Virus record (IMG/VR): IMGVR_UViG_3300044644_001125
Span: 186,001 to 250,000 of that record
DNA: 64,000 nt
Reading direction: 5' to 3' (one strand)
The number at the start of each line of letters is the position of its first letter. Position 1 is the first letter of the stretch. The notes beneath the pieces are model-generated. The model was not told where the DNA came from. It made no database searches and saw only the letters and a list, made by a program, of their open reading frames with translations. A program made the translations under genes and the position numbers. Of this stretch, positions 1-64,000 are shown one piece after another.

Positions 1-339
1 AGTACAAAATTCTACAACATCGTTGTAAAAAATGTTGGTGGTACACCAATCAATTTACAACCATTGGATGATGCTCCAAACGAAGCATTTGAAAAAATCA
101 TGCGCGTTATGCCAAGTGGTATTTTAGCATTCTACGCACCAGCGGACACATCTGGTGTTATCAGCGTAGTTGTTGATGGTCACGCTGCACCTGTAGCTAC
201 TACTGGTGATGCAACTAAACCAGGCTTACAAGAAATCATTCGTGCATTAGGTACAACTGTTGGTGCATCTGATGGTTTATCTGGTGTTGACGTATCTGGT
301 ACTACTGTAACTTTAGGTACTGCATTCACTGTAGCTTAA
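1..339 (+). CDS. 5'-truncated protein, probably virion structural
   Basis: Frame 1 is open from base 1 to TAA at 337-339; T/G/V-rich; followed by a terminator. Confidence 0.55.
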   Translation, partial: STKFYNIVVKNVGGTPINLQPLDDAPNEAFEKIMRVMPSGILAFYAPADTSGVISVVVDGHAAPVATTGDATKPGLQEIIRALGTTVGASDGLSGVDVSGTTVTLGTAFTVA

Positions 340-382
340 TCATTTTTCGGAATTCCTCACCTTTGGGGGCCAGGGATGGGTT

Positions 383-411
383 AAAAAGGGCGGTTTTACC
401 GCCCTTTTTTT
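383..411 (+). terminator. Rho-independent terminator
   Basis: AAAAAGGGCGG-TTTTA-CCGCCCTTTTTTT. Confidence 0.85.
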
Positions 412-418
412 CGTCCTC

Positions 419-426
419 TAAATACT
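419..426 (+). promoter_or_regulatory. T4-like late promoter (C)TAAATA(C), representative copy
   Basis: The same motif precedes genes at ~824, 1903, 4144, 5808, 12381, 16455, 18730, 28394, 34613, 47664, 59374, and on the minus strand upstream of 14844, 28335, 41595, 43793. Confidence 0.8.
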
Positions 427-428
427 AA

Positions 429-824
429 ATGGAAACTTATCAAGTAATAACTACCGTTGATATTACCGTGTACTCATCGGATGAGTATGAAATCTCACAG
501 CTATCAAAAAACCAAAGAGCTAACTTCAATAGTCTAACACAAGCTATTGGATTGAGAAGCAACTTAGAATGGGATTCTTTACCCGTAAAATACACTGGAA
601 GTTTACCAGACCCAATCGAAGGCAAGGCAAATCACTGGATTTGGGAGTTCACAACCGAACGAGATCAAGTCTTTTTAAAGGATGACAACCCAGTTGGGCA
701 TCTTATTGATGACATCAATGGGGTTCCAATCATAGCAAATTTAACCAATACAGTCGATATTTACCCTGCTGCGTTTTGCACTCTAGGAAGGCAATGTAAC
801 GTCTGGTTAGCCAAAATCGGCTAA
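429..824 (+). CDS. hypothetical protein
   Basis: 131-aa ORF directly after a late promoter. Confidence 0.75.
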   Translation: METYQVITTVDITVYSSDEYEISQLSKNQRANFNSLTQAIGLRSNLEWDSLPVKYTGSLPDPIEGKANHWIWEFTTERDQVFLKDDNPVGHLIDDINGVPIIANLTNTVDIYPAAFCTLGRQCNVWLAKIG

Positions 825-832
825 ATACTAGT

Positions 833-1183
833 ATGAGACTACAAACATGGAAGGTACTGTTGAGCTTAACATTGGGCGCGATATCTGGTATTATCGGAGT
901 CTCTGTTTGGGCATTAGAAACAAATAATTATGACCTAACCAGACTAGGATTACTTATTCTATTCGCCATATGTGTATTAGGATCGGGTTGGATAATACTA
1001 ACACTTGCTACCGTATTTAAAACAATTGAACATACTCTTCTATCAGTCGATGAAATTAAAGAAGGTTTACTTGAGGCACAGCAACTACTTCGTGAATATG
1101 AAGAAGCATCATGCGCCTGTCATGGAGACCTCCTTGATGACGGCGACACAATTGAAGAATTTTTGTCTAACGACAACCGCTAA
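833..1183 (+). CDS. membrane protein, 2 predicted TM segments
   Basis: Two hydrophobic stretches in the N-terminal half; late promoter upstream. Confidence 0.7.
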   Translation: MRLQTWKVLLSLTLGAISGIIGVSVWALETNNYDLTRLGLLILFAICVLGSGWIILTLATVFKTIEHTLLSVDEIKEGLLEAQQLLREYEEASCACHGDLLDDGDTIEEFLSNDNR

Positions 1184-1205
1184 CGTTATTTTAGGAGATA
1201 ATACG

Positions 1206-1451
1206 ATGGCATCTGCACCACGAACAACACAATTAGAAAGAGAAAGTTTAGAAGCACATGTTGATTTGTGCGCGATCCGGTACGAACAACTCGATACTAG
1301 ATTAACTAACTTAGAAACCAAGGTTGATAATGTTCATGAGGACATTCTTAATGGTCAGAAAAGTTTAGTTAAAGTTATCGTGGGAACTGCAGGTACCGTT
1401 ATCACTGGAATTATCTCAATCGTAATTGCGTTATTAACAAAAACTAACTAA
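1206..1451 (+). CDS. coiled-coil protein with C-terminal TM (holin/XhlA-like topology)
   Basis: AGGAGA SD then ATG at 1206; heptads followed by IVGTAGTVITGIISIVIALL. Confidence 0.65.
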   Translation: MASAPRTTQLERESLEAHVDLCAIRYEQLDTRLTNLETKVDNVHEDILNGQKSLVKVIVGTAGTVITGIISIVIALLTKTN

Positions 1452-1461
1452 GGTTGTTATC

Positions 1462-1905
1462 ATGGCGTCACTATCTAAAAGATTAACAAACGTCATCAAT
1501 GCAACACATAAGAAATTAATCGAGAATAATCGCATATTACCAGTAGAAGTACCTGAAGGAATTCTAGTCGGAAACGTACTGATAGTATGCGATAATTCGG
1601 TTAAACATTTAATTCAAAGCAACGAATTTGTCTACCGAGATATTCACCTAAACAACGCCACTATTGCAATGGCTAATCTACTAGCCACAAATGCACCAAA
1701 ATTCAAGATAACCGAAATATACGAAGCCGACCGAGAATACTCCCGTTGGTTTATGGATAGTCAACTACTTAAAACTCGATACCACCAAGCAGAAGCCGCA
1801 TTAGAATTTCAAACAGCAGAGATATTCCTAGCAAGGTATACCGAAAGCATTGATAAAGCACTGTCTGCTAAGAAAAGAGTTAACCTCCTAATTAGAAACA
1901 GCTAA
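1462..1905 (+). CDS. hypothetical protein
   Basis: 147-aa ORF in operon. Confidence 0.75.
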   Translation: MASLSKRLTNVINATHKKLIENNRILPVEVPEGILVGNVLIVCDNSVKHLIQSNEFVYRDIHLNNATIAMANLLATNAPKFKITEIYEADREYSRWFMDSQLLKTRYHQAEAALEFQTAEIFLARYTESIDKALSAKKRVNLLIRNS

Positions 1906-1936
1906 ATACGTTATCTATCTTTAGGAACCCAAAAAA

Positions 1937-2734
1937 ATGAAAACAACTGATATCTTTAAAATCAACCGAGCATCGCATCGTCTAAATGAATCGATGGAGA
2001 AAACCTTTGGTCGTAAGTTAAACTTAGAAAGTTTTGACTTACCAAAGTTAGAAGATGCCCGTAACAAATTACGCACACAGTTAAGCCAAGAACGTGGTAA
2101 TGCTGGCTTCAACGAAAATTTAAACAATGATGCTTATATCCAAGCACAATGGATGCTAGATTCGATCAATTCTGAAATCTTACAGCGAGAAGAAGCAGGT
2201 CTTGATATTGTAGAAACTTCAACACAAGGTGGTCAAGTGAGAAAATTAAGAGAAGGTGAAATCCAACAAGCAAGTGCGATTGTAACTGCTAAAACTATGG
2301 TTGACCGTGTAGGTCGTTGGATTGAAGAATTATCTGGTATGGAAAACGATACATTGTTAACATTAGGCGATTCTATCAGAGACGAAATGAGTCAAGAACA
2401 AGCTAAACAGTTTATCTCAACGGTTGCACCTGCTATTCAAACAGCATTGACTTCATTAAAAGATACTCGTGAAGTATTAGCTTCTGGTGTTCGTCAGCTA
2501 ACAGGTGAAGAACAAAGTGCTGAAATGTTGGGTGGTCGTGTACCAGGGGAACCTGAACCAGAAATGGGTATGCCTGGTGAAGAACCAATGGAACCAGTTG
2601 CACCAGATATGATGAACCCAGATGATGAATTCGCAGTAGCTGAACCTGCTGCTGGTGGTTTTGAAGCTGCTGGTCGTGAAAAACGTGAAAGTATTAACTT
2701 CCACAATCGCGTTATGAAAGTATTGGCTGGCTAG
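1937..2734 (+). CDS. acidic helical head-associated (core/scaffold-like) protein
   Basis: Several L-x-E motifs (LNE-S, LRE-G, KRE-S), acidic Pro-rich tail; late promoter. Confidence 0.5.
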   Translation: MKTTDIFKINRASHRLNESMEKTFGRKLNLESFDLPKLEDARNKLRTQLSQERGNAGFNENLNNDAYIQAQWMLDSINSEILQREEAGLDIVETSTQGGQVRKLREGEIQQASAIVTAKTMVDRVGRWIEELSGMENDTLLTLGDSIRDEMSQEQAKQFISTVAPAIQTALTSLKDTREVLASGVRQLTGEEQSAEMLGGRVPGEPEPEMGMPGEEPMEPVAPDMMNPDDEFAVAEPAAGGFEAAGREKRESINFHNRVMKVLAG

Positions 2735-2736
2735 TT

Positions 2737-3024
2737 ATGAGATTCTCTGATTTAGATGAGAATTTTGTATTAGCAGAACTCGGTACATCACCAACAATGA
2801 TTGGCCAGACGGTGTCTGGCCAATCTGTTGCACCTCAAGGTGGTGTTAAGACTGCTGCTCCAGTTAATCAAGTAAGTCCGCAACAACAAGCGGCTATTAT
2901 AGTTAAACAGAAGCAAGACCAACGTACCCAATTACAGAATCAATTGAAACAGGCTCGTGATGCAGTTACGGCTGCTCAAAAGCAAGTTACTGATATTCAA
3001 AACCAACTGAGTAAACTAGGATGA
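2737..3024 (+). CDS. Q-rich coiled-coil protein
   Basis: 95-aa ORF. Confidence 0.7.
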   Translation: MRFSDLDENFVLAELGTSPTMIGQTVSGQSVAPQGGVKTAAPVNQVSPQQQAAIIVKQKQDQRTQLQNQLKQARDAVTAAQKQVTDIQNQLSKLG

Positions 3025-3407
3025 GATTTTACGAATTTAGTGGGGTTGATACTGGTATTGACCAATTTGCAGCATTACTTCATAACTTGGCTGGTAGAGC
3101 AGCTAGTGCTAAAAAACCATTGAAGATGAACTGGCAATCAGTTAGTCAACTAGGTAATAGCATTGGTATGGATTTGGTTAATTATGATACGTTTAAATCA
3201 ATGTATGATAATGATGCTGCTATCCAATCTATCACCAAAGACTTTGATAGGCAATATCTTGAATTAAAAGTTGCTGGTGTTTCTGACCAAGATGAAACTG
3301 ATGCCAATGCACCACCTAGTCAAAGTGTAGATGATATTGCTGCTGGTGCTGCTGAAAAGCAAATGGCACAATCTGAGAAAACTCCACCTGCTCCAAAATT
3401 AGCTTGA
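3021..3407 (+). CDS. hypothetical protein
   Basis: 128-aa ORF coupled by ATGA overlap. Confidence 0.7.
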   Translation: MRFYEFSGVDTGIDQFAALLHNLAGRAASAKKPLKMNWQSVSQLGNSIGMDLVNYDTFKSMYDNDAAIQSITKDFDRQYLELKVAGVSDQDETDANAPPSQSVDDIAAGAAEKQMAQSEKTPPAPKLA

Positions 3408-3438
3408 CATTCTGATGTATTCATGGGAAAATTGACCC

Positions 3439-4137
3439 ATGAATACATTAAATCCCCCTCGTATTATTGAACGTTATCAATATAAATCATGTGAGCAAAT
3501 TAACGATCTGGCTACAGGTAAAAGAAAGTACCTAACACCAGATGGTGAATACTTACCTTCAGTAACTACCATTCTTTCGTCTACCAAAGATCAGACACAC
3601 TTAGACCAATGGCGTGAACGCGTTGGCCATGAAAAAGCCAAGCAAATAACAAAAGATGCCGCTAATCTTGGTACTGCCATGCATAATAACTTAGAGAACT
3701 TTGTTTTCGGTAAACCAAGACAACAAGGTAGCAACTTAATTCACCAGAAAGCCAATCAGATGGCTAATGTTATTATTGAACATGGACTATCTAAAGTTTC
3801 TGAAATCTGGGCTATCGAACAAAGTCTTTACTACCCAGGCTTATACTCCGGTACTACCGATGGTATTGGTGTATATGAAGGTAAACCAGTTATTTTCGAT
3901 TACAAACAAACCAACAAACCCAAGAAAGAGGAATGGGTTCAAGATTACTATCTACAGTTAGTTTCTTATGCAATGGCTCACAACGAAGTCTATGGTACTG
4001 ATATCAAAGAAGGCGTTATCTTTATGTGTTCACAAGCATTCGAGTTCCAAAAGTTTGAATTAACTAGGGATAAGTTCCAGCATTATCAGAATATTTGGAT
4101 GGATAGAATTGAGCAACATTACCTAAAATTTGCTTAA
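3439..4137 (+). CDS. PD-(D/E)XK exonuclease (Cas4/RecB-like phage family)
   Basis: LPSVTTIL; IE..LY..G.YSGTTD; IFDYKQT; YYLQL..YA.AH. Confidence 0.85.
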   Translation: MNTLNPPRIIERYQYKSCEQINDLATGKRKYLTPDGEYLPSVTTILSSTKDQTHLDQWRERVGHEKAKQITKDAANLGTAMHNNLENFVFGKPRQQGSNLIHQKANQMANVIIEHGLSKVSEIWAIEQSLYYPGLYSGTTDGIGVYEGKPVIFDYKQTNKPKKEEWVQDYYLQLVSYAMAHNEVYGTDIKEGVIFMCSQAFEFQKFELTRDKFQHYQNIWMDRIEQHYLKFA

Positions 4138-4170
4138 AATCGCCTAAATACTAGATATTAGGAGAAACTC

Positions 4171-5694
4171 GTGTCGGTAATTCAAATTAGTCGAATACAA
4201 CAACGTCGTGGTAAAAAGAATTCAACCAGTGGAGTTCCACAATTGAGTTCTGCTGAACTTGCGTGGGCGGTTGATACACAAGAACTTTACATCGGTAACG
4301 GTAGTGTTGCTGAAGGCGCACCATACGTCGGTAATACACGAATCCTTACCGAACATGAAAACATATTACTATACGCATCTGGTTATTCATTTGCACACGG
4401 TGATGATTCTATAGATTACACTACAACAGCAACCCGTACTATACAAAGTAAACTAGATGAGTATGTTTCAGTATTAGATTTCGGTGCAGTCGGTGATAAT
4501 CTTACTGATAATACCGCAGCGTTCCAAGCGGCATTAGACCAACTATTCAAAAATACCGATACTACTAAGTACAAAGTTTTAGTAGTACCGAATGGCACTT
4601 ACAAGTTTTTAAATGACTTGCATATCCCTAGCAATGCCATTATTCGTGGTGAAACTAGAAATGCAACGTTGAACATTGGTACATCTACTATTAACGTTAT
4701 TTCTGGTTTAGAAGCCAGACCTATCAATATTGAGTTGTCAAATTTAACCATTCAACGTACCACTGGTCAATTAGATTTAACTAGTTCTAAAGCAGTAAAA
4801 GTAGAAAATGTTAAATTTGTTGGTGATTATACCCTAGATACTGATATAATCGATCCATTATCTGAGTATGCAGCTGTCATTTGGCAAAATGAATTTATTG
4901 CAAATGCTACCACTGATTTAACTTTTGAAAAATGTGAGTTTGATTCTGTTAGTATCGCGGTTAGATGCACACAACTAGGTGCATTTAGAACCGATGTTAT
5001 TTTTGATAATTGTGTATTCGCAACAAACTTCAATAGTATCGAAATCGATGGATACACCAAACAAGAAAATGCGTGGCTAATCACTGATTGCAAATTCAAT
5101 GAAGTATTCAATAATGCGTTCTATTCTAATTACGGTTCAGGAACCGTTATTCAGAACTCGTCATTTAAGGTTTGTGGTAATGGAGTTAATAATGCAGCAT
5201 ACCCATTGGTCCCAGTGATTTACTTCGGCGAAAAGATAAACAATATCGCAGTTGGGTGTAGATGCGATAGACAACAAGCAATTAGTAATACCGTGTCGTC
5301 TGATACATTAGCTATTGCTACCGCAGTAAATGCCAATCTAGCTGAATTTGTTGAGTATAATAGTCATGATATCGTAACTACAAATAGTAACGTATTAACT
5401 GTATTCTCAACAAAAAATCGTTATATTAAGATTAATTACACGCTAACGTTGGGTAGTTATACCAGAACTGGGGTGTTAACGATATCAGTTGATGATTTGT
5501 ACACCGATGCATCAATTAGTGATCAATACGAATACTCTGCTGGCTCAGATGCCATTCTTGGATTTGAATTTGCTGCAGTTATAAAAGACAATGATGCTAA
5601 TTCAATAAATGATACTATTGCATTACTTTACAGTAATCCACCAGCTACAGGTGATGCTGGTACAATCACATATTCCGTATCTTACGGCGTTTAA
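4171..5694 (+). CDS. virion protein with pectate-lyase-3-like beta-helix
   Basis: N-terminal IQQRRG...ELAWAVDTQELYIG; SVLDFGAVGDNLTDNTAAFQAA motif; GTG start after AGGAG. Confidence 0.75.
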   Translation: MSVIQISRIQQRRGKKNSTSGVPQLSSAELAWAVDTQELYIGNGSVAEGAPYVGNTRILTEHENILLYASGYSFAHGDDSIDYTTTATRTIQSKLDEYVSVLDFGAVGDNLTDNTAAFQAALDQLFKNTDTTKYKVLVVPNGTYKFLNDLHIPSNAIIRGETRNATLNIGTSTINVISGLEARPINIELSNLTIQRTTGQLDLTSSKAVKVENVKFVGDYTLDTDIIDPLSEYAAVIWQNEFIANATTDLTFEKCEFDSVSIAVRCTQLGAFRTDVIFDNCVFATNFNSIEIDGYTKQENAWLITDCKFNEVFNNAFYSNYGSGTVIQNSSFKVCGNGVNNAAYPLVPVIYFGEKINNIAVGCRCDRQQAISNTVSSDTLAIATAVNANLAEFVEYNSHDIVTTNSNVLTVFSTKNRYIKINYTLTLGSYTRTGVLTISVDDLYTDASISDQYEYSAGSDAILGFEFAAVIKDNDANSINDTIALLYSNPPATGDAGTITYSVSYGV

Positions 5695-5838
5695 AACAAT
5701 AACAAATCTTCAAAAACTAACCGGGGTGCAATTAGCACCCTTTTCTTTCAACCGTTGCATGATTGCGAGTTTAGTGCTAGAATGCCAAAATCTAGTGAAA
5801 ATCTAGCCTAAATATCATACAATCAATAAGAGGCACGC

Positions 5839-6831
5839 ATGGCAATCAGAATATTAACTGAAAAATCGACATACACTGTCGATTATCCTACTGCAATTGA
5901 GTTTGCAGAACAACAAGCCGAAGTCTTTTGGCTACCAGGTGAAATCGAGGTCGAAAAAGACCTGCATGATATGAAAACAACCTTCACCGAATCAGAATAT
6001 CATGGAGTTATCTCAACTCTAAAATTGTTTACAATATATGAGCTATCAGTTGGTAATGATTACTGGCAGAACTATGTTTCTAAAGTATTCCCGAGACCAG
6101 ACATCCAAAGAATGGCTGCTACCTTTTCATTTATGGAATTAGGGGTTCATGCACCATTCTACAACAAAATTAACGAAGTACTTGGTTTAGATACCGATGA
6201 GTTTTACAGTGATTATATGAACGACGAAGTTCTTAAAAATCGCATGGCTTGGATTGGTAAACGTACCGAAAAACGTGATACAGTTTATGATATCTTAAAG
6301 TCAGTTGGTATCTTCTCTATGATTGAAGGTGCTATTCTATACAGTTCATTTGCTTTCTTAAAGCATTTCAATAGTGTAGGTAAAAATAAGCTCAGTGCCA
6401 TAAACTCCGGAATCAACTTCTCGGCTATCGATGAAACTTTGCACAGTCAAGCAGGTGCTTGGTTATTCAGAACATTGTTATCAGAGGCTATCGCTGACAA
6501 TGCGTTAACTGAAGAAGAATTAAAAAGTCTAAAAGATGATTTAGTCGAAACAGCCAACTTGATTCTTGAGCATGAAACTGTTATTATTAATAAGATATTC
6601 GAAAAAGGTCCAATCCGTGGTATTACGGATAAGCAGTTGATTCATTTTGTTGAATCAAGATTGGATACTTGTTTGAAAAACTTGGGTTACAAAGCTATCT
6701 TTAAACCCACGTACAACCCTATCGAAGAATGGTTCATGAAAGATTTGAATTCGAGTGTTCTACACGATTTCTTTTCAAGTACTGGATCGGATTATACACG
6801 CGCTTGGATTGAAGGACGTTTCACATGGTAA
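5839..6831 (+). CDS. nrdB: ribonucleotide reductase class I beta subunit
   Basis: FWLPGE, ELGVHAPFY, IEG..LYSSF, DETLH. Confidence 0.93.
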   Translation: MAIRILTEKSTYTVDYPTAIEFAEQQAEVFWLPGEIEVEKDLHDMKTTFTESEYHGVISTLKLFTIYELSVGNDYWQNYVSKVFPRPDIQRMAATFSFMELGVHAPFYNKINEVLGLDTDEFYSDYMNDEVLKNRMAWIGKRTEKRDTVYDILKSVGIFSMIEGAILYSSFAFLKHFNSVGKNKLSAINSGINFSAIDETLHSQAGAWLFRTLLSEAIADNALTEEELKSLKDDLVETANLILEHETVIINKIFEKGPIRGITDKQLIHFVESRLDTCLKNLGYKAIFKPTYNPIEEWFMKDLNSSVLHDFFSSTGSDYTRAWIEGRFTW

Positions 6832-9401
6832 AAAAAGAACAATCAATTTATGCTGAATTAGGCGAGGAACGTAAACGCCTACAAGAAGAAGGTAAACTGC
6901 CTGAATGGGTAACCACACCAGCATGGCAAATGCTAAAAGAAAATTACCTATCTGAGAAGTACCCTGATTTATACTCGGTTTATCATCGAGTAGCCGATCA
7001 TGCTGCAAAGTATACAAATAATCAAGAAGAATGGAGTGCCAAGTTCTTTGAATTGCTTTGGAATGGTTGGTTAGCTGCTTCAACTCCAGTTCTATCTAAT
7101 ATGGGTACTGGTATTGGTTGTGCAGTGTCTTGTTCTGGTGGTTATATCAATGATAGCGTATATGACTTTTATGATGCACAAAAAGAAGCCGCAGTTCTGT
7201 CTAAAAATGGATTTGGTACTTCTGGTTACTTAGGTGCTATCAGACCACGCGGTTCTAAAATTGCAGGTATGAAAGGTGCTGCATCTGGTGTATTGCCAGT
7301 ATTCAAAGACTTTGTACAGCTATCACGTGATATCAGCCAAGGTAGCCAACGAAGAGGTGCTTGGGCTGGTTATATCGAAATCGATCATGGTGATTTCCAT
7401 GAATTAGTTAATTACATTGGTAAAAACCCAGACGATGCTAATATTGGTTGGAATGTAACTGATGCGTTTATTGCTAGATTAGATGCTGGTGATCCTGATG
7501 CAATTGAACGCTATCAAAAAGCACTTAAATTGAAAATGATTACAGGTAAAGGTTACTTTTTCTTTGTTGATAAAGTAAACCGCCAAGCACCTCAGATGTT
7601 TAAAGACAAAGGATTGGAGATTAAAGCATCTAATCTCTGCTTAACTGGTGATACATTAATCAAAATCAAGATTGCTGATGCTATTAACAGTATTAAGTTA
7701 GAAGACTTTGTTCAATACTACACCGCCGATTCTACAGTGCAAGTACAAACTTACTTAGATGGTAATGTCCATTGGTCATCAGTTAGTGCTGCTGCTCAAA
7801 CTGCGATTGTTACTGAGTTGTATGAAATTTCAACAAAAGATAGTATGATTAAATGTACTAGTAATCACAAAATCTTTACGGTTAACCGTGGTTATGTAGA
7901 AGCTAAGGACTTAACGGAAACCGATTATCTTTTAGCGAGTAACGGTGAAGTTGCTAGTATTACAGTTAATATTATTGAAGTTGAAGAAACTCCAGTATAT
8001 GACATCACGGTACCAGAAACAGAATGCTTCTTTGCCAATGATCTTTTAGTACACAACTGCTCAGAAATTGCATTATTTTCAGACGAAGACCATACATTCT
8101 CATGTGTATTATCTTCAATGAATGCGTCACTTTACGATGAGTGGAAAGATACTGACGCAGTGTTTAATGCAACTGTTTTCTTAGACTGTGTTAACCAAGA
8201 TTTAATTGAAATTGGTAAAACAAAACGTGGTATGGAAAAAGTTGTTCGATTTGCTGAGAAAAGCCGTGCATTAGGTTTAGGTATGCTTGGTTTCCATACT
8301 TATCTACAAGATAACATGATCGCATTTGATTCAATGGAAGCCTATTACAAGAATACTGAAATCTTTAAGCATTTACATGATGAATCTAAAAGAGCATCTG
8401 AGTGGATGGCTTCAGCATTTGGAGAACCTGAATGGTGTGAAGGTTACGGTGTTAGAAACGTAACGAGAATCGCGATTGCGCCGAATATGTGTGTAACAGC
8501 GGATACTAAGATTGTTCTAGGTGACCAATCAGTTGTTGATTATGCTACCTTGATTGGTAAAATGGGTCTTGATTATGATGCTATACGAGCAACAAATGAT
8601 AAACAATGGCATTCTGCCGTTACTCCAGTAGTAGTTGCAACTCCTGAAGGTACTAAAACTGTTGATAAAATCTGGTATAACGGTATTGAAACTGTTTATA
8701 TGGTAACTTTCACGAAAGGCGATGAATACTATTCAATTACCTGTACGGAAAAACATAAGTTTAGACGTATCGATGGTGAATGGATTGAAGCACATGATTT
8801 AGTTAAAGGTGAGCAGTTTGACAATGGTTGGACTTTTGAAGTTATTGAAGAAATGCCGCTACAAGAAGCGACTTTTGACATCGAAGTTCCAGACGAGCAC
8901 TGTTATCTTTTAGAATCAGGTATTGTTAGTCATAACTCGTCTTCATTAATTTGTGGTTCTGTATCACAAGGTATTGAGCCAATCTACAAAAACGCATACG
9001 TGCAAAACACGGCTGCTGGTAAGATTGATCGAGTTAACCCAACTTTATTACGATTAATGAAAGAAAAAGGTGTTTATTCTGATAAGATCGTTAAAGATAT
9101 TATTGATAATCACGGTTCAGTACAACACGTTGACTGGCTAACAGATGATGAAAAAGCTGTATTTAAAACAGCATTTGAAATTCCACAAACCCAGATCATT
9201 CGATTGGCTTCTGCTAGACAACGGTTTATTGACCAAGCACAAAGTATTAACTTATTCTTTAGTGCTGAAGAAGATGAAGAATACATTAGTGAAGTTCATA
9301 AAATGGCATTCAAAGATCCGTATGTTAAATCACTGTATTACATTAGATCTGAGAATGGTGTTGATGTAAACAAATCAGCATGCGTTGCATGTGAAGGCTA
9401 A
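6825..9401 (+). CDS. nrdA: ribonucleotide reductase class I alpha subunit with two inteins
   Basis: STPVLSN, VSCSG, SNL/CSEI, IAPN/SSS, QAQSINL, KSLYY, C-terminal CVAC. Confidence 0.95.
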   Translation: MVKKEQSIYAELGEERKRLQEEGKLPEWVTTPAWQMLKENYLSEKYPDLYSVYHRVADHAAKYTNNQEEWSAKFFELLWNGWLAASTPVLSNMGTGIGCAVSCSGGYINDSVYDFYDAQKEAAVLSKNGFGTSGYLGAIRPRGSKIAGMKGAASGVLPVFKDFVQLSRDISQGSQRRGAWAGYIEIDHGDFHELVNYIGKNPDDANIGWNVTDAFIARLDAGDPDAIERYQKALKLKMITGKGYFFFVDKVNRQAPQMFKDKGLEIKASNLCLTGDTLIKIKIADAINSIKLEDFVQYYTADSTVQVQTYLDGNVHWSSVSAAAQTAIVTELYEISTKDSMIKCTSNHKIFTVNRGYVEAKDLTETDYLLASNGEVASITVNIIEVEETPVYDITVPETECFFANDLLVHNCSEIALFSDEDHTFSCVLSSMNASLYDEWKDTDAVFNATVFLDCVNQDLIEIGKTKRGMEKVVRFAEKSRALGLGMLGFHTYLQDNMIAFDSMEAYYKNTEIFKHLHDESKRASEWMASAFGEPEWCEGYGVRNVTRIAIAPNMCVTADTKIVLGDQSVVDYATLIGKMGLDYDAIRATNDKQWHSAVTPVVVATPEGTKTVDKIWYNGIETVYMVTFTKGDEYYSITCTEKHKFRRIDGEWIEAHDLVKGEQFDNGWTFEVIEEMPLQEATFDIEVPDEHCYLLESGIVSHNSSSLICGSVSQGIEPIYKNAYVQNTAAGKIDRVNPTLLRLMKEKGVYSDKIVKDIIDNHGSVQHVDWLTDDEKAVFKTAFEIPQTQIIRLASARQRFIDQAQSINLFFSAEEDEEYISEVHKMAFKDPYVKSLYYIRSENGVDVNKSACVACEG
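7638..8057 (+). mobile_element. mini-intein 1 in NrdA (140 aa)
   Basis: SNL|CLTGDT...CTSNHKIF...VYDITV..TECFFANDLLVHN|CSEI; no endonuclease domain. Confidence 0.92.
8490..8936 (+). mobile_element. mini-intein 2 in NrdA (149 aa)
   Basis: IAPNM|CVTADT...CTEKHKF...TFDIEV..EHCYLLESGIVSHN|SSS. Confidence 0.92.
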
Positions 9402-9451
9402 ATCACAAGGGTGGTAGCAATACCACCCTTTACTTTTTGAGGAGAAACCCT

Positions 9452-9667
9452 ATGACACCTGAAAACTTCTGCTACTGGCTGCAAGGTAAAGCTGAATTGC
9501 ATCCAAATCCACCGACCAAAGAACAGTGGCAAGCCATTCGAGAACATTTGGATTTAGTAATGACCAAAGTTACGCCACCTGTACAATACGATAACGTCTT
9601 TCCTAGTTTCTTTGAAGACGACTATATCGATTTTAACAAGATCGATCCACTTACATTAACCTGTTAG
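9452..9667 (+). CDS. conserved phage hypothetical (MTPENFCYWLQG)
   Basis: GAGGAG SD before ATG 9452. Confidence 0.65.
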   Translation: MTPENFCYWLQGKAELHPNPPTKEQWQAIREHLDLVMTKVTPPVQYDNVFPSFFEDDYIDFNKIDPLTLTC

Positions 9668-9675
9668 GAAAAACC

Positions 9676-10443
9676 ATGAGTGCAGAATCAAAAACAAACG
9701 TATCAACAGAAGTAACGGATACCAGTGTTAGTGCATCCGCTAGTGCTGAAGCAAGTGCAGAAACATCGACTGAAACTACGGTAGGTGGTGTATCTATGGG
9801 TGCCGAGGCGTCTGCTGACGCCGAGGCCAGTGCACAAGCCGGTGCAAGTGTTGGTTTTAATGGTACCGATATCGTAGCAGAAGCCGGTGCGGGTGTTGAA
9901 GCACATGCTGATGCCCATGCAGATGCTTCAATCGGAGATACTAGCACAGTAAAAGCTACAGTATCAGCAGATGCAAATGCTGAAGCACACGCGGGTGTTG
10001 AAGCAGAAGCCTCGATAGGTGCGCATGGTATTCAAGGTAATGCCGGTGCTTCTGCTGGTGCTAGTACAGGTGTTGGTATTGGTGCGGAAATTAGTAGTAA
10101 TGGTGTAACTGCAGGTGCTACCGCTGGCGTTAGTATTGGTGCCCAAGTTGGTGCTAATATTGGTGGTGGAGTTTCACTCGATGGTAATACTGTCACACTA
10201 GATGCCGCTGGTAAAATTGCATTACTTGCAGGGGTTGACATTGATACCCATATTTCGGTTGATACTACTCCAGTAGTTAACGTGGCAACTACAGTTGCAG
10301 CACCAGTGGTTGATGCTGGTAAAACTGTAGGAAATGCAGTAGTTAACACAGCATCTGATGTTGGTAATACAGTGGTTAATGTGGGAAATGACATCGGTCA
10401 CGCGGCAAGTAATACGTTCAAGAAAATCGGCAAGTGGTTTTAG
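9676..10443 (+). CDS. Ala/Gly-rich repetitive beta-strand protein
   Basis: Recurrent GAxAxAxAxAxA-x-G-xxG pattern; SD AGGA. Confidence 0.7.
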   Translation: MSAESKTNVSTEVTDTSVSASASAEASAETSTETTVGGVSMGAEASADAEASAQAGASVGFNGTDIVAEAGAGVEAHADAHADASIGDTSTVKATVSADANAEAHAGVEAEASIGAHGIQGNAGASAGASTGVGIGAEISSNGVTAGATAGVSIGAQVGANIGGGVSLDGNTVTLDAAGKIALLAGVDIDTHISVDTTPVVNVATTVAAPVVDAGKTVGNAVVNTASDVGNTVVNVGNDIGHAASNTFKKIGKWF

Positions 10444-10501
10444 TTGACAACAAGCCAGTTAAGTAGTACAATCTTATTTTAACTTAAATTCAAGGATTAT
10501 C

Positions 10502-10798
10502 ATGCTTTTTATCAATAAAGGTTTAACAAACGGCGAAGTAGTTACTTTAAAACTTACCAGTGGTGAAGAACTTATCGGTAAGTTAGTTGAAGAAACTGAT
10601 ACCGCGTATAAAGTATCAAAACCAATGGTATTAACGATGGATCCAGCTGGTGGTATTGGCATGACTCCGTACTTATTCACTGTTAGCCCAGATGCTGATG
10701 TTTCCGTGTTCAAATCAGCAATCGCTGCTGCCATGGGATCTGCTAAGGCAATGGCAGATTCATACTTAACTGGTACCACTGGCATCGCTCTAGCATAA
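10502..10798 (+). CDS. Sm/Lsm-like small beta protein
   Basis: GEVVTLKLTSGEELIGKLVEE; upstream TTGACA-17-TACAAT at 10444-10472. Confidence 0.55.
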   Translation: MLFINKGLTNGEVVTLKLTSGEELIGKLVEETDTAYKVSKPMVLTMDPAGGIGMTPYLFTVSPDADVSVFKSAIAAAMGSAKAMADSYLTGTTGIALA

Positions 10799-10800
10799 CC

Positions 10801-11049
10801 ATGAAAAATATCTCACTAGTTACGTTAGTTGATATCGCTATGAGTATCGACGAAGAAGATCCGATTGATTTTGGTATTCTTGGTCAAACCAAAGAGTCTG
10901 CATTTGCGATGGTTGGTGCTTCAGTGCTTGAAATGTTCGATAAACGAGCATACAATGACGACGACAAGTTAATCTTACTTTCAACTATTACTAAGTTAAC
11001 CGTTGAAAACATGGTTTTAAACATTAAACTACTAAGAGGCGAACAATGA
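10801..11049 (+). CDS. hypothetical protein
   Basis: 82-aa ORF in operon. Confidence 0.65.
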   Translation: MKNISLVTLVDIAMSIDEEDPIDFGILGQTKESAFAMVGASVLEMFDKRAYNDDDKLILLSTITKLTVENMVLNIKLLRGEQ

Positions 11050-11348
11050 AGTGTGAAAAAGGTGATCTTGCTGAAATCATTTACTCGATCAGAGATTCCA
11101 ATAGAGGTAAAACGGTTTTGGTTGAAACTTACATTGGTCATTTCCAAGAAGGTGAAGAATTCAACTTTAATGGTCTAGTTTGTCAAGCACATACCACAGA
11201 TCATTATTGGTGGGTTGCTGCTGATTACGGATTAAAAGGAATGTTTGGTGAATCACCAAAACTTTACATCCCAGACACATGGTTAGAACCAATTCGACCA
11301 ACACTCGGTGTTACTGAAACCGAAGAAGAACTCGATTTGGTATCATAA
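11046..11348 (+). CDS. hypothetical protein
   Basis: 100-aa ORF, ATGA coupled. Confidence 0.65.
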   Translation: MKCEKGDLAEIIYSIRDSNRGKTVLVETYIGHFQEGEEFNFNGLVCQAHTTDHYWWVAADYGLKGMFGESPKLYIPDTWLEPIRPTLGVTETEEELDLVS

Positions 11349-11351
11349 AAC

Positions 11352-11379
11352 AAAAAGGCTACTTAGGTAGCCTTTTTTT
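11352..11379 (+). terminator. Rho-independent terminator
   Basis: AAAAAGGCTAC-TTAG-GTAGCCTTTTTTT. Confidence 0.85.
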
Positions 11380-11390
11380 GCATTTACCTA

Positions 11391-11418
11391 TTGACAACCC
11401 AAAAATATCGTATATAAT
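11391..11418 (+). promoter_or_regulatory. sigma70-type promoter
   Basis: TTGACA-16-TATAAT; a late TAAATA also at ~11485. Confidence 0.7.
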
Positions 11419-11521
11419 AGGCTCCATATTTAGCTAAAACTGCTCAAAAACGCGTAGTTTGAAACTAAATGATTTTAATTAAGTTAAATACTAATGTACG
11501 TTTCGATAAGAAACCAGATAA

Positions 11522-11745
11522 ACGGCTGAGTCATTTAAAGTAGTATGGATTCAGTCCGCGAGTCTTGGCCAATTAGAAACCCGTAGTTATTAGGGTAGCC
11601 ATGCTCGCCAAAGGGACAATATCTTCTTTAGTATTTTGAAGTTTGTTCCAATGGAGATTGCCACGCGAAAACAAAGGGTTCAACGAACCTCGTGTAGTAA
11701 CTCCCTTAATGTAATGTTACTTGATTGTCAGGTAACACCAAATGA
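11522..11745 (+). ncRNA. candidate structured 5' leader RNA
   Basis: ORF-free and GC-richer than flanks; nested stems GCTGAGTC/GATTCAGT, GCGAG-TGGC/GCCA-CTCGC, ACCC/GGGT, GGGACAA/TTGTTCC, GGAG-CACG/CGTG-CTCC, GGTTC/GAACC. Confidence 0.55.
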
Positions 11746-11760
11746 AAGGAGTTTTCAGTT

Positions 11761-12336
11761 ATGAAAAACAAAATTAAAATAGCATTGCGATTAGGTGCAT
11801 TGCTAATGGGTTCAATCAGTGCTGTTTCACATGCAAGTATTAAGCTAGAACATCACATTATTGTTGCTATCCCACCAGAATTAACAATAGTTCATGCAGA
11901 ACCATTTAATAGCCAGTTAGAATGCCTCGCGTTAAACATATATCGTGAAGCAGGTGGTGAGCCTTATGAGGGCAAAGTTGCGGTGGCACAAGTTACCATG
12001 AATCGTGTAGCACACCCAGCGTATCCAAAAGATATCTGCAATGTAGTTCATCAAAAGAAGTATGTTAGAAATCACGCAGTATGCCAATTCTCTTGGTACT
12101 GCATGAAACATAGACCAGTAGATGAAATGAACTATGCTTTGTGTCGTGAAATTGCCAGAAAGGTTATGTTTTCTGGTTATAGAATGCGCAAATTTAAAGA
12201 TGCTCTTTACTTTCATACCGTAGCGGTTAAACCAGTTTGGCGTAACAGTTTCGATATGATTGGCCGTACTGGACATCACTTGTTTTATCGACCCAAATCT
12301 CGAAAAGGTGAGATTATGTTGGCATCAGCCGATTAG
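11761..12336 (+). CDS. cell wall hydrolase, SleB/Hydrolase_2 family, with signal peptide
   Basis: CLALNIYREAGGE..GKVAVAQVTMNRV....YPKDICNVV.Q; QFSWYC; ALYFH; GHHLFY. Confidence 0.9.
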   Translation: MKNKIKIALRLGALLMGSISAVSHASIKLEHHIIVAIPPELTIVHAEPFNSQLECLALNIYREAGGEPYEGKVAVAQVTMNRVAHPAYPKDICNVVHQKKYVRNHAVCQFSWYCMKHRPVDEMNYALCREIARKVMFSGYRMRKFKDALYFHTVAVKPVWRNSFDMIGRTGHHLFYRPKSRKGEIMLASAD

Positions 12337-12404
12337 ATTTAACAAGGACCTAGCTGAGTGGTGGTCTAACTGCCACTCACTAAATATCTGTTTTGAGGCT
12401 TAAA

Positions 12405-12797
12405 ATGGATAACATAATCGTAGTAACACCCCCAGATGACATTCACCATGATGGTTTTAGACTACTTCTAGTTGATTTATCACCAGACCAATTTCAAATA
12501 GTTTCAGATAGTTTACTAAATCTCAAATCATTACCGAATGTTGTTGTCTATTCTTGGAATTCCAATGATTTAGACGAATGGCTATTACAAAAGAAAAAGA
12601 AAAGCGATCTAATTATCTTCAATGCAAGCAGTTCATGTGATAGACTCATTGGCTATCTAGCAGCACAGATAAATACATATTATTTTGGTACGCTAAGAAG
12701 TTTAGCTACCGTTAACAATCGAGTACTGCACAATACCGACCAATGTATTGATTTACTCGACAACTATATAACCCAATATAAGGATTCAATAAATTGA
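12405..12797 (+). CDS. hypothetical protein
   Basis: ORF after late promoter and GAGG SD. Confidence 0.7.
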   Translation: MDNIIVVTPPDDIHHDGFRLLLVDLSPDQFQIVSDSLLNLKSLPNVVVYSWNSNDLDEWLLQKKKKSDLIIFNASSSCDRLIGYLAAQINTYYFGTLRSLATVNNRVLHNTDQCIDLLDNYITQYKDSIN

Positions 12798-13027
12798 AAG
12801 TAAATGGCACAAAAGTTACCGTGAAGGAAACTGAAAACATAACGCAAGCATTACGTAGATTCAAGAAATCAGTTAAGAATAACGGTGTATTAGACCGTAT
12901 TCGAGAGTTGGAATACTACGAAAAACCAAAAACCACACGCAAGAAAGCAAAAGCAGCAGCAGTTGCACGTAATCGTAAAAGAGAACGTTTAGATAAACTG
13001 CCTGGCAAACCAGGTTCTAAAAAATAA
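12794..13027 (+). CDS. rpsU: ribosomal protein bS21 homolog
   Basis: VTVKETENITQALRRFKK...RELEYYEKP...RKKAKAAAVAR. Confidence 0.88.
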   Translation: MKVNGTKVTVKETENITQALRRFKKSVKNNGVLDRIRELEYYEKPKTTRKKAKAAAVARNRKRERLDKLPGKPGSKK

Positions 13028-13087
13028 TGTAGACATTACTAGCCATATGATGTATAATTGAGTTTTTAACTTGATTTGGAATTACAA

Positions 13088-13693
13088 ATGGCTAATACCG
13101 CTATCTGCATTGACTTAGAAACACTAGATACTTTACCAACAGCAACAATCTTAACCATTGGTGCTGTTAAATTTGATCCATATGGACATGAAGCAGTTGA
13201 CCATCAAATGGAACCCTTTTATGTTAAGATTGATTTAGCTAGTTGCGAACCATATAACTTAACAATCTCAGATGAAACTATTGCTTGGTGGGCTAAACAA
13301 GGCCCTGAAGCACACAAAGAAGCATTTGAAGGCACTGATAGAATCCCAATCGAAGATGCCATGCATCAATTGTTTTCTTTTGCACGTGGATGTAAGACTT
13401 TTTGGAGTCACGGTGCTGGATTTGATATTGTTATATGTGAAAACATATTCCGTAAAGTTGGTAGAGCAATTCCTTGGAAATATCATGAAATTCGTGATAC
13501 TCGTACTATCTATGACTTAGGTATTGACAACGACTTTCCAGATATTGAAGTTAAGCATCATGCACTTCAAGATGCGCACGCTGAAGCAGTTGCTGTACAG
13601 AACGTATACCGTAAGATTATGGAAATGAAAACCGTGAAGCCAATCGCAGAACCTTTACATTTCTCTAGTAGCGCGATCAGTTCTAAGGTTTAA
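13088..13693 (+). CDS. DEDD 3'-5' exonuclease (DexA-like)
   Basis: IDLETL, ILTIGAVKF, TIAWW, WSHGAGFDI, RDTRT, HHALQDA. Confidence 0.85.
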   Translation: MANTAICIDLETLDTLPTATILTIGAVKFDPYGHEAVDHQMEPFYVKIDLASCEPYNLTISDETIAWWAKQGPEAHKEAFEGTDRIPIEDAMHQLFSFARGCKTFWSHGAGFDIVICENIFRKVGRAIPWKYHEIRDTRTIYDLGIDNDFPDIEVKHHALQDAHAEAVAVQNVYRKIMEMKTVKPIAEPLHFSSSAISSKV

Positions 13694-13792
13694 CATTTTC
13701 GGGCACTAGTTCCTAGTGCCCAGCTTAAATACATTGACAAGTAACTATTAACCAGATACAATTAACCTTTAATACCAATACCGGAGACAAGT

Positions 13793-14092
13793 ATGTCAAC
13801 AGACGTAACAATTAGTGAAAATGTAGAATGCACCTTGCAACCACCTAACTTATGGAATGTTGTATTCCATAATGATGACCTAACACCAATGGAATTGGTT
13901 ATTGAAATTCTTGTTAATTTGTTTAAATTACCAGAGCAACAAGCAATAGATGTAACCTTAGAGATACATAATTCAGGTAGCGCAATTGCTGGCATTTATC
14001 CGTTTGACATTGCCGAGCAAAAAGCATTAGAATCAGTTGCCGTTGCACGAGCTAACGGTGCACCTTTGATGGTCACGGCAGAACAGGACTAA
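13793..14092 (+). CDS. clpS: ATP-dependent Clp protease adaptor ClpS
   Basis: WNVVFHNDDLTPMELVI...LEIHNSGSAIAGIY. Confidence 0.9.
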   Translation: MSTDVTISENVECTLQPPNLWNVVFHNDDLTPMELVIEILVNLFKLPEQQAIDVTLEIHNSGSAIAGIYPFDIAEQKALESVAVARANGAPLMVTAEQD

Positions 14093-14095
14093 ACT

Positions 14096-14251
14096 ATGAA
14101 ACAGAAAAAGCTAGTTAAACAAATGTACCAAGCCTGCTTGGAAAATGATACAGAAGCAATCATTGAGTTGCGGAAGAAAGAGTTTGAGAAGGTAGTCAAA
14201 CATCGAGACAAGAAAAAAGCATTTAACGGCAAGTGGACTGTTATTCGATAA
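14096..14251 (+). CDS. small basic hypothetical protein (51 aa)
   Basis: MKQKKLVKQMYQAC...; not in the ORF track. Confidence 0.5.
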   Translation: MKQKKLVKQMYQACLENDTEAIIELRKKEFEKVVKHRDKKKAFNGKWTVIR

Positions 14252-14254
14252 TAA

Positions 14255-14566
14255 TTACTTGATATCTTTGATCTCATTATTGATTTTAATGTCCGATTTT
14301 CTACGTTCGTGATCGATTACTTTGCTTCGTAAATGTAGAACAACTCGGACTTTTTCATTCAACCGGATTAAATCATGATCAAGCATACGAATTCTGTCGA
14401 TTAGTGCTATTAATGATTCGTCGGCCTCATTTATTAGTGGGTCTACCTCATTTACAACCCAACGCCAAATGAATAAAATGATATATGCAATCCCGCATAC
14501 TGCGACAATTGGATATCCGTATTTTGAAACTAAATCTGCGACTTGTTGTACTAATTGCTCATCCAT
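14255..14566 (-). CDS. small membrane protein (GYPI motif, TM plus coiled coil)
   Basis: Similar to neighbour 14566-14844. Confidence 0.7.
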   Translation of the reverse strand: MDEQLVQQVADLVSKYGYPIVAVCGIAYIILFIWRWVVNEVDPLINEADESLIALIDRIRMLDHDLIRLNEKVRVVLHLRSKVIDHERRKSDIKINNEIKDIK

Positions 14567-14844
14567 TAGTCTTTTCTCATGTCTGTTTTTTCAGTGACAC
14601 GAGAAATTCGTTCTACATCTTGGTGAAGGCCAAGTGCAGAACTTACCAACGTATCAATTCGTATGATATCAGTATTCATTGTTTTTACTCTGGTATTAAG
14701 TTCATTGATTATGTGAATCATTCCTTTGATTGACGCTATCACTCTTGATAAGATGAACTTCAGGGTAATGAATACGAACCATCCAGCAGTTAAAGCAGAG
14801 ACAATTGGAAAACCAATGTCTGATATAAACTTGAAATAGTCCAT
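14566..14844 (-). CDS. small membrane protein (GFPI motif, TM plus coiled coil)
   Basis: Minus-strand late promoter at ~14865; GGAG SD. Confidence 0.7.
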   Translation of the reverse strand: MDYFKFISDIGFPIVSALTAGWFVFITLKFILSRVIASIKGMIHIINELNTRVKTMNTDIIRIDTLVSSALGLHQDVERISRVTEKTDMRKD

Positions 14845-14944
14845 TATTTCGCTCCAGTTATCTAGTATTTACCTGGATTTGATTAAATAGTTGACATTAT
14901 GTACAGATTACTGTATACTTGATTTTGAACTACTAGGAGATAGC

Positions 14945-15208
14945 ATGGAACTGTTAAAATTTCCAACAAAAGATCAACGAGAACTCAACAATGTACTTGC
15001 TCGCAAAGCACAAATGATGGAAGTGCTATGTGCAATGATTGAGATGGTTGAAGAAGATGAAATCACTGAGTTTGTTTGTGCATCATTGGATGGATTTGGC
15101 GACATGCAAGTTCATTTATGTGCATCAGATTACGTTAGTGGGGTTGGGATGTTTGAATTAGGTAAACAAACCCTTATTAATCTATCATTAAGTGGAGAAG
15201 AAGAGTAA
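14945..15208 (+). CDS. hypothetical protein
   Basis: AGGAG SD, ATG 14945; TTGACA-17-TATACT upstream. Confidence 0.65.
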   Translation: MELLKFPTKDQRELNNVLARKAQMMEVLCAMIEMVEEDEITEFVCASLDGFGDMQVHLCASDYVSGVGMFELGKQTLINLSLSGEEE

Positions 15209-15372
15209 TGTCTGCAGGTAAATGGCATGGTGGCAAAGGCGATAAAGATCGTACTTCTGACATCAACAAATTTCGTAATAACTACGATTTAATCGACTGG
15301 TCTAAGGGTAAAGAGCCCAAAGAACCAGTTAAAACTGAACCCGAATTATCAACAAAAACCGAAGAGGCATAA
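15208..15372 (+). CDS. small hypothetical (HGGKGD motif, 54 aa)
   Basis: TAATG-coupled ORF, not in the track. Confidence 0.55.
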   Translation: MSAGKWHGGKGDKDRTSDINKFRNNYDLIDWSKGKEPKEPVKTEPELSTKTEEA

Positions 15373-15374
15373 AC

Positions 15375-15581
15375 ATGGCAGTAACATCAAAAGCAAACCC
15401 AATGCAAACTCGTAATGGTCGTCCAAGATTAGGCCCATTGAATATTGCTCAATTGACTAAGATTCTTGAAAACTCGAGCACTCGTAAAAAAACGAAAGCT
15501 AAGATTCAAAACCGTATTCGTGCATTGAAATCTCGCCATGGGTATGTTGAACCAGTTGTAGCCGATGAGTCGGTTGACTAA
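15375..15581 (+). CDS. small basic hypothetical protein
   Basis: 68-aa ORF. Confidence 0.6.
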   Translation: MAVTSKANPMQTRNGRPRLGPLNIAQLTKILENSSTRKKTKAKIQNRIRALKSRHGYVEPVVADESVD

Positions 15582-15876
15582 ATAGCTTTGCTAGTTTAGC
15601 TTTAAACTAGCCGGTATTGAAGAAAGATTAGTAGTTTTGGGAACTTTGTCGTTAATTCGACTCCTATAATGGATGAAGGTCTATGACCATCAACTAAAAA
15701 TCATGTGTTAGCAGGTTTTATAAATTTTGTCATTTGCTGCCTGACGTATATATGATGTTTTGTCTTTTGTGGATTGTTCGTTGTCAGAATCTAAGTTATT
15801 GAACCTAAGATTTGTCAATTGTTCACCTAAAACTCTACTTTCTTCGATCCGTATTACTAATCAAATAGGAGTTAAC

Positions 15877-16446
15877 ATGCAAATCACCTTACGTAAAGCA
15901 AACGCTATTCAAAACGCAATTCACGATACTATTCGTTCAATTGATATTAAACTCAACGTCGAACTTAACGAATTCCAAGATGCAGCTACTGTATTAGCAG
16001 ATGCAAATGCTCAATTATATACCAATGATGCACGTAGAGAAGCATTGTTACTTGCTTTATACAATATTCGTGGTTTGGTTGGTGTGGCTAACTCAAGTTC
16101 AGGTATTGATTTGAACTTAGCAAAAGCAGCATTCTTAGATAAACGAGTTATCCAACTAGAAGATATTGCTAGAGTTCCAGCTGCTACTGAATTACAAGTA
16201 TTAACTGGTAAACTAGACAAAATTAAAACACGTGTTACTGATGAAACCCGATATGGTATTTCTCGTGACACCGTGACAACGACTATCGTATCCCAAGAGC
16301 AAATCGATGCTGCTAAAGATGCGATTAAACAACTCAAAAAACAAAAGTTAGCATTAACTGACCAAGTTTTAGAGTTAAACATCAAAACTGAAATTCCATT
16401 GACTGATGATGTAGTTAATACATTGAAAGCTGAAGGGATTTTGTAA
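15877..16446 (+). CDS. coiled-coil hypothetical protein
   Basis: AGGAG SD then MQITLRKANAIQ. Confidence 0.75.
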   Translation: MQITLRKANAIQNAIHDTIRSIDIKLNVELNEFQDAATVLADANAQLYTNDARREALLLALYNIRGLVGVANSSSGIDLNLAKAAFLDKRVIQLEDIARVPAATELQVLTGKLDKIKTRVTDETRYGISRDTVTTTIVSQEQIDAAKDAIKQLKKQKLALTDQVLELNIKTEIPLTDDVVNTLKAEGIL

Positions 16447-16470
16447 GTTTTGGCTAAATACTGGTATGCT

Positions 16471-16541
16471 GTGGACCTACGTAAGGGGATGGTGGGCTTA
16501 AAGAACCCACTAGCGGTGTTCGAATCATCGGGTCTGCACCA
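16471..16541 (+). tRNA. atypical tRNA; anticodon AAA (Phe) with C.A mismatch, or 9-nt loop around UAA
   Basis: Acceptor GTGGACC/GGTCTGC+A+CCA, T arm CGGTG-TTCGAAT-CATCG, short D arm CGT-AAGGGG-ATG; late promoter 16 nt upstream. Confidence 0.75.
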
Positions 16542-16574
16542 TACTTCATTCTAACCTTATTATAGGTATTTCAA

Positions 16575-16850
16575 ATGCAACAAATCCAAGCAAGTCACAT
16601 CTTAGTTCCATCTCTAATCGCAGCCAATGAAGTATTGGCTAAACTAAAAGATAATGGAGACTTTGCTACCTTAGCAGCAAATTACAGTTCATGTCCAAGC
16701 GGAAAAGCATCTGGTGGCGACTTAGGCTCATTTGGTAAAGGAATGATGGTTCCTGAATTCCAAGATGCCGCATTCGCATTAGAGGTAGGTCAATTAAGTG
16801 AAGCAGTTCAAACTCAGTTTGGTTGGCATTTAATCAAACGTACTGCCTAA
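16575..16850 (+). CDS. ppiC: parvulin-type peptidyl-prolyl isomerase
   Basis: ASHILV, FATLAANYSSCPSG..GGDLGSF..G.MVPEF..AAF, TQFGWHLI. Confidence 0.92.
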   Translation: MQQIQASHILVPSLIAANEVLAKLKDNGDFATLAANYSSCPSGKASGGDLGSFGKGMMVPEFQDAAFALEVGQLSEAVQTQFGWHLIKRTA

Positions 16851-17161
16851 GTATAATACAACGAAAACTTTTTCAATTCTTCAAGTGTTAGATTGTTCTT
16901 AGTTCGGTTAGCCTTGACACTAATAACTTGAAGATTATCGAAGGTGTACCCAACGGATGAGTCAATTCTATCAAATGATACTGAATTATCTTTTGGCTCA
17001 CCTCGATTCCAAACTAAAGGCATTCCTAATATCGGACAAGTAATCGGAAAGTCAATCTGATACAAGTCTGCTATCGTCAAATCAAACTCTATATTCCTTT
17101 TCTTCGCAGAACTTTTCAATCTGCTATGAATCTTTCTTACATCTGGTAATTTCGTACTCAT
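16847..17161 (-). CDS. HNH-like (His-Me finger) endonuclease
   Basis: CPILG...SFDRIDSSVGYTFDNLQVISVKANRTK; isolated on the minus strand. Confidence 0.75.
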   Translation of the reverse strand: MSTKLPDVRKIHSRLKSSAKKRNIEFDLTIADLYQIDFPITCPILGMPLVWNRGEPKDNSVSFDRIDSSVGYTFDNLQVISVKANRTKNNLTLEELKKFSLYYT

Positions 17162-17227
17162 TTCATTTCTCTGTTGACTTTCGCATATTTAGGTGCTATC
17201 ATTCCCTAAACTTAACTAGGAGAACCA

Positions 17228-17746
17228 ATGAAAATAACAGCGTACAAATGCGAAGATACAGGTCAAGTCTTTGAACATCTAAAAGATTATCGAACTCATC
17301 GTGCAAAGATTAGTCACCAATTGAAAAAGGAACGTATATGGCGTGAAAAGGCTTTATGGTTGAAACGTAAATGGCAAGAGATGTACAATGCAGTTAGCAC
17401 AATCCAAGAATTTGAACAGTGGGTTACTGACAACTGGGATGTATTTGAAGAAAACTATCGTCATCAGTCATGCTATATTAATCGCCGCTATACGTTGCCA
17501 AAGTTAGTACAGTTCAAAGTGATACAGTCGCATTATGTGGATGGAATATGGAAATGCCAAGCTAAGTTACAGTTATCTGCTGACACACCGTCATTTATCA
17601 GTAACTATTTCAGATTTGATGATGGACCATTTGAAACATCCAGTGGCGGTGGAAGCCATAAAAACTACAACCAGTATTTTCACATCAAATCGGAAAAGTT
17701 CCATGTCTTAACAACCCGATACTTTCTAACAAAGGAGCCAGTATGA
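17228..17746 (+). CDS. hypothetical protein
   Basis: AGGAG SD, 172 aa. Confidence 0.7.
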   Translation: MKITAYKCEDTGQVFEHLKDYRTHRAKISHQLKKERIWREKALWLKRKWQEMYNAVSTIQEFEQWVTDNWDVFEENYRHQSCYINRRYTLPKLVQFKVIQSHYVDGIWKCQAKLQLSADTPSFISNYFRFDDGPFETSSGGGSHKNYNQYFHIKSEKFHVLTTRYFLTKEPV

Positions 17747-18210
17747 TTAAACCAATTGCCTATATATTAGTTGGAATACCAGCATCTGGTAAATCAACTT
17801 GGGCAGAAAAACAGGAGTGGATCGAAGAATGTGCTTATATCAGCACCGACCATCACGTTGAAGAGTATGCTAAATTAGTAGATAAGACCTATAGCGAAGT
17901 CTTTGATGATTATATGCCAACTGCAATTAACCTAATGGCTGCTGATGTATTAGATGCGGTTAAAGATAATATGGATATCGTTTGGGATCAAACCAGCACT
18001 ACCGTGAAATCAAGAAGACGTAAGTTTAAAATGTTAACTGGTTATCACATGATTGCTGTTGTTTTTAGAATACCAGATGACAATACACTAGCTAAAAGAT
18101 TATCGAACAGACCTGGTAAGAATATTCCATGGGATGTAGTTGAAAAAATGAAATCACAATTCGTGATGCCAACTAAAGAGGAGGGGTTTGATGAAATCTG
18201 GTTCACGTGA
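17743..18210 (+). CDS. P-loop kinase (AAA_33/PNK-like)
   Basis: LVGIPASGKSTW, ISTD, VWDQT....SRR. Confidence 0.85.
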   Translation: MIKPIAYILVGIPASGKSTWAEKQEWIEECAYISTDHHVEEYAKLVDKTYSEVFDDYMPTAINLMAADVLDAVKDNMDIVWDQTSTTVKSRRRKFKMLTGYHMIAVVFRIPDDNTLAKRLSNRPGKNIPWDVVEKMKSQFVMPTKEEGFDEIWFT

Positions 18211-18733
18211 TATCTGGGTAACTTCGGATTTACATTTCGGGCATGTTGGAATTTGTAAATTTCTAAAAGATGATGGATCTAAGGTTAGACCATGGGATTC
18301 CTATGAGGAAATGGACGCGGAGTTGATTAAACGGTTTAATGACAAAGTCAAGCCAACTGACAAATGCTATATCTTGGGTGATGTTGCGATTAATCGTCGT
18401 GCATTACCAACCCTAGCACGGCTGAACTGCAAAGACTTAGTTTTAATCAAAGGAAACCACGATTTGTTTAGGTTAGAAGAGTATACTCCGTACTTTCGTG
18501 ATATCCGTGCGTACATGGTATTTGAAGATATCCTGTTAAGTCATATCCCAGTGCATCCGCAATCGTTAGCACGATGGCAAGGACAGATACACGGCCATTT
18601 ACACAATGACTTGGTATTAAACAATGGAGTGCCTGATTTACGGTACTTTAATGCCTGTGTAGAGCAGCATGATTTCGCACCTATCTTGTTACAGGACGCG
18701 ATTTCTCATCTAAAGGAGCGCATTACGGGCTAA
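18191..18733 (+). CDS. calcineurin-like metallophosphoesterase
   Basis: SDLHFGH, ILGD, GNHD, LSHIP, HGHLH. Confidence 0.9.
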   Translation: MKSGSRDIWVTSDLHFGHVGICKFLKDDGSKVRPWDSYEEMDAELIKRFNDKVKPTDKCYILGDVAINRRALPTLARLNCKDLVLIKGNHDLFRLEEYTPYFRDIRAYMVFEDILLSHIPVHPQSLARWQGQIHGHLHNDLVLNNGVPDLRYFNACVEQHDFAPILLQDAISHLKERITG

Positions 18734-18769
18734 ATACTCTTATACTTACTAATTAGGAGTTTAACAAAT

Positions 18770-20455
18770 ATGCCCTTACAAATACGCAGAGGTCTTGAAG
18801 CCCAACGTGTAGCATTGACAACACCATTAGCCGATGGCGAATTGTTATGGACTACCGACCTCAAAAGAATATTTATTGGTGATGGTGTGACGGCAGCTAG
18901 TCAATTATCACCAGTAATTAACTTTAACGCAGAGGATGCGCAAGATGCAGCCGCTGCGTTGTTCACACATACAGACCACACTGGTATTACATTTACATAT
19001 GATGATGCCAATGATAAAATCATTGCAGTAGTATCTGCATCCGGTACTAGTTCATTTGACACGGTAACTGCAACTAAAATCATTGGTTCTTTATATGCCG
19101 CTGATGGTACAACAAAACTTATCGACACTACTACCGGTGAAGTAACTACAAATACTAGTGGTACTCATTTCGGTGCAGTATACACAACTAACAAAAGTAC
19201 AAAAATTATTGATGGATCTACTGGTGAAATCACTGCAAATACAACTGGTTCGCATTTTGGTTCAGTCACTGGTGATTTAAAAGCATCGAATGGCACTGTA
19301 TTCTTCAATGCATCTGGTGCAGGCCAATTAATTGGTAATCTTTCAGGTACTGCTACTAGTGCAGCGCAAATTACAACAGTTGGTAATACTTCCTATGTTG
19401 GTGATCCATTACTCGCTGATTACTTTATCACTTATGTTAATGCTGCATCTGGTAGTCAAGCACCGCAAACCCACACTGCATTAAAATTCAACCAATACAA
19501 TCATACATTAACAGTTGATAATGTTGTAGCAAATTTAACTGGAAGCGTTACTGGTAATACCACTGGTTATCACTCTGGCGACACGAAAGGTTCTGTATTT
19601 GCTGATGATAGTTCAGTTATCGTTGATGGTATTGGTTTTAAATTATTAGCACCCTTACATGCTAACGTTGTTAGTGATGCTGGAACTATTTTAGTTAATG
19701 CGGCATCTGGTTATATTTCAGGTACTAACGTATCTGCTACTTCATTGCATGCAAATCAAGCAACCATTGGTACAGATACCAATTCTGTTGGGTCGTTATC
19801 TGCATTTAATTCGATTGGCACTTTTGCTAATTTATATGCTACTACCACAAATACAAATCCGTCTTTGACATATAACATGGCCGGTGGTACAAATAATGCA
19901 CCAGAAACAGTTACTGCTAGTGATTTATTAGGTACATTAGTATTCAATGGATATAATGGTAATGATTACGTACCCGCAGTGACTATTAGTTGCACAGCAA
20001 ACGATGATGTTACGAATAATGGCATTCCAGGTAGATTTGAAGTAAAAACAACAGGATCTAATGGTCTTACCTCTAATATTTTAGCATTTGATAGTACCGG
20101 TACACTAATTGTTGGTAGAGTAGCGAGTGAATTACAGGGCTTCGTTATTGCAAGTGATGAATCGGTTATTATTGATTCTGATACGAAAACAATTACAGGT
20201 ACATTAGTTGGTGATGTTAAAGGTTCGGTATTCGCTGATGATAGTACTATCCTAGTTGATGGTGTTAATGGTGTTCTTAAAGGTCATTTAGAAGGTACTG
20301 CGGCTGGCGTTTCTGTTTATGCCGATGCAACTACTAGAGATGCAGCGATTCCTGAGCCAGTTGTTGGTATGATGGTCGTTGTATTAAATAGTGGTACTCC
20401 AAAGTTACAAGTTAACTTAACTGGTACGTTAGTTGGTTGGACAGATTTGAATTAA
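18770..20455 (+). CDS. tail-fibre-like virion protein
   Basis: MPLQIRRG...LADGELLWTTD N-terminus; T/G/S-rich; repeated GDxKGSVFADDS. Confidence 0.7.
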   Translation: MPLQIRRGLEAQRVALTTPLADGELLWTTDLKRIFIGDGVTAASQLSPVINFNAEDAQDAAAALFTHTDHTGITFTYDDANDKIIAVVSASGTSSFDTVTATKIIGSLYAADGTTKLIDTTTGEVTTNTSGTHFGAVYTTNKSTKIIDGSTGEITANTTGSHFGSVTGDLKASNGTVFFNASGAGQLIGNLSGTATSAAQITTVGNTSYVGDPLLADYFITYVNAASGSQAPQTHTALKFNQYNHTLTVDNVVANLTGSVTGNTTGYHSGDTKGSVFADDSSVIVDGIGFKLLAPLHANVVSDAGTILVNAASGYISGTNVSATSLHANQATIGTDTNSVGSLSAFNSIGTFANLYATTTNTNPSLTYNMAGGTNNAPETVTASDLLGTLVFNGYNGNDYVPAVTISCTANDDVTNNGIPGRFEVKTTGSNGLTSNILAFDSTGTLIVGRVASELQGFVIASDESVIIDSDTKTITGTLVGDVKGSVFADDSTILVDGVNGVLKGHLEGTAAGVSVYADATTRDAAIPEPVVGMMVVVLNSGTPKLQVNLTGTLVGWTDLN

Positions 20456-20555
20456 GTTATCTGGTGGGCGTTTCACGCCCACTTTTCAAATAGCAGTTGC
20501 TTCTCTTCGTAAATAGTTGTATACTTTGATTTTCGAACATTTAATCGGTGAGACT

Positions 20556-20903
20556 ATGACCATTCTAAAAGATAATTCAACTACATTACCCTACAATAGT
20601 ACAATATCAGGTACATGTTCCCTGCCCAATAGTGCACTTTCGGGAGCTACTGGATTAACTAACTCGGGAGCTACTGGTTCGGCTAATCCAACGATAAGAT
20701 CCGGTGGTTCTTTGATTAGTTCGACATCTAATGGTATTATGCGAGATACTACACTAGAACCAATCAGTAGTAGATTAGCCGCCATTGAAGAACGGCTTGC
20801 TATTTTAAATCCAGACTTACAAAAACTTGAAAAGTATTCGGCATTAAAGCAAGCATACGATAACTACAAATTACTTGAAACTTTATGTAAGGAGAATCCA
20901 TGA
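20556..20903 (+). CDS. hypothetical protein
   Basis: C-terminal RLAAIEERLAILNP..KLEKY.ALK.AY. Confidence 0.6.
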   Translation: MTILKDNSTTLPYNSTISGTCSLPNSALSGATGLTNSGATGSANPTIRSGGSLISSTSNGIMRDTTLEPISSRLAAIEERLAILNPDLQKLEKYSALKQAYDNYKLLETLCKENP

Positions 20904-21032
20904 AAACCGAAAAACCAAAAGATAATTCAACCAAACCTCAGCAACCGTTCACAAACATGAGTAGAATTAAAGCAATGTTCGCTGCGGCTGAAGCTGAACT
21001 CCGTAAACAATTTGAATCCAAAAAGGTATAGT

Positions 21033-21692
21033 ATGCAAGTAAAATTAGTATCACATTCAACACCAACCGCTGAGTTTGCAGACCAAGGTATTGCAGATGT
21101 GCAAGAGTTAATTGCGTTTTGTGCTAGAGTAAGTAATCCTAGCAACCAGTTTAATACTGAAACTTCTGAAAAACTCATCAAGTATTTGCTTAAACATAAG
21201 CATTTTAGTCCACTTGAAATGGTTCATGCGTGTGTTGAAATTGAAACGACTCGTGATATTGCTCGTCAAATGTTACGTCACGCATCTTTTAGATTCCAAG
21301 AGTTTTCTCAACGATACGCTGATCCTACCAAGGAATTGTCATTTGTGTTAAGAGAAGCAAGACTTCAAGATGACAAAAATAGACAAAACAGCATTGTAGT
21401 TGATGATAACGAACTGCATGAATGGTGGGAAACTGCACAACAAGAAGTGATTGCACTAGTTAAAAGGCATTATGTTGAAGCAATCAATCGTGGTATTGCT
21501 AAAGAATGTGCTAGAGTTATCTTACCTGAAGGAAATACAGTAAGTAAACTTTACATGTCTGGTAGTATTCGTAGTTGGATTCATTATATTGATGTTCGTG
21601 CTGATGAAAGCACCCAATTAGAACATAGAGTAGTTGCATTGGCGTGTGCTAACGCAATTTCTGCTATTTTCCCAATGGCTGAAAACATCTAA
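21033..21692 (+). CDS. thyX: flavin-dependent thymidylate synthase
   Basis: CARVSNP, HFSPLE, RDIARQMLRHASFRFQEFSQRY, ECARVILP. Confidence 0.95.
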   Translation: MQVKLVSHSTPTAEFADQGIADVQELIAFCARVSNPSNQFNTETSEKLIKYLLKHKHFSPLEMVHACVEIETTRDIARQMLRHASFRFQEFSQRYADPTKELSFVLREARLQDDKNRQNSIVVDDNELHEWWETAQQEVIALVKRHYVEAINRGIAKECARVILPEGNTVSKLYMSGSIRSWIHYIDVRADESTQLEHRVVALACANAISAIFPMAENI

Positions 21693-21973
21693 TGTCTGAC
21701 TTGTTTGGTTTGCACCGATTATTGGTCAACTGCGGCATTACAATTCAATATGATGGTGAATATATTCCATTTGTACCGCCGCATGAATTTGATCGTGTAG
21801 TTTTAACAATGGATAAAGATTCATTTGAGATGTTAGCGGACCACATATCAGATGCAAACCAAATTCGCTACAGATTAGCGCAATCAGAGTACGAGGCCGA
21901 GATGCGGGATTTGTATCCTGCATTGGCCTCTGCTTACGAAAATTACCAAGTTATTCTTAAATTAGTCGAATAG
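21692..21973 (+). CDS. hypothetical protein
   Basis: 93-aa coupled ORF. Confidence 0.6.
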   Translation: MSDLFGLHRLLVNCGITIQYDGEYIPFVPPHEFDRVVLTMDKDSFEMLADHISDANQIRYRLAQSEYEAEMRDLYPALASAYENYQVILKLVE

Positions 21974-22025
21974 TTCTTGATTTTTCTGAAATCGCGCTAT
22001 ATACTATTATCTCGAGGAAAATAGA

Positions 22026-22226
22026 ATGATCGACTTAATCATATCAACGTATGCAATGCTATTCTTAGCAACATACATGATGCCAACCTTTGTTGCCATA
22101 GCAAGAAATCACAATCAAACTACAACCATTGCTATTCTAAATCTAGTATTTGGCTGGTCTGTTATTGGTTGGGTTATTTTGTTGCTTTGGTCAGCCAATT
22201 ATAATACAAAACAGGAATTAAGATGA
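22026..22226 (+). CDS. superinfection immunity protein (T4 Imm-like)
   Basis: YMMPTFVAIARNH...ILNLVFGWSVIGWVILLLW. Confidence 0.8.
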   Translation: MIDLIISTYAMLFLATYMMPTFVAIARNHNQTTTIAILNLVFGWSVIGWVILLLWSANYNTKQELR

Positions 22227-23062
22227 GAGATTATTGGAGTTGCAGTGATTTTGCTGATAAAATCCGAGGTACTGCTAAACCAGAATGGGGTACTGGTACT
22301 GAATGGGATTATTGGGAAATTCATGCTAAACAAACACATCCTATTCGTTACTGGATAGTTGAAACGGCATTCGATGCGGTTCAAGATTTTATTTGGTGGC
22401 CAGTTGACACCCTATACGACATCAAGTATTATTGCATCAACCGTTGGGTTACTAAAACTCACCAATTGACAGCTAGTAAGAAAGATCTCAAACCAGGTGA
22501 ATGGTGTGATGTGGGTGGTAGATTCTTACCTTGTTTATTCAACGAATTGGTTGACTTTGTTGAAGTTGAATTAGCTGGTAGTAAGTTGATGTGGATGGAC
22601 GAAGAAGAATTCAAAAAACAAAAAGCACCATTCTGGGCTAGAGGTCCATTCAAAACCCGTACATGGCGTAGTCGTGAATTGGGAATGGAATACTTGGCAT
22701 GGGCTTCAGACTTAACATATGATAATCATTGGGGTGTTGATGAAGACCATGCAAATTATGGTGAACTAACCACACAAGCGTTAAATGCACGTGAAATTAA
22801 AGAGCTTTACCTTTGGTGGACTGAAGTTTACCCAACTAGACCAGACCCATATGATGAATCAGGCTTTGCTGCATATCATGAAGCAAGAGCAGAAGCGAAT
22901 GGTGGTAAGTATAACTGGGATTGCGATGAAAAAACCGAAGAAGAACGCCAAGAACTAAAATCAGTACTAGATGAAAGTACTCGAATTGAACAGCTATACG
23001 AATCCGAAGATACTGCAATGATGATTCGATTAATTAAAGTAAGAGATGGACTATGGACTTAA
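22223..23062 (+). CDS. Trp-rich conserved phage hypothetical
   Basis: 279-aa ORF. Confidence 0.75.
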   Translation: MRDYWSCSDFADKIRGTAKPEWGTGTEWDYWEIHAKQTHPIRYWIVETAFDAVQDFIWWPVDTLYDIKYYCINRWVTKTHQLTASKKDLKPGEWCDVGGRFLPCLFNELVDFVEVELAGSKLMWMDEEEFKKQKAPFWARGPFKTRTWRSRELGMEYLAWASDLTYDNHWGVDEDHANYGELTTQALNAREIKELYLWWTEVYPTRPDPYDESGFAAYHEARAEANGGKYNWDCDEKTEEERQELKSVLDESTRIEQLYESEDTAMMIRLIKVRDGLWT

Positions 23063-23244
23063 ATAAGCATACATTTGATTGCCCAGTTTGTAACAAAACT
23101 AGGCTATATTTTGAAAAATACGATTCCTATTACTGCGAAGACTGCAAAGAATGGTCTGAAGAACCGTGCGACGACAAAGATTGTGACTATTGTAGCACCA
23201 GACCAATAACATTAACCCTTGAGGAGATTAACAATGACCGATAA
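23053..23244 (+). CDS. small Cys-rich zinc-binding protein
   Basis: CPVC, CEDC, CDDKDCDYC. Confidence 0.65.
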   Translation: MDLNKHTFDCPVCNKTRLYFEKYDSYYCEDCKEWSEEPCDDKDCDYCSTRPITLTLEEINNDR

Positions 23245-23479
23245 CGAAAACAAACCAACTGTGGAAACAGAATACATGGCTATTGGCACACCAGTGCTTC
23301 AACTAATGAACAAATTAGTGTCTTTTTATCAACCTGCAACGATTGCAAGCGTTTTCATCATGGAAGGTGCTAAACTACTAAGAAGACTTTTTAAAACTGA
23401 TGCGTACTTTAAACTATTAGATAGTATTTTTGACGAATGCCGTAAACTTAAACCTGAAGAAGATCCAACGGAAGAATAA
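23234..23479 (+). CDS. hypothetical protein
   Basis: GAGGAG SD. Confidence 0.6.
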   Translation: MTDNENKPTVETEYMAIGTPVLQLMNKLVSFYQPATIASVFIMEGAKLLRRLFKTDAYFKLLDSIFDECRKLKPEEDPTEE

Positions 23480-23817
23480 TGAAACCACAAACACCAGCAT
23501 TGAACATTTCTAAAACAGGTGAGTGGAAAGATGCTACTGCTTATAAATTATCATGTGATTGTCACGATAATGACCACTCGGTTGATATGTGGCTAGAAGT
23601 AGACCCAGATACCGAGTTTAAAGATATAACCATTAGTTTCCACGTGCAAACAACCGCACCATTTTGGGAAAAAGGTTTCAATAGATTTAAACTGATCTGG
23701 CAATTACTTACTACTGGTTATTATAAATCGGAACATCACTTCATTCTTAATGAACAAACAGCCACTACACTGGTTGATGTAATCAAAAAAGACTTGACCA
23801 AGTTCAAGAAACTTTGA
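23479..23817 (+). CDS. hypothetical protein
   Basis: 112-aa coupled ORF. Confidence 0.65.
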   Translation: MKPQTPALNISKTGEWKDATAYKLSCDCHDNDHSVDMWLEVDPDTEFKDITISFHVQTTAPFWEKGFNRFKLIWQLLTTGYYKSEHHFILNEQTATTLVDVIKKDLTKFKKL

Positions 23818-23860
23818 TAGTATATGTCAACCTTAACCAATTATCTAATAGGCGATATAC

Positions 23861-25123
23861 ATGTCTACAGTTAAAAGAAAAACACAAAATGATCATCTAA
23901 CAGAAGCTAGAGCAGCTAAAGGTAAAGATCTATCACCAAAATGGGATGGATGTGACGAATGGGATACTAGAACATTTAGTTTAAACTTCCATTGGGCTAT
24001 GAAGTATTATAACATCGAGAAATCTGCCAAGGATTTAAAACCAGCAGTTATCAAATGGATGGGATTAAACGGATTCACTACTGATCAAGTAGATATCTAC
24101 AAAAAAGGTGCTGATTGGCGTTCTAATACATCAATTGGCGGTATAGCCAGTTGCCTATTAAAAGGGATGCCAGCACAACGTGATGATTTCAATAACGGTG
24201 CTGATACGTCTGTTTGGCTAAGAACAAGAATCCTTGAAATTATCGACGATTGTAACAAGGATATACAAGAAGAATCAGAAGATGTCAAACCTGCAGCACC
24301 AGTTAACATTCAAGAAAGACTAAAAGATATTAGTCTAAGCATGACGAATGAATTAGAAGATGCAATTGAGTCTTGGATTGAAAACCCAGATACGTTTAAT
24401 CCAAAAGCATTCAATATTCATAACTTATTAAAAGGTAAATCTGCTAAATCAAACCATGTAAGAATCATCAAAGATTATTACACACCGATGTTAACTGAGT
24501 TTGAGGAATTGGCCGGTCCAGCACCTACTAAACCAGTAGATTATAAAGAACCAGAAGTAACCGAAGATGAAGAAATAGTAGATCCTTATCTTAAAGAAAA
24601 GGACATCTATGACCAACTAAAAGAAGGTTATAAACAACGTACTAAAAAGAATATCACAAGTATTATCAATTTCTTGAAAGATATCATGAGTGCATGTGAC
24701 ATGATTATACAAGAAGATAAAGCTAATAGAGTACCACGTGTTAAAAAGTCAGTTTCTAAAGAGAAACTAGTTGAAAAACTCAACTACTTAAAAACAGATT
24801 CTAATTCTAAGTTAGTATCTATTAATCCAGTAACTATCATTGGTGCTGCTATACTATGGTGTTATGATAGTAAAACTAAGAAGTTGTTCAGGTATCTAGC
24901 GGACGACATAGATGGACCATTAGGTGTCAAAGGTACGACTATAATAGGTTACGACCCAAATAAATCGATTGGTAAAACAATCAGGAAACCAGCCGAACAA
25001 CTGGCAATATTCAAGGCCGGTAGTAAGACTGCCATTAATAAGTTCTTTGATAGTCTGACTACCGTTGAAATAAAGGCAAATGGTAGAATAAATCCCAACC
25101 AGATACTTGTTAAAGTACATTAA
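23861..25123 (+). CDS. conserved T4-like-phage hypothetical protein
   Basis: 420 aa; C-terminal LWCYDSKTKKL..Y.A.....L.VKGTTI...KTIRKP; terminator 25126-25157. Confidence 0.7.
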   Translation: MSTVKRKTQNDHLTEARAAKGKDLSPKWDGCDEWDTRTFSLNFHWAMKYYNIEKSAKDLKPAVIKWMGLNGFTTDQVDIYKKGADWRSNTSIGGIASCLLKGMPAQRDDFNNGADTSVWLRTRILEIIDDCNKDIQEESEDVKPAAPVNIQERLKDISLSMTNELEDAIESWIENPDTFNPKAFNIHNLLKGKSAKSNHVRIIKDYYTPMLTEFEELAGPAPTKPVDYKEPEVTEDEEIVDPYLKEKDIYDQLKEGYKQRTKKNITSIINFLKDIMSACDMIIQEDKANRVPRVKKSVSKEKLVEKLNYLKTDSNSKLVSINPVTIIGAAILWCYDSKTKKLFRYLADDIDGPLGVKGTTIIGYDPNKSIGKTIRKPAEQLAIFKAGSKTAINKFFDSLTTVEIKANGRINPNQILVKVH

Positions 25124-25218
25124 CTTAAAAACCCAGACTTAAAAATCTGGGTTTTTTGTTTGACATCTTACAATTAGTAAGTTAGTATATGCCCAACTTA
25201 AACCAACCAGAGAACATC

Positions 25219-26223
25219 ATGAGAATAGGATTTGCTAGTAAATACGTTCAACAAACGTCAAAAGGCGTGGTCAACGTACCAGAATTAAACATGGGTACTA
25301 CTACAATCGCTTGGCTTAATCGTCAATCACGGGCAGTAGCAGAACAAAAACTAACTGATTTAATGCAAGCTAACTTAACTGCTACCTATAAGTTAGTTGA
25401 ACGTGTTGGTCAGTTACCTGAATCACTAAGAATGCTTCGTATTGGCTCTGATGTTCTAACTGCTTATACCCACAAAGATTTCATCGATTTCTACCAACAA
25501 CCCGATGTCATCAACTACTTAGAACAAGGATTCAGTAAAATTGGCAATCTAGCACGTGAAAAGCAAGTTAGATTGAGTTTCCATCCAGGTCAGTTCTGCT
25601 GTATTGTTAGTGATAGACCAGAAGTCGTTGATAGTTCACTCGAAGAGCTCGAATACCATGCAAATATGGCACGCTGGATGGGCTATGGTCGATCTAAATT
25701 AGATTTTAAACTCAACGTACACCTTAGTGGTAAACTAGGCTCTGATGGCTTTAATGCAGCTTGGAATCGCATGAGTCCAGAACTTAGAAATACATTAACC
25801 TTAGAAAACGACGAGTATCAAAAAGGTCTCGATGATCTTTTAGTTCTAAAAGATAAGGCAGGCATCGTGCTTGATATTCATCATCATTTGATTATGACTG
25901 GTGAGTATATCAAAGATACTGATCCACGAATCCAACATGTTATTGATAGTTGGCAAGGAGTTAGACCAGTTATCCACTATAGTCAATCTAAAGAAGAGTT
26001 TTTAGGTAAATACAGGGATATACCAGCAATGGATACGCTATTGTTGGAATCAAACAAAAGTAAACTTCGTGCACACAGCGATATGTTCAACAACACCAAA
26101 ATTAACGACTGGGCTTTGACTCATCTTAGTTGGGCTGATATTATGTGCGAAGCAAAATCAAAAAACCTAGCATCTCAACAACTATTTGACCAGCATGAGC
26201 AAAATAACAGTACTATGCGTTAA
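25219..26223 (+). CDS. uvsE: UV damage endonuclease
   Basis: RIGFASKY, MLRIGSD, RLSFHPGQF, LEYH, LENDE, LDIHHH, IHYSQS, LRAHSD, MCEAKSK. Confidence 0.92.
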   Translation: MRIGFASKYVQQTSKGVVNVPELNMGTTTIAWLNRQSRAVAEQKLTDLMQANLTATYKLVERVGQLPESLRMLRIGSDVLTAYTHKDFIDFYQQPDVINYLEQGFSKIGNLAREKQVRLSFHPGQFCCIVSDRPEVVDSSLEELEYHANMARWMGYGRSKLDFKLNVHLSGKLGSDGFNAAWNRMSPELRNTLTLENDEYQKGLDDLLVLKDKAGIVLDIHHHLIMTGEYIKDTDPRIQHVIDSWQGVRPVIHYSQSKEEFLGKYRDIPAMDTLLLESNKSKLRAHSDMFNNTKINDWALTHLSWADIMCEAKSKNLASQQLFDQHEQNNSTMR

Positions 26224-26893
26224 ATTCGGAACAGCTTACTCTACTGATTACGTGATTAGATTACGTAATATGGTAGCTAGATACTTAACCGTTCCATATG
26301 AATTCGTTTGTCTAACAGATGATACAACACCAATCGAAGGTGTTAGACTTATCGTACAACCAACCGCAGATTATAAACGTGGTTGGTGGTACAAAGTCCA
26401 TATGTTCGACCCTAATTTACAAGTTGAAGATACTATCCTATATTTCGACTTAGATGTTGTTATCACTGGTAATATTGATAAGTTGATATCGAAAGCAGGA
26501 AACTTCTATGGTATTCGCGACTTCAATCGTAAGTTCAACAAGGACTATAAATGTTTAAATAGCTCAGTTATGACATGGTCACATGGTGATCATGGTATTA
26601 TATGGGAACAATTTAGAAAACTACCAGGAGAAGCTATGCGAGTTCATGGCGACCAAGATTGGATATGGCGGATTGCTAAGTCTAAAATTACTTTCTGGCC
26701 TGATTCATGGATACAAAGTTACAAATGGGAAGTTCGTAATAGAAATGAGTTAGTAATAACCGATGGTAAACGAAACTTTGAGTCTAAAGTAGACAACCCA
26801 GTTATATCAGACGAATGCTGTGTATTAGTATTCCACGGCGAACCAAAACCACACGAAGTTCAAGACCAGTTCATTATTGATAACTGGGTATAA
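26195..26893 (+). CDS. GT-A glycosyltransferase (GT8-like)
   Basis: KFGTAY, FVCLTDD, WWYKVHMF, YFDLDVV, NSSVM, GDQDWI, VFHGEPKP. Confidence 0.8.
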   Translation: MSKITVLCVKFGTAYSTDYVIRLRNMVARYLTVPYEFVCLTDDTTPIEGVRLIVQPTADYKRGWWYKVHMFDPNLQVEDTILYFDLDVVITGNIDKLISKAGNFYGIRDFNRKFNKDYKCLNSSVMTWSHGDHGIIWEQFRKLPGEAMRVHGDQDWIWRIAKSKITFWPDSWIQSYKWEVRNRNELVITDGKRNFESKVDNPVISDECCVLVFHGEPKPHEVQDQFIIDNWV

Positions 26894-27007
26894 GGAGATT
26901 GAAATGTTAAGAAAGTTACTAGAAGCATTGGTTGCAGCAACCATTTTGAAAATTAAAGAAGTCGATTACAGACGGCCATATGTAAGATCGGTGGTTGTTA
27001 TCGAAAG

Positions 27008-27301
27008 ATGGAAATAACAACCGTGGATTTCCAACGGTGGTTTTTGGAAGGTATTCTGAAATCGAATATATGTAAAATCAGATTTACCAGGGTATCTGGT
27101 GGAATTAGTACAATGCGTTGTACATTAAAACCAGAATACATCCCGGAATATACCGGTGATGCTGAGAAGTTAGCAGTAGCTAATCGCATGAGGCAAGTCA
27201 ATCATATTCTTGCAGTTTGGAATATTGATAAGAATGGATGGCGTTGTTTTAAAATTGAAAACTTAATAGATATGGAGATAGTAGATGCATTACCTATTTG
27301 A
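27008..27301 (+). CDS. WYL/SH3-like phage protein
   Basis: IRFTRVSG...MRCTL...VWNIDKNGWRCF. Confidence 0.65.
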   Translation: MEITTVDFQRWFLEGILKSNICKIRFTRVSGGISTMRCTLKPEYIPEYTGDAEKLAVANRMRQVNHILAVWNIDKNGWRCFKIENLIDMEIVDALPI

Positions 27302-27980
27302 TGTGGATGGAACATTAACCCCAAGCCGAGAAAAAATCAATCCAGCATTTGGTCATTGGTTTCTAGGATTTGCACGATCACACGACGTATCTCTTGTTTC
27401 TGGTGGTGATTATCAGAAAACCTTAGAGCAACTAGGTCCTGAGATAATAGATGCCGCCAAGTTCGTATTCAGTTGTTCTGGTAATGTTATTCGTGAAAAC
27501 GGTGAAATATTACATGAACATTCTTGGACAGTACCAGAACCCGTACTGGATTACCTAAAATCTGAATTATTCACAAGTCCATACGAAGAACGTTTCGGTA
27601 AGCATTTTGAACATCGCACAGGTATGCTTAACTTTTCTATCGTTGGTAGAAATGCAAAAGGTCGCGATAGACTAGATTACTACCAATGGGATTTGAAGAA
27701 TGGTGAGCGTACTAGAATAGTAAATACCATCAATGATACATGGCCTGACTTACATGCAGTTGTAGGTGGCGAAACTAGTATTGATATAGCGAGTATCGGT
27801 GCAGATAAATCTCAAGTCCTAGAATGGATTAAGGGCGATATCCTCTTCATCGGCGATAGAACCGACCCAATTGGTAATGATTATCCATTGGCTTGTGCTA
27901 CAGTCGAACAACGTCGAGGAACGTTTGAGACTGTTACTAGTTGGAAAGATACTTGGGAAATACTTAAGAAAATTGATTAA
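27285..27980 (+). CDS. HAD-IIB hydrolase, phosphomannomutase-like
   Basis: LFDVDGTLTPSR, IE.R.GMLNFS..GR, GGETSIDI, DK, FIGD...GND. Confidence 0.85.
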   Translation: MHYLFDVDGTLTPSREKINPAFGHWFLGFARSHDVSLVSGGDYQKTLEQLGPEIIDAAKFVFSCSGNVIRENGEILHEHSWTVPEPVLDYLKSELFTSPYEERFGKHFEHRTGMLNFSIVGRNAKGRDRLDYYQWDLKNGERTRIVNTINDTWPDLHAVVGGETSIDIASIGADKSQVLEWIKGDILFIGDRTDPIGNDYPLACATVEQRRGTFETVTSWKDTWEILKKID

Positions 27981-27983
27981 AGA

Positions 27984-28008
27984 AAAGGGGCTTAATAGCC
28001 CCTTTTTG
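27984..28008. terminator. bidirectional terminator
   Basis: AAAAGGGGCT-TAAT-AGCCCCTTTTT between convergent genes. Confidence 0.8.
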
Positions 28009-28335
28009 TTACTTCTTCTTTCTACCACGTGGTGGTTTGTTCTGTGGTGCCTTTGGTTTGTTCTCAGGTTTTTTAGGTACTGATGATACAACCGCTTGTT
28101 CAATCTTCGTTTCTACTGCAGCAGCAACAACTGGTTTCTTAATAGTAGGTTTCTTTTTAGCCGGTTCTTTTTCAACTTCAGTTTCTACTACTGGCTCTGC
28201 TACAACTTCCACATTAACTTCTGTTTTAGGTGCACGCGGTTTATACTTGCGTTTTGGCTTAACTGCTACTTCCACTTCAATGATTTGTTCCGCTTGTGGT
28301 GCTTTTTTGAACAGATTTTTGATAAAATCAAACAT
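28009..28335 (-). CDS. Lys/Pro-rich histone-like protein
   Basis: Basic low-complexity; AGGAG SD; late promoter at ~28375 (minus). Confidence 0.65.
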   Translation of the reverse strand: MFDFIKNLFKKAPQAEQIIEVEVAVKPKRKYKPRAPKTEVNVEVVAEPVVETEVEKEPAKKKPTIKKPVVAAAVETKIEQAVVSSVPKKPENKPKAPQNKPPRGRKKK

Positions 28336-28430
28336 GTACTACTCCTTTGGGGTTTTGTTTAAGATATCGTATTTAGTTTACGCAAAAATCGGATAAATAC
28401 CAGATACATAAACTATTTAAAGGAACATCC

Positions 28431-28811
28431 ATGTCAGCACACCCGACCATTGACCACTACGACGGAGATAGAGAATATACAGTAGGAACTGTCGTTATAT
28501 TCGGTGGAGAACGAGAAGTCACAATATCAACTCAATACTCAGATACTAGAGTTGCTGGCGTGGTAGCAGCCATTGCAGATCCAGCACACCTATTTCCTGG
28601 ATTTAACATTCCAGTAGCTAGTCATGGCAGAGCGCCATGCAGAGTAGTAGGTAAAGTTGAAAAAGGTGATCTTTTGGTAACTTCAAGAATCGCAGGCGTT
28701 GCAGTAGTTCCAACCAGTGGTGCAATTGCTGGTACAATTATCGGTAAAGCATTACAAGAGTTTAGTTCCGACCATATCGGTACAATAGAAATCGCAGTTG
28801 GCTGCGCATAA
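28431..28811 (+). CDS. tail-associated protein (peptidase-G2-like C-terminal module)
   Basis: GTVVIFGG..EV, RVAGVV, GRAPCRVVG.VEKGDLLVTS. Confidence 0.55.
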   Translation: MSAHPTIDHYDGDREYTVGTVVIFGGEREVTISTQYSDTRVAGVVAAIADPAHLFPGFNIPVASHGRAPCRVVGKVEKGDLLVTSRIAGVAVVPTSGAIAGTIIGKALQEFSSDHIGTIEIAVGCA

Positions 28812-28822
28812 TAGGAAATAAT

Positions 28823-29359
28823 ATGACTATAACTACAATTAACATTGGTAATATTGCAAACGACGGGTTAGGTGATGATCTAAGAACCGCATTTGAAAAA
28901 GTAAATGCTAATTTTCAAGCATTAAACATAACAGCATCAACAACCGATGTACCTGGTTATAGTATATTCAAAGAAAAAGTTGATAATAACTTAGTGTTTA
29001 GAACCTTACAATCAGGGACTAATATCGCAATCACTGAAACACCTGATGCAATCACGATTGCTAGTAGTGCACCAATCGCATTTAAAAAGATATCAACCGA
29101 TAATGGTTCGATTTCCGCAAGCAGTTTTCAAGATATTTCAATTGTAGGAACTAACGATATTACTGTTGCGTCTTCAGCATCAACTATAACAGTTGGTAGT
29201 ACATTACCGGTAACCGATATTTTAACAACTTATGATTTTGGTCCAATCACTGGCGATTTTACAAATGCTATTCAATTACTATTAGCCAACACGTCTATTA
29301 ATTTTGGTACAATATCAGTACCTAGTATGTTTAATTTAGACTGCGGAACATTAGGATAA
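28823..29359 (+). CDS. baseplate/tail protein with T4 gp9/gp10-like N-terminus
   Basis: INIGNIANDGLGDDLRTAFEKVNANF. Confidence 0.75.
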   Translation: MTITTINIGNIANDGLGDDLRTAFEKVNANFQALNITASTTDVPGYSIFKEKVDNNLVFRTLQSGTNIAITETPDAITIASSAPIAFKKISTDNGSISASSFQDISIVGTNDITVASSASTITVGSTLPVTDILTTYDFGPITGDFTNAIQLLLANTSINFGTISVPSMFNLDCGTLG

Positions 29360-29365
29360 TAACCA

Positions 29366-32300
29366 ATGGCTATTACATGGGTTACGCCAGCTGGTGGTTT
29401 AGGTACATTTCAAGAACGAATAATAACTGAGATTCAGATCACTGCGACATCAACAATTGGCGCTATTACATTTGAAATAATCGCAGGTGCATTGCCACGC
29501 GGTTTGAGATTGGTTAGTAATACAACTCACACAGGCAATATAACATCTGCATATATCAAAGGAAGTCCAGTAGAAGTAACAAAATTAACAACCTGCAGAT
29601 TTGTAATCAGAGCAACTGATGGTGTTGATATCATCGATAGAACCTTCAACATTATAATTGATGGTGCTGATACACCAGAATGGGTTACACCAGAGGGTTA
29701 TTTGGATGCTGGTATTGCAGGTACTCATTACGTATTAGATAATAGTTACGTTAGCATTCAACTACAAGCTACTGATAGTGATATCACTGCTGGTGGTACA
29801 CTTACCTATCGACTACTTCCAAACGCTGGTGAATTCCCACCTGGCTTAACACTAGATAGTGATGGCCTTATAACTGGATTCACAGACCCTATTTTTGCTA
29901 CACCATACACGGGTCCAACCACAGGTGGTTATGACACCGCACCTTGGGATATCATACCATTAGACTTTGTTAAATTATCATCATCAGGTTACGATACTTA
30001 TTTTTATGATAATGTCACGTTCGATTATTCAGAAGTTGATAATACACCAACTCGATTAAGTAGAGATTATGTATTTTCGGTTGAAGTATCTGACGGATTT
30101 TACGCTGAAACAAGAATGTTCAGAATTTATGTCGTAACAGATGAATACTTAGCAACATTAAACATTGGTGTGAATAGAAAACCAATTTGGATTACAAAAC
30201 CATACCTAGGAAAGTACAGAGCTAACAACTATGTAACTATTCCACTTGACGTATACGATCCACCCTCATTACAGGGTACGATTACTTACTTCTTACTGAA
30301 CAACAATCCCGACGGATCATTAAGCCAATTACCACCTGGTATGGATTATGATTCGATGACTGGTGATATCGCTGGTAGAATTCCATATCAAGCTAGAGTA
30401 ACAAAAAGTTATAAATTCACGATGCTCGCGGTGAATTTCCCATTATCCGTATCTGACTCAGTGATTGTGTCCACTAGTATGATTGCAACTGCTAATCAAA
30501 TCATAGTAGCGGATACGTCTGCATTAAGTTATCAGATACAGTTACCAGCAAATCCACAGAATGGTGATAGATTAAGCGTTGTCGATAGTAAAAATACGTT
30601 TGCTACTAACCACATCACAGTCGAGTCTAAAACAAACGCGACAATCGAAGACACCAATTCTGTAATTTTAGATATCACCGGTGCGCAAGTAACTTTCGTA
30701 TATAGCGCAAGCACCAGTAATTGGGTATTGCAATATATACCATTCGGATATGTAGGTGAAATAGCAACCGATAACGTAATAACTGTAAATAACAATCATA
30801 CTGCATCAAACAATGATTTTCTACAACTCGATTCATCTACTAGTACATTCAATGTAACTTTACCATCATCACCGGTAAATGGTGCGAAAATAAGCATCAT
30901 TGATTATACTGGTTCACTTGAATTGCATAATGTAATTGTAATACCAAGCACTGGTGATACGGTATACGATGACAATGCATTGGTATTGGATGTTTCTGGT
31001 ACCTATATCACACTAACTTATGAGTTAACAAGTAAAAATTGGAATCTACAATACAATCCAGTTGGTTATTTAAGTGATCCTATCAATATTGGATTATTTC
31101 CATCACCGCTATACGATTATAATGTAACTGCAATTGACCATGTATTGGTTAGATTAGATTCAAGAAACAATGCAATTAACGTAATCTTACCAAGGAATCC
31201 AAGTAATGGGTTTATGGTAGGTATTGCTGATGTTTTTGGGAATTGCAACGAACACCCTATCACCATTATACCAAATACACCCGATTCAGTAATAAACGAT
31301 TCATCTCTTGTATTAGATGTAAATGGCGCTGTTGTTATTTTAGTCTATAGCCGACCAACAAACAACTGGGAATTGCAATTTATACCAAGCAATACCGGAA
31401 GCTATGGATTGACTAGTACTGCATTAACACCGTCGGTTCTCGTTAATGATTTGAACAGCAACGTCGCTATCACTTCCACGTTAGTCGGTGATTGGAATGC
31501 AACTACGACCTATAATATCAACGATGCCGTTAGATTTAGTGGATTTGTTTATATTTGTTTGATTAGAAATACAAATAAGAACCCACTCGATACCAACTAT
31601 TGGATATCTGGGGTAACTTCTGAACCAAGAACATTCACAGTCGATGTTATTGGTGAAATTGAAAGTGCAATTAGTTGGGTTACTAAACCAAACTTAGGAA
31701 CTATTAAACCTAATAGACCTTGCACAATCCAGTTAGAAGCATCTAATTTGATTAAAGGTGGTAATGTTTCATACAAACTAACAAGTGGTAATTTGCCTTC
31801 TGGTTTAACTCTACTACCTTCTGGATTTATCGAAGGTAAAGTCAGACAATTCCAAGACATCGAAAATAACTTACCAGGTTTAACTAGATTCTTCGACCAT
31901 GATTCTAGCTTAGTTGATTCAACCGCATCAAGAAGTTATAATATGACGTTTGATGGTAATACCACAACCTTCGATAAAAAGCACACATTCACGGTAGTAG
32001 CAAGAGATTCGGTTAATCTAGTTGAACTACCACAAACTTTCGAGTTAACAGTTAAAACTGATTCGGAATTAGTATACGCTAATCTATACTTAAAAGCCTT
32101 TATGCCAAAAGATCAACGTCTTGAATGGCATAAATTCATTACTGATGATTGCATTTTCAAATCAGCTGATCTATACAGATATGGTGATGTGAACTTTGGA
32201 ATTCAATCCGAATTAAAAACATTACTGTTCGCTGGTATTGAATCATCCAAAGCAGAAACGTATGTGCAAGCAATGAGCCGAAATCACACCAAAAAACAAA

Positions 32301-32974
32301 TGCTATTTGGTGATGTGAAAATCGCAGTCGCTTTAGATGAAACAACTCAACAACCGATTTATGAAGTAGTTTACGTTGATTTAGTAGACCAATTCGAAAA
32401 AAATAACACCAGTATCAGTAAAATGATGGAATTACCTGATAATACCGATAGTAAAGTTCTTATCAGCTACGAAAATATCACAATAGACAGTGATATTCCA
32501 TTTGTAAGTGATAGTGATAAACAAAGAGTATTCCCAAATTCAATCAAGAATATGAGAAAACAAGTTGAAACTACTGGTACAAGAGATAGAACCTATCTTC
32601 CACTTTGGATGAGAAGTATCCAGCCTAATACAAATCACGAACCAGGGTTTACTAGAGCTCTCGTGTTGTGCTATACCAAACCAAACCACGGTTCAATCAT
32701 AGCAAGTAGAATAAAAGCAAAAATAAACACAGCATCGCGTGGTAATTGGTCACCAAATGCGTATTATCAAGTAGGTGATACCGTAAAATACCTTAGTTTT
32801 TACTATACATGCACGTTAAACAATAGTAACACTAAACCAACAGATGAACACTCGTGGAGTCGTAATTTTGATTTCAAATTACTGGACTTCACCGCAGATA
32901 GATATATCATCGACACACTTGATAATAAAGTGGGTGATAAATATCTAGTATTCCCAACCCATAGAGAACCATAA
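29366..32974 (+). CDS. large virion/baseplate protein with Ig-like (He_PIG) repeats and CBM-like motifs
   Basis: Repeated G.LP.GL.L...G.I.G; three LP.SP.NG...I.D...L..TGA units; W.....Y..GD.V.Y.G..Y.C twice. Confidence 0.75.
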   Translation: MAITWVTPAGGLGTFQERIITEIQITATSTIGAITFEIIAGALPRGLRLVSNTTHTGNITSAYIKGSPVEVTKLTTCRFVIRATDGVDIIDRTFNIIIDGADTPEWVTPEGYLDAGIAGTHYVLDNSYVSIQLQATDSDITAGGTLTYRLLPNAGEFPPGLTLDSDGLITGFTDPIFATPYTGPTTGGYDTAPWDIIPLDFVKLSSSGYDTYFYDNVTFDYSEVDNTPTRLSRDYVFSVEVSDGFYAETRMFRIYVVTDEYLATLNIGVNRKPIWITKPYLGKYRANNYVTIPLDVYDPPSLQGTITYFLLNNNPDGSLSQLPPGMDYDSMTGDIAGRIPYQARVTKSYKFTMLAVNFPLSVSDSVIVSTSMIATANQIIVADTSALSYQIQLPANPQNGDRLSVVDSKNTFATNHITVESKTNATIEDTNSVILDITGAQVTFVYSASTSNWVLQYIPFGYVGEIATDNVITVNNNHTASNNDFLQLDSSTSTFNVTLPSSPVNGAKISIIDYTGSLELHNVIVIPSTGDTVYDDNALVLDVSGTYITLTYELTSKNWNLQYNPVGYLSDPINIGLFPSPLYDYNVTAIDHVLVRLDSRNNAINVILPRNPSNGFMVGIADVFGNCNEHPITIIPNTPDSVINDSSLVLDVNGAVVILVYSRPTNNWELQFIPSNTGSYGLTSTALTPSVLVNDLNSNVAITSTLVGDWNATTTYNINDAVRFSGFVYICLIRNTNKNPLDTNYWISGVTSEPRTFTVDVIGEIESAISWVTKPNLGTIKPNRPCTIQLEASNLIKGGNVSYKLTSGNLPSGLTLLPSGFIEGKVRQFQDIENNLPGLTRFFDHDSSLVDSTASRSYNMTFDGNTTTFDKKHTFTVVARDSVNLVELPQTFELTVKTDSELVYANLYLKAFMPKDQRLEWHKFITDDCIFKSADLYRYGDVNFGIQSELKTLLFAGIESSKAETYVQAMSRNHTKKQMLFGDVKIAVALDETTQQPIYEVVYVDLVDQFEKNNTSISKMMELPDNTDSKVLISYENITIDSDIPFVSDSDKQRVFPNSIKNMRKQVETTGTRDRTYLPLWMRSIQPNTNHEPGFTRALVLCYTKPNHGSIIASRIKAKINTASRGNWSPNAYYQVGDTVKYLSFYYTCTLNNSNTKPTDEHSWSRNFDFKLLDFTADRYIIDTLDNKVGDKYLVFPTHREP

Positions 32975-32975
32975 C

Positions 32976-33611
32976 ATGACAGATACTACCATCAATATCA
33001 CAGCAATTGACAATATCAATGACTTATTCCCCTATCCAGGTGAAGACAATGATACTCAAACATTCCGTGATAACTTTAATACCATCAAAGTTGGCCTTAA
33101 AGCAGCACATACCGATTTACACGATCTGTATACAAATACGGCAAGAACGGATGCAGCAGTAACCGATTTTGGTAATAATACCGTCAAAAATGCAGTATTA
33201 CTCGCTGCACAAGAAGCAGTTTATGATTTTAAATCAGTTCAAACAACTGACGTGACTATTGACTATAATAACGGTTTATATCAAATCGTTAAAGTTGGTA
33301 ACGATATTGGTATTTCATTTACCAACTTACCAAATGACACACCAGCTGCTAAAGTTGGTAAAATTAGATTAGAACTAACATCTTCAGTTGCTTCCGGTTC
33401 AACCGAAGATAAAGGACCATTAGTTACTTTTAGATCTACTAATGGAGTTTCTATCAAATACGGTACTGGTTTCCCAACAGCAAATGACAGTTCAACAACT
33501 CCACACTTGCGTGTTTTCAGTACAAATGAACCAGTTATCTTAGAAATTTGGCAATATTCATCTACCATCTATATAAGATACCTTGGAACATTTAGCGAAA
33601 TGCCAGTATGA
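32976..33611 (+). CDS. virion structural protein
   Basis: FPYPGEDNDTQTFRDNF; in a late operon. Confidence 0.6.
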   Translation: MTDTTINITAIDNINDLFPYPGEDNDTQTFRDNFNTIKVGLKAAHTDLHDLYTNTARTDAAVTDFGNNTVKNAVLLAAQEAVYDFKSVQTTDVTIDYNNGLYQIVKVGNDIGISFTNLPNDTPAAKVGKIRLELTSSVASGSTEDKGPLVTFRSTNGVSIKYGTGFPTANDSSTTPHLRVFSTNEPVILEIWQYSSTIYIRYLGTFSEMPV

Positions 33612-33841
33612 ACCACCCATTCGCTCCAGATTTTACCGACATGAGAGACGATGAAGTTGAATTAAAACTCAACGAACTCATGAAAAAATATCACACGGCA
33701 TATAGACTAGGTAACCAAGAACTCTTGACACAGTTGGCTACCTTTGTTAATATCTATAAAGAAGAACTCTCCAATAGATTCCGTGCTAAGATTACCCAAT
33801 CCGAAAATGGTGACCTTGGAGAACTCATTAACGTAGATTAG
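33608..33841 (+). CDS. hypothetical protein
   Basis: 77-aa coupled ORF. Confidence 0.65.
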   Translation: MNHPFAPDFTDMRDDEVELKLNELMKKYHTAYRLGNQELLTQLATFVNIYKEELSNRFRAKITQSENGDLGELINVD

Positions 33842-33850
33842 GAGTTCCAA

Positions 33851-34306
33851 ATGACCAATACTGTCGACCAATTAGTCACAGGCGTTTTAAGACATGGCCC
33901 AGATATTCTGGGCTATTGTACTTGTACCGATGACATTTCAAAGTACGTCAATTATCTGTTAGATGAAAGACTTAATTATCCAATACCACTGCAAGAAACC
34001 AATCCAAACAACTGGTTTATCCCAGATTCTTACAAAAACTTAGATATAGCAGAATGGTGTTTAGCCAAATGTAAATCAGATATCGAATTAGCAAGAGTTG
34101 AATTAGAACTAGCCGAGTTCAAATCTCGTAATCTATTCCCAGTCCTACAATGCATGCTTTATATCGTTGATACCCTTCGTACACATAATATAGTATGGGG
34201 CGTGGGTAGAGGAAGTTCAGTATCAAGTTACGTCTTATTCCTTATCGGTGTCCATAAAATCGATAGTATCAAATACGGTTTAGACATTAAAGAGTTTTTG
34301 CGTTGA
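33851..34306 (+). CDS. stand-alone fragment similar to the DnaE (Pol III alpha) catalytic region
   Basis: R...EL..F......YIVD......IVWGVGRGSSVSSYVLFLIGVHKID.IKY.L. Confidence 0.75.
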   Translation: MTNTVDQLVTGVLRHGPDILGYCTCTDDISKYVNYLLDERLNYPIPLQETNPNNWFIPDSYKNLDIAEWCLAKCKSDIELARVELELAEFKSRNLFPVLQCMLYIVDTLRTHNIVWGVGRGSSVSSYVLFLIGVHKIDSIKYGLDIKEFLR

Positions 34307-34378
34307 TAATTAACCCTTGACAAACAATGCTAATTCAGCTAAACTAAACCCACTTTCAACTTAACAAGGACTTTACAA

Positions 34379-34615
34379 ATGATTACATTAAATACAACCG
34401 ATGCAGGCGACGTAACAGTAGTATCACTCAATGGCACCTATGCTAGTAACATCTATCACATCGAACCAGAAAACTTCCACGCATTCGCTATCGAAAACTT
34501 TGATGCCGAAAACGCGTCACAAGAAGAACTAGAAAGAATCTGCAAACTTTGGGATGATCGACTCCTATTCAAATATCTTAACTTCCCAAACTTCGCAGCT
34601 GCGATGGCTGACTAA
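34379..34615 (+). CDS. hypothetical protein
   Basis: AGGA SD; sigma70-like promoter upstream. Confidence 0.6.
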   Translation: MITLNTTDAGDVTVVSLNGTYASNIYHIEPENFHAFAIENFDAENASQEELERICKLWDDRLLFKYLNFPNFAAAMAD

Positions 34616-34644
34616 ATACTGCTTTACATTCCAGGAGAATTACA

Positions 34645-34845
34645 ATGTCAAACCAAACCTATACTACCGCAAAAGGTAAAAAAATCGATATGCAGGCGTT
34701 AGCATCAAAATATGAACTCACCCCAGCAGTTGGCAATTATCGTGTAAATTCACGCGGTGATGAGATCGGTACAGGTGGTCAAATCGTTCGTACACGTGAA
34801 CAAGTGTTACAAGATTATTATGACCAAAATCCACGCGACATCTAA
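34645..34845 (+). CDS. hypothetical protein
   Basis: Late promoter and AGGAG SD. Confidence 0.7.
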   Translation: MSNQTYTTAKGKKIDMQALASKYELTPAVGNYRVNSRGDEIGTGGQIVRTREQVLQDYYDQNPRDI

Positions 34846-34857
34846 TAGGTATTAACC

Positions 34858-35208
34858 ATGAGTGAAGTGATTACAATCGACCGTACAATTCACAAAAACA
34901 TCCTTGTGAAAAACATGAAACATAGCGAAACTGTATTACAATCTGGTATTGTACTACGTTCTGATAATTCTTCGGCACATGGGATACGTCCACGCTGGGC
35001 TCAGGTGTTCATGGTCGGGCCTGAGCAGCATGATGTTAAACCAAACGACTTCATTTTGCTGGAACATGGCAGATGGTCACGTAAGATTCAGGTTGAAACA
35101 CCAGATGGACCGATTGATTTACAACTTGCCGACCCTAATGGTATACTTTTAGTTAGCGACGTAGAGCCACCAATTGGCGATCAATACATACCATCTAACA
35201 AAGTCTAA
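34858..35208 (+). CDS. GroES-like co-chaperonin
   Basis: SGIVL...RPRWAQVFMVGP.Q..VK..DFILLEHGRW. Confidence 0.75.
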   Translation: MSEVITIDRTIHKNILVKNMKHSETVLQSGIVLRSDNSSAHGIRPRWAQVFMVGPEQHDVKPNDFILLEHGRWSRKIQVETPDGPIDLQLADPNGILLVSDVEPPIGDQYIPSNKV

Positions 35209-35217
35209 GGAGAATTC

Positions 35218-35709
35218 ATGTCACAAGTTTATACCAGAATGCTTGTTTATTCATTAGACGAACCGTCTAATTTGATTAACATCCATGATGCCAGATATAA
35301 CAAGACTATTCACATACCACTAAATGCAGGATATTCTCCCGAAAATGCAGTTTTGGGATGGTTGAATTCTAAACACATTCCACATTTAGGTGTAGTAGAA
35401 AATCACGTGATATGCGAATTTGATGGTCCTGTTCCATCAACCGACGAGTTCAATATACCTACATCTCACGTTCTTGAAGTTTCAACCGTGAAAAACGATG
35501 CCGGTGTTTATCAACTAAAGATCCATTCTGCTCGGTATACTCAATCCGTTTACACCGAGATTAAAGATGGTTATGAAACCATCGAAAATGCGTATGTCTG
35601 GTTAAAGAATCACGGATTTACTATTGTTTCAGCTGATGCTGATTCATTAAAAATGTTTGTTGTAACAAGTACGTTTAAACCCCTTTACTCTACACCTGAA
35701 TTAGTGTAA
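35218..35709 (+). CDS. hypothetical protein
   Basis: AGGAG SD, 163 aa. Confidence 0.65.
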   Translation: MSQVYTRMLVYSLDEPSNLINIHDARYNKTIHIPLNAGYSPENAVLGWLNSKHIPHLGVVENHVICEFDGPVPSTDEFNIPTSHVLEVSTVKNDAGVYQLKIHSARYTQSVYTEIKDGYETIENAYVWLKNHGFTIVSADADSLKMFVVTSTFKPLYSTPELV

Positions 35710-35723
35710 ACTAATCTTTTCTT

Positions 35724-35819
35724 GGCTAAAAGATGATTGCCTTATGGTTCGATTATCTTTTAGCCGTTTTTCATACTAAAAGCAATTATCTTTTAGTCGT
35801 TTTCAATTATCTTTTAGAG
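35724..35819. repeat. intergenic cluster of CTAAAAGAT-type motifs in both orientations
   Basis: GGCTAAAAGATGAT...ATTATCTTTTAGCC; CTAAAAG-CAATTAT-CTTTTAG; CAATTATCTTTTAG. Confidence 0.8.
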
Positions 35820-35826
35820 GTATCAA

Positions 35827-36204
35827 ATGAGTACTAACGTTTTTGAAGATCAAAAATTCTGCATGGAAGCATGGGGTCAATCAACTACTACTTTCAATCC
35901 ATCACAATACAACATGTATCTTAATTTAGTAGCTGAAGAATATACTGAATTACAAGAAGCGATTGAAGATAAAGATGCAGTTGAACAAATTGACGCATTG
36001 GCAGATATCATTGTGGTATGCGCTGGTGCTTTGTTGTCACGTGGCGTAGATCCAAATTCCATATGGAATGAAGTTATACGCTCCAATAAGAGCAAAATTG
36101 ATCCTGAAACTGGCACCGTTCTACGTCGAGAAGATGGTAAGGTCATTAAACCCGCGACATTCTCTGAACCGAATCTAGCACAGTTTCTTGAAAACGTAGC
36201 ATAA
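35827..36204 (+). CDS. MazG-like nucleotide pyrophosphohydrolase
   Basis: EEY.EL.EA......EQIDALAD; EVIRSN.SK; REDGKV.KP. Confidence 0.85.
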   Translation: MSTNVFEDQKFCMEAWGQSTTTFNPSQYNMYLNLVAEEYTELQEAIEDKDAVEQIDALADIIVVCAGALLSRGVDPNSIWNEVIRSNKSKIDPETGTVLRREDGKVIKPATFSEPNLAQFLENVA

Positions 36205-36266
36205 TATTGATCTACCAAGGAAATAGCCAGTTGGCTATTTCCTGTTTATACCTACAGGAATTCAAT

Positions 36267-36479
36267 ATGACAGACTTTGAACAAAAACGACTTTCGATCA
36301 TTACAAATATGTGTTATAGTGCACGTCCTGATTTCGAATATTTACCAAGACCAACTGGTGAAACCAAGCATGTAAGACGTGCTTACGATCCACGAATGAA
36401 AACTACTTCGTTATGGTGTAGTATGGCTAAGATATTCGATAATGACATCCTTCCACATATGAACTTTAAAGAGAATTAA
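36267..36479 (+). CDS. hypothetical protein
   Basis: AGGA SD. Confidence 0.55.
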   Translation: MTDFEQKRLSIITNMCYSARPDFEYLPRPTGETKHVRRAYDPRMKTTSLWCSMAKIFDNDILPHMNFKEN

Positions 36480-36482
36480 GAT

Positions 36483-37415
36483 ATGGCAATTCCACAATTA
36501 TGGGTTGAAAAATACAGACCGTCCACACTCGAAGGATATGTTTTCACTGATCCTAAACAAAAAGCAACTATTGAAAAGTGGGTTAAAGAGAAAAACATTG
36601 GGCATTTGGGTCTCAGCGGTCCGGGAGGAGTTGGTAAAACAACTCTGGCACGATTACTTGTAAATGAACTAGGTGTTAATCCATACGATTTCTTAGAAAT
36701 TAATGCAAGTCGAAATTCTAGTATCGACGAAGTCAGAGACCGTATAACAAACTTTGCTCAAATGATGCCATTCGGCGCATTTAAGATTATATTACTAGAT
36801 GAAGCTGATGGCGTGTCCTTCGCAGGCCAACAGGCATTGCGTGGTGTTATCGAGGCATATAGCGATACTGCACGGTTTATTCTAACCTATAATTATCCGC
36901 ATCGAATCATCCCTGCGTTGAAAAGTCGTTGTCAAGGATTTCATATCGAGAAACCTGATGTAACCGAGTTTACTACTAGAGTTGCCACCATTTTAATCAA
37001 CGAAAACGTTGAATTTTCATTGGATGTTCTCGATTCGTATGTCAGAGCAACCTACCCAGATTTGCGGAAATGTATCAACGAATTACAACAAAATACGATT
37101 TCAAATAAGTTAGTGTCGCCAGGTGATGGTGATAATAGCACAGCTGAATGGCGTTTTCAGATGGTTGAGTTATTCAAAGCTGGTAAGATAAACGATGCAC
37201 GTGCATTACTATGTGGTAAAATCTCAGCAGATGAAATGGAAGACGTGTATAGATTTATCTATGATAACCTATCCATTTTCAGTGAGGATTCCACCGTTCA
37301 AGATTCTATCATCTTAATTGTTAAGCAATCTTTAGTGGACCACCAGGCGGTGGCAGATCCAGAAATTAACCTGGCTGCTTGTCTAATCCGAATCATGAGA
37401 CTACTAAATAAGTGA
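36483..37415 (+). CDS. clamp loader subunit (RFC-small/T4 gp44-like)
   Basis: LWVEKYRP, GPGGVGKTT, EINAS, IILLDEAD, ALKSRC. Confidence 0.93.
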   Translation: MAIPQLWVEKYRPSTLEGYVFTDPKQKATIEKWVKEKNIGHLGLSGPGGVGKTTLARLLVNELGVNPYDFLEINASRNSSIDEVRDRITNFAQMMPFGAFKIILLDEADGVSFAGQQALRGVIEAYSDTARFILTYNYPHRIIPALKSRCQGFHIEKPDVTEFTTRVATILINENVEFSLDVLDSYVRATYPDLRKCINELQQNTISNKLVSPGDGDNSTAEWRFQMVELFKAGKINDARALLCGKISADEMEDVYRFIYDNLSIFSEDSTVQDSIILIVKQSLVDHQAVADPEINLAACLIRIMRLLNK

Positions 37416-37858
37416 TGAAACCTAAATTTATACACGCATTCATGAAAACTGCCTTTACATTCGCTGAATTAAGTACAGCAGAAAAGATGAAGGTTGGTTC
37501 TATCGTAGTTAAAGATAACCGGATCATATCGATTGGTTATAATGGCACGCCTTCAGGTTGGTCAAATGACTGTGAAGACCGGATAGTAAACCCAGATACA
37601 GGTGAAGTTGAATTAAAAACTAAACCAGAGGTAGCGCATTCCGAATCCAACGCTATTTTGAAATTAGCTAGAAGTCACGAGTCTGCGTTAGATGCCTCGC
37701 TGTTCATAACACACTCACCCTGTATAAACTGCGCAAAAATGATTTACCAAGCAGGAATCTCAGAGGTATACTATTCAATTGAGTATAAATCAACTGATGG
37801 TATCGAGTTCCTGAAAAAATGCAACATCCCCGTCCATCAAGTAAAGGAAACACAATGA
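37412..37858 (+). CDS. dCMP deaminase
   Basis: KVGSIVV, SIGYNGTPSG, HSESNA, THSPCINC. Confidence 0.92.
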   Translation: MMKPKFIHAFMKTAFTFAELSTAEKMKVGSIVVKDNRIISIGYNGTPSGWSNDCEDRIVNPDTGEVELKTKPEVAHSESNAILKLARSHESALDASLFITHSPCINCAKMIYQAGISEVYYSIEYKSTDGIEFLKKCNIPVHQVKETQ

Positions 37859-38163
37859 AAGAACGCTTCATGATCATAACTTACGTACTAATCAAAAACG
37901 GTTCATACGATGAGTTAACTGATTTCAAAAACCGAGTATCACCTAAAAATTTGCAACAAGCAAGTGTAATCTTAGATCTTAAAGATCAGAAAGTTATCAA
38001 GAACAGTCTACAAAAAAAGTATGATTTCTTAGAAGTATTGACTATCTATAGAAACGCAATTGGTGCCCAACTAGACCCATATATTGCTCATCTTGGATTA
38101 GAGTTCGGTTCTGATACAGTTGAGTCATCTGAAGCAGTTAATGCTGAATTCACTGAGGCTTAG
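37855..38163 (+). CDS. hypothetical protein
   Basis: Coupled ORF, ATG 37855. Confidence 0.65.
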   Translation: MKERFMIITYVLIKNGSYDELTDFKNRVSPKNLQQASVILDLKDQKVIKNSLQKKYDFLEVLTIYRNAIGAQLDPYIAHLGLEFGSDTVESSEAVNAEFTEA

Positions 38164-38243
38164 TTAGGCTCGCGCCTAACGGCGCTCGCAAAGTATCAAA
38201 AGGGTCTATCCAATAGGCCCTTTTCTTTACCCATCGAAAAAGG

Positions 38244-38271
38244 TTGACATCCATTCGATTTTAGGTATAAT
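38244..38271 (+). promoter_or_regulatory. sigma70-type early promoter, Lcl cluster 1
   Basis: TTGACA-16-TATAAT. Confidence 0.8.
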
Positions 38272-38296
38272 ACATACAGTATCAACTACTAGGAGA

Positions 38297-38383
38297 ATGA
38301 AAATGTTTTACACTCTTACTTTTATCGCATTCTTATTTGTTTTCGCTTTTATGCTTGCTGATTTTCTTACGGACTTCGAATGA
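38297..38383 (+). CDS. 28-aa hydrophobic peptide
   Basis: AGGAG SD; MKMFYTLTFIAFLFVFAFMLADFLTDFE; ATGA-coupled to the next gene. Confidence 0.55.
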   Translation: MKMFYTLTFIAFLFVFAFMLADFLTDFE

Positions 38384-38673
38384 ACATCGAAATAGCACCT
38401 ATTGAATTCCAAAAAGAGTTGAGCTGGGAAGATGCCAGGTTGTACTGCTTTTCGTTTACTATTGATGGGAAAATTGGATGGCGTTTACCTACCAATAAGG
38501 AACAAGAGTTTCTAAAATCACAAAACATTGAAAGTTCCGATGAATGGTATTGGACTTCTAACGACGATGGCGACTGGGTAGTATGCTACAACTGGCATTC
38601 CGAACTGGGATCTCATAGCTTTAAAGAACACATTCGTTACGCTAGACCAGTGAGAGATCTAAAAGATAATTGA
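38380..38673 (+). CDS. DUF1566/Lcl-like paralog 1
   Basis: EIAP..SW..A..YC...IDGKIGWRLPT..WYWTS..RPVR. Confidence 0.8.
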   Translation: MNIEIAPIEFQKELSWEDARLYCFSFTIDGKIGWRLPTNKEQEFLKSQNIESSDEWYWTSNDDGDWVVCYNWHSELGSHSFKEHIRYARPVRDLKDN

Positions 38674-38717
38674 ATCAACGCGAGCACCGCTAGGTGCGAG
38701 CTATCAAGGAAAACAGT

Positions 38718-39056
38718 ATGAACATCGAAATAGCACCAGAAAAGTATTGGACTCGCCTATCCTACGATGAAGCAGTATTCTATTGCTTCACGCTAGGTTA
38801 TCGTTTACCAACCGAAAAAGAATTCCTTGAACTCTCAGTTGCTGAATTTAGATTTGAAGGGCCTTATTGGTCTAGTGAACCTCCTCGTCTTGAGTTCAGA
38901 TATGTTTATATTAACTTACAAAAAGGCAGAGGTGGTTGCACCAGTTCACGTGTTAGTAGTAAATGTTTGGTTTTGCCAATTAGAACTAAACAACCTATTC
39001 TCAAAACGCCAAATCTTTTCAAACGGATTATTAACAGACTATGTACATCGAAATAG
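38718..39056 (+). CDS. DUF1566/Lcl-like paralog 2 (divergent)
   Basis: EIAP, YC..LGYRLPT, YWSS, VLPIR. Confidence 0.75.
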   Translation: MNIEIAPEKYWTRLSYDEAVFYCFTLGYRLPTEKEFLELSVAEFRFEGPYWSSEPPRLEFRYVYINLQKGRGGCTSSRVSSKCLVLPIRTKQPILKTPNLFKRIINRLCTSK

Positions 39057-39394
39057 CACCACCCGAATATCAGGTTAAAATGCCACAAAATACAGCAAAG
39101 ATGTATTGTTTCTCCCTTAACATTGACGGTAAGGTAGGCTGGCGTGAACCAACCACAGATGAATTGCATAAGATTTCGAAATCTATAGATTATGATGAAT
39201 GGATTTCTAACCGTGGTTTTTGGAGTTCCGATGGTTATACTATCTTACGTGATTGTTGGTCATTTCCTTGGTCACTTATCAATGACTACGAACTTAATAC
39301 TCCACGTTTGGTAGTCCCAGTTAGAACCCTACCAGAAGTCGGTTGGTTTGGTAGGTTGATCTACAAATGGAACGGATATAGAGAAATCCTATGA
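39041..39394 (+). CDS. DUF1566/Lcl-like paralog 3 (divergent)
   Basis: YCFSLNIDGKVGWREPT, FWSS, VPVR. Confidence 0.75.
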   Translation: MYIEIAPPEYQVKMPQNTAKMYCFSLNIDGKVGWREPTTDELHKISKSIDYDEWISNRGFWSSDGYTILRDCWSFPWSLINDYELNTPRLVVPVRTLPEVGWFGRLIYKWNGYREIL

Positions 39395-39726
39395 ACTTTG
39401 AAACAGCACCGAAGTCAGCAGTAATTGAAGCAAACTACGATGATGCCAGATTCTACTGTATGGCAAACATTGAGGGTAAAACAGGTTGGAGATTACCAAC
39501 TATGGATGAATTGAATCAAATATACCTTGATAATCGATTACAGGTGCAAAAGTTTGAACCAGTTTGTTACTGGTCATGCACTCCGTATAATGTACTCGAT
39601 AACCCAGTTTTTGACAAAGCCGTTTGGACTCAAGATTTCAGAAAAGGATTCCAAACGTATTGCATACCAGGCAAAAACAATATACCATACAATAGGTATT
39701 TTGTATTACCTGTTCGTGATCTCTAA
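39391..39726 (+). CDS. DUF1566/Lcl-like paralog 4
   Basis: GKTGWRLPTMDEL, YWS, VW.QDF..G, VLPVR. Confidence 0.8.
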   Translation: MNFETAPKSAVIEANYDDARFYCMANIEGKTGWRLPTMDELNQIYLDNRLQVQKFEPVCYWSCTPYNVLDNPVFDKAVWTQDFRKGFQTYCIPGKNNIPYNRYFVLPVRDL

Positions 39727-39752
39727 AAGATAATTAAACCAAGGAATCTAAC

Positions 39753-40040
39753 ATGAAAAGCATTGACGTATACAAACCAACCCACGATGATTGGTACCCT
39801 TCATACCAAGTAGAAGGTTGGGATAACCTACAACTTGTTTGTGTTTCCTTTATTCAGACTGGTCCAGATCCAGCAAGGGGGAATGGCCAATGGCGTGTTT
39901 GCGTTTGGGGTGCAGATGATTGCGGTATGGAAAGAGACTACGACGATCGCAGTGAAGCTATGACTATGTTCTATCGCGTTATCAGTTGGGAGTTTGTAGA
40001 CCTTAAGTTGCTACGTGAACATGGGTTTGTTAGTGCATGA
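39753..40040 (+). CDS. hypothetical protein
   Basis: AGGA SD; unrelated to its neighbours. Confidence 0.65.
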   Translation: MKSIDVYKPTHDDWYPSYQVEGWDNLQLVCVSFIQTGPDPARGNGQWRVCVWGADDCGMERDYDDRSEAMTMFYRVISWEFVDLKLLREHGFVSA

Positions 40041-40330
40041 AATATGAAATCGCGCCTAAATCCACTGAAACCTATTTAAATTGGGGTGATGCCCGTTTGT
40101 ATTGTTTTGCTCTTAATATCGATGGAAAAACCGGTTGGCGATTGCCTACTATCAATGAACTTATCGAAATCTATTATTCGCAACATGATTTAAGAATGGA
40201 TAATTACTGGTCATCTACAGTTGCATGTGACGATACCTACGCAGAAATGTTTGCATTTCACAGGCATATCGAACGTAGAGGTTCAAAATCATGGGGTCAA
40301 TACGTTAGAGCAGTTAGGTCTATTGCTTGA
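40037..40330 (+). CDS. DUF1566/Lcl-like paralog 5
   Basis: GWRLPT..EL, YWSST, YVRAVR. Confidence 0.85.
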   Translation: MKYEIAPKSTETYLNWGDARLYCFALNIDGKTGWRLPTINELIEIYYSQHDLRMDNYWSSTVACDDTYAEMFAFHRHIERRGSKSWGQYVRAVRSIA

Positions 40331-40431
40331 GGTTTATTGCTGGTTTTGGGTTATTATTGTGTGTTGCGAGCACCGCTAGGTGCGAGCTTGTTATAATGAA
40401 AAGGGCCCACATGCGTGAGCCCCATTATCTT

Positions 40432-41595
40432 TTAATCCAACCGTTTACATTTCCAGCCGCCTCGATGGGTTTCTCTAACGCCATTGGAAACTTTTTGCAT
40501 ACCTCGGTATGATAAATTATTATCTTTACAGAATTGACGCATATCACCAACTTTGAAAACTTCACCTTGTGGGTTAATGACATCCCAGTAAACTGGTGTT
40601 CGTTCAACTCGATAATTGATACAGGTCCAACCATGATAATGGCGTTGAGAACCAGATGCCACTTTACACATAGCAGAATAACTAAGGTCATGTTCTACAC
40701 AAAACTTTTTAAAATCATCTGGACAATGGACATTGCCATCTGGGTCAGTGGCCTCCCATTTACACATAGTCGTCAGTCGTTCCGTTTCTAAATGCTTACA
40801 CTTCCAACCACGATGTGTATCTTGTCTGCCATTTGATACGTCTTTCATACACCCTGGATTCAATCCATTTTCTCTACAAAAACGTTCAAGATTTTTAATT
40901 TGAAATACAACACCTAACGGATTTGTAAGTTCCCAATGTTGATCGTGAGGATGATCCATCGTGTTTTTATCCAGCTTCACTTTGGTATTTTTGCGAATCA
41001 CTTCTTCACGAACCTCTTGTGGCGTGCTCAAACACACGCAAGTCCATCCTTTGTGATTCGTTATTTTTCCTTTATCAACCGCATTCATACATGATCGATT
41101 TAACCCGTTGTCCCTGCAATATTTTTCAAGATTGTTAATCTCAATAACTTCGCCGGTTGGAGATGTCAATCTCCAGCGTTTAGTTGCTCGAATCTTCGTA
41201 ACCGTGTTGTTTTTCAACCTAGTTTGATACCCTTTCTTCGCACTCTTACTGGTAGTAACAAATTTCACAGTACCACCATTGTCAACACAATGTTTATTCA
41301 ATGAAAGTGGTTCTTTTCGATGTTTCTTGATGATATCCTGTTCGTACCAATAAACCGCATCAACGTCAGTAGATTCAAATATAATCTCATATTCAAATGC
41401 ACCTTTCCCGTATTCATCGATTAATGCTTCGACATAAGTACTACTAGTAAAGTAGTAAATCCAAAAATCATCTTTTGGTAGTCGTTTTCGATCGATATTT
41501 AATTTACGGTATCCGTAATAGAACTGACCTGTTGGTTTGCATACAAGTTTATACACGTATGCTGGCACACCCGTGCCGTTTTGATAAATACTCAT
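40432..41595 (-). CDS. free-standing GIY-YIG/Seg-like homing endonuclease with repeated C-terminal DNA-binding modules
   Basis: YVYKL....G.FYYGYR...YFTSS; four W.L..P.G....NL..FC..NGL...M..V..G...H.GW.C units; TATAAATA at 41653-41660 (minus). Confidence 0.75.
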   Translation of the reverse strand: MSIYQNGTGVPAYVYKLVCKPTGQFYYGYRKLNIDRKRLPKDDFWIYYFTSSTYVEALIDEYGKGAFEYEIIFESTDVDAVYWYEQDIIKKHRKEPLSLNKHCVDNGGTVKFVTTSKSAKKGYQTRLKNNTVTKIRATKRWRLTSPTGEVIEINNLEKYCRDNGLNRSCMNAVDKGKITNHKGWTCVCLSTPQEVREEVIRKNTKVKLDKNTMDHPHDQHWELTNPLGVVFQIKNLERFCRENGLNPGCMKDVSNGRQDTHRGWKCKHLETERLTTMCKWEATDPDGNVHCPDDFKKFCVEHDLSYSAMCKVASGSQRHYHGWTCINYRVERTPVYWDVINPQGEVFKVGDMRQFCKDNNLSYRGMQKVSNGVRETHRGGWKCKRLD

Positions 41596-41703
41596 GCTGA
41601 TGTTTCCTCTAAATGTTAGATTGGTTGGGCTTTACCGAGCCGCGAACCTACTACTATTTATACGGAATACAAAAAAGAGCCCGTTAAGGCTCTTTTTTTC
41701 ACA

Positions 41704-42138
41704 TCAAGAATCTAATTGTTTACATGTCCATCCCTTGTGACTTTTCCTAACTCCCCGTGATACCTTTCCCATAGTAGACGGATCTAAGCCATTTTCTTTA
41801 CAAAACAGTTCAAGATTACGTATTGTGAATGTGTTGCCTTCAGAATTAGTTAATTCCCAAGTTTTGGTATTAGCCTCGTTTGCAGCTGCCATTGATAAAT
41901 TACCATTTGCAATCCGCGATGCCAATGATTTCTGCGCATTTTCTTTGGTTATCCCACGTTCTCTACAAGTTATCGCAGCTTTATCAGCAGCTATCTGAAA
42001 TGTTCCGTTATTAGTTTTAGTAACTTTTGCTTTTGCCGCACCGGTCACATACGAGTTATTAGCCAATCTAGTTTCACGGATCTTTTGTCCAACTGTTTTA
42101 GTTTCTGCTGTGGTTTCTGTATCTTCAGTCATGTTCAC
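41704..42138 (-). CDS. endonuclease-associated repeat-domain protein without nuclease domain
   Basis: One copy of the same W.L...G..F..NL..FC..NGL module. Confidence 0.65.
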   Translation of the reverse strand: MNMTEDTETTAETKTVGQKIRETRLANNSYVTGAAKAKVTKTNNGTFQIAADKAAITCRERGITKENAQKSLASRIANGNLSMAAANEANTKTWELTNSEGNTFTIRNLELFCKENGLDPSTMGKVSRGVRKSHKGWTCKQLDS

Positions 42139-42236
42139 CTCTGATTAATATTCAAAAAGAATTCATATTATACTATATATTCGCGAGGCACGCTAGTGCC
42201 GAGCCATTGAAAAAGGGCCCGAAGGCCCTTTCTTGG

Positions 42237-43793
42237 TTAATCATCTTCACCATAATATCGCAATACTTCTGCAACGACCTTTGATCTTTCAATATCAGAA
42301 TGATTAAAATGAACAATCGAGATTGCTGAATCTGCTTCCTTTGCACTTTCATACAATTCCATGAAATTCCTCAATCCATTACGATCACCCCTATCACTCT
42401 GCGCTAAATCACCCGTAATTATCAATTTACTCGACGAAGCTATTCGAGTAAGAAGCATTTTCATTTGATTGGGTGTGGTTAACTGCGCCTCATCTGCAAT
42501 AATAACTGAATTCTGTAAGTTTCGCCCTCTAAGGCACCCTATTAATGCAAATTCAATAACTTTTTCATTGACATAATGATTTACCGTATCTGGACTCCAA
42601 TTATCTTCAAGTATATCAACGATGCTCAATACATACGGTTCGATTTTATCACGTACTCCGCCCGGTAAGGCACCAATAATTTCATCAGTAGCGTATAGCG
42701 GTCTAGCAATCACCAGTTTATCATATTTTCCCTTTTTTAACTGATCAATTCCATACTGCACTGCTAATAAAGTGTTGTGATTCACAATAAACTCATCAGT
42801 AACATACAGATGATCCTCACTATCAATCAAGATACACTGACATTCTTCCATCTCAGCTTCTACAACTGAGAGCACTGGCATTAACTCTAAAGGACTCTCA
42901 ACGATACTAAACCGAATATGAACACCAGTGTCTTTGATACAAGCAGAACCACCGATAGAACGAACTAAGTAGACAACCGAGTCTTGTAACAAGGCACCAG
43001 CAGTAAAGACTAGGTTACCAGAATCGACAGCATGGATGCTGGTATCGAGTAGACCTTGTAGTAATTTAACTTTTTGTGAACGAGAAGCGTTGAGATATTC
43101 CGCTGGGATAGCTTTATCGTCTTTTAAAAGCATAGTACCTAATTGGAAAGGGTCGATTGGTAGTTCTACATCGTCCATGATTTCGTGTTTAGGTAGGCGA
43201 ATATAAGGCATAATAGAGCCATGATAACGCAGTTTAAGTAGTTCTAGCGTATTGATGACTGCAGGTTTATTATCAATGAATACTTCCCATAGGTGTTCTG
43301 CGCAGGCTAGAGTAGAACGACCATCGTGCAAGGTGATTGAATACGTTTGTTTACTACCTTGTGGGAATAAGCCGACGACATTAGCGGTATTACCATCAGG
43401 AGTAGTGACTTTATCACCTACTGCGATATCACCCATAGTAGTCCACCCGCCAGGGATTTTGATTTTGGAGGTTAGCGGTTGAGCTTTACCAGTACCAGCT
43501 GGACCGATAGCAAAAACAATTTGTTTTTTAGGATTGTTAAGTTCCATTAAGTATTGTTCTTGGCTAAGGTTTTTGGGGTGAATTTGAACCCGTTTACGTT
43601 TAGCAGCCAACCGTTGATCGATTGACATTTGTTGTGGGTCTGGTTGTTGCTGGTGGTTTTGTTGATGGGACTGCTGGTGATTTCTACTGGAGTTTTTACT
43701 ACGGGCTTTTTTGCTTTGGGGTGGGGTGTTTGGTTCATGCGTTTCGTTGAAATACTCGCGTGAATCCGTGTGTCTTGATCTTTTTCTCGTCAT
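42237..43793 (-). CDS. phoH: PhoH-family ATPase with intein
   Basis: GPAGTGK|...|TLLA, IARP, GALPG, RGR, IIADEAQ, RI, ITGD..QSD, DIERS. Confidence 0.92.
   Translation of the reverse strand: MTRKRSRHTDSREYFNETHEPNTPPQSKKARSKNSSRNHQQSHQQNHQQQPDPQQMSIDQRLAAKRKRVQIHPKNLSQEQYLMELNNPKKQIVFAIGPAGTGKAQPLTSKIKIPGGWTTMGDIAVGDKVTTPDGNTANVVGLFPQGSKQTYSITLHDGRSTLACAEHLWEVFIDNKPAVINTLELLKLRYHGSIMPYIRLPKHEIMDDVELPIDPFQLGTMLLKDDKAIPAEYLNASRSQKVKLLQGLLDTSIHAVDSGNLVFTAGALLQDSVVYLVRSIGGSACIKDTGVHIRFSIVESPLELMPVLSVVEAEMEECQCILIDSEDHLYVTDEFIVNHNTLLAVQYGIDQLKKGKYDKLVIARPLYATDEIIGALPGGVRDKIEPYVLSIVDILEDNWSPDTVNHYVNEKVIEFALIGCLRGRNLQNSVIIADEAQLTTPNQMKMLLTRIASSSKLIITGDLAQSDRGDRNGLRNFMELYESAKEADSAISIVHFNHSDIERSKVVAEVLRYYGEDD
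42774..43484 (-). mobile_element. intein in PhoH Walker A (237 aa, Ala1, class-3-like)
   Basis: GK|AQPLTSKIKIPGGW...ACAEHLW...CQCILID...VNHN|T; decayed LAGLIDADG-like LLQGLLDTS. Confidence 0.9.
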
Positions 43794-43965
43794 GCTTTGA
43801 AGTCCTTTTTGGTTGAAGTTTGAACTGCGTTAAGTACTGCACTGCTTGTATTTAGTTATTGGATAGGTTATGATATGCCACGGCTCGCACCTATCGGTGC
43901 TCGCGACAATACACAATAATACAGGCTCGCGAGAATACAATGCAATACAATACAGTAATATATGC

Positions 43966-43993
43966 TTGACATCAGTTATCTTTTAGTTATAAT
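43966..43993 (+). promoter_or_regulatory. sigma70-type early promoter, Lcl cluster 2
   Basis: TTGACA-TCAGTTATCTTTTAGT-TATAAT; near-identical copy at 50432. Confidence 0.85.
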
Positions 43994-44021
43994 ACGCAAA
44001 ACTCAACTAATAGGAACCAAC

Positions 44022-44288
44022 ATGAAATACTATCAACATACTGTTTACATACGCGAAGATTCCACTGGGTTAACTGCGCATCGTAACGCAGGCGATTCAG
44101 AATGGGGTGAAATAGAAAGCTGTTCTGAAAAACTAGATGTGGTTTGGGTTTGTTGTAATGAGTTTGGTAAGGAAATACATAAAATATACGACAATCGTAT
44201 AGATGCTGAGTCTTATGCCTGTTCTTGCAATCGCTTTAGAGGCGATGATTCTGAAAACGTAATTGTAGAATGTTTGGAAATCCTATGA
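44022..44288 (+). CDS. hypothetical protein
   Basis: AGGA SD, ATG 44022. Confidence 0.65.
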   Translation: MKYYQHTVYIREDSTGLTAHRNAGDSEWGEIESCSEKLDVVWVCCNEFGKEIHKIYDNRIDAESYACSCNRFRGDDSENVIVECLEIL

Positions 44289-44578
44289 ACTTTGAAATAG
44301 CACCAAAAGAAACCGAGATCCAAGCCAACTGGGATGATGCCCGATTGTATTGTTTTGCTCTTAATATTGATGGTAAGACTGGATGGAGATTACCAACCAA
44401 AGACGAATTGAATGAAATATATCAATCAAAAAATGATTTTGAGGAGGAATGGTATTGGTCCTCTACTGAGTGCAATGACGATAACGCCTGGGGTCAGTGT
44501 TTCTACGGCGGAGCCCATTCCGACGGCGATAAGAACTACGGCGACATCTACGTTAGAGCAGTTAGAGATATAACATGA
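44285..44578 (+). CDS. DUF1566/Lcl paralog 6 with DGR-type variable region
   Basis: WSSTE-CNDDN-AW-GQC-F-YG-G...K...YVRAVR; NNC/NNT codons. Confidence 0.88.
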   Translation: MNFEIAPKETEIQANWDDARLYCFALNIDGKTGWRLPTKDELNEIYQSKNDFEEEWYWSSTECNDDNAWGQCFYGGAHSDGDKNYGDIYVRAVRDIT

Positions 44579-44865
44579 AATTCGAAATAGCACCAAAATC
44601 GACTGAAATCCGAACCAACTGGGATAATGCAAGATTGTATAGTTTCTTTCTTACAATCGATGGAAAATCAGGATGGAGGTTACCTACTAAAAACGAATTT
44701 AGTGAAATTTGGAAATCCGATAACGATTTCGATGGTTGGTATTGGTCTTCGACCGAAATTGATACCACACGCGCCTGGGTAAAAAGTTTCTTGTCAAACA
44801 GTTTTCACAAGGCAAATAAACTTGATGATAAGATTATAACTAGGTTAGTTCGGGATTTACTATGA
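44575..44865 (+). CDS. DUF1566/Lcl paralog 7
   Basis: GWRLPT, YWSSTE, AW..SF. Confidence 0.85.
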   Translation: MKFEIAPKSTEIRTNWDNARLYSFFLTIDGKSGWRLPTKNEFSEIWKSDNDFDGWYWSSTEIDTTRAWVKSFLSNSFHKANKLDDKIITRLVRDLL

Positions 44866-45158
44866 AATTCGAAATAGCACCAAAAGAAACCGAGATACTA
44901 GCCAACTGGGATGATGCCAGATTGTATTGTTTTGCTCTTCGTATAGATGGTAAAACAGGATGGCGGTTGCCAACCAAGAAAGAGTTGAATATAATGGTTG
45001 ATTTTCTCAATGGTAATGATTATTATTGGACTAGCGAAGAATGGGGTGATGTAAGCATTTGGGTTCAAAAAGGCTTCGCGTATCGAGGAATTCACCACCA
45101 GTTTCATGCCCATCGTGAAAGTAAAAATAAGGTTAGAGCCGTGAGATCTAAAAGATAA
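44862..45158 (+). CDS. DUF1566/Lcl paralog 8
   Basis: GWRLPT, YWTS, VRAVR. Confidence 0.82.
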   Translation: MKFEIAPKETEILANWDDARLYCFALRIDGKTGWRLPTKKELNIMVDFLNGNDYYWTSEEWGDVSIWVQKGFAYRGIHHQFHAHRESKNKVRAVRSKR

Positions 45159-45379
45159 TGAAATCAAAAATTGAAATAGCACCTACATCAGAAAATTGGT
45201 TATCATACGATGAGGCATTGCTATATTGCTTTGCCTTGAACATCGATGGTAAGATTGGATGGAGAATGCCAACTGACAAAGAATTTCAATACCATTATAA
45301 CATACGAGGATGGTACTTAAATGAGCAATGTCCAGAACCATTACCCGTAACACCAGTGCGAGATCTAAAAGATGATTGA
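45158..45379 (+). CDS. DUF1566/Lcl paralog 9 (internally shortened)
   Basis: YCFALNIDGKIGWRMPT, TPVRDLKD. Confidence 0.75.
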   Translation: MKSKIEIAPTSENWLSYDEALLYCFALNIDGKIGWRMPTDKEFQYHYNIRGWYLNEQCPEPLPVTPVRDLKDD

Positions 45380-45602
45380 AATAGCACCTGAAGTATATTG
45401 GAAAAAGTTAAACTATTACGAGGCAATCATGTACTGCTTTAGTCTGAATATTGATGGTAAAATAGGTTGGAGATTACCTAATAGTGTTGAATACGAACTT
45501 ACTGAAAAAACTGGATGGGTAGTTGAAGACTTGCACACTTTTCCCAATACTTTTAAGTTACGTGTTCAGTTTTTAACAACCCCAGTGCGAGATATAACAT
45601 GA
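45372..45602 (+). CDS. DUF1566/Lcl paralog 10 (shortened)
   Basis: YCFSLNIDGKIGWRLP, TPVRDI. Confidence 0.75.
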   Translation: MIEIAPEVYWKKLNYYEAIMYCFSLNIDGKIGWRLPNSVEYELTEKTGWVVEDLHTFPNTFKLRVQFLTTPVRDIT

Positions 45603-45862
45603 ACTTTGAGTTTGCAAACGAGAAATATTGGAAAGATTTGACATTCGATGAAGCTAAGATGTATTGCTTCTCTCTTACGATTAATGGTAAGACTGGTTGG
45701 AGATTACCGACTAGTGCAGAACATGCCTTAATTGGTGTGACTCTGTGGGAACAATTTAATCAACTGAGAAGTTCATGCTATCTTTTTTGGGATAGTGAGA
45801 GTGAAAGTAATACCACTGAAGTTTCGAATACCATACCAGTGCGAGATATAATCGATGATTGA
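45599..45862 (+). CDS. DUF1566/Lcl paralog 11
   Basis: YCFSL.INGKTGWRLPT, IPVRDI. Confidence 0.75.
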   Translation: MNFEFANEKYWKDLTFDEAKMYCFSLTINGKTGWRLPTSAEHALIGVTLWEQFNQLRSSCYLFWDSESESNTTEVSNTIPVRDIIDD

Positions 45863-46106
45863 AGTAGGAAAACCACCAGAAAACCGAATGTCGTATGTAG
45901 ATGCTGTGTTGTATTGTTTTTGTTTAGGTGATGGTTGGAGACTGCCAACCCTTGACGAATACAAAGCCATTGAACATGTTATGTGGTACCAAAATGATGA
46001 TTTACAAGATAGTCCCTGTGAATTTCACGTAATACCAGTTAGAGATATTGAACCTACTATGATTAATAGAATACTTTGTCTGATTCACCCAAGGTTTAAA
46101 AGATGA
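45855..46106 (+). CDS. DUF1566/Lcl paralog 12 (shortened)
   Basis: YCFCLGDGWRLPT, IPVRDI. Confidence 0.72.
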   Translation: MIEVGKPPENRMSYVDAVLYCFCLGDGWRLPTLDEYKAIEHVMWYQNDDLQDSPCEFHVIPVRDIEPTMINRILCLIHPRFKR

Positions 46107-46396
46107 TTGAAATAGCACCTAAAGAATATTGGAAAACTGACTTGAATTGGTACGAAGCCAAGATGTATTGTTTTTGTCTTGATATAGATGGTAAAACCGG
46201 TTGGCATTTGCCTGATATGAATTATTTCCACACAAACAAAGTCACACGAGCTGTCAATGATTGGTACTGGACTTCCGAGGACCTTGGATCGGATGCAATG
46301 CAAGTGCGTCCATACGGAATGCACTTTATCGAATGGGACAAGAATGATGCTGGACCTGCTGTTACTATGCCGGTAAGAGATCTAAAAGATAATTGA
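46103..46396 (+). CDS. DUF1566/Lcl paralog 13
   Basis: YCFCLDIDGKTGWHLP, WYWTS, MPVRDLKD. Confidence 0.78.
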   Translation: MIEIAPKEYWKTDLNWYEAKMYCFCLDIDGKTGWHLPDMNYFHTNKVTRAVNDWYWTSEDLGSDAMQVRPYGMHFIEWDKNDAGPAVTMPVRDLKDN

Positions 46397-46405
46397 AAAT
46401 AAAGG

Positions 46406-46517
46406 TTGACATTACTGCTCAATAGAGTTACAATTAACTATATTATGAAATTACCCAAAAGAAGTTAACGAGAAACCTTGAAAAAAGGTTGACAGTCCCC
46501 ATAATCTAAGTTATACT
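46406..46517 (+). promoter_or_regulatory. two tandem sigma70 promoters facing a non-coding region
   Basis: TTGACA-17-TACAAT (46406-46434) and TTGACA-17-TATACT (46489-46517). Confidence 0.75.
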
Positions 46518-46649
46518 TAATCATATTCTACTCAAAAGCAGTTTACCGAGACCATCTCAAATCCATACCGACACCAAGTCTATTACTCAATTATCTTTTA
46601 GAGACCATCTCAATACTAATTCAATTATCTTTTAGGCACCCGCCAAACT

Positions 46650-47092
46650 TGCTCGTCGAATTACTAGATAGAACATAGAAAGACGAGAGAATTGCTAAGA
46701 AAGCCGCGCACAGGCGACCATTACGTGCCCTTAAACCCTAGTCTACTTGTCACATAGGGGATGGAAGTTCCGAATTTAGCAACGGAGATGTAACTCACTA
46801 CCCCACCAGATGAGTTATGGGATATGCCTTCATACAACCCATTTGAGTTACAGCAAAAAGATATAACAAAGGCTAAAGATGGGTTGAGAAAACCCGCGTT
46901 TGTTGGATGAGGTAGCAGTTGTTCAGCAAGCCACCGTCAGATTAATAAGACTGAGCTCGAGGTACCGGCTGACCGCCTCTGTAATGCTCTACTGCTGCTG
47001 TGATGCGATACTTGTACGCAGAACCTTTCATAGTTGTTCCATGAAAGTGCTTTGAATTAACCCGAGTTTTTCGGGTTAAGATGTTCCGCTCC
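46650..47092 (+). ncRNA. candidate large structured non-coding RNA
   Basis: ORF-free, GC-richer; stems CCCTA/TAGGG, TCCG/CGGA, GTAACTCA/TGAGTTAC, GGGTT/AACCC, GTAGCAGT/ACTGCTGC, TCAG/CTGA, GAGG/CCTC, TGCG/CGCA, CTTTCAT/ATGAAAG, TTAACCCGA/TCGGGTTAA. Confidence 0.6.
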
Positions 47093-47159
47093 ACATACCG
47101 CAGTATTAAAAGCCTCTATTATTAAAGCTATTAATGATTCTATTATAAATCTATTATTG

Positions 47160-47540
47160 TAGGAGCACCTAAAAGATAATAGATTCTACTTTATCTTCCC
47201 TTATATCCTACCTGCTTAAGCCACGCGCACATACATTTTGAACCTAAAAGATAATTGCCTTATAGCTGTTTCCATTCGCGCACATACATTTTAGATGCAT
47301 TCGAACCCATACATTTTAGCTTTTTACCAGATGCACACATACATTATAAACTCCATACGAACACATACATTTTAAACTAAAAGATAATTCAATTAATAAC
47401 TCAACTATAAGATCATTAATACAAAACATCATAACTAAAAGATAATAGATCAAATATAAACATCATCTATAAGACAATCATCTTTTAGTAATAGACATCA
47501 TCTATAAGTCTATAATAGTTTAATCATCTTTTAGTATTAT
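47160..47540. repeat. AT-rich iteron-like repeat region (candidate origin)
   Basis: 5x CATACATT, 4x CTAAAAGATAAT then 2x inverted ATCATCTTTTAG, 2x ACATCATCTATAAG. Confidence 0.65.
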
Positions 47541-47686
47541 TCTTTTAAATGGACAGTTACGTCCAAAATCTGGTGGGTTCAATTATCTATTTCATTTCTA
47601 TATGTGCGAGCGCGAATAGCGCGAGCTATCAGAGATACATTCAACAACCAATCCAAAATCGCCTAAATACGACAATAGGAGAATTT

Positions 47687-48220
47687 ATGGCAACAGACAT
47701 TAAAGACGTAATACAGAATATTGAACAGATTTATGGTTCTAATAACAGTCTCGCTTTGCTAAAAGATTTCGAACGGGTTATAGATGAATTAGACACATAT
47801 GTCTATGATAACTGGATTGATGGTGAATTAGTTGTTGGACCAAATGAAAGTCGTTACTTTGTTGAATGTACTTTTATGTGGCCTAAAAAGCAAATGCCAG
47901 AACCCATTGGTGGATTAAGACTAATGGAGTATGGGTGTAAAGTTGAGTTTGCTAGTTCCCATTTTTCAAGAGTTCGAAAGATTAAGAAAGTTGATGACAT
48001 CAGACCAGGCACGCGTAAAGGTAAGATTGACCGCGAAGAAGTTTGGCTAGTTAAAATTGGCATGCCAAAGAAACTCATGACTGATATCACACGTGGTTAT
48101 ACTAATTTGGATAAAAACAAGTTAGATGATATTGCTACGATGAATCGTGGAGTGAATGCGCATGTTGACCCAGCTGAAACACAAGCAATGGAGGCTGAGA
48201 ATGAACTTCCACCACTCTAA
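47687..48220 (+). CDS. conserved phage hypothetical protein
   Basis: Late promoter, AGGAG SD, ATG 47687. Confidence 0.75.
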   Translation: MATDIKDVIQNIEQIYGSNNSLALLKDFERVIDELDTYVYDNWIDGELVVGPNESRYFVECTFMWPKKQMPEPIGGLRLMEYGCKVEFASSHFSRVRKIKKVDDIRPGTRKGKIDREEVWLVKIGMPKKLMTDITRGYTNLDKNKLDDIATMNRGVNAHVDPAETQAMEAENELPPL

Positions 48221-48938
48221 CTTAACCGAAGGGTTAAGACCTTTAGATTTAGAACATATGATTTACCCATTCTTTGAGATTGATACGTATCGGTCTAAGA
48301 TGGGTGAAGATCAAGATGTTTGTGTTTTGAGTTTCCAACTTAAAGATAGATCACCTGCCAAAGACTTAATGGATTTCATTGAAAAAGGATACCATTATGT
48401 GTTGGATGCTGATGTAAGTGCTGGTGAATCGAATGCAGGTGATTACTATGTATTCGTTGAATTACCAAGAGAATCTCATTTAGCCAATCATATCACTGAA
48501 ATCTTATATGGCGTTACTAAGTTGACTGGTATTAAAGACTTTAAGTTCAAGTTTCATACCAATGAAGCTGAACACGAAGCCAATGAAGAAACTTTAACTG
48601 CTATAGTTCCGTCTAGCCCAGCTGACTACGTTGCTATGTTAGGTGATATCAGAACTGAAGGCATTCGTAAATTCTTTACAAAGACTTTAATGGATGATTT
48701 TACCTTAGAAGACGATGTTATCACTATTGTAAAACCTTATGGTAATCGAATCAAACTTCGATTGGTACAAGAGAATGCCATTTTAGAAGGTACTGAAGGT
48801 TATGCAATGGATGAAGCCACTATGAGTGAAATCTTTTGGTTAACTAAAGTACTAGGTGATTATAACATCAACAAAATAGGTGAGAACTTTGTGTTTACTA
48901 ACGATTCAAACACAATGCTATTGAAAAGGATTGACTAA
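48201..48938 (+). CDS. hypothetical protein (LTE-G leader)
   Basis: GAGG SD, ATG 48201. Confidence 0.72.
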   Translation: MNFHHSNLTEGLRPLDLEHMIYPFFEIDTYRSKMGEDQDVCVLSFQLKDRSPAKDLMDFIEKGYHYVLDADVSAGESNAGDYYVFVELPRESHLANHITEILYGVTKLTGIKDFKFKFHTNEAEHEANEETLTAIVPSSPADYVAMLGDIRTEGIRKFFTKTLMDDFTLEDDVITIVKPYGNRIKLRLVQENAILEGTEGYAMDEATMSEIFWLTKVLGDYNINKIGENFVFTNDSNTMLLKRID

Positions 48939-49554
48939 TATGTATGAAATAACAAAAGCTGACTTGGCGGCTATATTACCAAATAACAAACACATTGATG
49001 AATGGAAAGCGGCATTAGATAAGATTTTACCAAAGTATGAAATCAATACCAAGTTACGAGTTGCTGCATTTATTGCTCAATGTTCACATGAAAGTGGTCA
49101 GTTTACTGTCTTACGTGAAAACTTGAACTATCGTGCTGAAACCTTAGTTAAAGTATTCCCCAAGTACTTTCCTACATTAGCAGTAGCCAATCAATATGCA
49201 AAGCAACCAGAAAAGATTGCAAATAAAGTATATGGTGGTAGAATGGGTAATGGTCCAGAAGCTACTGGTGAAGGTTTTAAGTTTTGTGGTCGTGGTTTAA
49301 TCCAATTGACTGGTAAAGCAAATTACCTTAGCATGGCTAAAGACTTAGGTGTAGAAGTAGATCATTTATGTGAATACTTGTGTAGCATGGAAGGTGCTTT
49401 AGAATCTGCTTGCTGGTTCTGGGATAAACATGACCTTAATACCTATGCAGACAAGAAAGACATGCTAACCATTACTAAGAAAATCAATGGTGGCACTAAT
49501 GGTTTAAAAGAACGCAATGCGAATTATGCATTGGCCCTTAAACATTTACCTTAA
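48931..49554 (+). CDS. glycoside hydrolase family 19 (chitinase-like endolysin)
   Basis: AAFIAQCSHESG, ENLNY, GRGLIQLTGK.NY, TKKINGG.NGL. Confidence 0.92.
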   Translation: MTNMYEITKADLAAILPNNKHIDEWKAALDKILPKYEINTKLRVAAFIAQCSHESGQFTVLRENLNYRAETLVKVFPKYFPTLAVANQYAKQPEKIANKVYGGRMGNGPEATGEGFKFCGRGLIQLTGKANYLSMAKDLGVEVDHLCEYLCSMEGALESACWFWDKHDLNTYADKKDMLTITKKINGGTNGLKERNANYALALKHLP

Positions 49555-49563
49555 TTTGGGAAT

Positions 49564-50361
49564 ATGGATTACTACAAGATTTTAGGTTTATCGCGTGGCG
49601 CATCGGCTGATGAAATAAAGAAAGCCTATCGCTCACTGGCAATGAAACATCACCCAGACCGAGGTGGTTCTGAAGAACAATTTAAAGACATTGCAACGGC
49701 TTATGAAGTCTTAAGTGACCCAGTTAAAAAACAACGGGTTGATAATGGACAAGATCCAAATGGACCTGAACCGCAATTCAATGGTGGATTTAATCCATTT
49801 GAATTTTTCCATGGCGGTGGTCCTCATGGGTTTCATCACGTACAACGTAATACCAGTCTTTCTATCCATGTAGAAGTTTCACTTGAAGAAGTACTAACTG
49901 GTAAATCATTTGATGCTGACTTGGCTTACCCATCTGGTCAGAAGAAAACGATTAAACTTGAAGTTCCTGCTGGTGTGTTACATGGTCAGCAGATTCGATA
50001 TCAAGGTCTGGGTGATGATTCGATTGCTGGTATTCCTCCTGGTGATTTGATTGTTAATATTAACATTAGACCTCATCGAATGTTTAGACGTGAAGGTGAT
50101 GCGCTAGTAGTTGAAAAAACCATATCAGTTTGGGATGCTCTTTTAGGTACTAAACTTGAAATTCATACCCTAGATGACAGAACGCTAAACCTGACAATCC
50201 CAGCTGGTATCCAACCAGAAACTGTTTTAAGTTGTAATGGTGAGGGATTGCCTAATATGCAAACTAAACGTCGTGGTAATCTTTTGATTAAAGTTAAAAT
50301 CAAGATACCCAAAGACTTAACACCAGATCAAATACTGCACATACAAGCAGTTGCTACTTAA
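49564..50361 (+). CDS. dnaJ: DnaJ-class molecular chaperone without zinc finger
   Basis: DYY.ILG, HHPDRGG, F..I..AYEVLSD; DnaJ_C GDL.V.I...H..F.R.G. Confidence 0.92.
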   Translation: MDYYKILGLSRGASADEIKKAYRSLAMKHHPDRGGSEEQFKDIATAYEVLSDPVKKQRVDNGQDPNGPEPQFNGGFNPFEFFHGGGPHGFHHVQRNTSLSIHVEVSLEEVLTGKSFDADLAYPSGQKKTIKLEVPAGVLHGQQIRYQGLGDDSIAGIPPGDLIVNINIRPHRMFRREGDALVVEKTISVWDALLGTKLEIHTLDDRTLNLTIPAGIQPETVLSCNGEGLPNMQTKRRGNLLIKVKIKIPKDLTPDQILHIQAVAT

Positions 50362-50431
50362 ATTCAATACCCAGCTATAGTCTGGGTATTCTTTTATTAG
50401 GCTCGCACCTAACGGTGCTCGCAAATAATGG

Positions 50432-50459
50432 TTGACATCGGTTATCTTTTAGTTATAAT
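50432..50459 (+). promoter_or_regulatory. sigma70-type early promoter, Lcl cluster 3
   Basis: TTGACA-TCGGTTATCTTTTAGT-TATAAT. Confidence 0.85.
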
Positions 50460-50484
50460 ACGCAAAACTTAACCGGAGGCAATC

Positions 50485-50685
50485 ATGAGAAAATCCCTAT
50501 CACATAAAGAAATCTTAATGCTAAAACTCGATAATCTTTTAGCGACTGCTGAATCACTCGAGGACAAACTCGTAACCGAGAATAATCAATGGCAATATCG
50601 TGCAACCGTCCTACGTAGCGATATTCAAAATTTGATTGACTATGTAGAATGGTCGGTTGAAGAGGCTGAACATCATGAACTTTGA
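50485..50685 (+). CDS. small coiled-coil hypothetical protein
   Basis: GGAGG SD. Confidence 0.6.
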   Translation: MRKSLSHKEILMLKLDNLLATAESLEDKLVTENNQWQYRATVLRSDIQNLIDYVEWSVEEAEHHEL

Positions 50686-50968
50686 AATAGCACCTAAATC
50701 AACTGAGATACAAGCCAATTGGGATAATGCCAAGTTGTATTGCTTTTCTCTCAATATCAATGGAAAAACTGGATGGAGATTACCTACCAAAGACGAACTA
50801 GATGAAATATACCAATCCGAAAATGATTTTAGGAATACATTTTACTGGTCATCTACTGTGGGTAATGGCAACGGCGCCTTGGCTCAGAGTTTCCGCACTG
50901 GCAAACAGTATGACGCCAGTAAGGACAGCGGCGGCGGCCACGTTAGAGCCATTAGGGATTTAACATGA
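50675..50968 (+). CDS. DUF1566/Lcl paralog 14 with DGR-type VR
   Basis: NNC/NNT-patterned 3' end. Confidence 0.88.
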   Translation: MNFEIAPKSTEIQANWDNAKLYCFSLNINGKTGWRLPTKDELDEIYQSENDFRNTFYWSSTVGNGNGALAQSFRTGKQYDASKDSGGGHVRAIRDLT

Positions 50969-51261
50969 AATACGAAATAGCACCTAAATCAACTGAAACA
51001 AGATTAACATGGGAAGAAGCTAGAATGTATTGCTTTTCTCTTAATATCGATGGTAAGATCGGATGGAGATTACCCACTAAAGAAGAACTCAACGAGATTT
51101 ATGAATCAGTAAACGATTTCGAGAAGGCTTGGTACTGGTCCTCTACTGAGAACAATGGCAACACCGCCTGGAGTCAGGGTTTCAACGGTGGCTACCGGAG
51201 CAACGGCGGCAATAAGGTCAACGGCCTTAACTACGTTAGAGCCATCAGATCAATCCCTTAA
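50965..51261 (+). CDS. DUF1566/Lcl paralog 15 with DGR-type VR
   Basis: gag aac aat ggc aac acc gcc tgg agt cag ggt ttc aac ggt ggc...aat aag gtc aac...tac gtt aga gcc. Confidence 0.9.
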   Translation: MKYEIAPKSTETRLTWEEARMYCFSLNIDGKIGWRLPTKEELNEIYESVNDFEKAWYWSSTENNGNTAWSQGFNGGYRSNGGNKVNGLNYVRAIRSIP

Positions 51262-51349
51262 CCTTTAGTATTTTTTGCGAGGCATAAAGCCTAAAAGATG
51301 ATTAATAATAATGCGAGCACCGTTAGGTGCGATTCAATAGGAAAACCAA

Positions 51350-51640
51350 ATGAACTTTGAAATAGCACCTAAATCAACTGAGATAAAAGCAAATTGGGAT
51401 GATGCCAGATTATATTGCTTTGCTCTTAATATAGATGGTAAGACTGGATGGAGATTACCAAATAAAGAAGAATTGAATGAAATCTATGAATCCGAAAATG
51501 ATTTTAGGAATACATTTTACTGGTCATCTACCGAGAACGATGACAGCAACGCATGGATGCAGTCCTTCAACAGTGGTGGTCAGACCTTCAACCTCAAGAG
51601 CATCGACATACTCTACGTTAGAGCAGTGAGAGATATATGA
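51350..51640 (+). CDS. DUF1566/Lcl paralog 16 with DGR-type VR
   Basis: NNC/NNT-patterned 3' end. Confidence 0.9.
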   Translation: MNFEIAPKSTEIKANWDDARLYCFALNIDGKTGWRLPNKEELNEIYESENDFRNTFYWSSTENDDSNAWMQSFNSGGQTFNLKSIDILYVRAVRDI

Positions 51641-51930
51641 ACTTTGAAATAGCACCTAAATCAACTGAGATCCAAGCCAATTGGTATGATGCCAGATTAT
51701 ATTGCTTTGCTCTTAATATAGATGGTAAGACTGGATGGAGATTACCTACCTTAGAAGAATTAAATGAAATTTATGAATCAGAAAATGATTTTGAAAAATG
51801 GGGATATTGGTCTTCTACTGAGAGCAGTGGCGACTACGCCTGGAAGCAGAATTTCAACGGTGGCAACCAGTACACCGGTAATAAGAACTACGGCGGCTAC
51901 TACGTTAGAGCCATCAGATCAATCCCTTAA
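51637..51930 (+). CDS. DUF1566/Lcl paralog 17 with DGR-type VR
   Basis: cag aat ttc aac ggt ggc aac cag tac acc ggt aat aag aac tac. Confidence 0.9.
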   Translation: MNFEIAPKSTEIQANWYDARLYCFALNIDGKTGWRLPTLEELNEIYESENDFEKWGYWSSTESSGDYAWKQNFNGGNQYTGNKNYGGYYVRAIRSIP

Positions 51931-52019
51931 CCTTTGGTATTTTTTTGCGAGGCATAAAGCCTAAAAGATGATTAATAATAATGCGAGCACCGCTAGGTGC
52001 GATCCAATAGGAAAACCAA

Positions 52020-52313
52020 ATGAACTTTGAAATAGCACCTAAATCAACTGAAATTAGACTAAACTGGTTTGATGCCAAGTTGTATTGCTTTGCTCTTAAC
52101 ATAGATGGTAAGACTGGATGGAGATTGCCAGATGAAGAAGAACTCAACGAGATTTATGAATCAGAAAACGATTTCGTTGGTAACTACTACTGGTCCTCTA
52201 CTGAGATCAATAGCTACCTTGTCTGGAGTCAGAGTTTCAGTAATGGCGATCAGGGCAACAGCTCTAAGTACTACGGCTCTGTCTATGTTAGAGCCATCAG
52301 ATCAATCCCTTAA
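52020..52313 (+). CDS. DUF1566/Lcl paralog 18 with DGR-type VR
   Basis: NNC/NNT-patterned 3' end. Confidence 0.9.
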   Translation: MNFEIAPKSTEIRLNWFDAKLYCFALNIDGKTGWRLPDEEELNEIYESENDFVGNYYWSSTEINSYLVWSQSFSNGDQGNSSKYYGSVYVRAIRSIP

Positions 52314-52400
52314 CCTTTTGGCTTTTTGCGAGGCATAAAGCCTAAAAGATGATTAATAACATTGCGAGCACCGCTAGGTGCGAGCCAATAGGAAAACCAA

Positions 52401-52712
52401 ATGAAATTTGAAATAGCACCCAAATCAACAGAGATTCGAGCCAATTGGTATGATGCCAGATTATATTGCTTTGCTCTTAACATAGATGGTAAGACTGGAT
52501 GGAGATTACCAAATAAAGAAGAATTGGATGAAATATACCAATCCGAAAATGATTCCGAAAATGATTTCGAAATTGGTTGGGATTGGTATTGGTCCTCAAC
52601 TGAGTACAATGATGACTTAGTCGTCTGGATTCAGTATTTCTATAATGGGCTTCAGAATAACGGTAAAAAGAACAGCCGCAGCGGATACGTTAGAGCCATC
52701 CGAGATATCTAA
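52401..52712 (+). CDS. DUF1566/Lcl paralog 19 with DGR-type VR
   Basis: Patterned 3' end; duplicated SENDSEND upstream. Confidence 0.88.
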   Translation: MKFEIAPKSTEIRANWYDARLYCFALNIDGKTGWRLPNKEELDEIYQSENDSENDFEIGWDWYWSSTEYNDDLVVWIQYFYNGLQNNGKKNSRSGYVRAIRDI

Positions 52713-52734
52713 ATTTTAATTAAATGGTAGACAA

Positions 52735-53415
52735 ATGAATATTAATCAAGAAATTGCAAGAGTAAAATATCGCCTTAGTAAATTAGAACAACAGCGAGAT
52801 GAATTCCGGAGTATGTTTTTACCAAACAATCGTGATAACAAGGTTGATTGTAATTATAACAAAAACCGTGTTGATAAATGGAGACTGCCTAATGTCTCTA
52901 ACTACGAAGTTAAAGAATGGTTAATTAACCTTGCATACGGTGTGCGTTCAAAATTCGTGACCGCTGATGAATTAATGCATAAATTGCACTCATTGCCTAC
53001 CGAGGTGCATGAGCGTATAATGTGGCACGCAAGTACTGATGGTGGGCAATGTTTCGAAGATCTGTTTAGTGGTGATAGTTCACCTGTTACTGAATCCGCT
53101 GCAAGTGAATCGAATTTTGAAATAGCCCCAAAATCAACCGAAGTTAAAACTAATTGGTACTATGCCAAACTGTATTGTATTGCTCTTAATATCGATGGAA
53201 AGACTGGTTGGCGTATGCCATCTAAAGAAGAACTAAATCAGATATACGAATCTGAAAATGATTTTGAGAAGGATTGGTATTGGTCATCCACTGAGGCTAT
53301 TGGTGAACAAGGTCATGGTGATTATGCTTGGTATCAGCATTTTGGTCCATATCCGGTACCGGACTTCTACAAGAAGTCTTACAAAAGATACATTAGAGCT
53401 ATCAGATCAATATAG
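52735..53415 (+). CDS. DUF1566/Lcl paralog 20 fused to a ~125-aa unrelated N-terminal domain
   Basis: Lcl domain starts at NFEIAPKSTE. Confidence 0.82.
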   Translation: MNINQEIARVKYRLSKLEQQRDEFRSMFLPNNRDNKVDCNYNKNRVDKWRLPNVSNYEVKEWLINLAYGVRSKFVTADELMHKLHSLPTEVHERIMWHASTDGGQCFEDLFSGDSSPVTESAASESNFEIAPKSTEVKTNWYYAKLYCIALNIDGKTGWRMPSKEELNQIYESENDFEKDWYWSSTEAIGEQGHGDYAWYQHFGPYPVPDFYKKSYKRYIRAIRSI

Positions 53416-53443
53416 TTCTCGCGAACCAAACAGGAGACAAAAA

Positions 53444-53740
53444 ATGAACTTTGAAATAGCACCTAAATCGACTGAGATACAAACCAACTGGGAAGAAGCT
53501 AGAATGTATTGCTTTTCTCTTAATATCGATGGTAAGATCGGATGGAGATTGCCAACTAAAGAAGAACTAAACGACATTTATGAATCAGAAAATGATTTTG
53601 AAGAATGGTACTACTGGTCCTCTACTGAGTCCAATGGCTCAAAAGCATGGTTTCAGAATTTCAACGTTGGCCACCAGAGCAGTCACGGCGTTAAGAACAA
53701 CGGCAACATCTACGGTAGAGCCATTAGAGATTTACTATGA
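53444..53740 (+). CDS. DUF1566/Lcl paralog 21 with DGR-type VR
   Basis: AGGAG SD, ATG 53444; patterned 3' end. Confidence 0.9.
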   Translation: MNFEIAPKSTEIQTNWEEARMYCFSLNIDGKIGWRLPTKEELNDIYESENDFEEWYYWSSTESNGSKAWFQNFNVGHQSSHGVKNNGNIYGRAIRDLL

Positions 53741-54042
53741 ACTTTGAAATAGCACCTAAATCAACTGAGATCCAATCCAATTGGGATGATGCCAAGTTGT
53801 ATTGTTTTTCCCTTAATATCGATGGTAAGACTGGATGGAGATTACCTACCAAACAAGAACTGAATGAGATATACCAATCAGAAAATGATTTTGAAAACAA
53901 TTGGTATTGGTCCTCGACCGAGTACTCCTCGACTGAGTACGATGGCATCTTCGTCTGGTATCAGAATATGTCAAACGGAGTTCAGTACAACCGTACTAAG
54001 AACGGCAGCTACTACGTTAGAGCCATTAGATCAATCACTTAA
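53737..54042 (+). CDS. DUF1566/Lcl paralog 22 with DGR-type VR
   Basis: 15-nt tandem duplication (SSTEY x2) at the VR start. Confidence 0.9.
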   Translation: MNFEIAPKSTEIQSNWDDAKLYCFSLNIDGKTGWRLPTKQELNEIYQSENDFENNWYWSSTEYSSTEYDGIFVWYQNMSNGVQYNRTKNGSYYVRAIRSIT

Positions 54043-54056
54043 CCTTTTGGATTATC

Positions 54057-54350
54057 ATGAACTTTGAAATAGCACCAAAATCAACTGAGATAAAAGCAAA
54101 TTGGGATGATGCCAGATTATATTGCTTTGCTCTTAACATAGATGGTAAGACAGGGTGGCGTATGCCATCTAAAGAAGAACTCAACGAGATTTATGAATCA
54201 GTAAACGATTTCGAGAAGGCTTGGTACTGGTCCTCTACTGAGAATAATGGCAACTACGCCTGGGATCAGTTTATGTCGAATGGCTACCAGGCCAGCGGCA
54301 ATAAGAACTACGGCACCTTCTACGTTAGAGCAGTTAGATCAATCCCTTAA
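54057..54350 (+). CDS. DUF1566/Lcl paralog 23 with DGR-type VR
   Basis: Patterned 3' end followed by a hairpin at 54365. Confidence 0.9.
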   Translation: MNFEIAPKSTEIKANWDDARLYCFALNIDGKTGWRMPSKEELNEIYESVNDFEKAWYWSSTENNGNYAWDQFMSNGYQASGNKNYGTFYVRAVRSIP

Positions 54351-54529
54351 CCTTTAGTATTTTTGCGAGCTCCGCTAGGAGCGAGCCAATAAACAATTAA
54401 CCCTTGACTTATCGAATATTCCCTGTATACTACAACTTCGCTACATACTGTAATACAGAAAAACAAACCTTGACTTGTACTAGAAAACAAGTTAAACTAA
54501 CTATAACATTAATAACCTAGGAGTTACGA

Positions 54530-56107
54530 ATGATTGAACCGAGTAAAAACTTACAATCAATCTTTGAGGCAGCAACTGAGATTGCAAAAGAACACAGTCA
54601 TGAGTATATTACTCTTGAACATATTGCGTATGCAATCATGAGTGATCAAGATTCATATAACTTAATCGAAGGTTTTGGAGCAGATGCTAAGTTTATTAAA
54701 ATGAACTTAGATCACTATTTGAAAACCAATTTGGCTGAAATCGTAATCGATGATCCTAATCACGTACCACGTAAAACCAATTCGGTTGACCGTGTATTAC
54801 ATCGTTGCTTTACTCAAGTTGTATTCAGTGGTCGTAATACAACTGAAGTTACTGATGTTATCATTAGTATCTTAAGTGAAAAGAACAGTTTTGCTTACTA
54901 CTTCTTTAATCGTGGTGGTGTTTCTAAAGAAAAGTTTGCTAAACACTTTAATGCCAATCGTGAAGATGGTGACTTGGGTGATCAAGCAGTTGGTAGTGCG
55001 AAAAACCCAGATAAGTTATTGGATGCGTATTGCACTAACTTGAGTGCACTTGCTCGTGATAATAAAATCGATCCAGTTATCGGTCGTGAAACCGAGTTAG
55101 AAGAAATCCAATTGATTCTTGCTCGTAGACATAAGTGTAATGTACTTTTAACCGGTTCGCCAGGCACTGGTAAGACTCAAATTTTTTCTGGCCTAGCCCG
55201 TAAAATTCACGAGAAAGATGTACCTAAGTTTATTCAAGACCACGAAGTTTATTCGCTAGATATTAGTTCATTATTGGCTGGTACTAAGTATCGTGGTGAT
55301 TTTGAAGAACGCATCAAAGGTGTTCTTGCGGCATTAGAGAAAAAAGGTAAAGTAATCTTATTCATTGATGAAGCTCATATGATGCAAGGTGCTGGTGCTT
55401 CAAGTAATAGTGCAAATGACTTATCTAACATGCTGAAACCTTTATTAACTAAAGGTACAATTAAGATTGTTGCTTCTACTACATGGGAAGATTATCGTAA
55501 ACATTTTGAGAATGACCGTGCATTAATGCGTCGATTCCAAAGAGTTGCATTCGATGAACCATCACCAGAAATGGCAGTTAAAATCTTAAAAGGTATTCGT
55601 AAGTATTATGAAGCACATCATAATGTGAAAATTACCAATGCTGCGATTGAACAAGCTGTTAAGTTATCGGTTAAGTACATCAATGACAAGCATCTACCAG
55701 ATAAAGCAATTGACATTATCGATTGTGCATCTGCTCGTTATAAATTGAATGATGATCCAACAACTGAGGGTGTAACTCAAATTGTTGATGTTGAGCAGAT
55801 TTCATTTGAGATTTCTAAGATGCTTGGTATGCCACTCGAAGCAATGACACAGCGTGAAAGTGCTAATATGATGGAACTTGAATCTGTGATGAAAGCCTCG
55901 ATCTTTAATCAAGATAAGGCTATCGATCAATTAGTTGATAAAATCTTCTTATCGCAGGCTGGAATGAAAGCACCTAACAAACCAATTGGTTCATTTTTAC
56001 TAACTGGATCCAGCGGAACTGGAAAATGTCTGGAAAAACAACAACTTATAACAGTGCGGATGAATCCAGACATGCACCGTTTTGCTAAAGCACGTAACCT
56101 AATTTAG
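54530..56107 (+). CDS. clpA: ClpA-like ATPase N-half (499 aa) plus 26-aa split-intein N-fragment
   Basis: Clp_N, DPVIGRE, GSPGTGKT, LFIDEAH, AL.RRF, LPDKAID, GSSGTGK|CLEKQQL...NLI*. Confidence 0.92.
   Translation: MIEPSKNLQSIFEAATEIAKEHSHEYITLEHIAYAIMSDQDSYNLIEGFGADAKFIKMNLDHYLKTNLAEIVIDDPNHVPRKTNSVDRVLHRCFTQVVFSGRNTTEVTDVIISILSEKNSFAYYFFNRGGVSKEKFAKHFNANREDGDLGDQAVGSAKNPDKLLDAYCTNLSALARDNKIDPVIGRETELEEIQLILARRHKCNVLLTGSPGTGKTQIFSGLARKIHEKDVPKFIQDHEVYSLDISSLLAGTKYRGDFEERIKGVLAALEKKGKVILFIDEAHMMQGAGASSNSANDLSNMLKPLLTKGTIKIVASTTWEDYRKHFENDRALMRRFQRVAFDEPSPEMAVKILKGIRKYYEAHHNVKITNAAIEQAVKLSVKYINDKHLPDKAIDIIDCASARYKLNDDPTTEGVTQIVDVEQISFEISKMLGMPLEAMTQRESANMMELESVMKASIFNQDKAIDQLVDKIFLSQAGMKAPNKPIGSFLLTGSSGTGKCLEKQQLITVRMNPDMHRFAKARNLI
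56027..56104 (+). mobile_element. split intein N-fragment (26 aa)
   Basis: Cys directly after the Walker A Lys, then stop at 56105-56107. Confidence 0.8.
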
Positions 56108-57236
56108 CAAAATCTTCAAGAATTACTCGTCTGGTTTCTTGAACACTAGACGAGTACATTTCATATACATACCAACCTTGCATTTCCGCGATTTCTTTTT
56201 TGTACATATCGAATTGATATTTCGCGTCTGCTGTTCTACCATCAAATACCTGACTCCAATTATCCCATTTTTCTTGGTCCCAAATGGGATTTGGGTGGAA
56301 ACATTCACCGTGGTATTCGATGATAATTGCTAATGATGGGATGGTTAAATCGTAGTAGAACCAACGCATTTCGTCTTCGTCAAATATAGCCCATTCTTGG
56401 TTTCCTTCAACCCCAATATAGTATGTTATCTCATACTTATCCAATAGATTTATTATATCCGAAAGAGCAACCAATGATTCGGCACTTGCAGATGATGAAT
56501 TTGTATTTTTACGCTTCCGATTGGCTCGCATATCATTGTATAATCTGGTTCCTTCCTCTATACCATGCTTTGCTATATAAGATTCCAGCGTTGGACTTCG
56601 TTTTTTATTGATTCCCGGTATAGATTCCATGTGGGTTGACCAGTTCTCGTTTCTTTCTTTAAACTTGATAGCACCGAGTTCCTCGCCGTATTTTTTCTGA
56701 TATGTTTCCAATGTATTGGTTGCTTGAACCTGACGCACCAATTCCTTTGCTTCTGCTTCGGTGTATCCTTTCTTAGTCCAATATTTTACATTACGTTGAG
56801 ACACATCATCTCGGCCTCTAGTTTTATCTGCTGATATCAGAGATTTTCTACGCTGAGTTTCACTGGAATGATCGAAGTGTGCAGTTTTCCTAGAGTTAGC
56901 ATCCAAATAAATTATAGTACCATGCATTACGCCATACATTGTTACGTGATAATTTAAGGAACCTATCTTGTACGTTTTTAAATCCAGCCATCTAGCAGCC
57001 CAACCAGATAATCCATACTTAATGAATTTAACAAATGTTTCTCGTCTATCGTTAGTGTATAAACCTTGTTTATCGATTTCTGAAATCTCTTCCAGTTCTG
57101 CTTCGGTTAATGGTCTATCACCAAATGCTTCCTTGTAAAATGGACTGTCCGTTATTCTTGCATGAATTGGTTTAATCAAATCTGGGTTGTATCGTCTTTT
57201 AGTTCTGGCGACAGGTGTTTCAATCGTAGTTTCCAT
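56085..57236 (-). CDS. Vsr-like/PD-(D/E)XK free-standing homing endonuclease
   Basis: Repeated Y..K.G.EEG modules; C-terminal FYYDL.I....IIEYHGECFH...D..K...A...G. Confidence 0.75.
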   Translation of the reverse strand: METTIETPVARTKRRYNPDLIKPIHARITDSPFYKEAFGDRPLTEAELEEISEIDKQGLYTNDRRETFVKFIKYGLSGWAARWLDLKTYKIGSLNYHVTMYGVMHGTIIYLDANSRKTAHFDHSSETQRRKSLISADKTRGRDDVSQRNVKYWTKKGYTEAEAKELVRQVQATNTLETYQKKYGEELGAIKFKERNENWSTHMESIPGINKKRSPTLESYIAKHGIEEGTRLYNDMRANRKRKNTNSSSASAESLVALSDIINLLDKYEITYYIGVEGNQEWAIFDEDEMRWFYYDLTIPSLAIIIEYHGECFHPNPIWDQEKWDNWSQVFDGRTADAKYQFDMYKKEIAEMQGWYVYEMYSSSVQETRRVILEDFAKLGYVL

Positions 57237-57272
57237 AGTTTTATCCTCTTTTGGTTAATTTGTAATATCGTG

Positions 57273-57300
57273 TTGACAAGTAAGATACATATGTTATAAT
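57273..57300 (+). promoter_or_regulatory. sigma70 promoter (extended -10) for the clpA C-half
   Basis: TTGACA-16-TATAAT with TGn. Confidence 0.75.
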
Positions 57301-57339
57301 GAGTCTTCATTCTATTTATTAACCATCAGGAGAGCTACA

Positions 57340-58578
57340 TTGATTACAGAAACACTACCAATTGGAAAAATGTTTGAGATATTGGAACAATATGAGAAAT
57401 TACGCTTCTCCCCAGATCGGGAACAGTTCCTTAATACTCCATTACAAATCCAAAACGAAAACGGCGAATGGATTGACATATCGGCCGCCATTACTAAAGA
57501 AGATACCGGTAGAGAAGTAAGATTCGATAACGGTGATTCGTTAAAAGCTGCTGATAGACATCGCATTTTTAACGGTGAAACCTGCATTTTCTTTGATTCA
57601 CTTAACGTAGGTGATTCTTTGAAAAAAGCTAACGGTGAAACCATCACAGTAACAGAAATTAACACAATCCCAGATACCCTATACTACGACCTTACAGTCG
57701 AGAGTGATACACATTTATACCAAACTGCTAATGGGATCGTCCATCATAACACGGAAACTTGTAGAAAACTAGCAGAAAAGATGCACATGCCATTAGTTCG
57801 TTTTGACATGAGTGAATACCAAGAGAAACACTCAGTGGCAAGATTGATTGGTTCACCTCCTGGTTATGTTGGATTTGAAGACAACGCAGGTCAGTTAATT
57901 ACTAAACTGCAAGAAAATCCACACTGTGTTCTGCTACTAGATGAAATCGAAAAAGCACATCCTGATGTAACAAATATCATGTTACAATTCATGGATAATG
58001 GATTTGTAACTGGTTCTAACGGTAAACAAGCAGATGGTCGTAACTGTATTCTTATTATGACGAGTAACTTGGGTGCTCGTGACAGTGAACGTAATACTAT
58101 CGGTTTTGGTGATTTAGCTAGAACTGGTGAAGATGATAAAGCAATTAACGAATACTTTGCACCTGAATTCCGCAATCGTTTAGATGCTATCATCAAGTTT
58201 GCTCCACTAGAACACAGCACAGTTCTTAAAATCGTGGATAAATTCATTGGTGAGTTAAACGCCCAGTTGAAAGACAAAGATATCTTAATTGAAATCGATG
58301 AAACTACTGCTGAATGGTTAGCTAAACTTGGTTACGATAAGAAAATGGGTGCTAGACCTCTTTCAAGAGTAATCGATACTAAACTGAAAAGTCCATTAAG
58401 TCGTCGTGTTTTATTTGGTGATTTGGTTAACGGTGGTCATGTTAAAGTTACTATTGAAAATGACGAACCCGTTTTCACAGTTTCTGAGTATGTTAAACCA
58501 GTAGTGGAATCAGATCAAAAACTGATCGTTGAAGATGGGCAATTGGTATTAGCTGATGATCACGCAGACGACAACTAA
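57340..58578 (+). CDS. clpA: split-intein C-fragment (137 aa) plus ClpA C-half (275 aa)
   Basis: AGGAG + TTG start; KAADRH (block B), YYDLTV..TH.Y.TANGIVHHN|TETCR; DMSEYQEKHSVARLIGSPPGYVG, LLLDEIEKAHP, PEFRNRLD, GARPL. Confidence 0.92.
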   Translation: MITETLPIGKMFEILEQYEKLRFSPDREQFLNTPLQIQNENGEWIDISAAITKEDTGREVRFDNGDSLKAADRHRIFNGETCIFFDSLNVGDSLKKANGETITVTEINTIPDTLYYDLTVESDTHLYQTANGIVHHNTETCRKLAEKMHMPLVRFDMSEYQEKHSVARLIGSPPGYVGFEDNAGQLITKLQENPHCVLLLDEIEKAHPDVTNIMLQFMDNGFVTGSNGKQADGRNCILIMTSNLGARDSERNTIGFGDLARTGEDDKAINEYFAPEFRNRLDAIIKFAPLEHSTVLKIVDKFIGELNAQLKDKDILIEIDETTAEWLAKLGYDKKMGARPLSRVIDTKLKSPLSRRVLFGDLVNGGHVKVTIENDEPVFTVSEYVKPVVESDQKLIVEDGQLVLADDHADDN

Positions 58579-59215
58579 GAAGTATTATGACAAGTGGCTT
58601 TACAAAGTCACAATAGATGTTAGTCAATACAGTGCTGCGTTGTTAAACTTCAATAAGTTCCGCAATCGTATGAAAGAATTCTGCGAAAACGGTTCTTATT
58701 GTTGGAGTTTTTCCAAACATCAACAACGTTTGTTGAACCTCCATAAAGATGCAATCATTGAATTGATTGATTTTGTAGATATGTATCCAAAAACGGATTG
58801 GACTGCTAGAACGGAATTTGACATTTCTATCTTTACAAATGACGTGAATATGTATAATGCGATGTGTGCTAAGTTTACTGTAATAGAAAGATGGGAACCT
58901 GACTTAACAAATCCTATATTGGATACACCCAATGTTATTTCTGTTAAGAAATTACCTTATGGTAAGTATAGGTTCAAGGTTTTCTTGAAACCACATAAGA
59001 TACTTGATCCAGCTGAAAAGCAGGAATATATCAAGTGGATGAATACACAAGTACCTCGTATTACATTCTCTGAAGCAATCCAAGATTGGATTATGTATAC
59101 AAGATGGTCTGGTGATGCAAGATATATCCTAGTAGAAGATGAACAAACTCTTTTGATGCTAAGGATGCGAAACCAAGCTATTATTGGTAGAATCTACGAA
59201 CATGTCGTAACTTAA
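58556..59215 (+). CDS. hypothetical protein
   Basis: 219-aa ORF overlapping the clpA end. Confidence 0.7.
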   Translation: MITQTTTKKYYDKWLYKVTIDVSQYSAALLNFNKFRNRMKEFCENGSYCWSFSKHQQRLLNLHKDAIIELIDFVDMYPKTDWTARTEFDISIFTNDVNMYNAMCAKFTVIERWEPDLTNPILDTPNVISVKKLPYGKYRFKVFLKPHKILDPAEKQEYIKWMNTQVPRITFSEAIQDWIMYTRWSGDARYILVEDEQTLLMLRMRNQAIIGRIYEHVVT

Positions 59216-59220
59216 CCCCA

Positions 59221-59249
59221 AAGGGTAGTACTCAGGTACTACCCTTTTT
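59221..59249 (+). terminator. Rho-independent terminator
   Basis: AAGGGTAGTAC-TCAG-GTACTACCCTTTTT. Confidence 0.85.
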
Positions 59250-59383
59250 CTTTATGGCTCGTGCCTATCGGCACTCGCTATCCAATATTAGAGTTAAACT
59301 TGTATATATCAATATATACGCATAATATGCGAGCTCCGCTAGGAGCGAGCCTAGAAATACCGAACTTTCAAGCTAAATACGGT

Positions 59384-59737
59384 ATGCAAAAAGAAAGTCA
59401 AATATTAATCTCTAACTACTCAAATGATTCGATGCCTACCGAATTTGCCTATACTTCTAAGCAAAAAGGTGCAGGTTATCAACATAATAACGATGGAAGT
59501 CATCTCGTTGTTTATCAATTTGACCAGTTTAAAGGTACAGTTAAAATCCAAGCAACCCTAGAGTTATATCCGGGTGAACAGGATTGGTTTGACGTGCCCG
59601 AAACAATCCTAGGCGGTGATAGTTCATACATATCCAGTGCAAATTCCTCATTCACATTCTGGGGTAAATTCATTTGGATTAGGGCTGCTTATCAACTAGA
59701 ACAAGGTACTATTGTACAAATCCGGTATCAGATTTAG
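59384..59737 (+). CDS. small beta-sandwich virion-type protein
   Basis: Late promoter at 59374, ATG 59384; G.V.IQATL...P...DWF...F.W.R. Confidence 0.65.
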   Translation: MQKESQILISNYSNDSMPTEFAYTSKQKGAGYQHNNDGSHLVVYQFDQFKGTVKIQATLELYPGEQDWFDVPETILGGDSSYISSANSSFTFWGKFIWIRAAYQLEQGTIVQIRYQI

Positions 59738-59758
59738 TACCAAGCAAAAGGAATACAA

Positions 59759-60607
59759 ATGCAATTACTAGAATTATTCGCATCGACCAAACGATTAACA
59801 GAAGACGCTAAGGAGTATTCTCCTATTGGTGCCCCATCAGAAGATGATTCGCAGGATATTGATTGGCTCGGTGACCTAAAGTTCTATATCGATAATGACG
59901 ATAAGTTACTGAATAACCACTTCTTTCCAGTTACCAAGAAACATCGCAAGTTTATTGGTAATCCAAATATCTATAAAATCTACATCAAACCTATATTAAC
60001 CAGTATTGACCAATACTGTGATCATTTTGATATTGAAGATCGAGATGAGAAATTCCCAGATTCTTTAATAAGAGAATTGGCAAGACACATCGCTGCTGAA
60101 CAAGAAGAGCATATTCATAATGGCGAGTATTTGAACTCAGTTAACACTGGTATTAAAGAAAGTGTAGAATTGCCTGGTAAAACCATAAGTGGTTCAATTC
60201 GTGAATTTAAGCATGGTGATACTAAAATCGCATATAGTCTACGCGATGATCATGTTGAGATATCATCTGTAAGAACACCACAAGCTAAAAGAGGTGCAGG
60301 TTCTGCTAGAGAAGCAATGTCTGAGTTTCTAAAAGCCACCGATAATGCAGGATTACCTACTAAATTGGCATCATCGCCATTAGATAACAAAACAAGTGGT
60401 AGTAAGCTAATTGCATTCTATAAATCACTTGGTTATAAGGAATCTGGTAATAAAATCAATGCGGTTGGTGATTTGGAATTAGTACGTCCGGTTGGTTCAA
60501 CTACTGAAGACGCGGCTGGTGTTGGTATTATTACCAAACAAAACTCAACAAAAGATGTTGGACCAGGCACTATTCGTAAAAACCTTAAGGCTTTTAAGTT
60601 GGTTTAA
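59759..60607 (+). CDS. modular head-type protein with internal GNAT-like domain
   Basis: MQLLELF..LTE leader; ISSVRTP..KRGAGSA...KLIAFYKSLGY. Confidence 0.6.
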   Translation: MQLLELFASTKRLTEDAKEYSPIGAPSEDDSQDIDWLGDLKFYIDNDDKLLNNHFFPVTKKHRKFIGNPNIYKIYIKPILTSIDQYCDHFDIEDRDEKFPDSLIRELARHIAAEQEEHIHNGEYLNSVNTGIKESVELPGKTISGSIREFKHGDTKIAYSLRDDHVEISSVRTPQAKRGAGSAREAMSEFLKATDNAGLPTKLASSPLDNKTSGSKLIAFYKSLGYKESGNKINAVGDLELVRPVGSTTEDAAGVGIITKQNSTKDVGPGTIRKNLKAFKLV

Positions 60608-60608
60608 T

Positions 60609-61229
60609 ATGCTACTTTTAGAATTGTTTAATGTCCGTGAAATGTCACAGATCATCGATCCAGTGACTCCAAAGATAGCAAGCCAAGCCGATAACTCGAT
60701 GTTCGCAAAATACAGACGTTTTTGCGAGCCAGTAGAGAAACTATCCGATACGATTACCTTGTACTACGGTGAAGGTAATACAAGAAATGTTTACATGGCA
60801 GCTAAAAGCGAAGGCGTTGAAGGTGATGAGAAAGTCGTTTACTTAATGGAATTTGAACGAGATTCAAATAGACTATTAGGTGAATTTGCTATCCAACGTT
60901 GGTTATGGATGGATAAAGCGTATAAAGGCGAACTTGGTAATCTTCCAACTCGCATGTTTAATGAACTTATAGACGATTACTTTACGGTTATTGCTGATTC
61001 AGAACAAACACCCGATGGTAAAAAGTTCTGGATGCGACAACTACATGCAGCATTTGGTAGTGGTTTAAATGTCTACTATGCCGATTTAAACAAAAATGTA
61101 TTAAAGCAATTACAGAAACCCGGTGATATTAGTCGTTATGACTTTGCTTATGGTGTTTGGACCAGAGCAGAATCTTCACTTGAAAAGGTTTTTGTTATTT
61201 CAAGCAAAAAACTGAGAGTGACGAAATGA
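60609..61229 (+). CDS. hypothetical protein with MLLLELF leader, possibly degenerate GNAT-like
   Basis: ATG 60609; DSEQTPDGKKFW. Confidence 0.6.
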   Translation: MLLLELFNVREMSQIIDPVTPKIASQADNSMFAKYRRFCEPVEKLSDTITLYYGEGNTRNVYMAAKSEGVEGDEKVVYLMEFERDSNRLLGEFAIQRWLWMDKAYKGELGNLPTRMFNELIDDYFTVIADSEQTPDGKKFWMRQLHAAFGSGLNVYYADLNKNVLKQLQKPGDISRYDFAYGVWTRAESSLEKVFVISSKKLRVTK

Positions 61230-61909
61230 ACATGAGAGATATACTAGATAAACTAGATTTGATTGAAGCTGTCGAAGATACTGATGTTGAGCCAAAAGAT
61301 AATGTACAAAACCCAGAACAACAAAATAGATTGGCACCTAACGGAAAACCAAGCAACTTAAATCCAGTTCAATACCAGCAGGTAAGAACACCTGAATTTA
61401 AGGCATGGTTTGGTGATTGGGAAAATAGCCCACAGTCTGCGAGTAAAGTCGTTGATGAGAATGGCGAACCTATGATAATGTATACTGGAACATCCAGTGA
61501 TAAGGATTTTGATAAATTCAAAACTCCAAAGAATGGTGTATGGTTCAGTAAATCAAGAGAATCCGCCGCAAATTATGCAATGCAGAATGATAGCCAAGAT
61601 GTAAAATATAACCCGAATACTGGAAAATATGATAACATCAATACTGCTAGTAGAGTAATACCGGTGTTCATAAATATTAAAACGCCACATACATCGACCA
61701 AATCCGACTTTGACAGAGTGAATGTTTCTAATTACAAAGCTGCTCAGGCAAAATTATTCAATGAGTTTCGTCAAGTAGGTTATGATGGTGTTCAATGGAA
61801 TTCATCAGATTGGGTGGCTATTGCCAATGCCAATCAATTCAAGTCTGCTATTGGTAATGCCGGATCTTTTAGCCAGAAATCCAGTAAAATTCACGAGAAA
61901 TTGCAATGA
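61226..61909 (+). CDS. ADP-ribosyltransferase-like (ART-PolyVal-type) protein 1
   Basis: VRTPEFKAWFGDW..SKVVDENGEPMIMYTGT; G.WFS; PVFINIK.P; GYDGV; NQFKSAIGN.G.FS. Confidence 0.7.
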   Translation: MNMRDILDKLDLIEAVEDTDVEPKDNVQNPEQQNRLAPNGKPSNLNPVQYQQVRTPEFKAWFGDWENSPQSASKVVDENGEPMIMYTGTSSDKDFDKFKTPKNGVWFSKSRESAANYAMQNDSQDVKYNPNTGKYDNINTASRVIPVFINIKTPHTSTKSDFDRVNVSNYKAAQAKLFNEFRQVGYDGVQWNSSDWVAIANANQFKSAIGNAGSFSQKSSKIHEKLQ

Positions 61910-62604
61910 ACATGAGAGATATCCTTGACAAGTTAAAACTGGTTGAATCTGAAGAACCCACCGCAGATACTACACAAGAACCAGTAAAACCAGAAACTAA
62001 AAGAAAATCGTTGGCCAAAGAACATGGTGAAGTATTCTCAATCGATGATGCTGTAATTGATGTCGATTTTAAAGCAGAATTTGCACCTAGACCACAATCA
62101 GTTATCGAATTCTACGTTCCAAAAGAATTACGTGGGCAAGGTATTGGTACCAAACTATTACAAATGGCTGTTTCCAAGTATCCAATGCTTGGTGGTCAAG
62201 TTAGTTCAATGGCTTCATTGAAGGTATTTTACAACTTAGATTTTAGAAATCCAAGTATTCCTAAAGGATCGATTCAAGATCATGTGGATATTATGAATGA
62301 TTATAGTTCAGTGTATATGGCACATACCGATGATAAAGGTGTACCGTACAGTAAACTTAAAACTGAATCAGTTGATATTAGAACTTTAGTTGATACTATT
62401 GATAAACTAGAATCAGAAATTCTAGCTGAAAAGTCTTTGAGTAAAGCACAACAACGGTTGTTTGGTGCGGTTAAACATGCCCAAGAAACTGGTGATGCAT
62501 CCAGTCCTAAAATAGCAAAGATGGCTAAGTCGATTAGTAAATCAGATGTTAAAGACTTTGCTAGCACTAAGCATAAAGGCCTACCTGAGAAAAAGAAGAA
62601 ATAG
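61906..62604 (+). CDS. GNAT-like domain fused to a DUF3008-like basic tail
   Basis: FYVPKELRGQGIGTKLL; KAQQRLFGA...MAKS.SK.DVKDFASTKHKGLPEKK. Confidence 0.7.
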   Translation: MNMRDILDKLKLVESEEPTADTTQEPVKPETKRKSLAKEHGEVFSIDDAVIDVDFKAEFAPRPQSVIEFYVPKELRGQGIGTKLLQMAVSKYPMLGGQVSSMASLKVFYNLDFRNPSIPKGSIQDHVDIMNDYSSVYMAHTDDKGVPYSKLKTESVDIRTLVDTIDKLESEILAEKSLSKAQQRLFGAVKHAQETGDASSPKIAKMAKSISKSDVKDFASTKHKGLPEKKKK

Positions 62605-62605
62605 T

Positions 62606-63418
62606 ATGGAAATCCGTTATCTTTTAGATAAGTTGAAGTTGATTGAGTCTGAGGTGGAACAGCCAAAAGATGATGAAGTTCAAGAACCCGTTAAGGCAGA
62701 ACCAGTCAAGCAAGAACCTCAAAAGGTTGATAAACCAGAACAACGATTGGCACCAAATGGAAAACCTTCCAAATTAAATGCTGGTCAATACCGCATGGTA
62801 AGAACCCCTGAATTCAAAGCATGGTTTGGTGATTGGGAACACGATGAACATAAGTATCAATCTAGTGAAATCGTTGGCGCGAATGAAGAACCATTAGTAT
62901 GCTATCGAGGCAACGTCGAAGATTTTGGTGATACATTCTCTTATGATAAGCAAAACCTAACACATAAATCAGTAAGTAATACATTTGGATTTTTCTTTAG
63001 TACAGACTCGAGCGATGCCACTCATTACACAGGTGACACGGGTAATACACAAGCCGTATTTTTAAATATAAGAAATCCATTAAGATTACGGCAAAAATAC
63101 ATTTCTGATATGGACGAGTTTGTTAAATTAATGAAAACCGCTAATGTGTCATTATCATCTGATACATTGGATAGTATCGTCAATTATTTGAATGGCATCC
63201 GTTCCTCATTTGATTTGCATGACACCCACAAATACTTAACCGGTGGTGGTTCATTACTACGTAATGATTTAATATCAGCTGGCTATGATGGTATGATGTT
63301 CCTCGAAAATAAACATGAAGGTGCAATCGTCGTTGCATTCAACCCAAACCAAGTTAAATCTGCGATTGGTAATGTAGGATTCAGTACCAAATCTGACAAA
63401 ATGCACGAGGAACTCTAA
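62606..63418 (+). CDS. ART-PolyVal-type protein 2
   Basis: ATG 62606; VRTPEFKAWFGDW, EPLVCYRG, GFFFS, VFLNIRNP, GYDG, AFNPNQVKSAIGN. Confidence 0.72.
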   Translation: MEIRYLLDKLKLIESEVEQPKDDEVQEPVKAEPVKQEPQKVDKPEQRLAPNGKPSKLNAGQYRMVRTPEFKAWFGDWEHDEHKYQSSEIVGANEEPLVCYRGNVEDFGDTFSYDKQNLTHKSVSNTFGFFFSTDSSDATHYTGDTGNTQAVFLNIRNPLRLRQKYISDMDEFVKLMKTANVSLSSDTLDSIVNYLNGIRSSFDLHDTHKYLTGGGSLLRNDLISAGYDGMMFLENKHEGAIVVAFNPNQVKSAIGNVGFSTKSDKMHEEL

Positions 63419-64000
63419 TGGAAATCCGTTATCTTTTAGACAAATTAAAGTTACTTGAATCTGAGCAATTACTAGCACCAAATGGAAAGCCAAGTAATTT
63501 GAATCCGGTTCAATACCAACAAGTAAGAACACCTGCTTTTAAAGCATGGTTTGGTGACAGTAAAGTAGTTGATGAAAACGGTGAACCCTTGGTTGTATAT
63601 CACGCAACTAATGCTGATTTTACTGAATTTGATACTAATTTAGGAAGCGGAGTAGCAGGTAAAGGTACTTACGTTACTTCAATAAAACCATCTAATGACA
63701 ACTATGGGAATTATGTAATGCCATTGTTTGTTAGTATTCGCAATCCTATCGACTTTTCAAGTGGTGATAAGGCAATAAACGATAAAGCTGAAGATTTAGG
63801 ATTGGAAGGATTATTCGAATTGTCAAGCCTAGCACAAATTGACAAGTGGAGTGGCGAGTTAAAACAAAAACTGCAACAAGAAGGATACGATGGTGCTGAA
63901 TTAAAGGGTGATGGTAATGCTAGATATTTCGTAGCATATAACTCGAATCAAATTAAATCTGCCATTGGTAATACCGGATCTTTCAGTCAGCAATCAAACA
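63418..64000 (+). CDS. ART-PolyVal-type protein 3, 3'-truncated by the window
   Basis: MEIRYLLDKLKLLESE...VRTPAFKAWFGDSKVVDENGEPLVVYHAT...GYDG..VAYNSNQIKSAIGN; not in the ORF track. Confidence 0.72.
   Translation, partial: MEIRYLLDKLKLLESEQLLAPNGKPSNLNPVQYQQVRTPAFKAWFGDSKVVDENGEPLVVYHATNADFTEFDTNLGSGVAGKGTYVTSIKPSNDNYGNYVMPLFVSIRNPIDFSSGDKAINDKAEDLGLEGLFELSSLAQIDKWSGELKQKLQQEGYDGAELKGDGNARYFVAYNSNQIKSAIGNTGSFSQQSN

What the first reader, a model, noticed from the sequence alone, without database searches (positions are those of the whole stretch)
59759..64000. Cluster of ART-like and GNAT effectors with shared capsid-processing-type leaders
Seen: six adjacent genes with related N-termini: MQLLELF..LTE, MLLLELF..RE, MNMRDILDKLDLIE, MNMRDILDKLKLVE, MEIRYLLDKLKLIE, MEIRYLLDKLKLLE. 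These are joined to three ART-PolyVal-like domains, GNAT-like domains and a DUF3008-like tail, and modules are separated by further x-x-E sites. Established: the T4 prohead protease cleaves after L/I-x-E, and T4 injects the ADP-ribosyltransferase Alt. Inference: a swappable leader that loads host-modifying enzymes into the head for ejection.
Basis: partly seen in the sequence, partly recalled or inferred. Interest (0 to 1): 0.65.

Follow-up and report, generated by a model that had tools for sequence, protein, structure and literature searches.

The report
Leader-tagged enzyme cassettes of a jumbo phage
A giant freshwater phage carries a row of ADP-ribosyltransferase and acetyltransferase genes that all begin with the same short peptide, which looks like the phage T4 tag that loads proteins into the head and is then cut off; the tag also marks where genes are swapped between related phages.

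Summary
The window is part of a 327-kb uncultured freshwater jumbo phage of the RaK2/GAP32/PA5oct group, with a T4-type head module that includes a gp21-like protease.

**What the cluster holds**
- It is one likely late operon of 11 genes. It starts at window 59384 and runs 2.7 kb past the window end.
- There are four ART-PolyVal genes, three GNAT-fold genes, one DUF3008 tail and three small or unknown proteins.
- Ten of the 11 genes start with a short peptide. Most of these peptides end in [I/L/V]-x-E, the T4 prohead-protease site.

**Evidence that the leaders are real signals**
- The D-K-L leader occurs only in this cluster.
- A second leader type (M-R-I-x-E-h-h-x-E) heads about 14 more genes elsewhere in the genome, most behind the late-promoter-like motif. 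Its best-annotated cargoes are a kinase-like protein, DUF6321 and GP88.
- The leaders resemble the cleaved N-termini of T4 gp24, Alt and the internal proteins.
- Orthologues keep full leader copies as linkers between fused domains.
- Metagenome contigs show genes deleted or exchanged exactly at leader and module borders.

Swappability is shown. Head loading and cleavage are well-founded inference with no proteomic test. This is a new variant of a known kind: the T4 capsid-targeting system combined with "unbundled" polyvalent-protein effectors.

The parts
59220..59247 (+). Intrinsic-terminator-like hairpin with a T run. It closes the upstream unit.
   Evidence: 12-bp stem, 5 GC pairs. No strong + strand terminator (stem of 8 or more pairs) follows until L001 5443-5462; two weak 6-pair hits lie between, at L001 2581-2596 and 3466-3480.
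59373..59380 (+). Late-promoter-like motif CTAAATAC, 3 nt before the ATG of g0.
   Evidence: The motif [AC]TAAATAC occurs 56 times in the genome, 39 of them within 100 nt upstream of a start. It precedes the scaffold, tail sheath, head-tail adaptor and virion structural genes.
59384..59737 (+). g0: 117 aa, first gene of the unit, no leader, function unknown.
   Evidence: only phrog_13657, unknown function. An RNA-library contig covers 59427-59753.
59759..60607 (+). g1, 282 aa. It consists of a leader (residues 1-15, ends L-T-E), a helical domain X (about 36-120), a mini-GNAT (about 141-242, motif A near 177-187) and a conserved 33-aa C-terminal tail (250-282; 60506-60604).
   Evidence: best match AcrVA5 6iuf, E 3e-5, TM-target 0.68, then GNATs. 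The tail is shared at 80-97% identity with proteins carrying NMNAT-, ParB- or deaminase-type domains. An in-frame variant without residues 130-249 exists (P0129).
60609..61229 (+). g2, 206 aa: leader (residues 1-11, ends V-R-E) plus a divergent GNAT-fold domain.
   Evidence: There are 221 relatives, and a family-wide conserved N-terminus M-[KR]-h-x-[ED]-h-L-x-E-[STM]-P. In the model, residues 1-14 are disordered and the rest has pLDDT above 90.
61226..61909 (+). g3, 227 aa. It consists of a leader (residues 1-14, 61226-61267), an acidic linker, the conserved LAPNGKPSNL..FKAWFGDW module (36-65), an ART-PolyVal domain and a tail ending ..IHEKLQ. The strand-1 His is replaced by Thr.
   Evidence: The whole gene is absent from one RNA-library contig, through a joint at 61224>61905.
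61906..62604 (+). g4, 232 aa. It consists of a leader (residues 1-14), a GNAT (motif A at 75-85), a decayed internal leader (156-171; 62371-62418) and a basic DUF3008 tail (176-232).
62606..63418 (+). g5, 270 aa: leader, Pro/Glu-rich linker, conserved N-module (48-77) and an ART-PolyVal domain. The strand-1 His is replaced by Arg.
63418..64000 (+). g6, 200 aa, ending 20 nt past the window: leader, N-module (19-47) and an ART-PolyVal domain with Y-H-A-T. The core at 63557-63955 is an exchangeable cassette.

Best explanation
The cluster is a late-expressed, hypervariable locus of internal head proteins in a T4-related jumbo phage.

**Proposed mechanism**
- Each gene encodes a short N-terminal address peptide of 9-15 residues. 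It is an amphipathic helix that in most genes ends in [I/L/V]-x-E.
- The peptide brings the protein into the scaffolding core while the prohead assembles.
- The gp21-type prohead protease then cuts after the Glu, both at the N-terminus and at internal leader copies in fused genes.
- The freed cargo stays in the head and enters the host with the DNA.

**Cargo**
- The cargo is the set of domains otherwise found strung together in giant "polyvalent proteins": ART-PolyVal ADP-ribosyltransferases, GNAT acetyltransferases and a basic DUF3008 module.
- Here the domains are unbundled into separate tagged genes, presumably to modify host proteins or defences at the first moment of infection.

**Role of the DNA**
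- The DNA encoding the leaders, the conserved N-module and the C-tails doubles as homology for recombination, so cargoes are gained, lost and exchanged as cassettes.

**Status of each step**
- Shown: the leaders, the domains, the protease gene, the shared promoter-like motif and recombination at module borders.
- Inferred: core targeting, cleavage, ejection and enzymatic activity.
For: 1. **T4-type head module.** Peptidase_S77 scores 4e-24. A scaffold and a Gp23-family capsid protein follow (8e-97). The capsid protein's Pfam match starts at residue 53, behind a Q-L-S-E site.
2. **Leader similarity to known cleaved peptides.** T4 gp24 starts MAKINELLRE|S and T4 Alt starts MELITELFDE. The T4 IP capsid-targeting sequence MKTYQEFIAE is cut once and carries foreign proteins into heads (PMC8442874; PMC5694885). 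The leaders here include MRISELITE|S, MRIEEILSE|V and MRLHELFEE|A.
3. **Leader distribution.** Leaders are confined to true starts (17/939 against 2/1618, p = 3e-6). Their codons differ, so selection acts on the peptide. In the models they lie outside the folded domains.
4. **Late context.** The unit lies behind a terminator and the [AC]TAAATAC motif shared with sheath, adaptor, scaffold and structural genes. Eleven of 19 pattern-matching starts have the motif within 60 nt.
5. **Other head-assembly motifs in the cluster only.** [ILMV]-[RK]-x-L-A-G-[LIQ] occurs genome-wide only at the scaffold C-terminus, in g8 and in g10. G-[AT]-T-S-[AG]-[AG] occurs only in the capsid N-arm and in g9. The Vibrio phage scaffold ends in a like way.
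6. **Leader as a cleavable linker.** P0006 and P0007 have full internal copies between GNAT and DUF3008 and between GNAT and ART.
7. **Cargo type.** ART-PolyVal and its neighbouring GNAT are the commonest protein-modifying domains of polyvalent proteins, which are predicted to be packaged and injected. The prototype is fused to an N4-type virion RNA polymerase (PMC5512222).
8. **Cassette behaviour.**
9. **Room in the virion.** PA5oct, a phage of the same group, has 93 virion-associated proteins (PMC7318152).
Against: - There is no virion proteome for this phage or for any phage that carries these leaders. Nothing directly shows packaging or cleavage.
- The nearest cultured relatives with annotated genomes lack the M-R-I leader. 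These are PA5oct, which also has virion MS data, and Vibrio phage 2.275.O. The syntenic PA5oct region holds tail-fibre-like genes instead.
- In related contigs the same leader types sit on NMNAT-like, ligase-like and nucleotidase-like enzymes. These are not classic virion proteins.
- [ILV]-x-E is a common tripeptide. The g9 leader ends F-E-E, and g8 has no such site near its start.
- The strand-1 His of the ART is replaced in g3 (Thr) and g5 (Arg), so not all copies need be active enzymes.
- RNA-library contigs cannot prove transcription or its timing.
Confidence: 0.6

Rival explanations
1. The leaders, and the g1 C-terminal tail, are address or docking tags for something other than the capsid. 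Candidates are assembly into a cytoplasmic enzyme complex, recognition by the phage's own ClpA/B-like unfoldase encoded just upstream, membrane or secretion targeting, or control of stability. The proteins would act from within the infected cell late in infection.
For: - In relatives the same leader types head NMNAT-like, ligase-like and HAD-nucleotidase-like enzymes. The g1 tail ends proteins with NMNAT, ParB and deaminase domains.
- A ClpA/B-like gene lies 1.2 kb upstream.
- No proteomic evidence for packaging exists.
Against: - The leaders resemble three different T4 peptides that are known to be cut off inside the prohead.
- They share the late structural-gene motif.
- Scaffold- and capsid-like motifs occur in the same operon only.
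- The cargo domains are those of injected polyvalent proteins.
- Nothing resembles a signal peptide or a known degron.
Confidence: 0.2
2. The repeated 5' ends are kept mainly as DNA: short homology boxes that let cassettes recombine. The peptide itself would have no targeting role.
For: - There are joints exactly at leader or module borders. The g3 deletion lies within the 17-18 nt shared by g3 and g4. The g6 core is replaced between conserved flanks. Back-joints occur between ART paralogues.
- The g5-g7 leaders are nearly identical at the DNA level.
Against: - M-R-I-type leaders scattered over the genome use different codons for the same residues.
- The g2 family keeps the peptide pattern across 221 relatives at 25-50% identity.
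- Internal copies are kept in frame as linkers.
- This rival is compatible with the best explanation rather than opposed to it.
Confidence: 0.1
3. The shared N-termini are only a trace of tandem duplication of one ancestral gene and have no function of their own.
For: Four ART genes in a row are clear paralogues at 42-53% identity. Several of them also share C-terminal endings (..HE-x-L).
Against: - The same leader heads unrelated cargo: ART, GNAT+DUF3008, the 487-aa g10, and proteins of 375 to 1420 aa in other phages.
- The same GNAT cargo has different leaders elsewhere.
- The leader is better conserved than the linker that follows it.
Confidence: 0.05

Closest known systems
Phage T4 internal proteins IPI, IPII, IPIII and their capsid-targeting sequence (CTS); T-even IP loci
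   Same: - A short N-terminal peptide ends in I/L-x-E, directs a non-essential protein into the scaffolding core and is removed by the gp21 protease (PMC8442874, PMC5694885).
- The leader is shared by several adjacent genes with unrelated cargo.
- From my own knowledge (Repoila et al. 1994; Comeau and Krisch), the locus varies between related phages while the leader is kept.
   Different: - The cargo here is enzymes with recognisable folds (ART, GNAT), not small basic proteins of unknown fold. Only the DUF3008 tail is IP-like.
- There are at least two leader families of 9-15 residues, and about 25 tagged genes spread over the genome.
- Internal leader copies serve as linkers.
- The host phage is a 327-kb jumbo phage with a 389-aa capsid protein.
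Phage T4 Alt (packaged, injected ADP-ribosyltransferase)
   Same: - It is an ADP-ribosyltransferase that is made late, carried in the head, trimmed by gp21 and injected (PMC5512222).
- Its N-terminus MELITELFDE is close to the M-x-L-x-E-L-F leaders of g1, g2 and g9.
   Different: - Alt belongs to the R-S-E (Alt/VIP2) clade and has 682 aa.
- The ARTs here belong to the H-Y-D ART-PolyVal clade, have 200-270 aa, are present in four copies and carry the other (D-K-L) leader.
Polyvalent proteins of phages and conjugative elements (Iyer et al. 2017, PMC5512222)
   Same: - The domain repertoire is the same: ART-PolyVal, an adjoining GNAT, and possibly a kinase and a metallopeptidase (weak matches).
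- The predicted role is the same: effectors delivered with the DNA.
- phrog_30335 and phrog_21376, profiles of giant proteins, match g3, g5 and g6 including the N-module.
   Different: - Polyvalent proteins are single polypeptides of 2-15 domains.
- Here each domain is its own gene with its own leader. Relatives hold two- or three-domain fusions joined by leader copies (P0006, P0007). That suggests a route between solo genes and polyproteins through protease-cleavable linkers.
Ejection and inner-body proteins of phiKZ, 201phi2-1 and SPN3US
   Same: These are many head-internal proteins of a jumbo phage, processed by a T4-related prohead protease after x-x-E. Their propeptides are thought to target them to the prohead (PMC5694885).
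   Different: - Those phages cut after A/S/G-x-E.
- Their propeptides are mostly 80-130 residues long.
- Their cargo is largely of unknown function or consists of virion RNA polymerase subunits.
AcrVA5 (phage anti-CRISPR mini-GNAT)
   Same: It is the best structural match of the g1 acetyltransferase module (6iuf, E 3e-5, about 95 residues, 22-24% identity). Both are phage-encoded minimal GNATs.
   Different: - AcrVA5 is a free early protein that acetylates Cas12a.
- The g1 module is inserted between a helical domain and a conserved tail in a leader-tagged late protein.
- No target is known, and the fold match says nothing about substrate.
Encapsulin cargo-loading peptides (analogy only, from my own knowledge)
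   Same: A short conserved terminal peptide on varied enzymes addresses them to the inside of an HK97-fold shell. The 33-aa tail of g1 is shared by enzymes of unrelated families.
   Different: There is no sequence similarity and no test made here. The role of the g1 tail is unknown.

Membership tests
T4-type CTS-bearing internal head proteins | Short N-terminal propeptide ending in (L/I)-x-E | tested here: met
   g1 L-T-E15, g2 V-R-E11, g3 L-I-E14, g4 L-V-E14, g5 L-I-E14, g6 L-L-E14, g7 L-L-E14, g10 A-I-E12. M-R-I type: I-T-E9, L-S-E9, V-T-E9. g9 (F-E-E) and g8 do not fit.
T4-type CTS-bearing internal head proteins | The phage encodes a gp21-type (Peptidase_S77) prohead protease within a T4-like head module | tested here: met
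   PF03420 scores 82.7 bits (cut-off 27) at genome 1415-1846. An acidic core protein, a scaffold and a Gp23-family capsid gene lie around it.
T4-type CTS-bearing internal head proteins | Late expression together with the head genes | tested here: inconclusive
   The promoter-like motif is shared with structural genes, and RNA-library contigs cover parts of the operon. No timed transcript data exist.
T4-type CTS-bearing internal head proteins | Protein present in the mature head with the leader removed | not testable with these tools
   The phage is uncultured and no proteome exists. The protease-leader complex prediction gave no answer.
T4-type CTS-bearing internal head proteins | Leader kept while the cargo varies between related phages | tested here: met
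   and the loci L016-L019, L023 and L061.
ART-PolyVal (PF18760) | Match to the family profile above the curated cut-off (31.2 bits) | tested here: met
   g3 59.2, g5 63.0, g6 90.8 and g7 42.8 bits.
ART-PolyVal (PF18760) | Active-site H (strand 1), Y (strand 2), D (strand 5) (PMC5512222) | tested here: inconclusive
   From alignment A1. His is present in g6 (Y-H-A-T) and g7 (H-H-G-T) but is Thr in g3 and Arg in g5. The Y-D-G Asp is invariant. The strand-2 aromatic residue is Y, F or W. The assignment of strands rests on motif likeness, not on a structure.
GNAT acetyltransferases | Profile match above the cut-off, or a GNAT fold with acetyl-CoA motif A (R/Q-x-x-G-x-G/A) | tested here: met
   - g4: motif A R-G-Q-G-I-G. 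Pfam scores are below cut-off, but homologues carry PF13508/PF00583.
- g1: R-G-A-G-S-A, with a fold match to AcrVA5 and GNATs (model pLDDT only 61).
- g2: fold only, Z 6.5-8.2 over about 120 residues, with no clear motif A. g2 is GNAT-like, and membership is not proven.
DUF3008 (PF11450) | Match above the curated cut-off (24 bits) | tested here: met
   30.4 bits, g4 residues 179-230. Hundreds of homologues are 63-69% identical.
Polyvalent proteins (Iyer et al. 2017) | Two to fifteen effector domains in one polypeptide | tested here: not met
   g3 and g5-g7 have one catalytic domain each, and g1 and g4 have two modules. Only the relatives P0006 and P0007 are small multi-domain fusions. The cluster works like a polyvalent protein cut into genes but is not a member.

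The most novel reading that the evidence does not exclude
T4-related phages of lakes and seas may share a small code of terminal address peptides:
- N-terminal leaders of the M-R-I-x-E-L and M-K-D-I-L-x-K-L-x-x-L-E types;
- an R-x-K-x-L-A-G-L motif borrowed from the scaffold C-terminus;
- a capsid N-arm mimic;
- a 33-aa C-terminal tail.

This code would load an exchangeable arsenal into the capsid, much as encapsulins load cargo. The arsenal would include ADP-ribosyltransferases, acetyltransferases, possibly kinases, and even NAD-salvage and nucleotide enzymes.

Leader copies would then be the protease-cleavable joints from which giant polyvalent proteins are built and taken apart.
Probability: 0.25. 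Interest if true: 0.85.

Novelty: new variant of a known kind. Interest (0 to 1): 0.65.

Why it matters
If the leaders load cargo into the head, several things follow.
- **Effector discovery.** They give a sequence-only way to read out which proteins an uncultured jumbo phage injects. That would yield a ready list of candidate host-takeover and anti-defence effectors: four ARTs, three GNAT folds, and kinase- and peptidase-like proteins.
- **Two fields joined.** The classical T4 capsid-targeting system and the computationally predicted polyvalent proteins would be linked, with a simple evolutionary route between solo effectors and polyproteins.
- **Engineering.** The leaders would be new short tags for packaging foreign proteins into phage heads.
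- **Phage evolution.** They would be a natural example of cassette exchange guided by a coding leader.

If the leaders address something else, the widespread conserved termini on unrelated enzymes are still an unexplained sorting signal.

Tried and rejected
- **Nearest phages, DNA level.** Megablast of the cluster against 50,697 phage records found no match.
- **Protein-level searches of cultured phages.**
  - g10 and g1 found only short partial hits.
  - Leader proteins from the uncultured T4-like contigs gave one no match and one a single short partial hit.
  - The NMNAT-type protein that carries the g1 tail found only the enzyme domain, never the tail.
- **Synteny with PA5oct,** which has virion MS data. 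The region before its dsbA-like and DNA polymerase genes holds tail-fibre-like proteins without leaders, so it is not informative.
- **M-R-I leader in relatives.** The DNA pattern was absent from PA5oct and Vibrio phage 2.275.O.
- **T4 late promoter.** TATAAATA is not used (7 sites against about 56 expected over the two strands).
- **A second Gp23-like (gp24-type vertex) gene** that might carry the leader was not found.
- **Complex prediction** of the prohead protease with the first 45 residues of g4 returned "no answer" (score 0.00). This is neither support nor evidence against.
- **Pfam scan of ten large leader-bearing proteins** from other contigs found no family.
- **Atlas search for g10** gave only low scores.
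- **Literature search** for DUF3008 and for six motif strings found no paper.
- **The 140-aa ORF behind the TnpB gene.** I first took it for an ART fragment. At 17% identity and with no Pfam hit, I dropped that reading.
- **Limit of the word search.** The search for homologous proteins sees only proteins of 0.55-1.75 times the query length, so longer fusions of these modules may have been missed.

Full report
**Where the window lies.** The window is bases 186001-250000 of a single 327,256-bp virus record (IMG/VR, CheckV about 92% complete).
- Its major capsid protein is 65-68% identical to those of Vibrio phage 2.275.O, GAP32, CBB, PA5oct and other RaK2-like jumbo phages.
- Words of the cluster occur in lake and freshwater metagenomes from 17 studies.
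- At genome 557-4269 lies a T4-type head module: an acidic core protein, a Peptidase_S77 (gp21-like) protease (82.7 bits), a coiled-coil scaffold and a 389-aa Gp23-family capsid protein. The capsid Pfam match begins at residue 53, behind the sequence Q-L-S-E|S-A-T-A-G-A-T-S-A-G.

**The observation.**
- ART-PolyVal is significant in g3, g5 and g6, and DUF3008 is significant in the tail of g4.
- The GNAT calls are below Pfam thresholds but stand on other evidence.
  - For g4: motif A, plus close stand-alone homologues that carry PF13508/PF00583.
  - For g1: a mini-GNAT whose best structural match is the anti-CRISPR acetyltransferase AcrVA5, followed by dozens of GNATs (model confidence is modest).
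  - For g2: a high-confidence model (pLDDT 89) that matches only GNAT folds, Z up to 8.2.
- The cluster goes on beyond the window:
  - g7, a fourth ART-PolyVal gene with the same leader (L001 20-775);
  - g8, 70 aa;
  - g9, 82 aa;
  - g10, 487 aa, which starts M-K-D-I-L-D-K-L-D-A-I-E.
- A 2.28-kb insertion carrying a TnpB gene follows. It is absent from a near-identical contig.

**One late operon.**
- A strong terminator (59220-59247) precedes the unit, and no strong + strand terminator follows until after the dsbA-like gene.
- At 59373-59380, 3 nt before the ATG of a leaderless first gene g0, lies CTAAATAC.
- The motif [AC]TAAATAC occurs 56 times in the genome, 39 of them just upstream of starts. 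It precedes the scaffold, tail sheath, head-tail adaptor, tail-spike-like and virion structural genes.
- The genes are packed start-on-stop. The conserved ART endings (..H-E-E-L) encode the GAGGA ribosome site of the next gene.
- Contigs from an RNA library cover parts of g0, g1, g2, g4, g5 and g6. This fits transcription but does not prove it.

**The leaders are a genome-wide system.**
- The D-K-L leader is found in six genes, all in the cluster.
- A looser search found a second family, M-R-I-x-E-h-h-x-E. It heads about 14 further genes elsewhere in the genome as well as g1, g2 and g9.
- It hits 17 of 939 first ATGs against 2 of 1618 later ATGs (p = 3e-6).
- Eleven of the 19 pattern-matching starts have the late motif within 60 nt.
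- Codons differ between copies, so the peptide is what is conserved.
- Cargoes with annotation:
  - Above or near threshold: a T7 gp0.7-like kinase, GP88, DUF6321 and L5_gp82.
  - Weak, below Pfam cut-offs, leads only: a putative metallopeptidase and DUF3990.
- In both structure models the leader lies outside the fold.

**Likeness to known cleaved peptides.**
- I read the T4 sequences from the T4 record. gp24 begins MAKINELLRE|S and Alt begins MELITELFDE.
- The IP capsid-targeting sequence is MKTYQEFIAE. It is cut once by gp21 and is able to carry foreign proteins into the head (PMC8442874; PMC5694885).
- The phage's M-R-I-S-E-L-I-T-E|S and M-R-L-H-E-L-F-E-E|A are close to these.
- The predicted capsid site L-S-E is the same tripeptide that ends several M-R-I leaders.

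**Further head-assembly motifs in the operon.**
- [ILMV]-[RK]-x-L-A-G-[LIQ] occurs in the whole genome only at the C-terminus of the scaffold, at the start of g8 and after the leader of g10.
- G-[AT]-T-S-[AG]-[AG] occurs only in the capsid N-arm and right after the g9 leader.
- The Vibrio phage scaffold ends with the same kind of motif.
- In uncultured T4-like contigs, large proteins with the M-K-D-I-L-x-K-L-x-x-L-E leader, encoded between the terminase genes, end in ..K-L-A-G-L.
- I read these as scaffold and capsid mimicry used for co-assembly. This is inference.

**Modularity and exchange.**
- The orthologue P0006 has a full leader copy between its GNAT and DUF3008 parts. P0007 is leader-GNAT-leader-ART. 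Stand-alone homologues of the same GNAT start M-K-I-Q-E-I-I-N-E.
- The g2 family keeps its leader pattern across 221 relatives.
- The 33-aa tail of g1 ends proteins with NMNAT, ParB or deaminase domains.
- Against the near-identical contig L017, identity is 98.6% up to 63557 and 97.5% from 63955 on. The ART core of g6 between these points is replaced.
- Metagenome contigs show three kinds of event:
  - loss of g3 through the 17-18 nt shared by the g3 and g4 leaders;
  - an in-frame g1 without its GNAT module, from codon 130 to the first codon of the tail;
  - back-joints between ART paralogues.

**Interpretation.**
- The best reading is a T4-style internal-protein locus whose cargo is the effector set of polyvalent proteins (PMC5512222), split into tagged genes.
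- Swappability is shown. Targeting, cleavage, ejection and activity are inferred.
- Two ART copies lack the strand-1 His.
- Cargoes such as NMNAT in relatives keep open a rival reading in which the tags address something other than the capsid.
- Nothing here required a step to be referred.

Noticed in passing
window 54530-56107 (+), 56085-57236 (-), 57340-58578 (+): A ClpA/B-like ATPase is split into two ORFs (Clp_N, AAA, AAA_lid_9 | AAA_2, ClpB_D2-small).
- The first half runs from the second G-T-G-K straight into C-L-E-K...
- The second half starts with about 130 extra residues ending ..H-H-N before T-E-T.
- This looks like the two halves of a split intein, with a 383-aa ORF, probably a free-standing endonuclease (no Pfam hit), on the opposite strand between them.
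- It resembles the "fractured genes" known from metagenomes (my own knowledge).
   Followed up: partly
L001 5935-8106, 8114-9844, 9851-10837 (genome 255935-260837): The family B DNA polymerase is split in the same way.
- The N-part ends ..Y-N-D-T-D followed by intein-like S-L-E-S-G-S.., and the C-part has ..V-H-N before S-V-Y-F.
- A 576-aa endonuclease-like ORF lies between them.
- The PA5oct record annotates the same layout, with a "Hef-like homing endonuclease".
   Followed up: partly
genome 75000-100300, minus strand (L008-L010): About 40 copies of a roughly 33-nt element (..ACCCACCTTAACAAAGCACTACGGAGTAAA, then ATG after about 5 nt) lie in front of small genes of 60-300 aa. It is probably an early promoter plus a shared 5' leader and ribosome site.
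   Followed up: partly
L001 2761-5039 (genome 252761-255039): A 2278-bp insertion lies between g10 and the dsbA-like gene. It carries a TnpB/Cas12f-like gene (OrfB_IS605 plus the Cas12f1-like TNB domain). It is absent from the 97-98% identical contig L017. A second TnpB-like ORF starts at genome 173779 (minus strand) behind the late motif.
   Followed up: partly
genome-wide; examples at genome 1972, 24379, 41571, 245373: The late-promoter-like motif [AC]TAAATAC replaces the T4 TATAAATA, which is under-represented (7 sites against about 56 expected over the two strands). It often sits only 3-5 nt before the ATG, which implies leaderless or very short 5' ends for some late mRNAs.
   Followed up: partly
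genome 48949, 70975, 72026, 112424, 112494, 114341, 115150, 125802, 144846, 152224, 163030, 304514, 322574, 326727 (outside the window): Fourteen further genes carry the M-R-I-x-E-h-h-x-E leader.
- Matches above or near threshold: a T7 gp0.7-like kinase (phrog_15752), GP88, DUF6321 and L5_gp82.
- Weak matches below Pfam cut-offs: a metallopeptidase-like protein and a DUF3990 protein.
- Three to four sit back to back at genome 111.7-115.2 kb.
   Followed up: partly
L001 775-987 (g8), 984-1232 (g9), 1250-2713 (g10); L005 2000-3088, 3100-4269: g8 and g10 carry the R-x-x-L-A-G motif of the scaffold C-terminus. After its leader, g9 repeats the A-G-A-T-S-A-G stretch of the capsid N-arm. A related contig has the g9 stretch internally, behind L-D-E (L018).
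   Followed up: partly
window 60506-60604 (g1 residues 250-282): A 33-aa C-terminal tail (..A-A-G-V-G-I-I-T-K-Q-N..K-A-F-K-L) is shared at 80-97% identity by uncultured-phage proteins with NMNAT, ParB, deaminase and other domains. Most of those checked begin M-[KLF]-L-[RL]-E-L-F-E or a close variant. It occurs once in this genome. Its function is unknown, and no paper mentions it.
   Followed up: partly
window 61331-61420, 62747-62836, 63472-63558: A 30-aa module (L-A-P-N-G-K-P-S-N-L ... F-K-A-W-F-G-D-W) precedes every ART-PolyVal domain here.
- It is better conserved than the catalytic core.
- It lies outside the Pfam model.
- It also occurs in DarB-like and methyltransferase-annotated giant proteins of Pseudoalteromonas and Shewanella phages.
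- It is the left border of the exchangeable ART cassette.
   Followed up: partly
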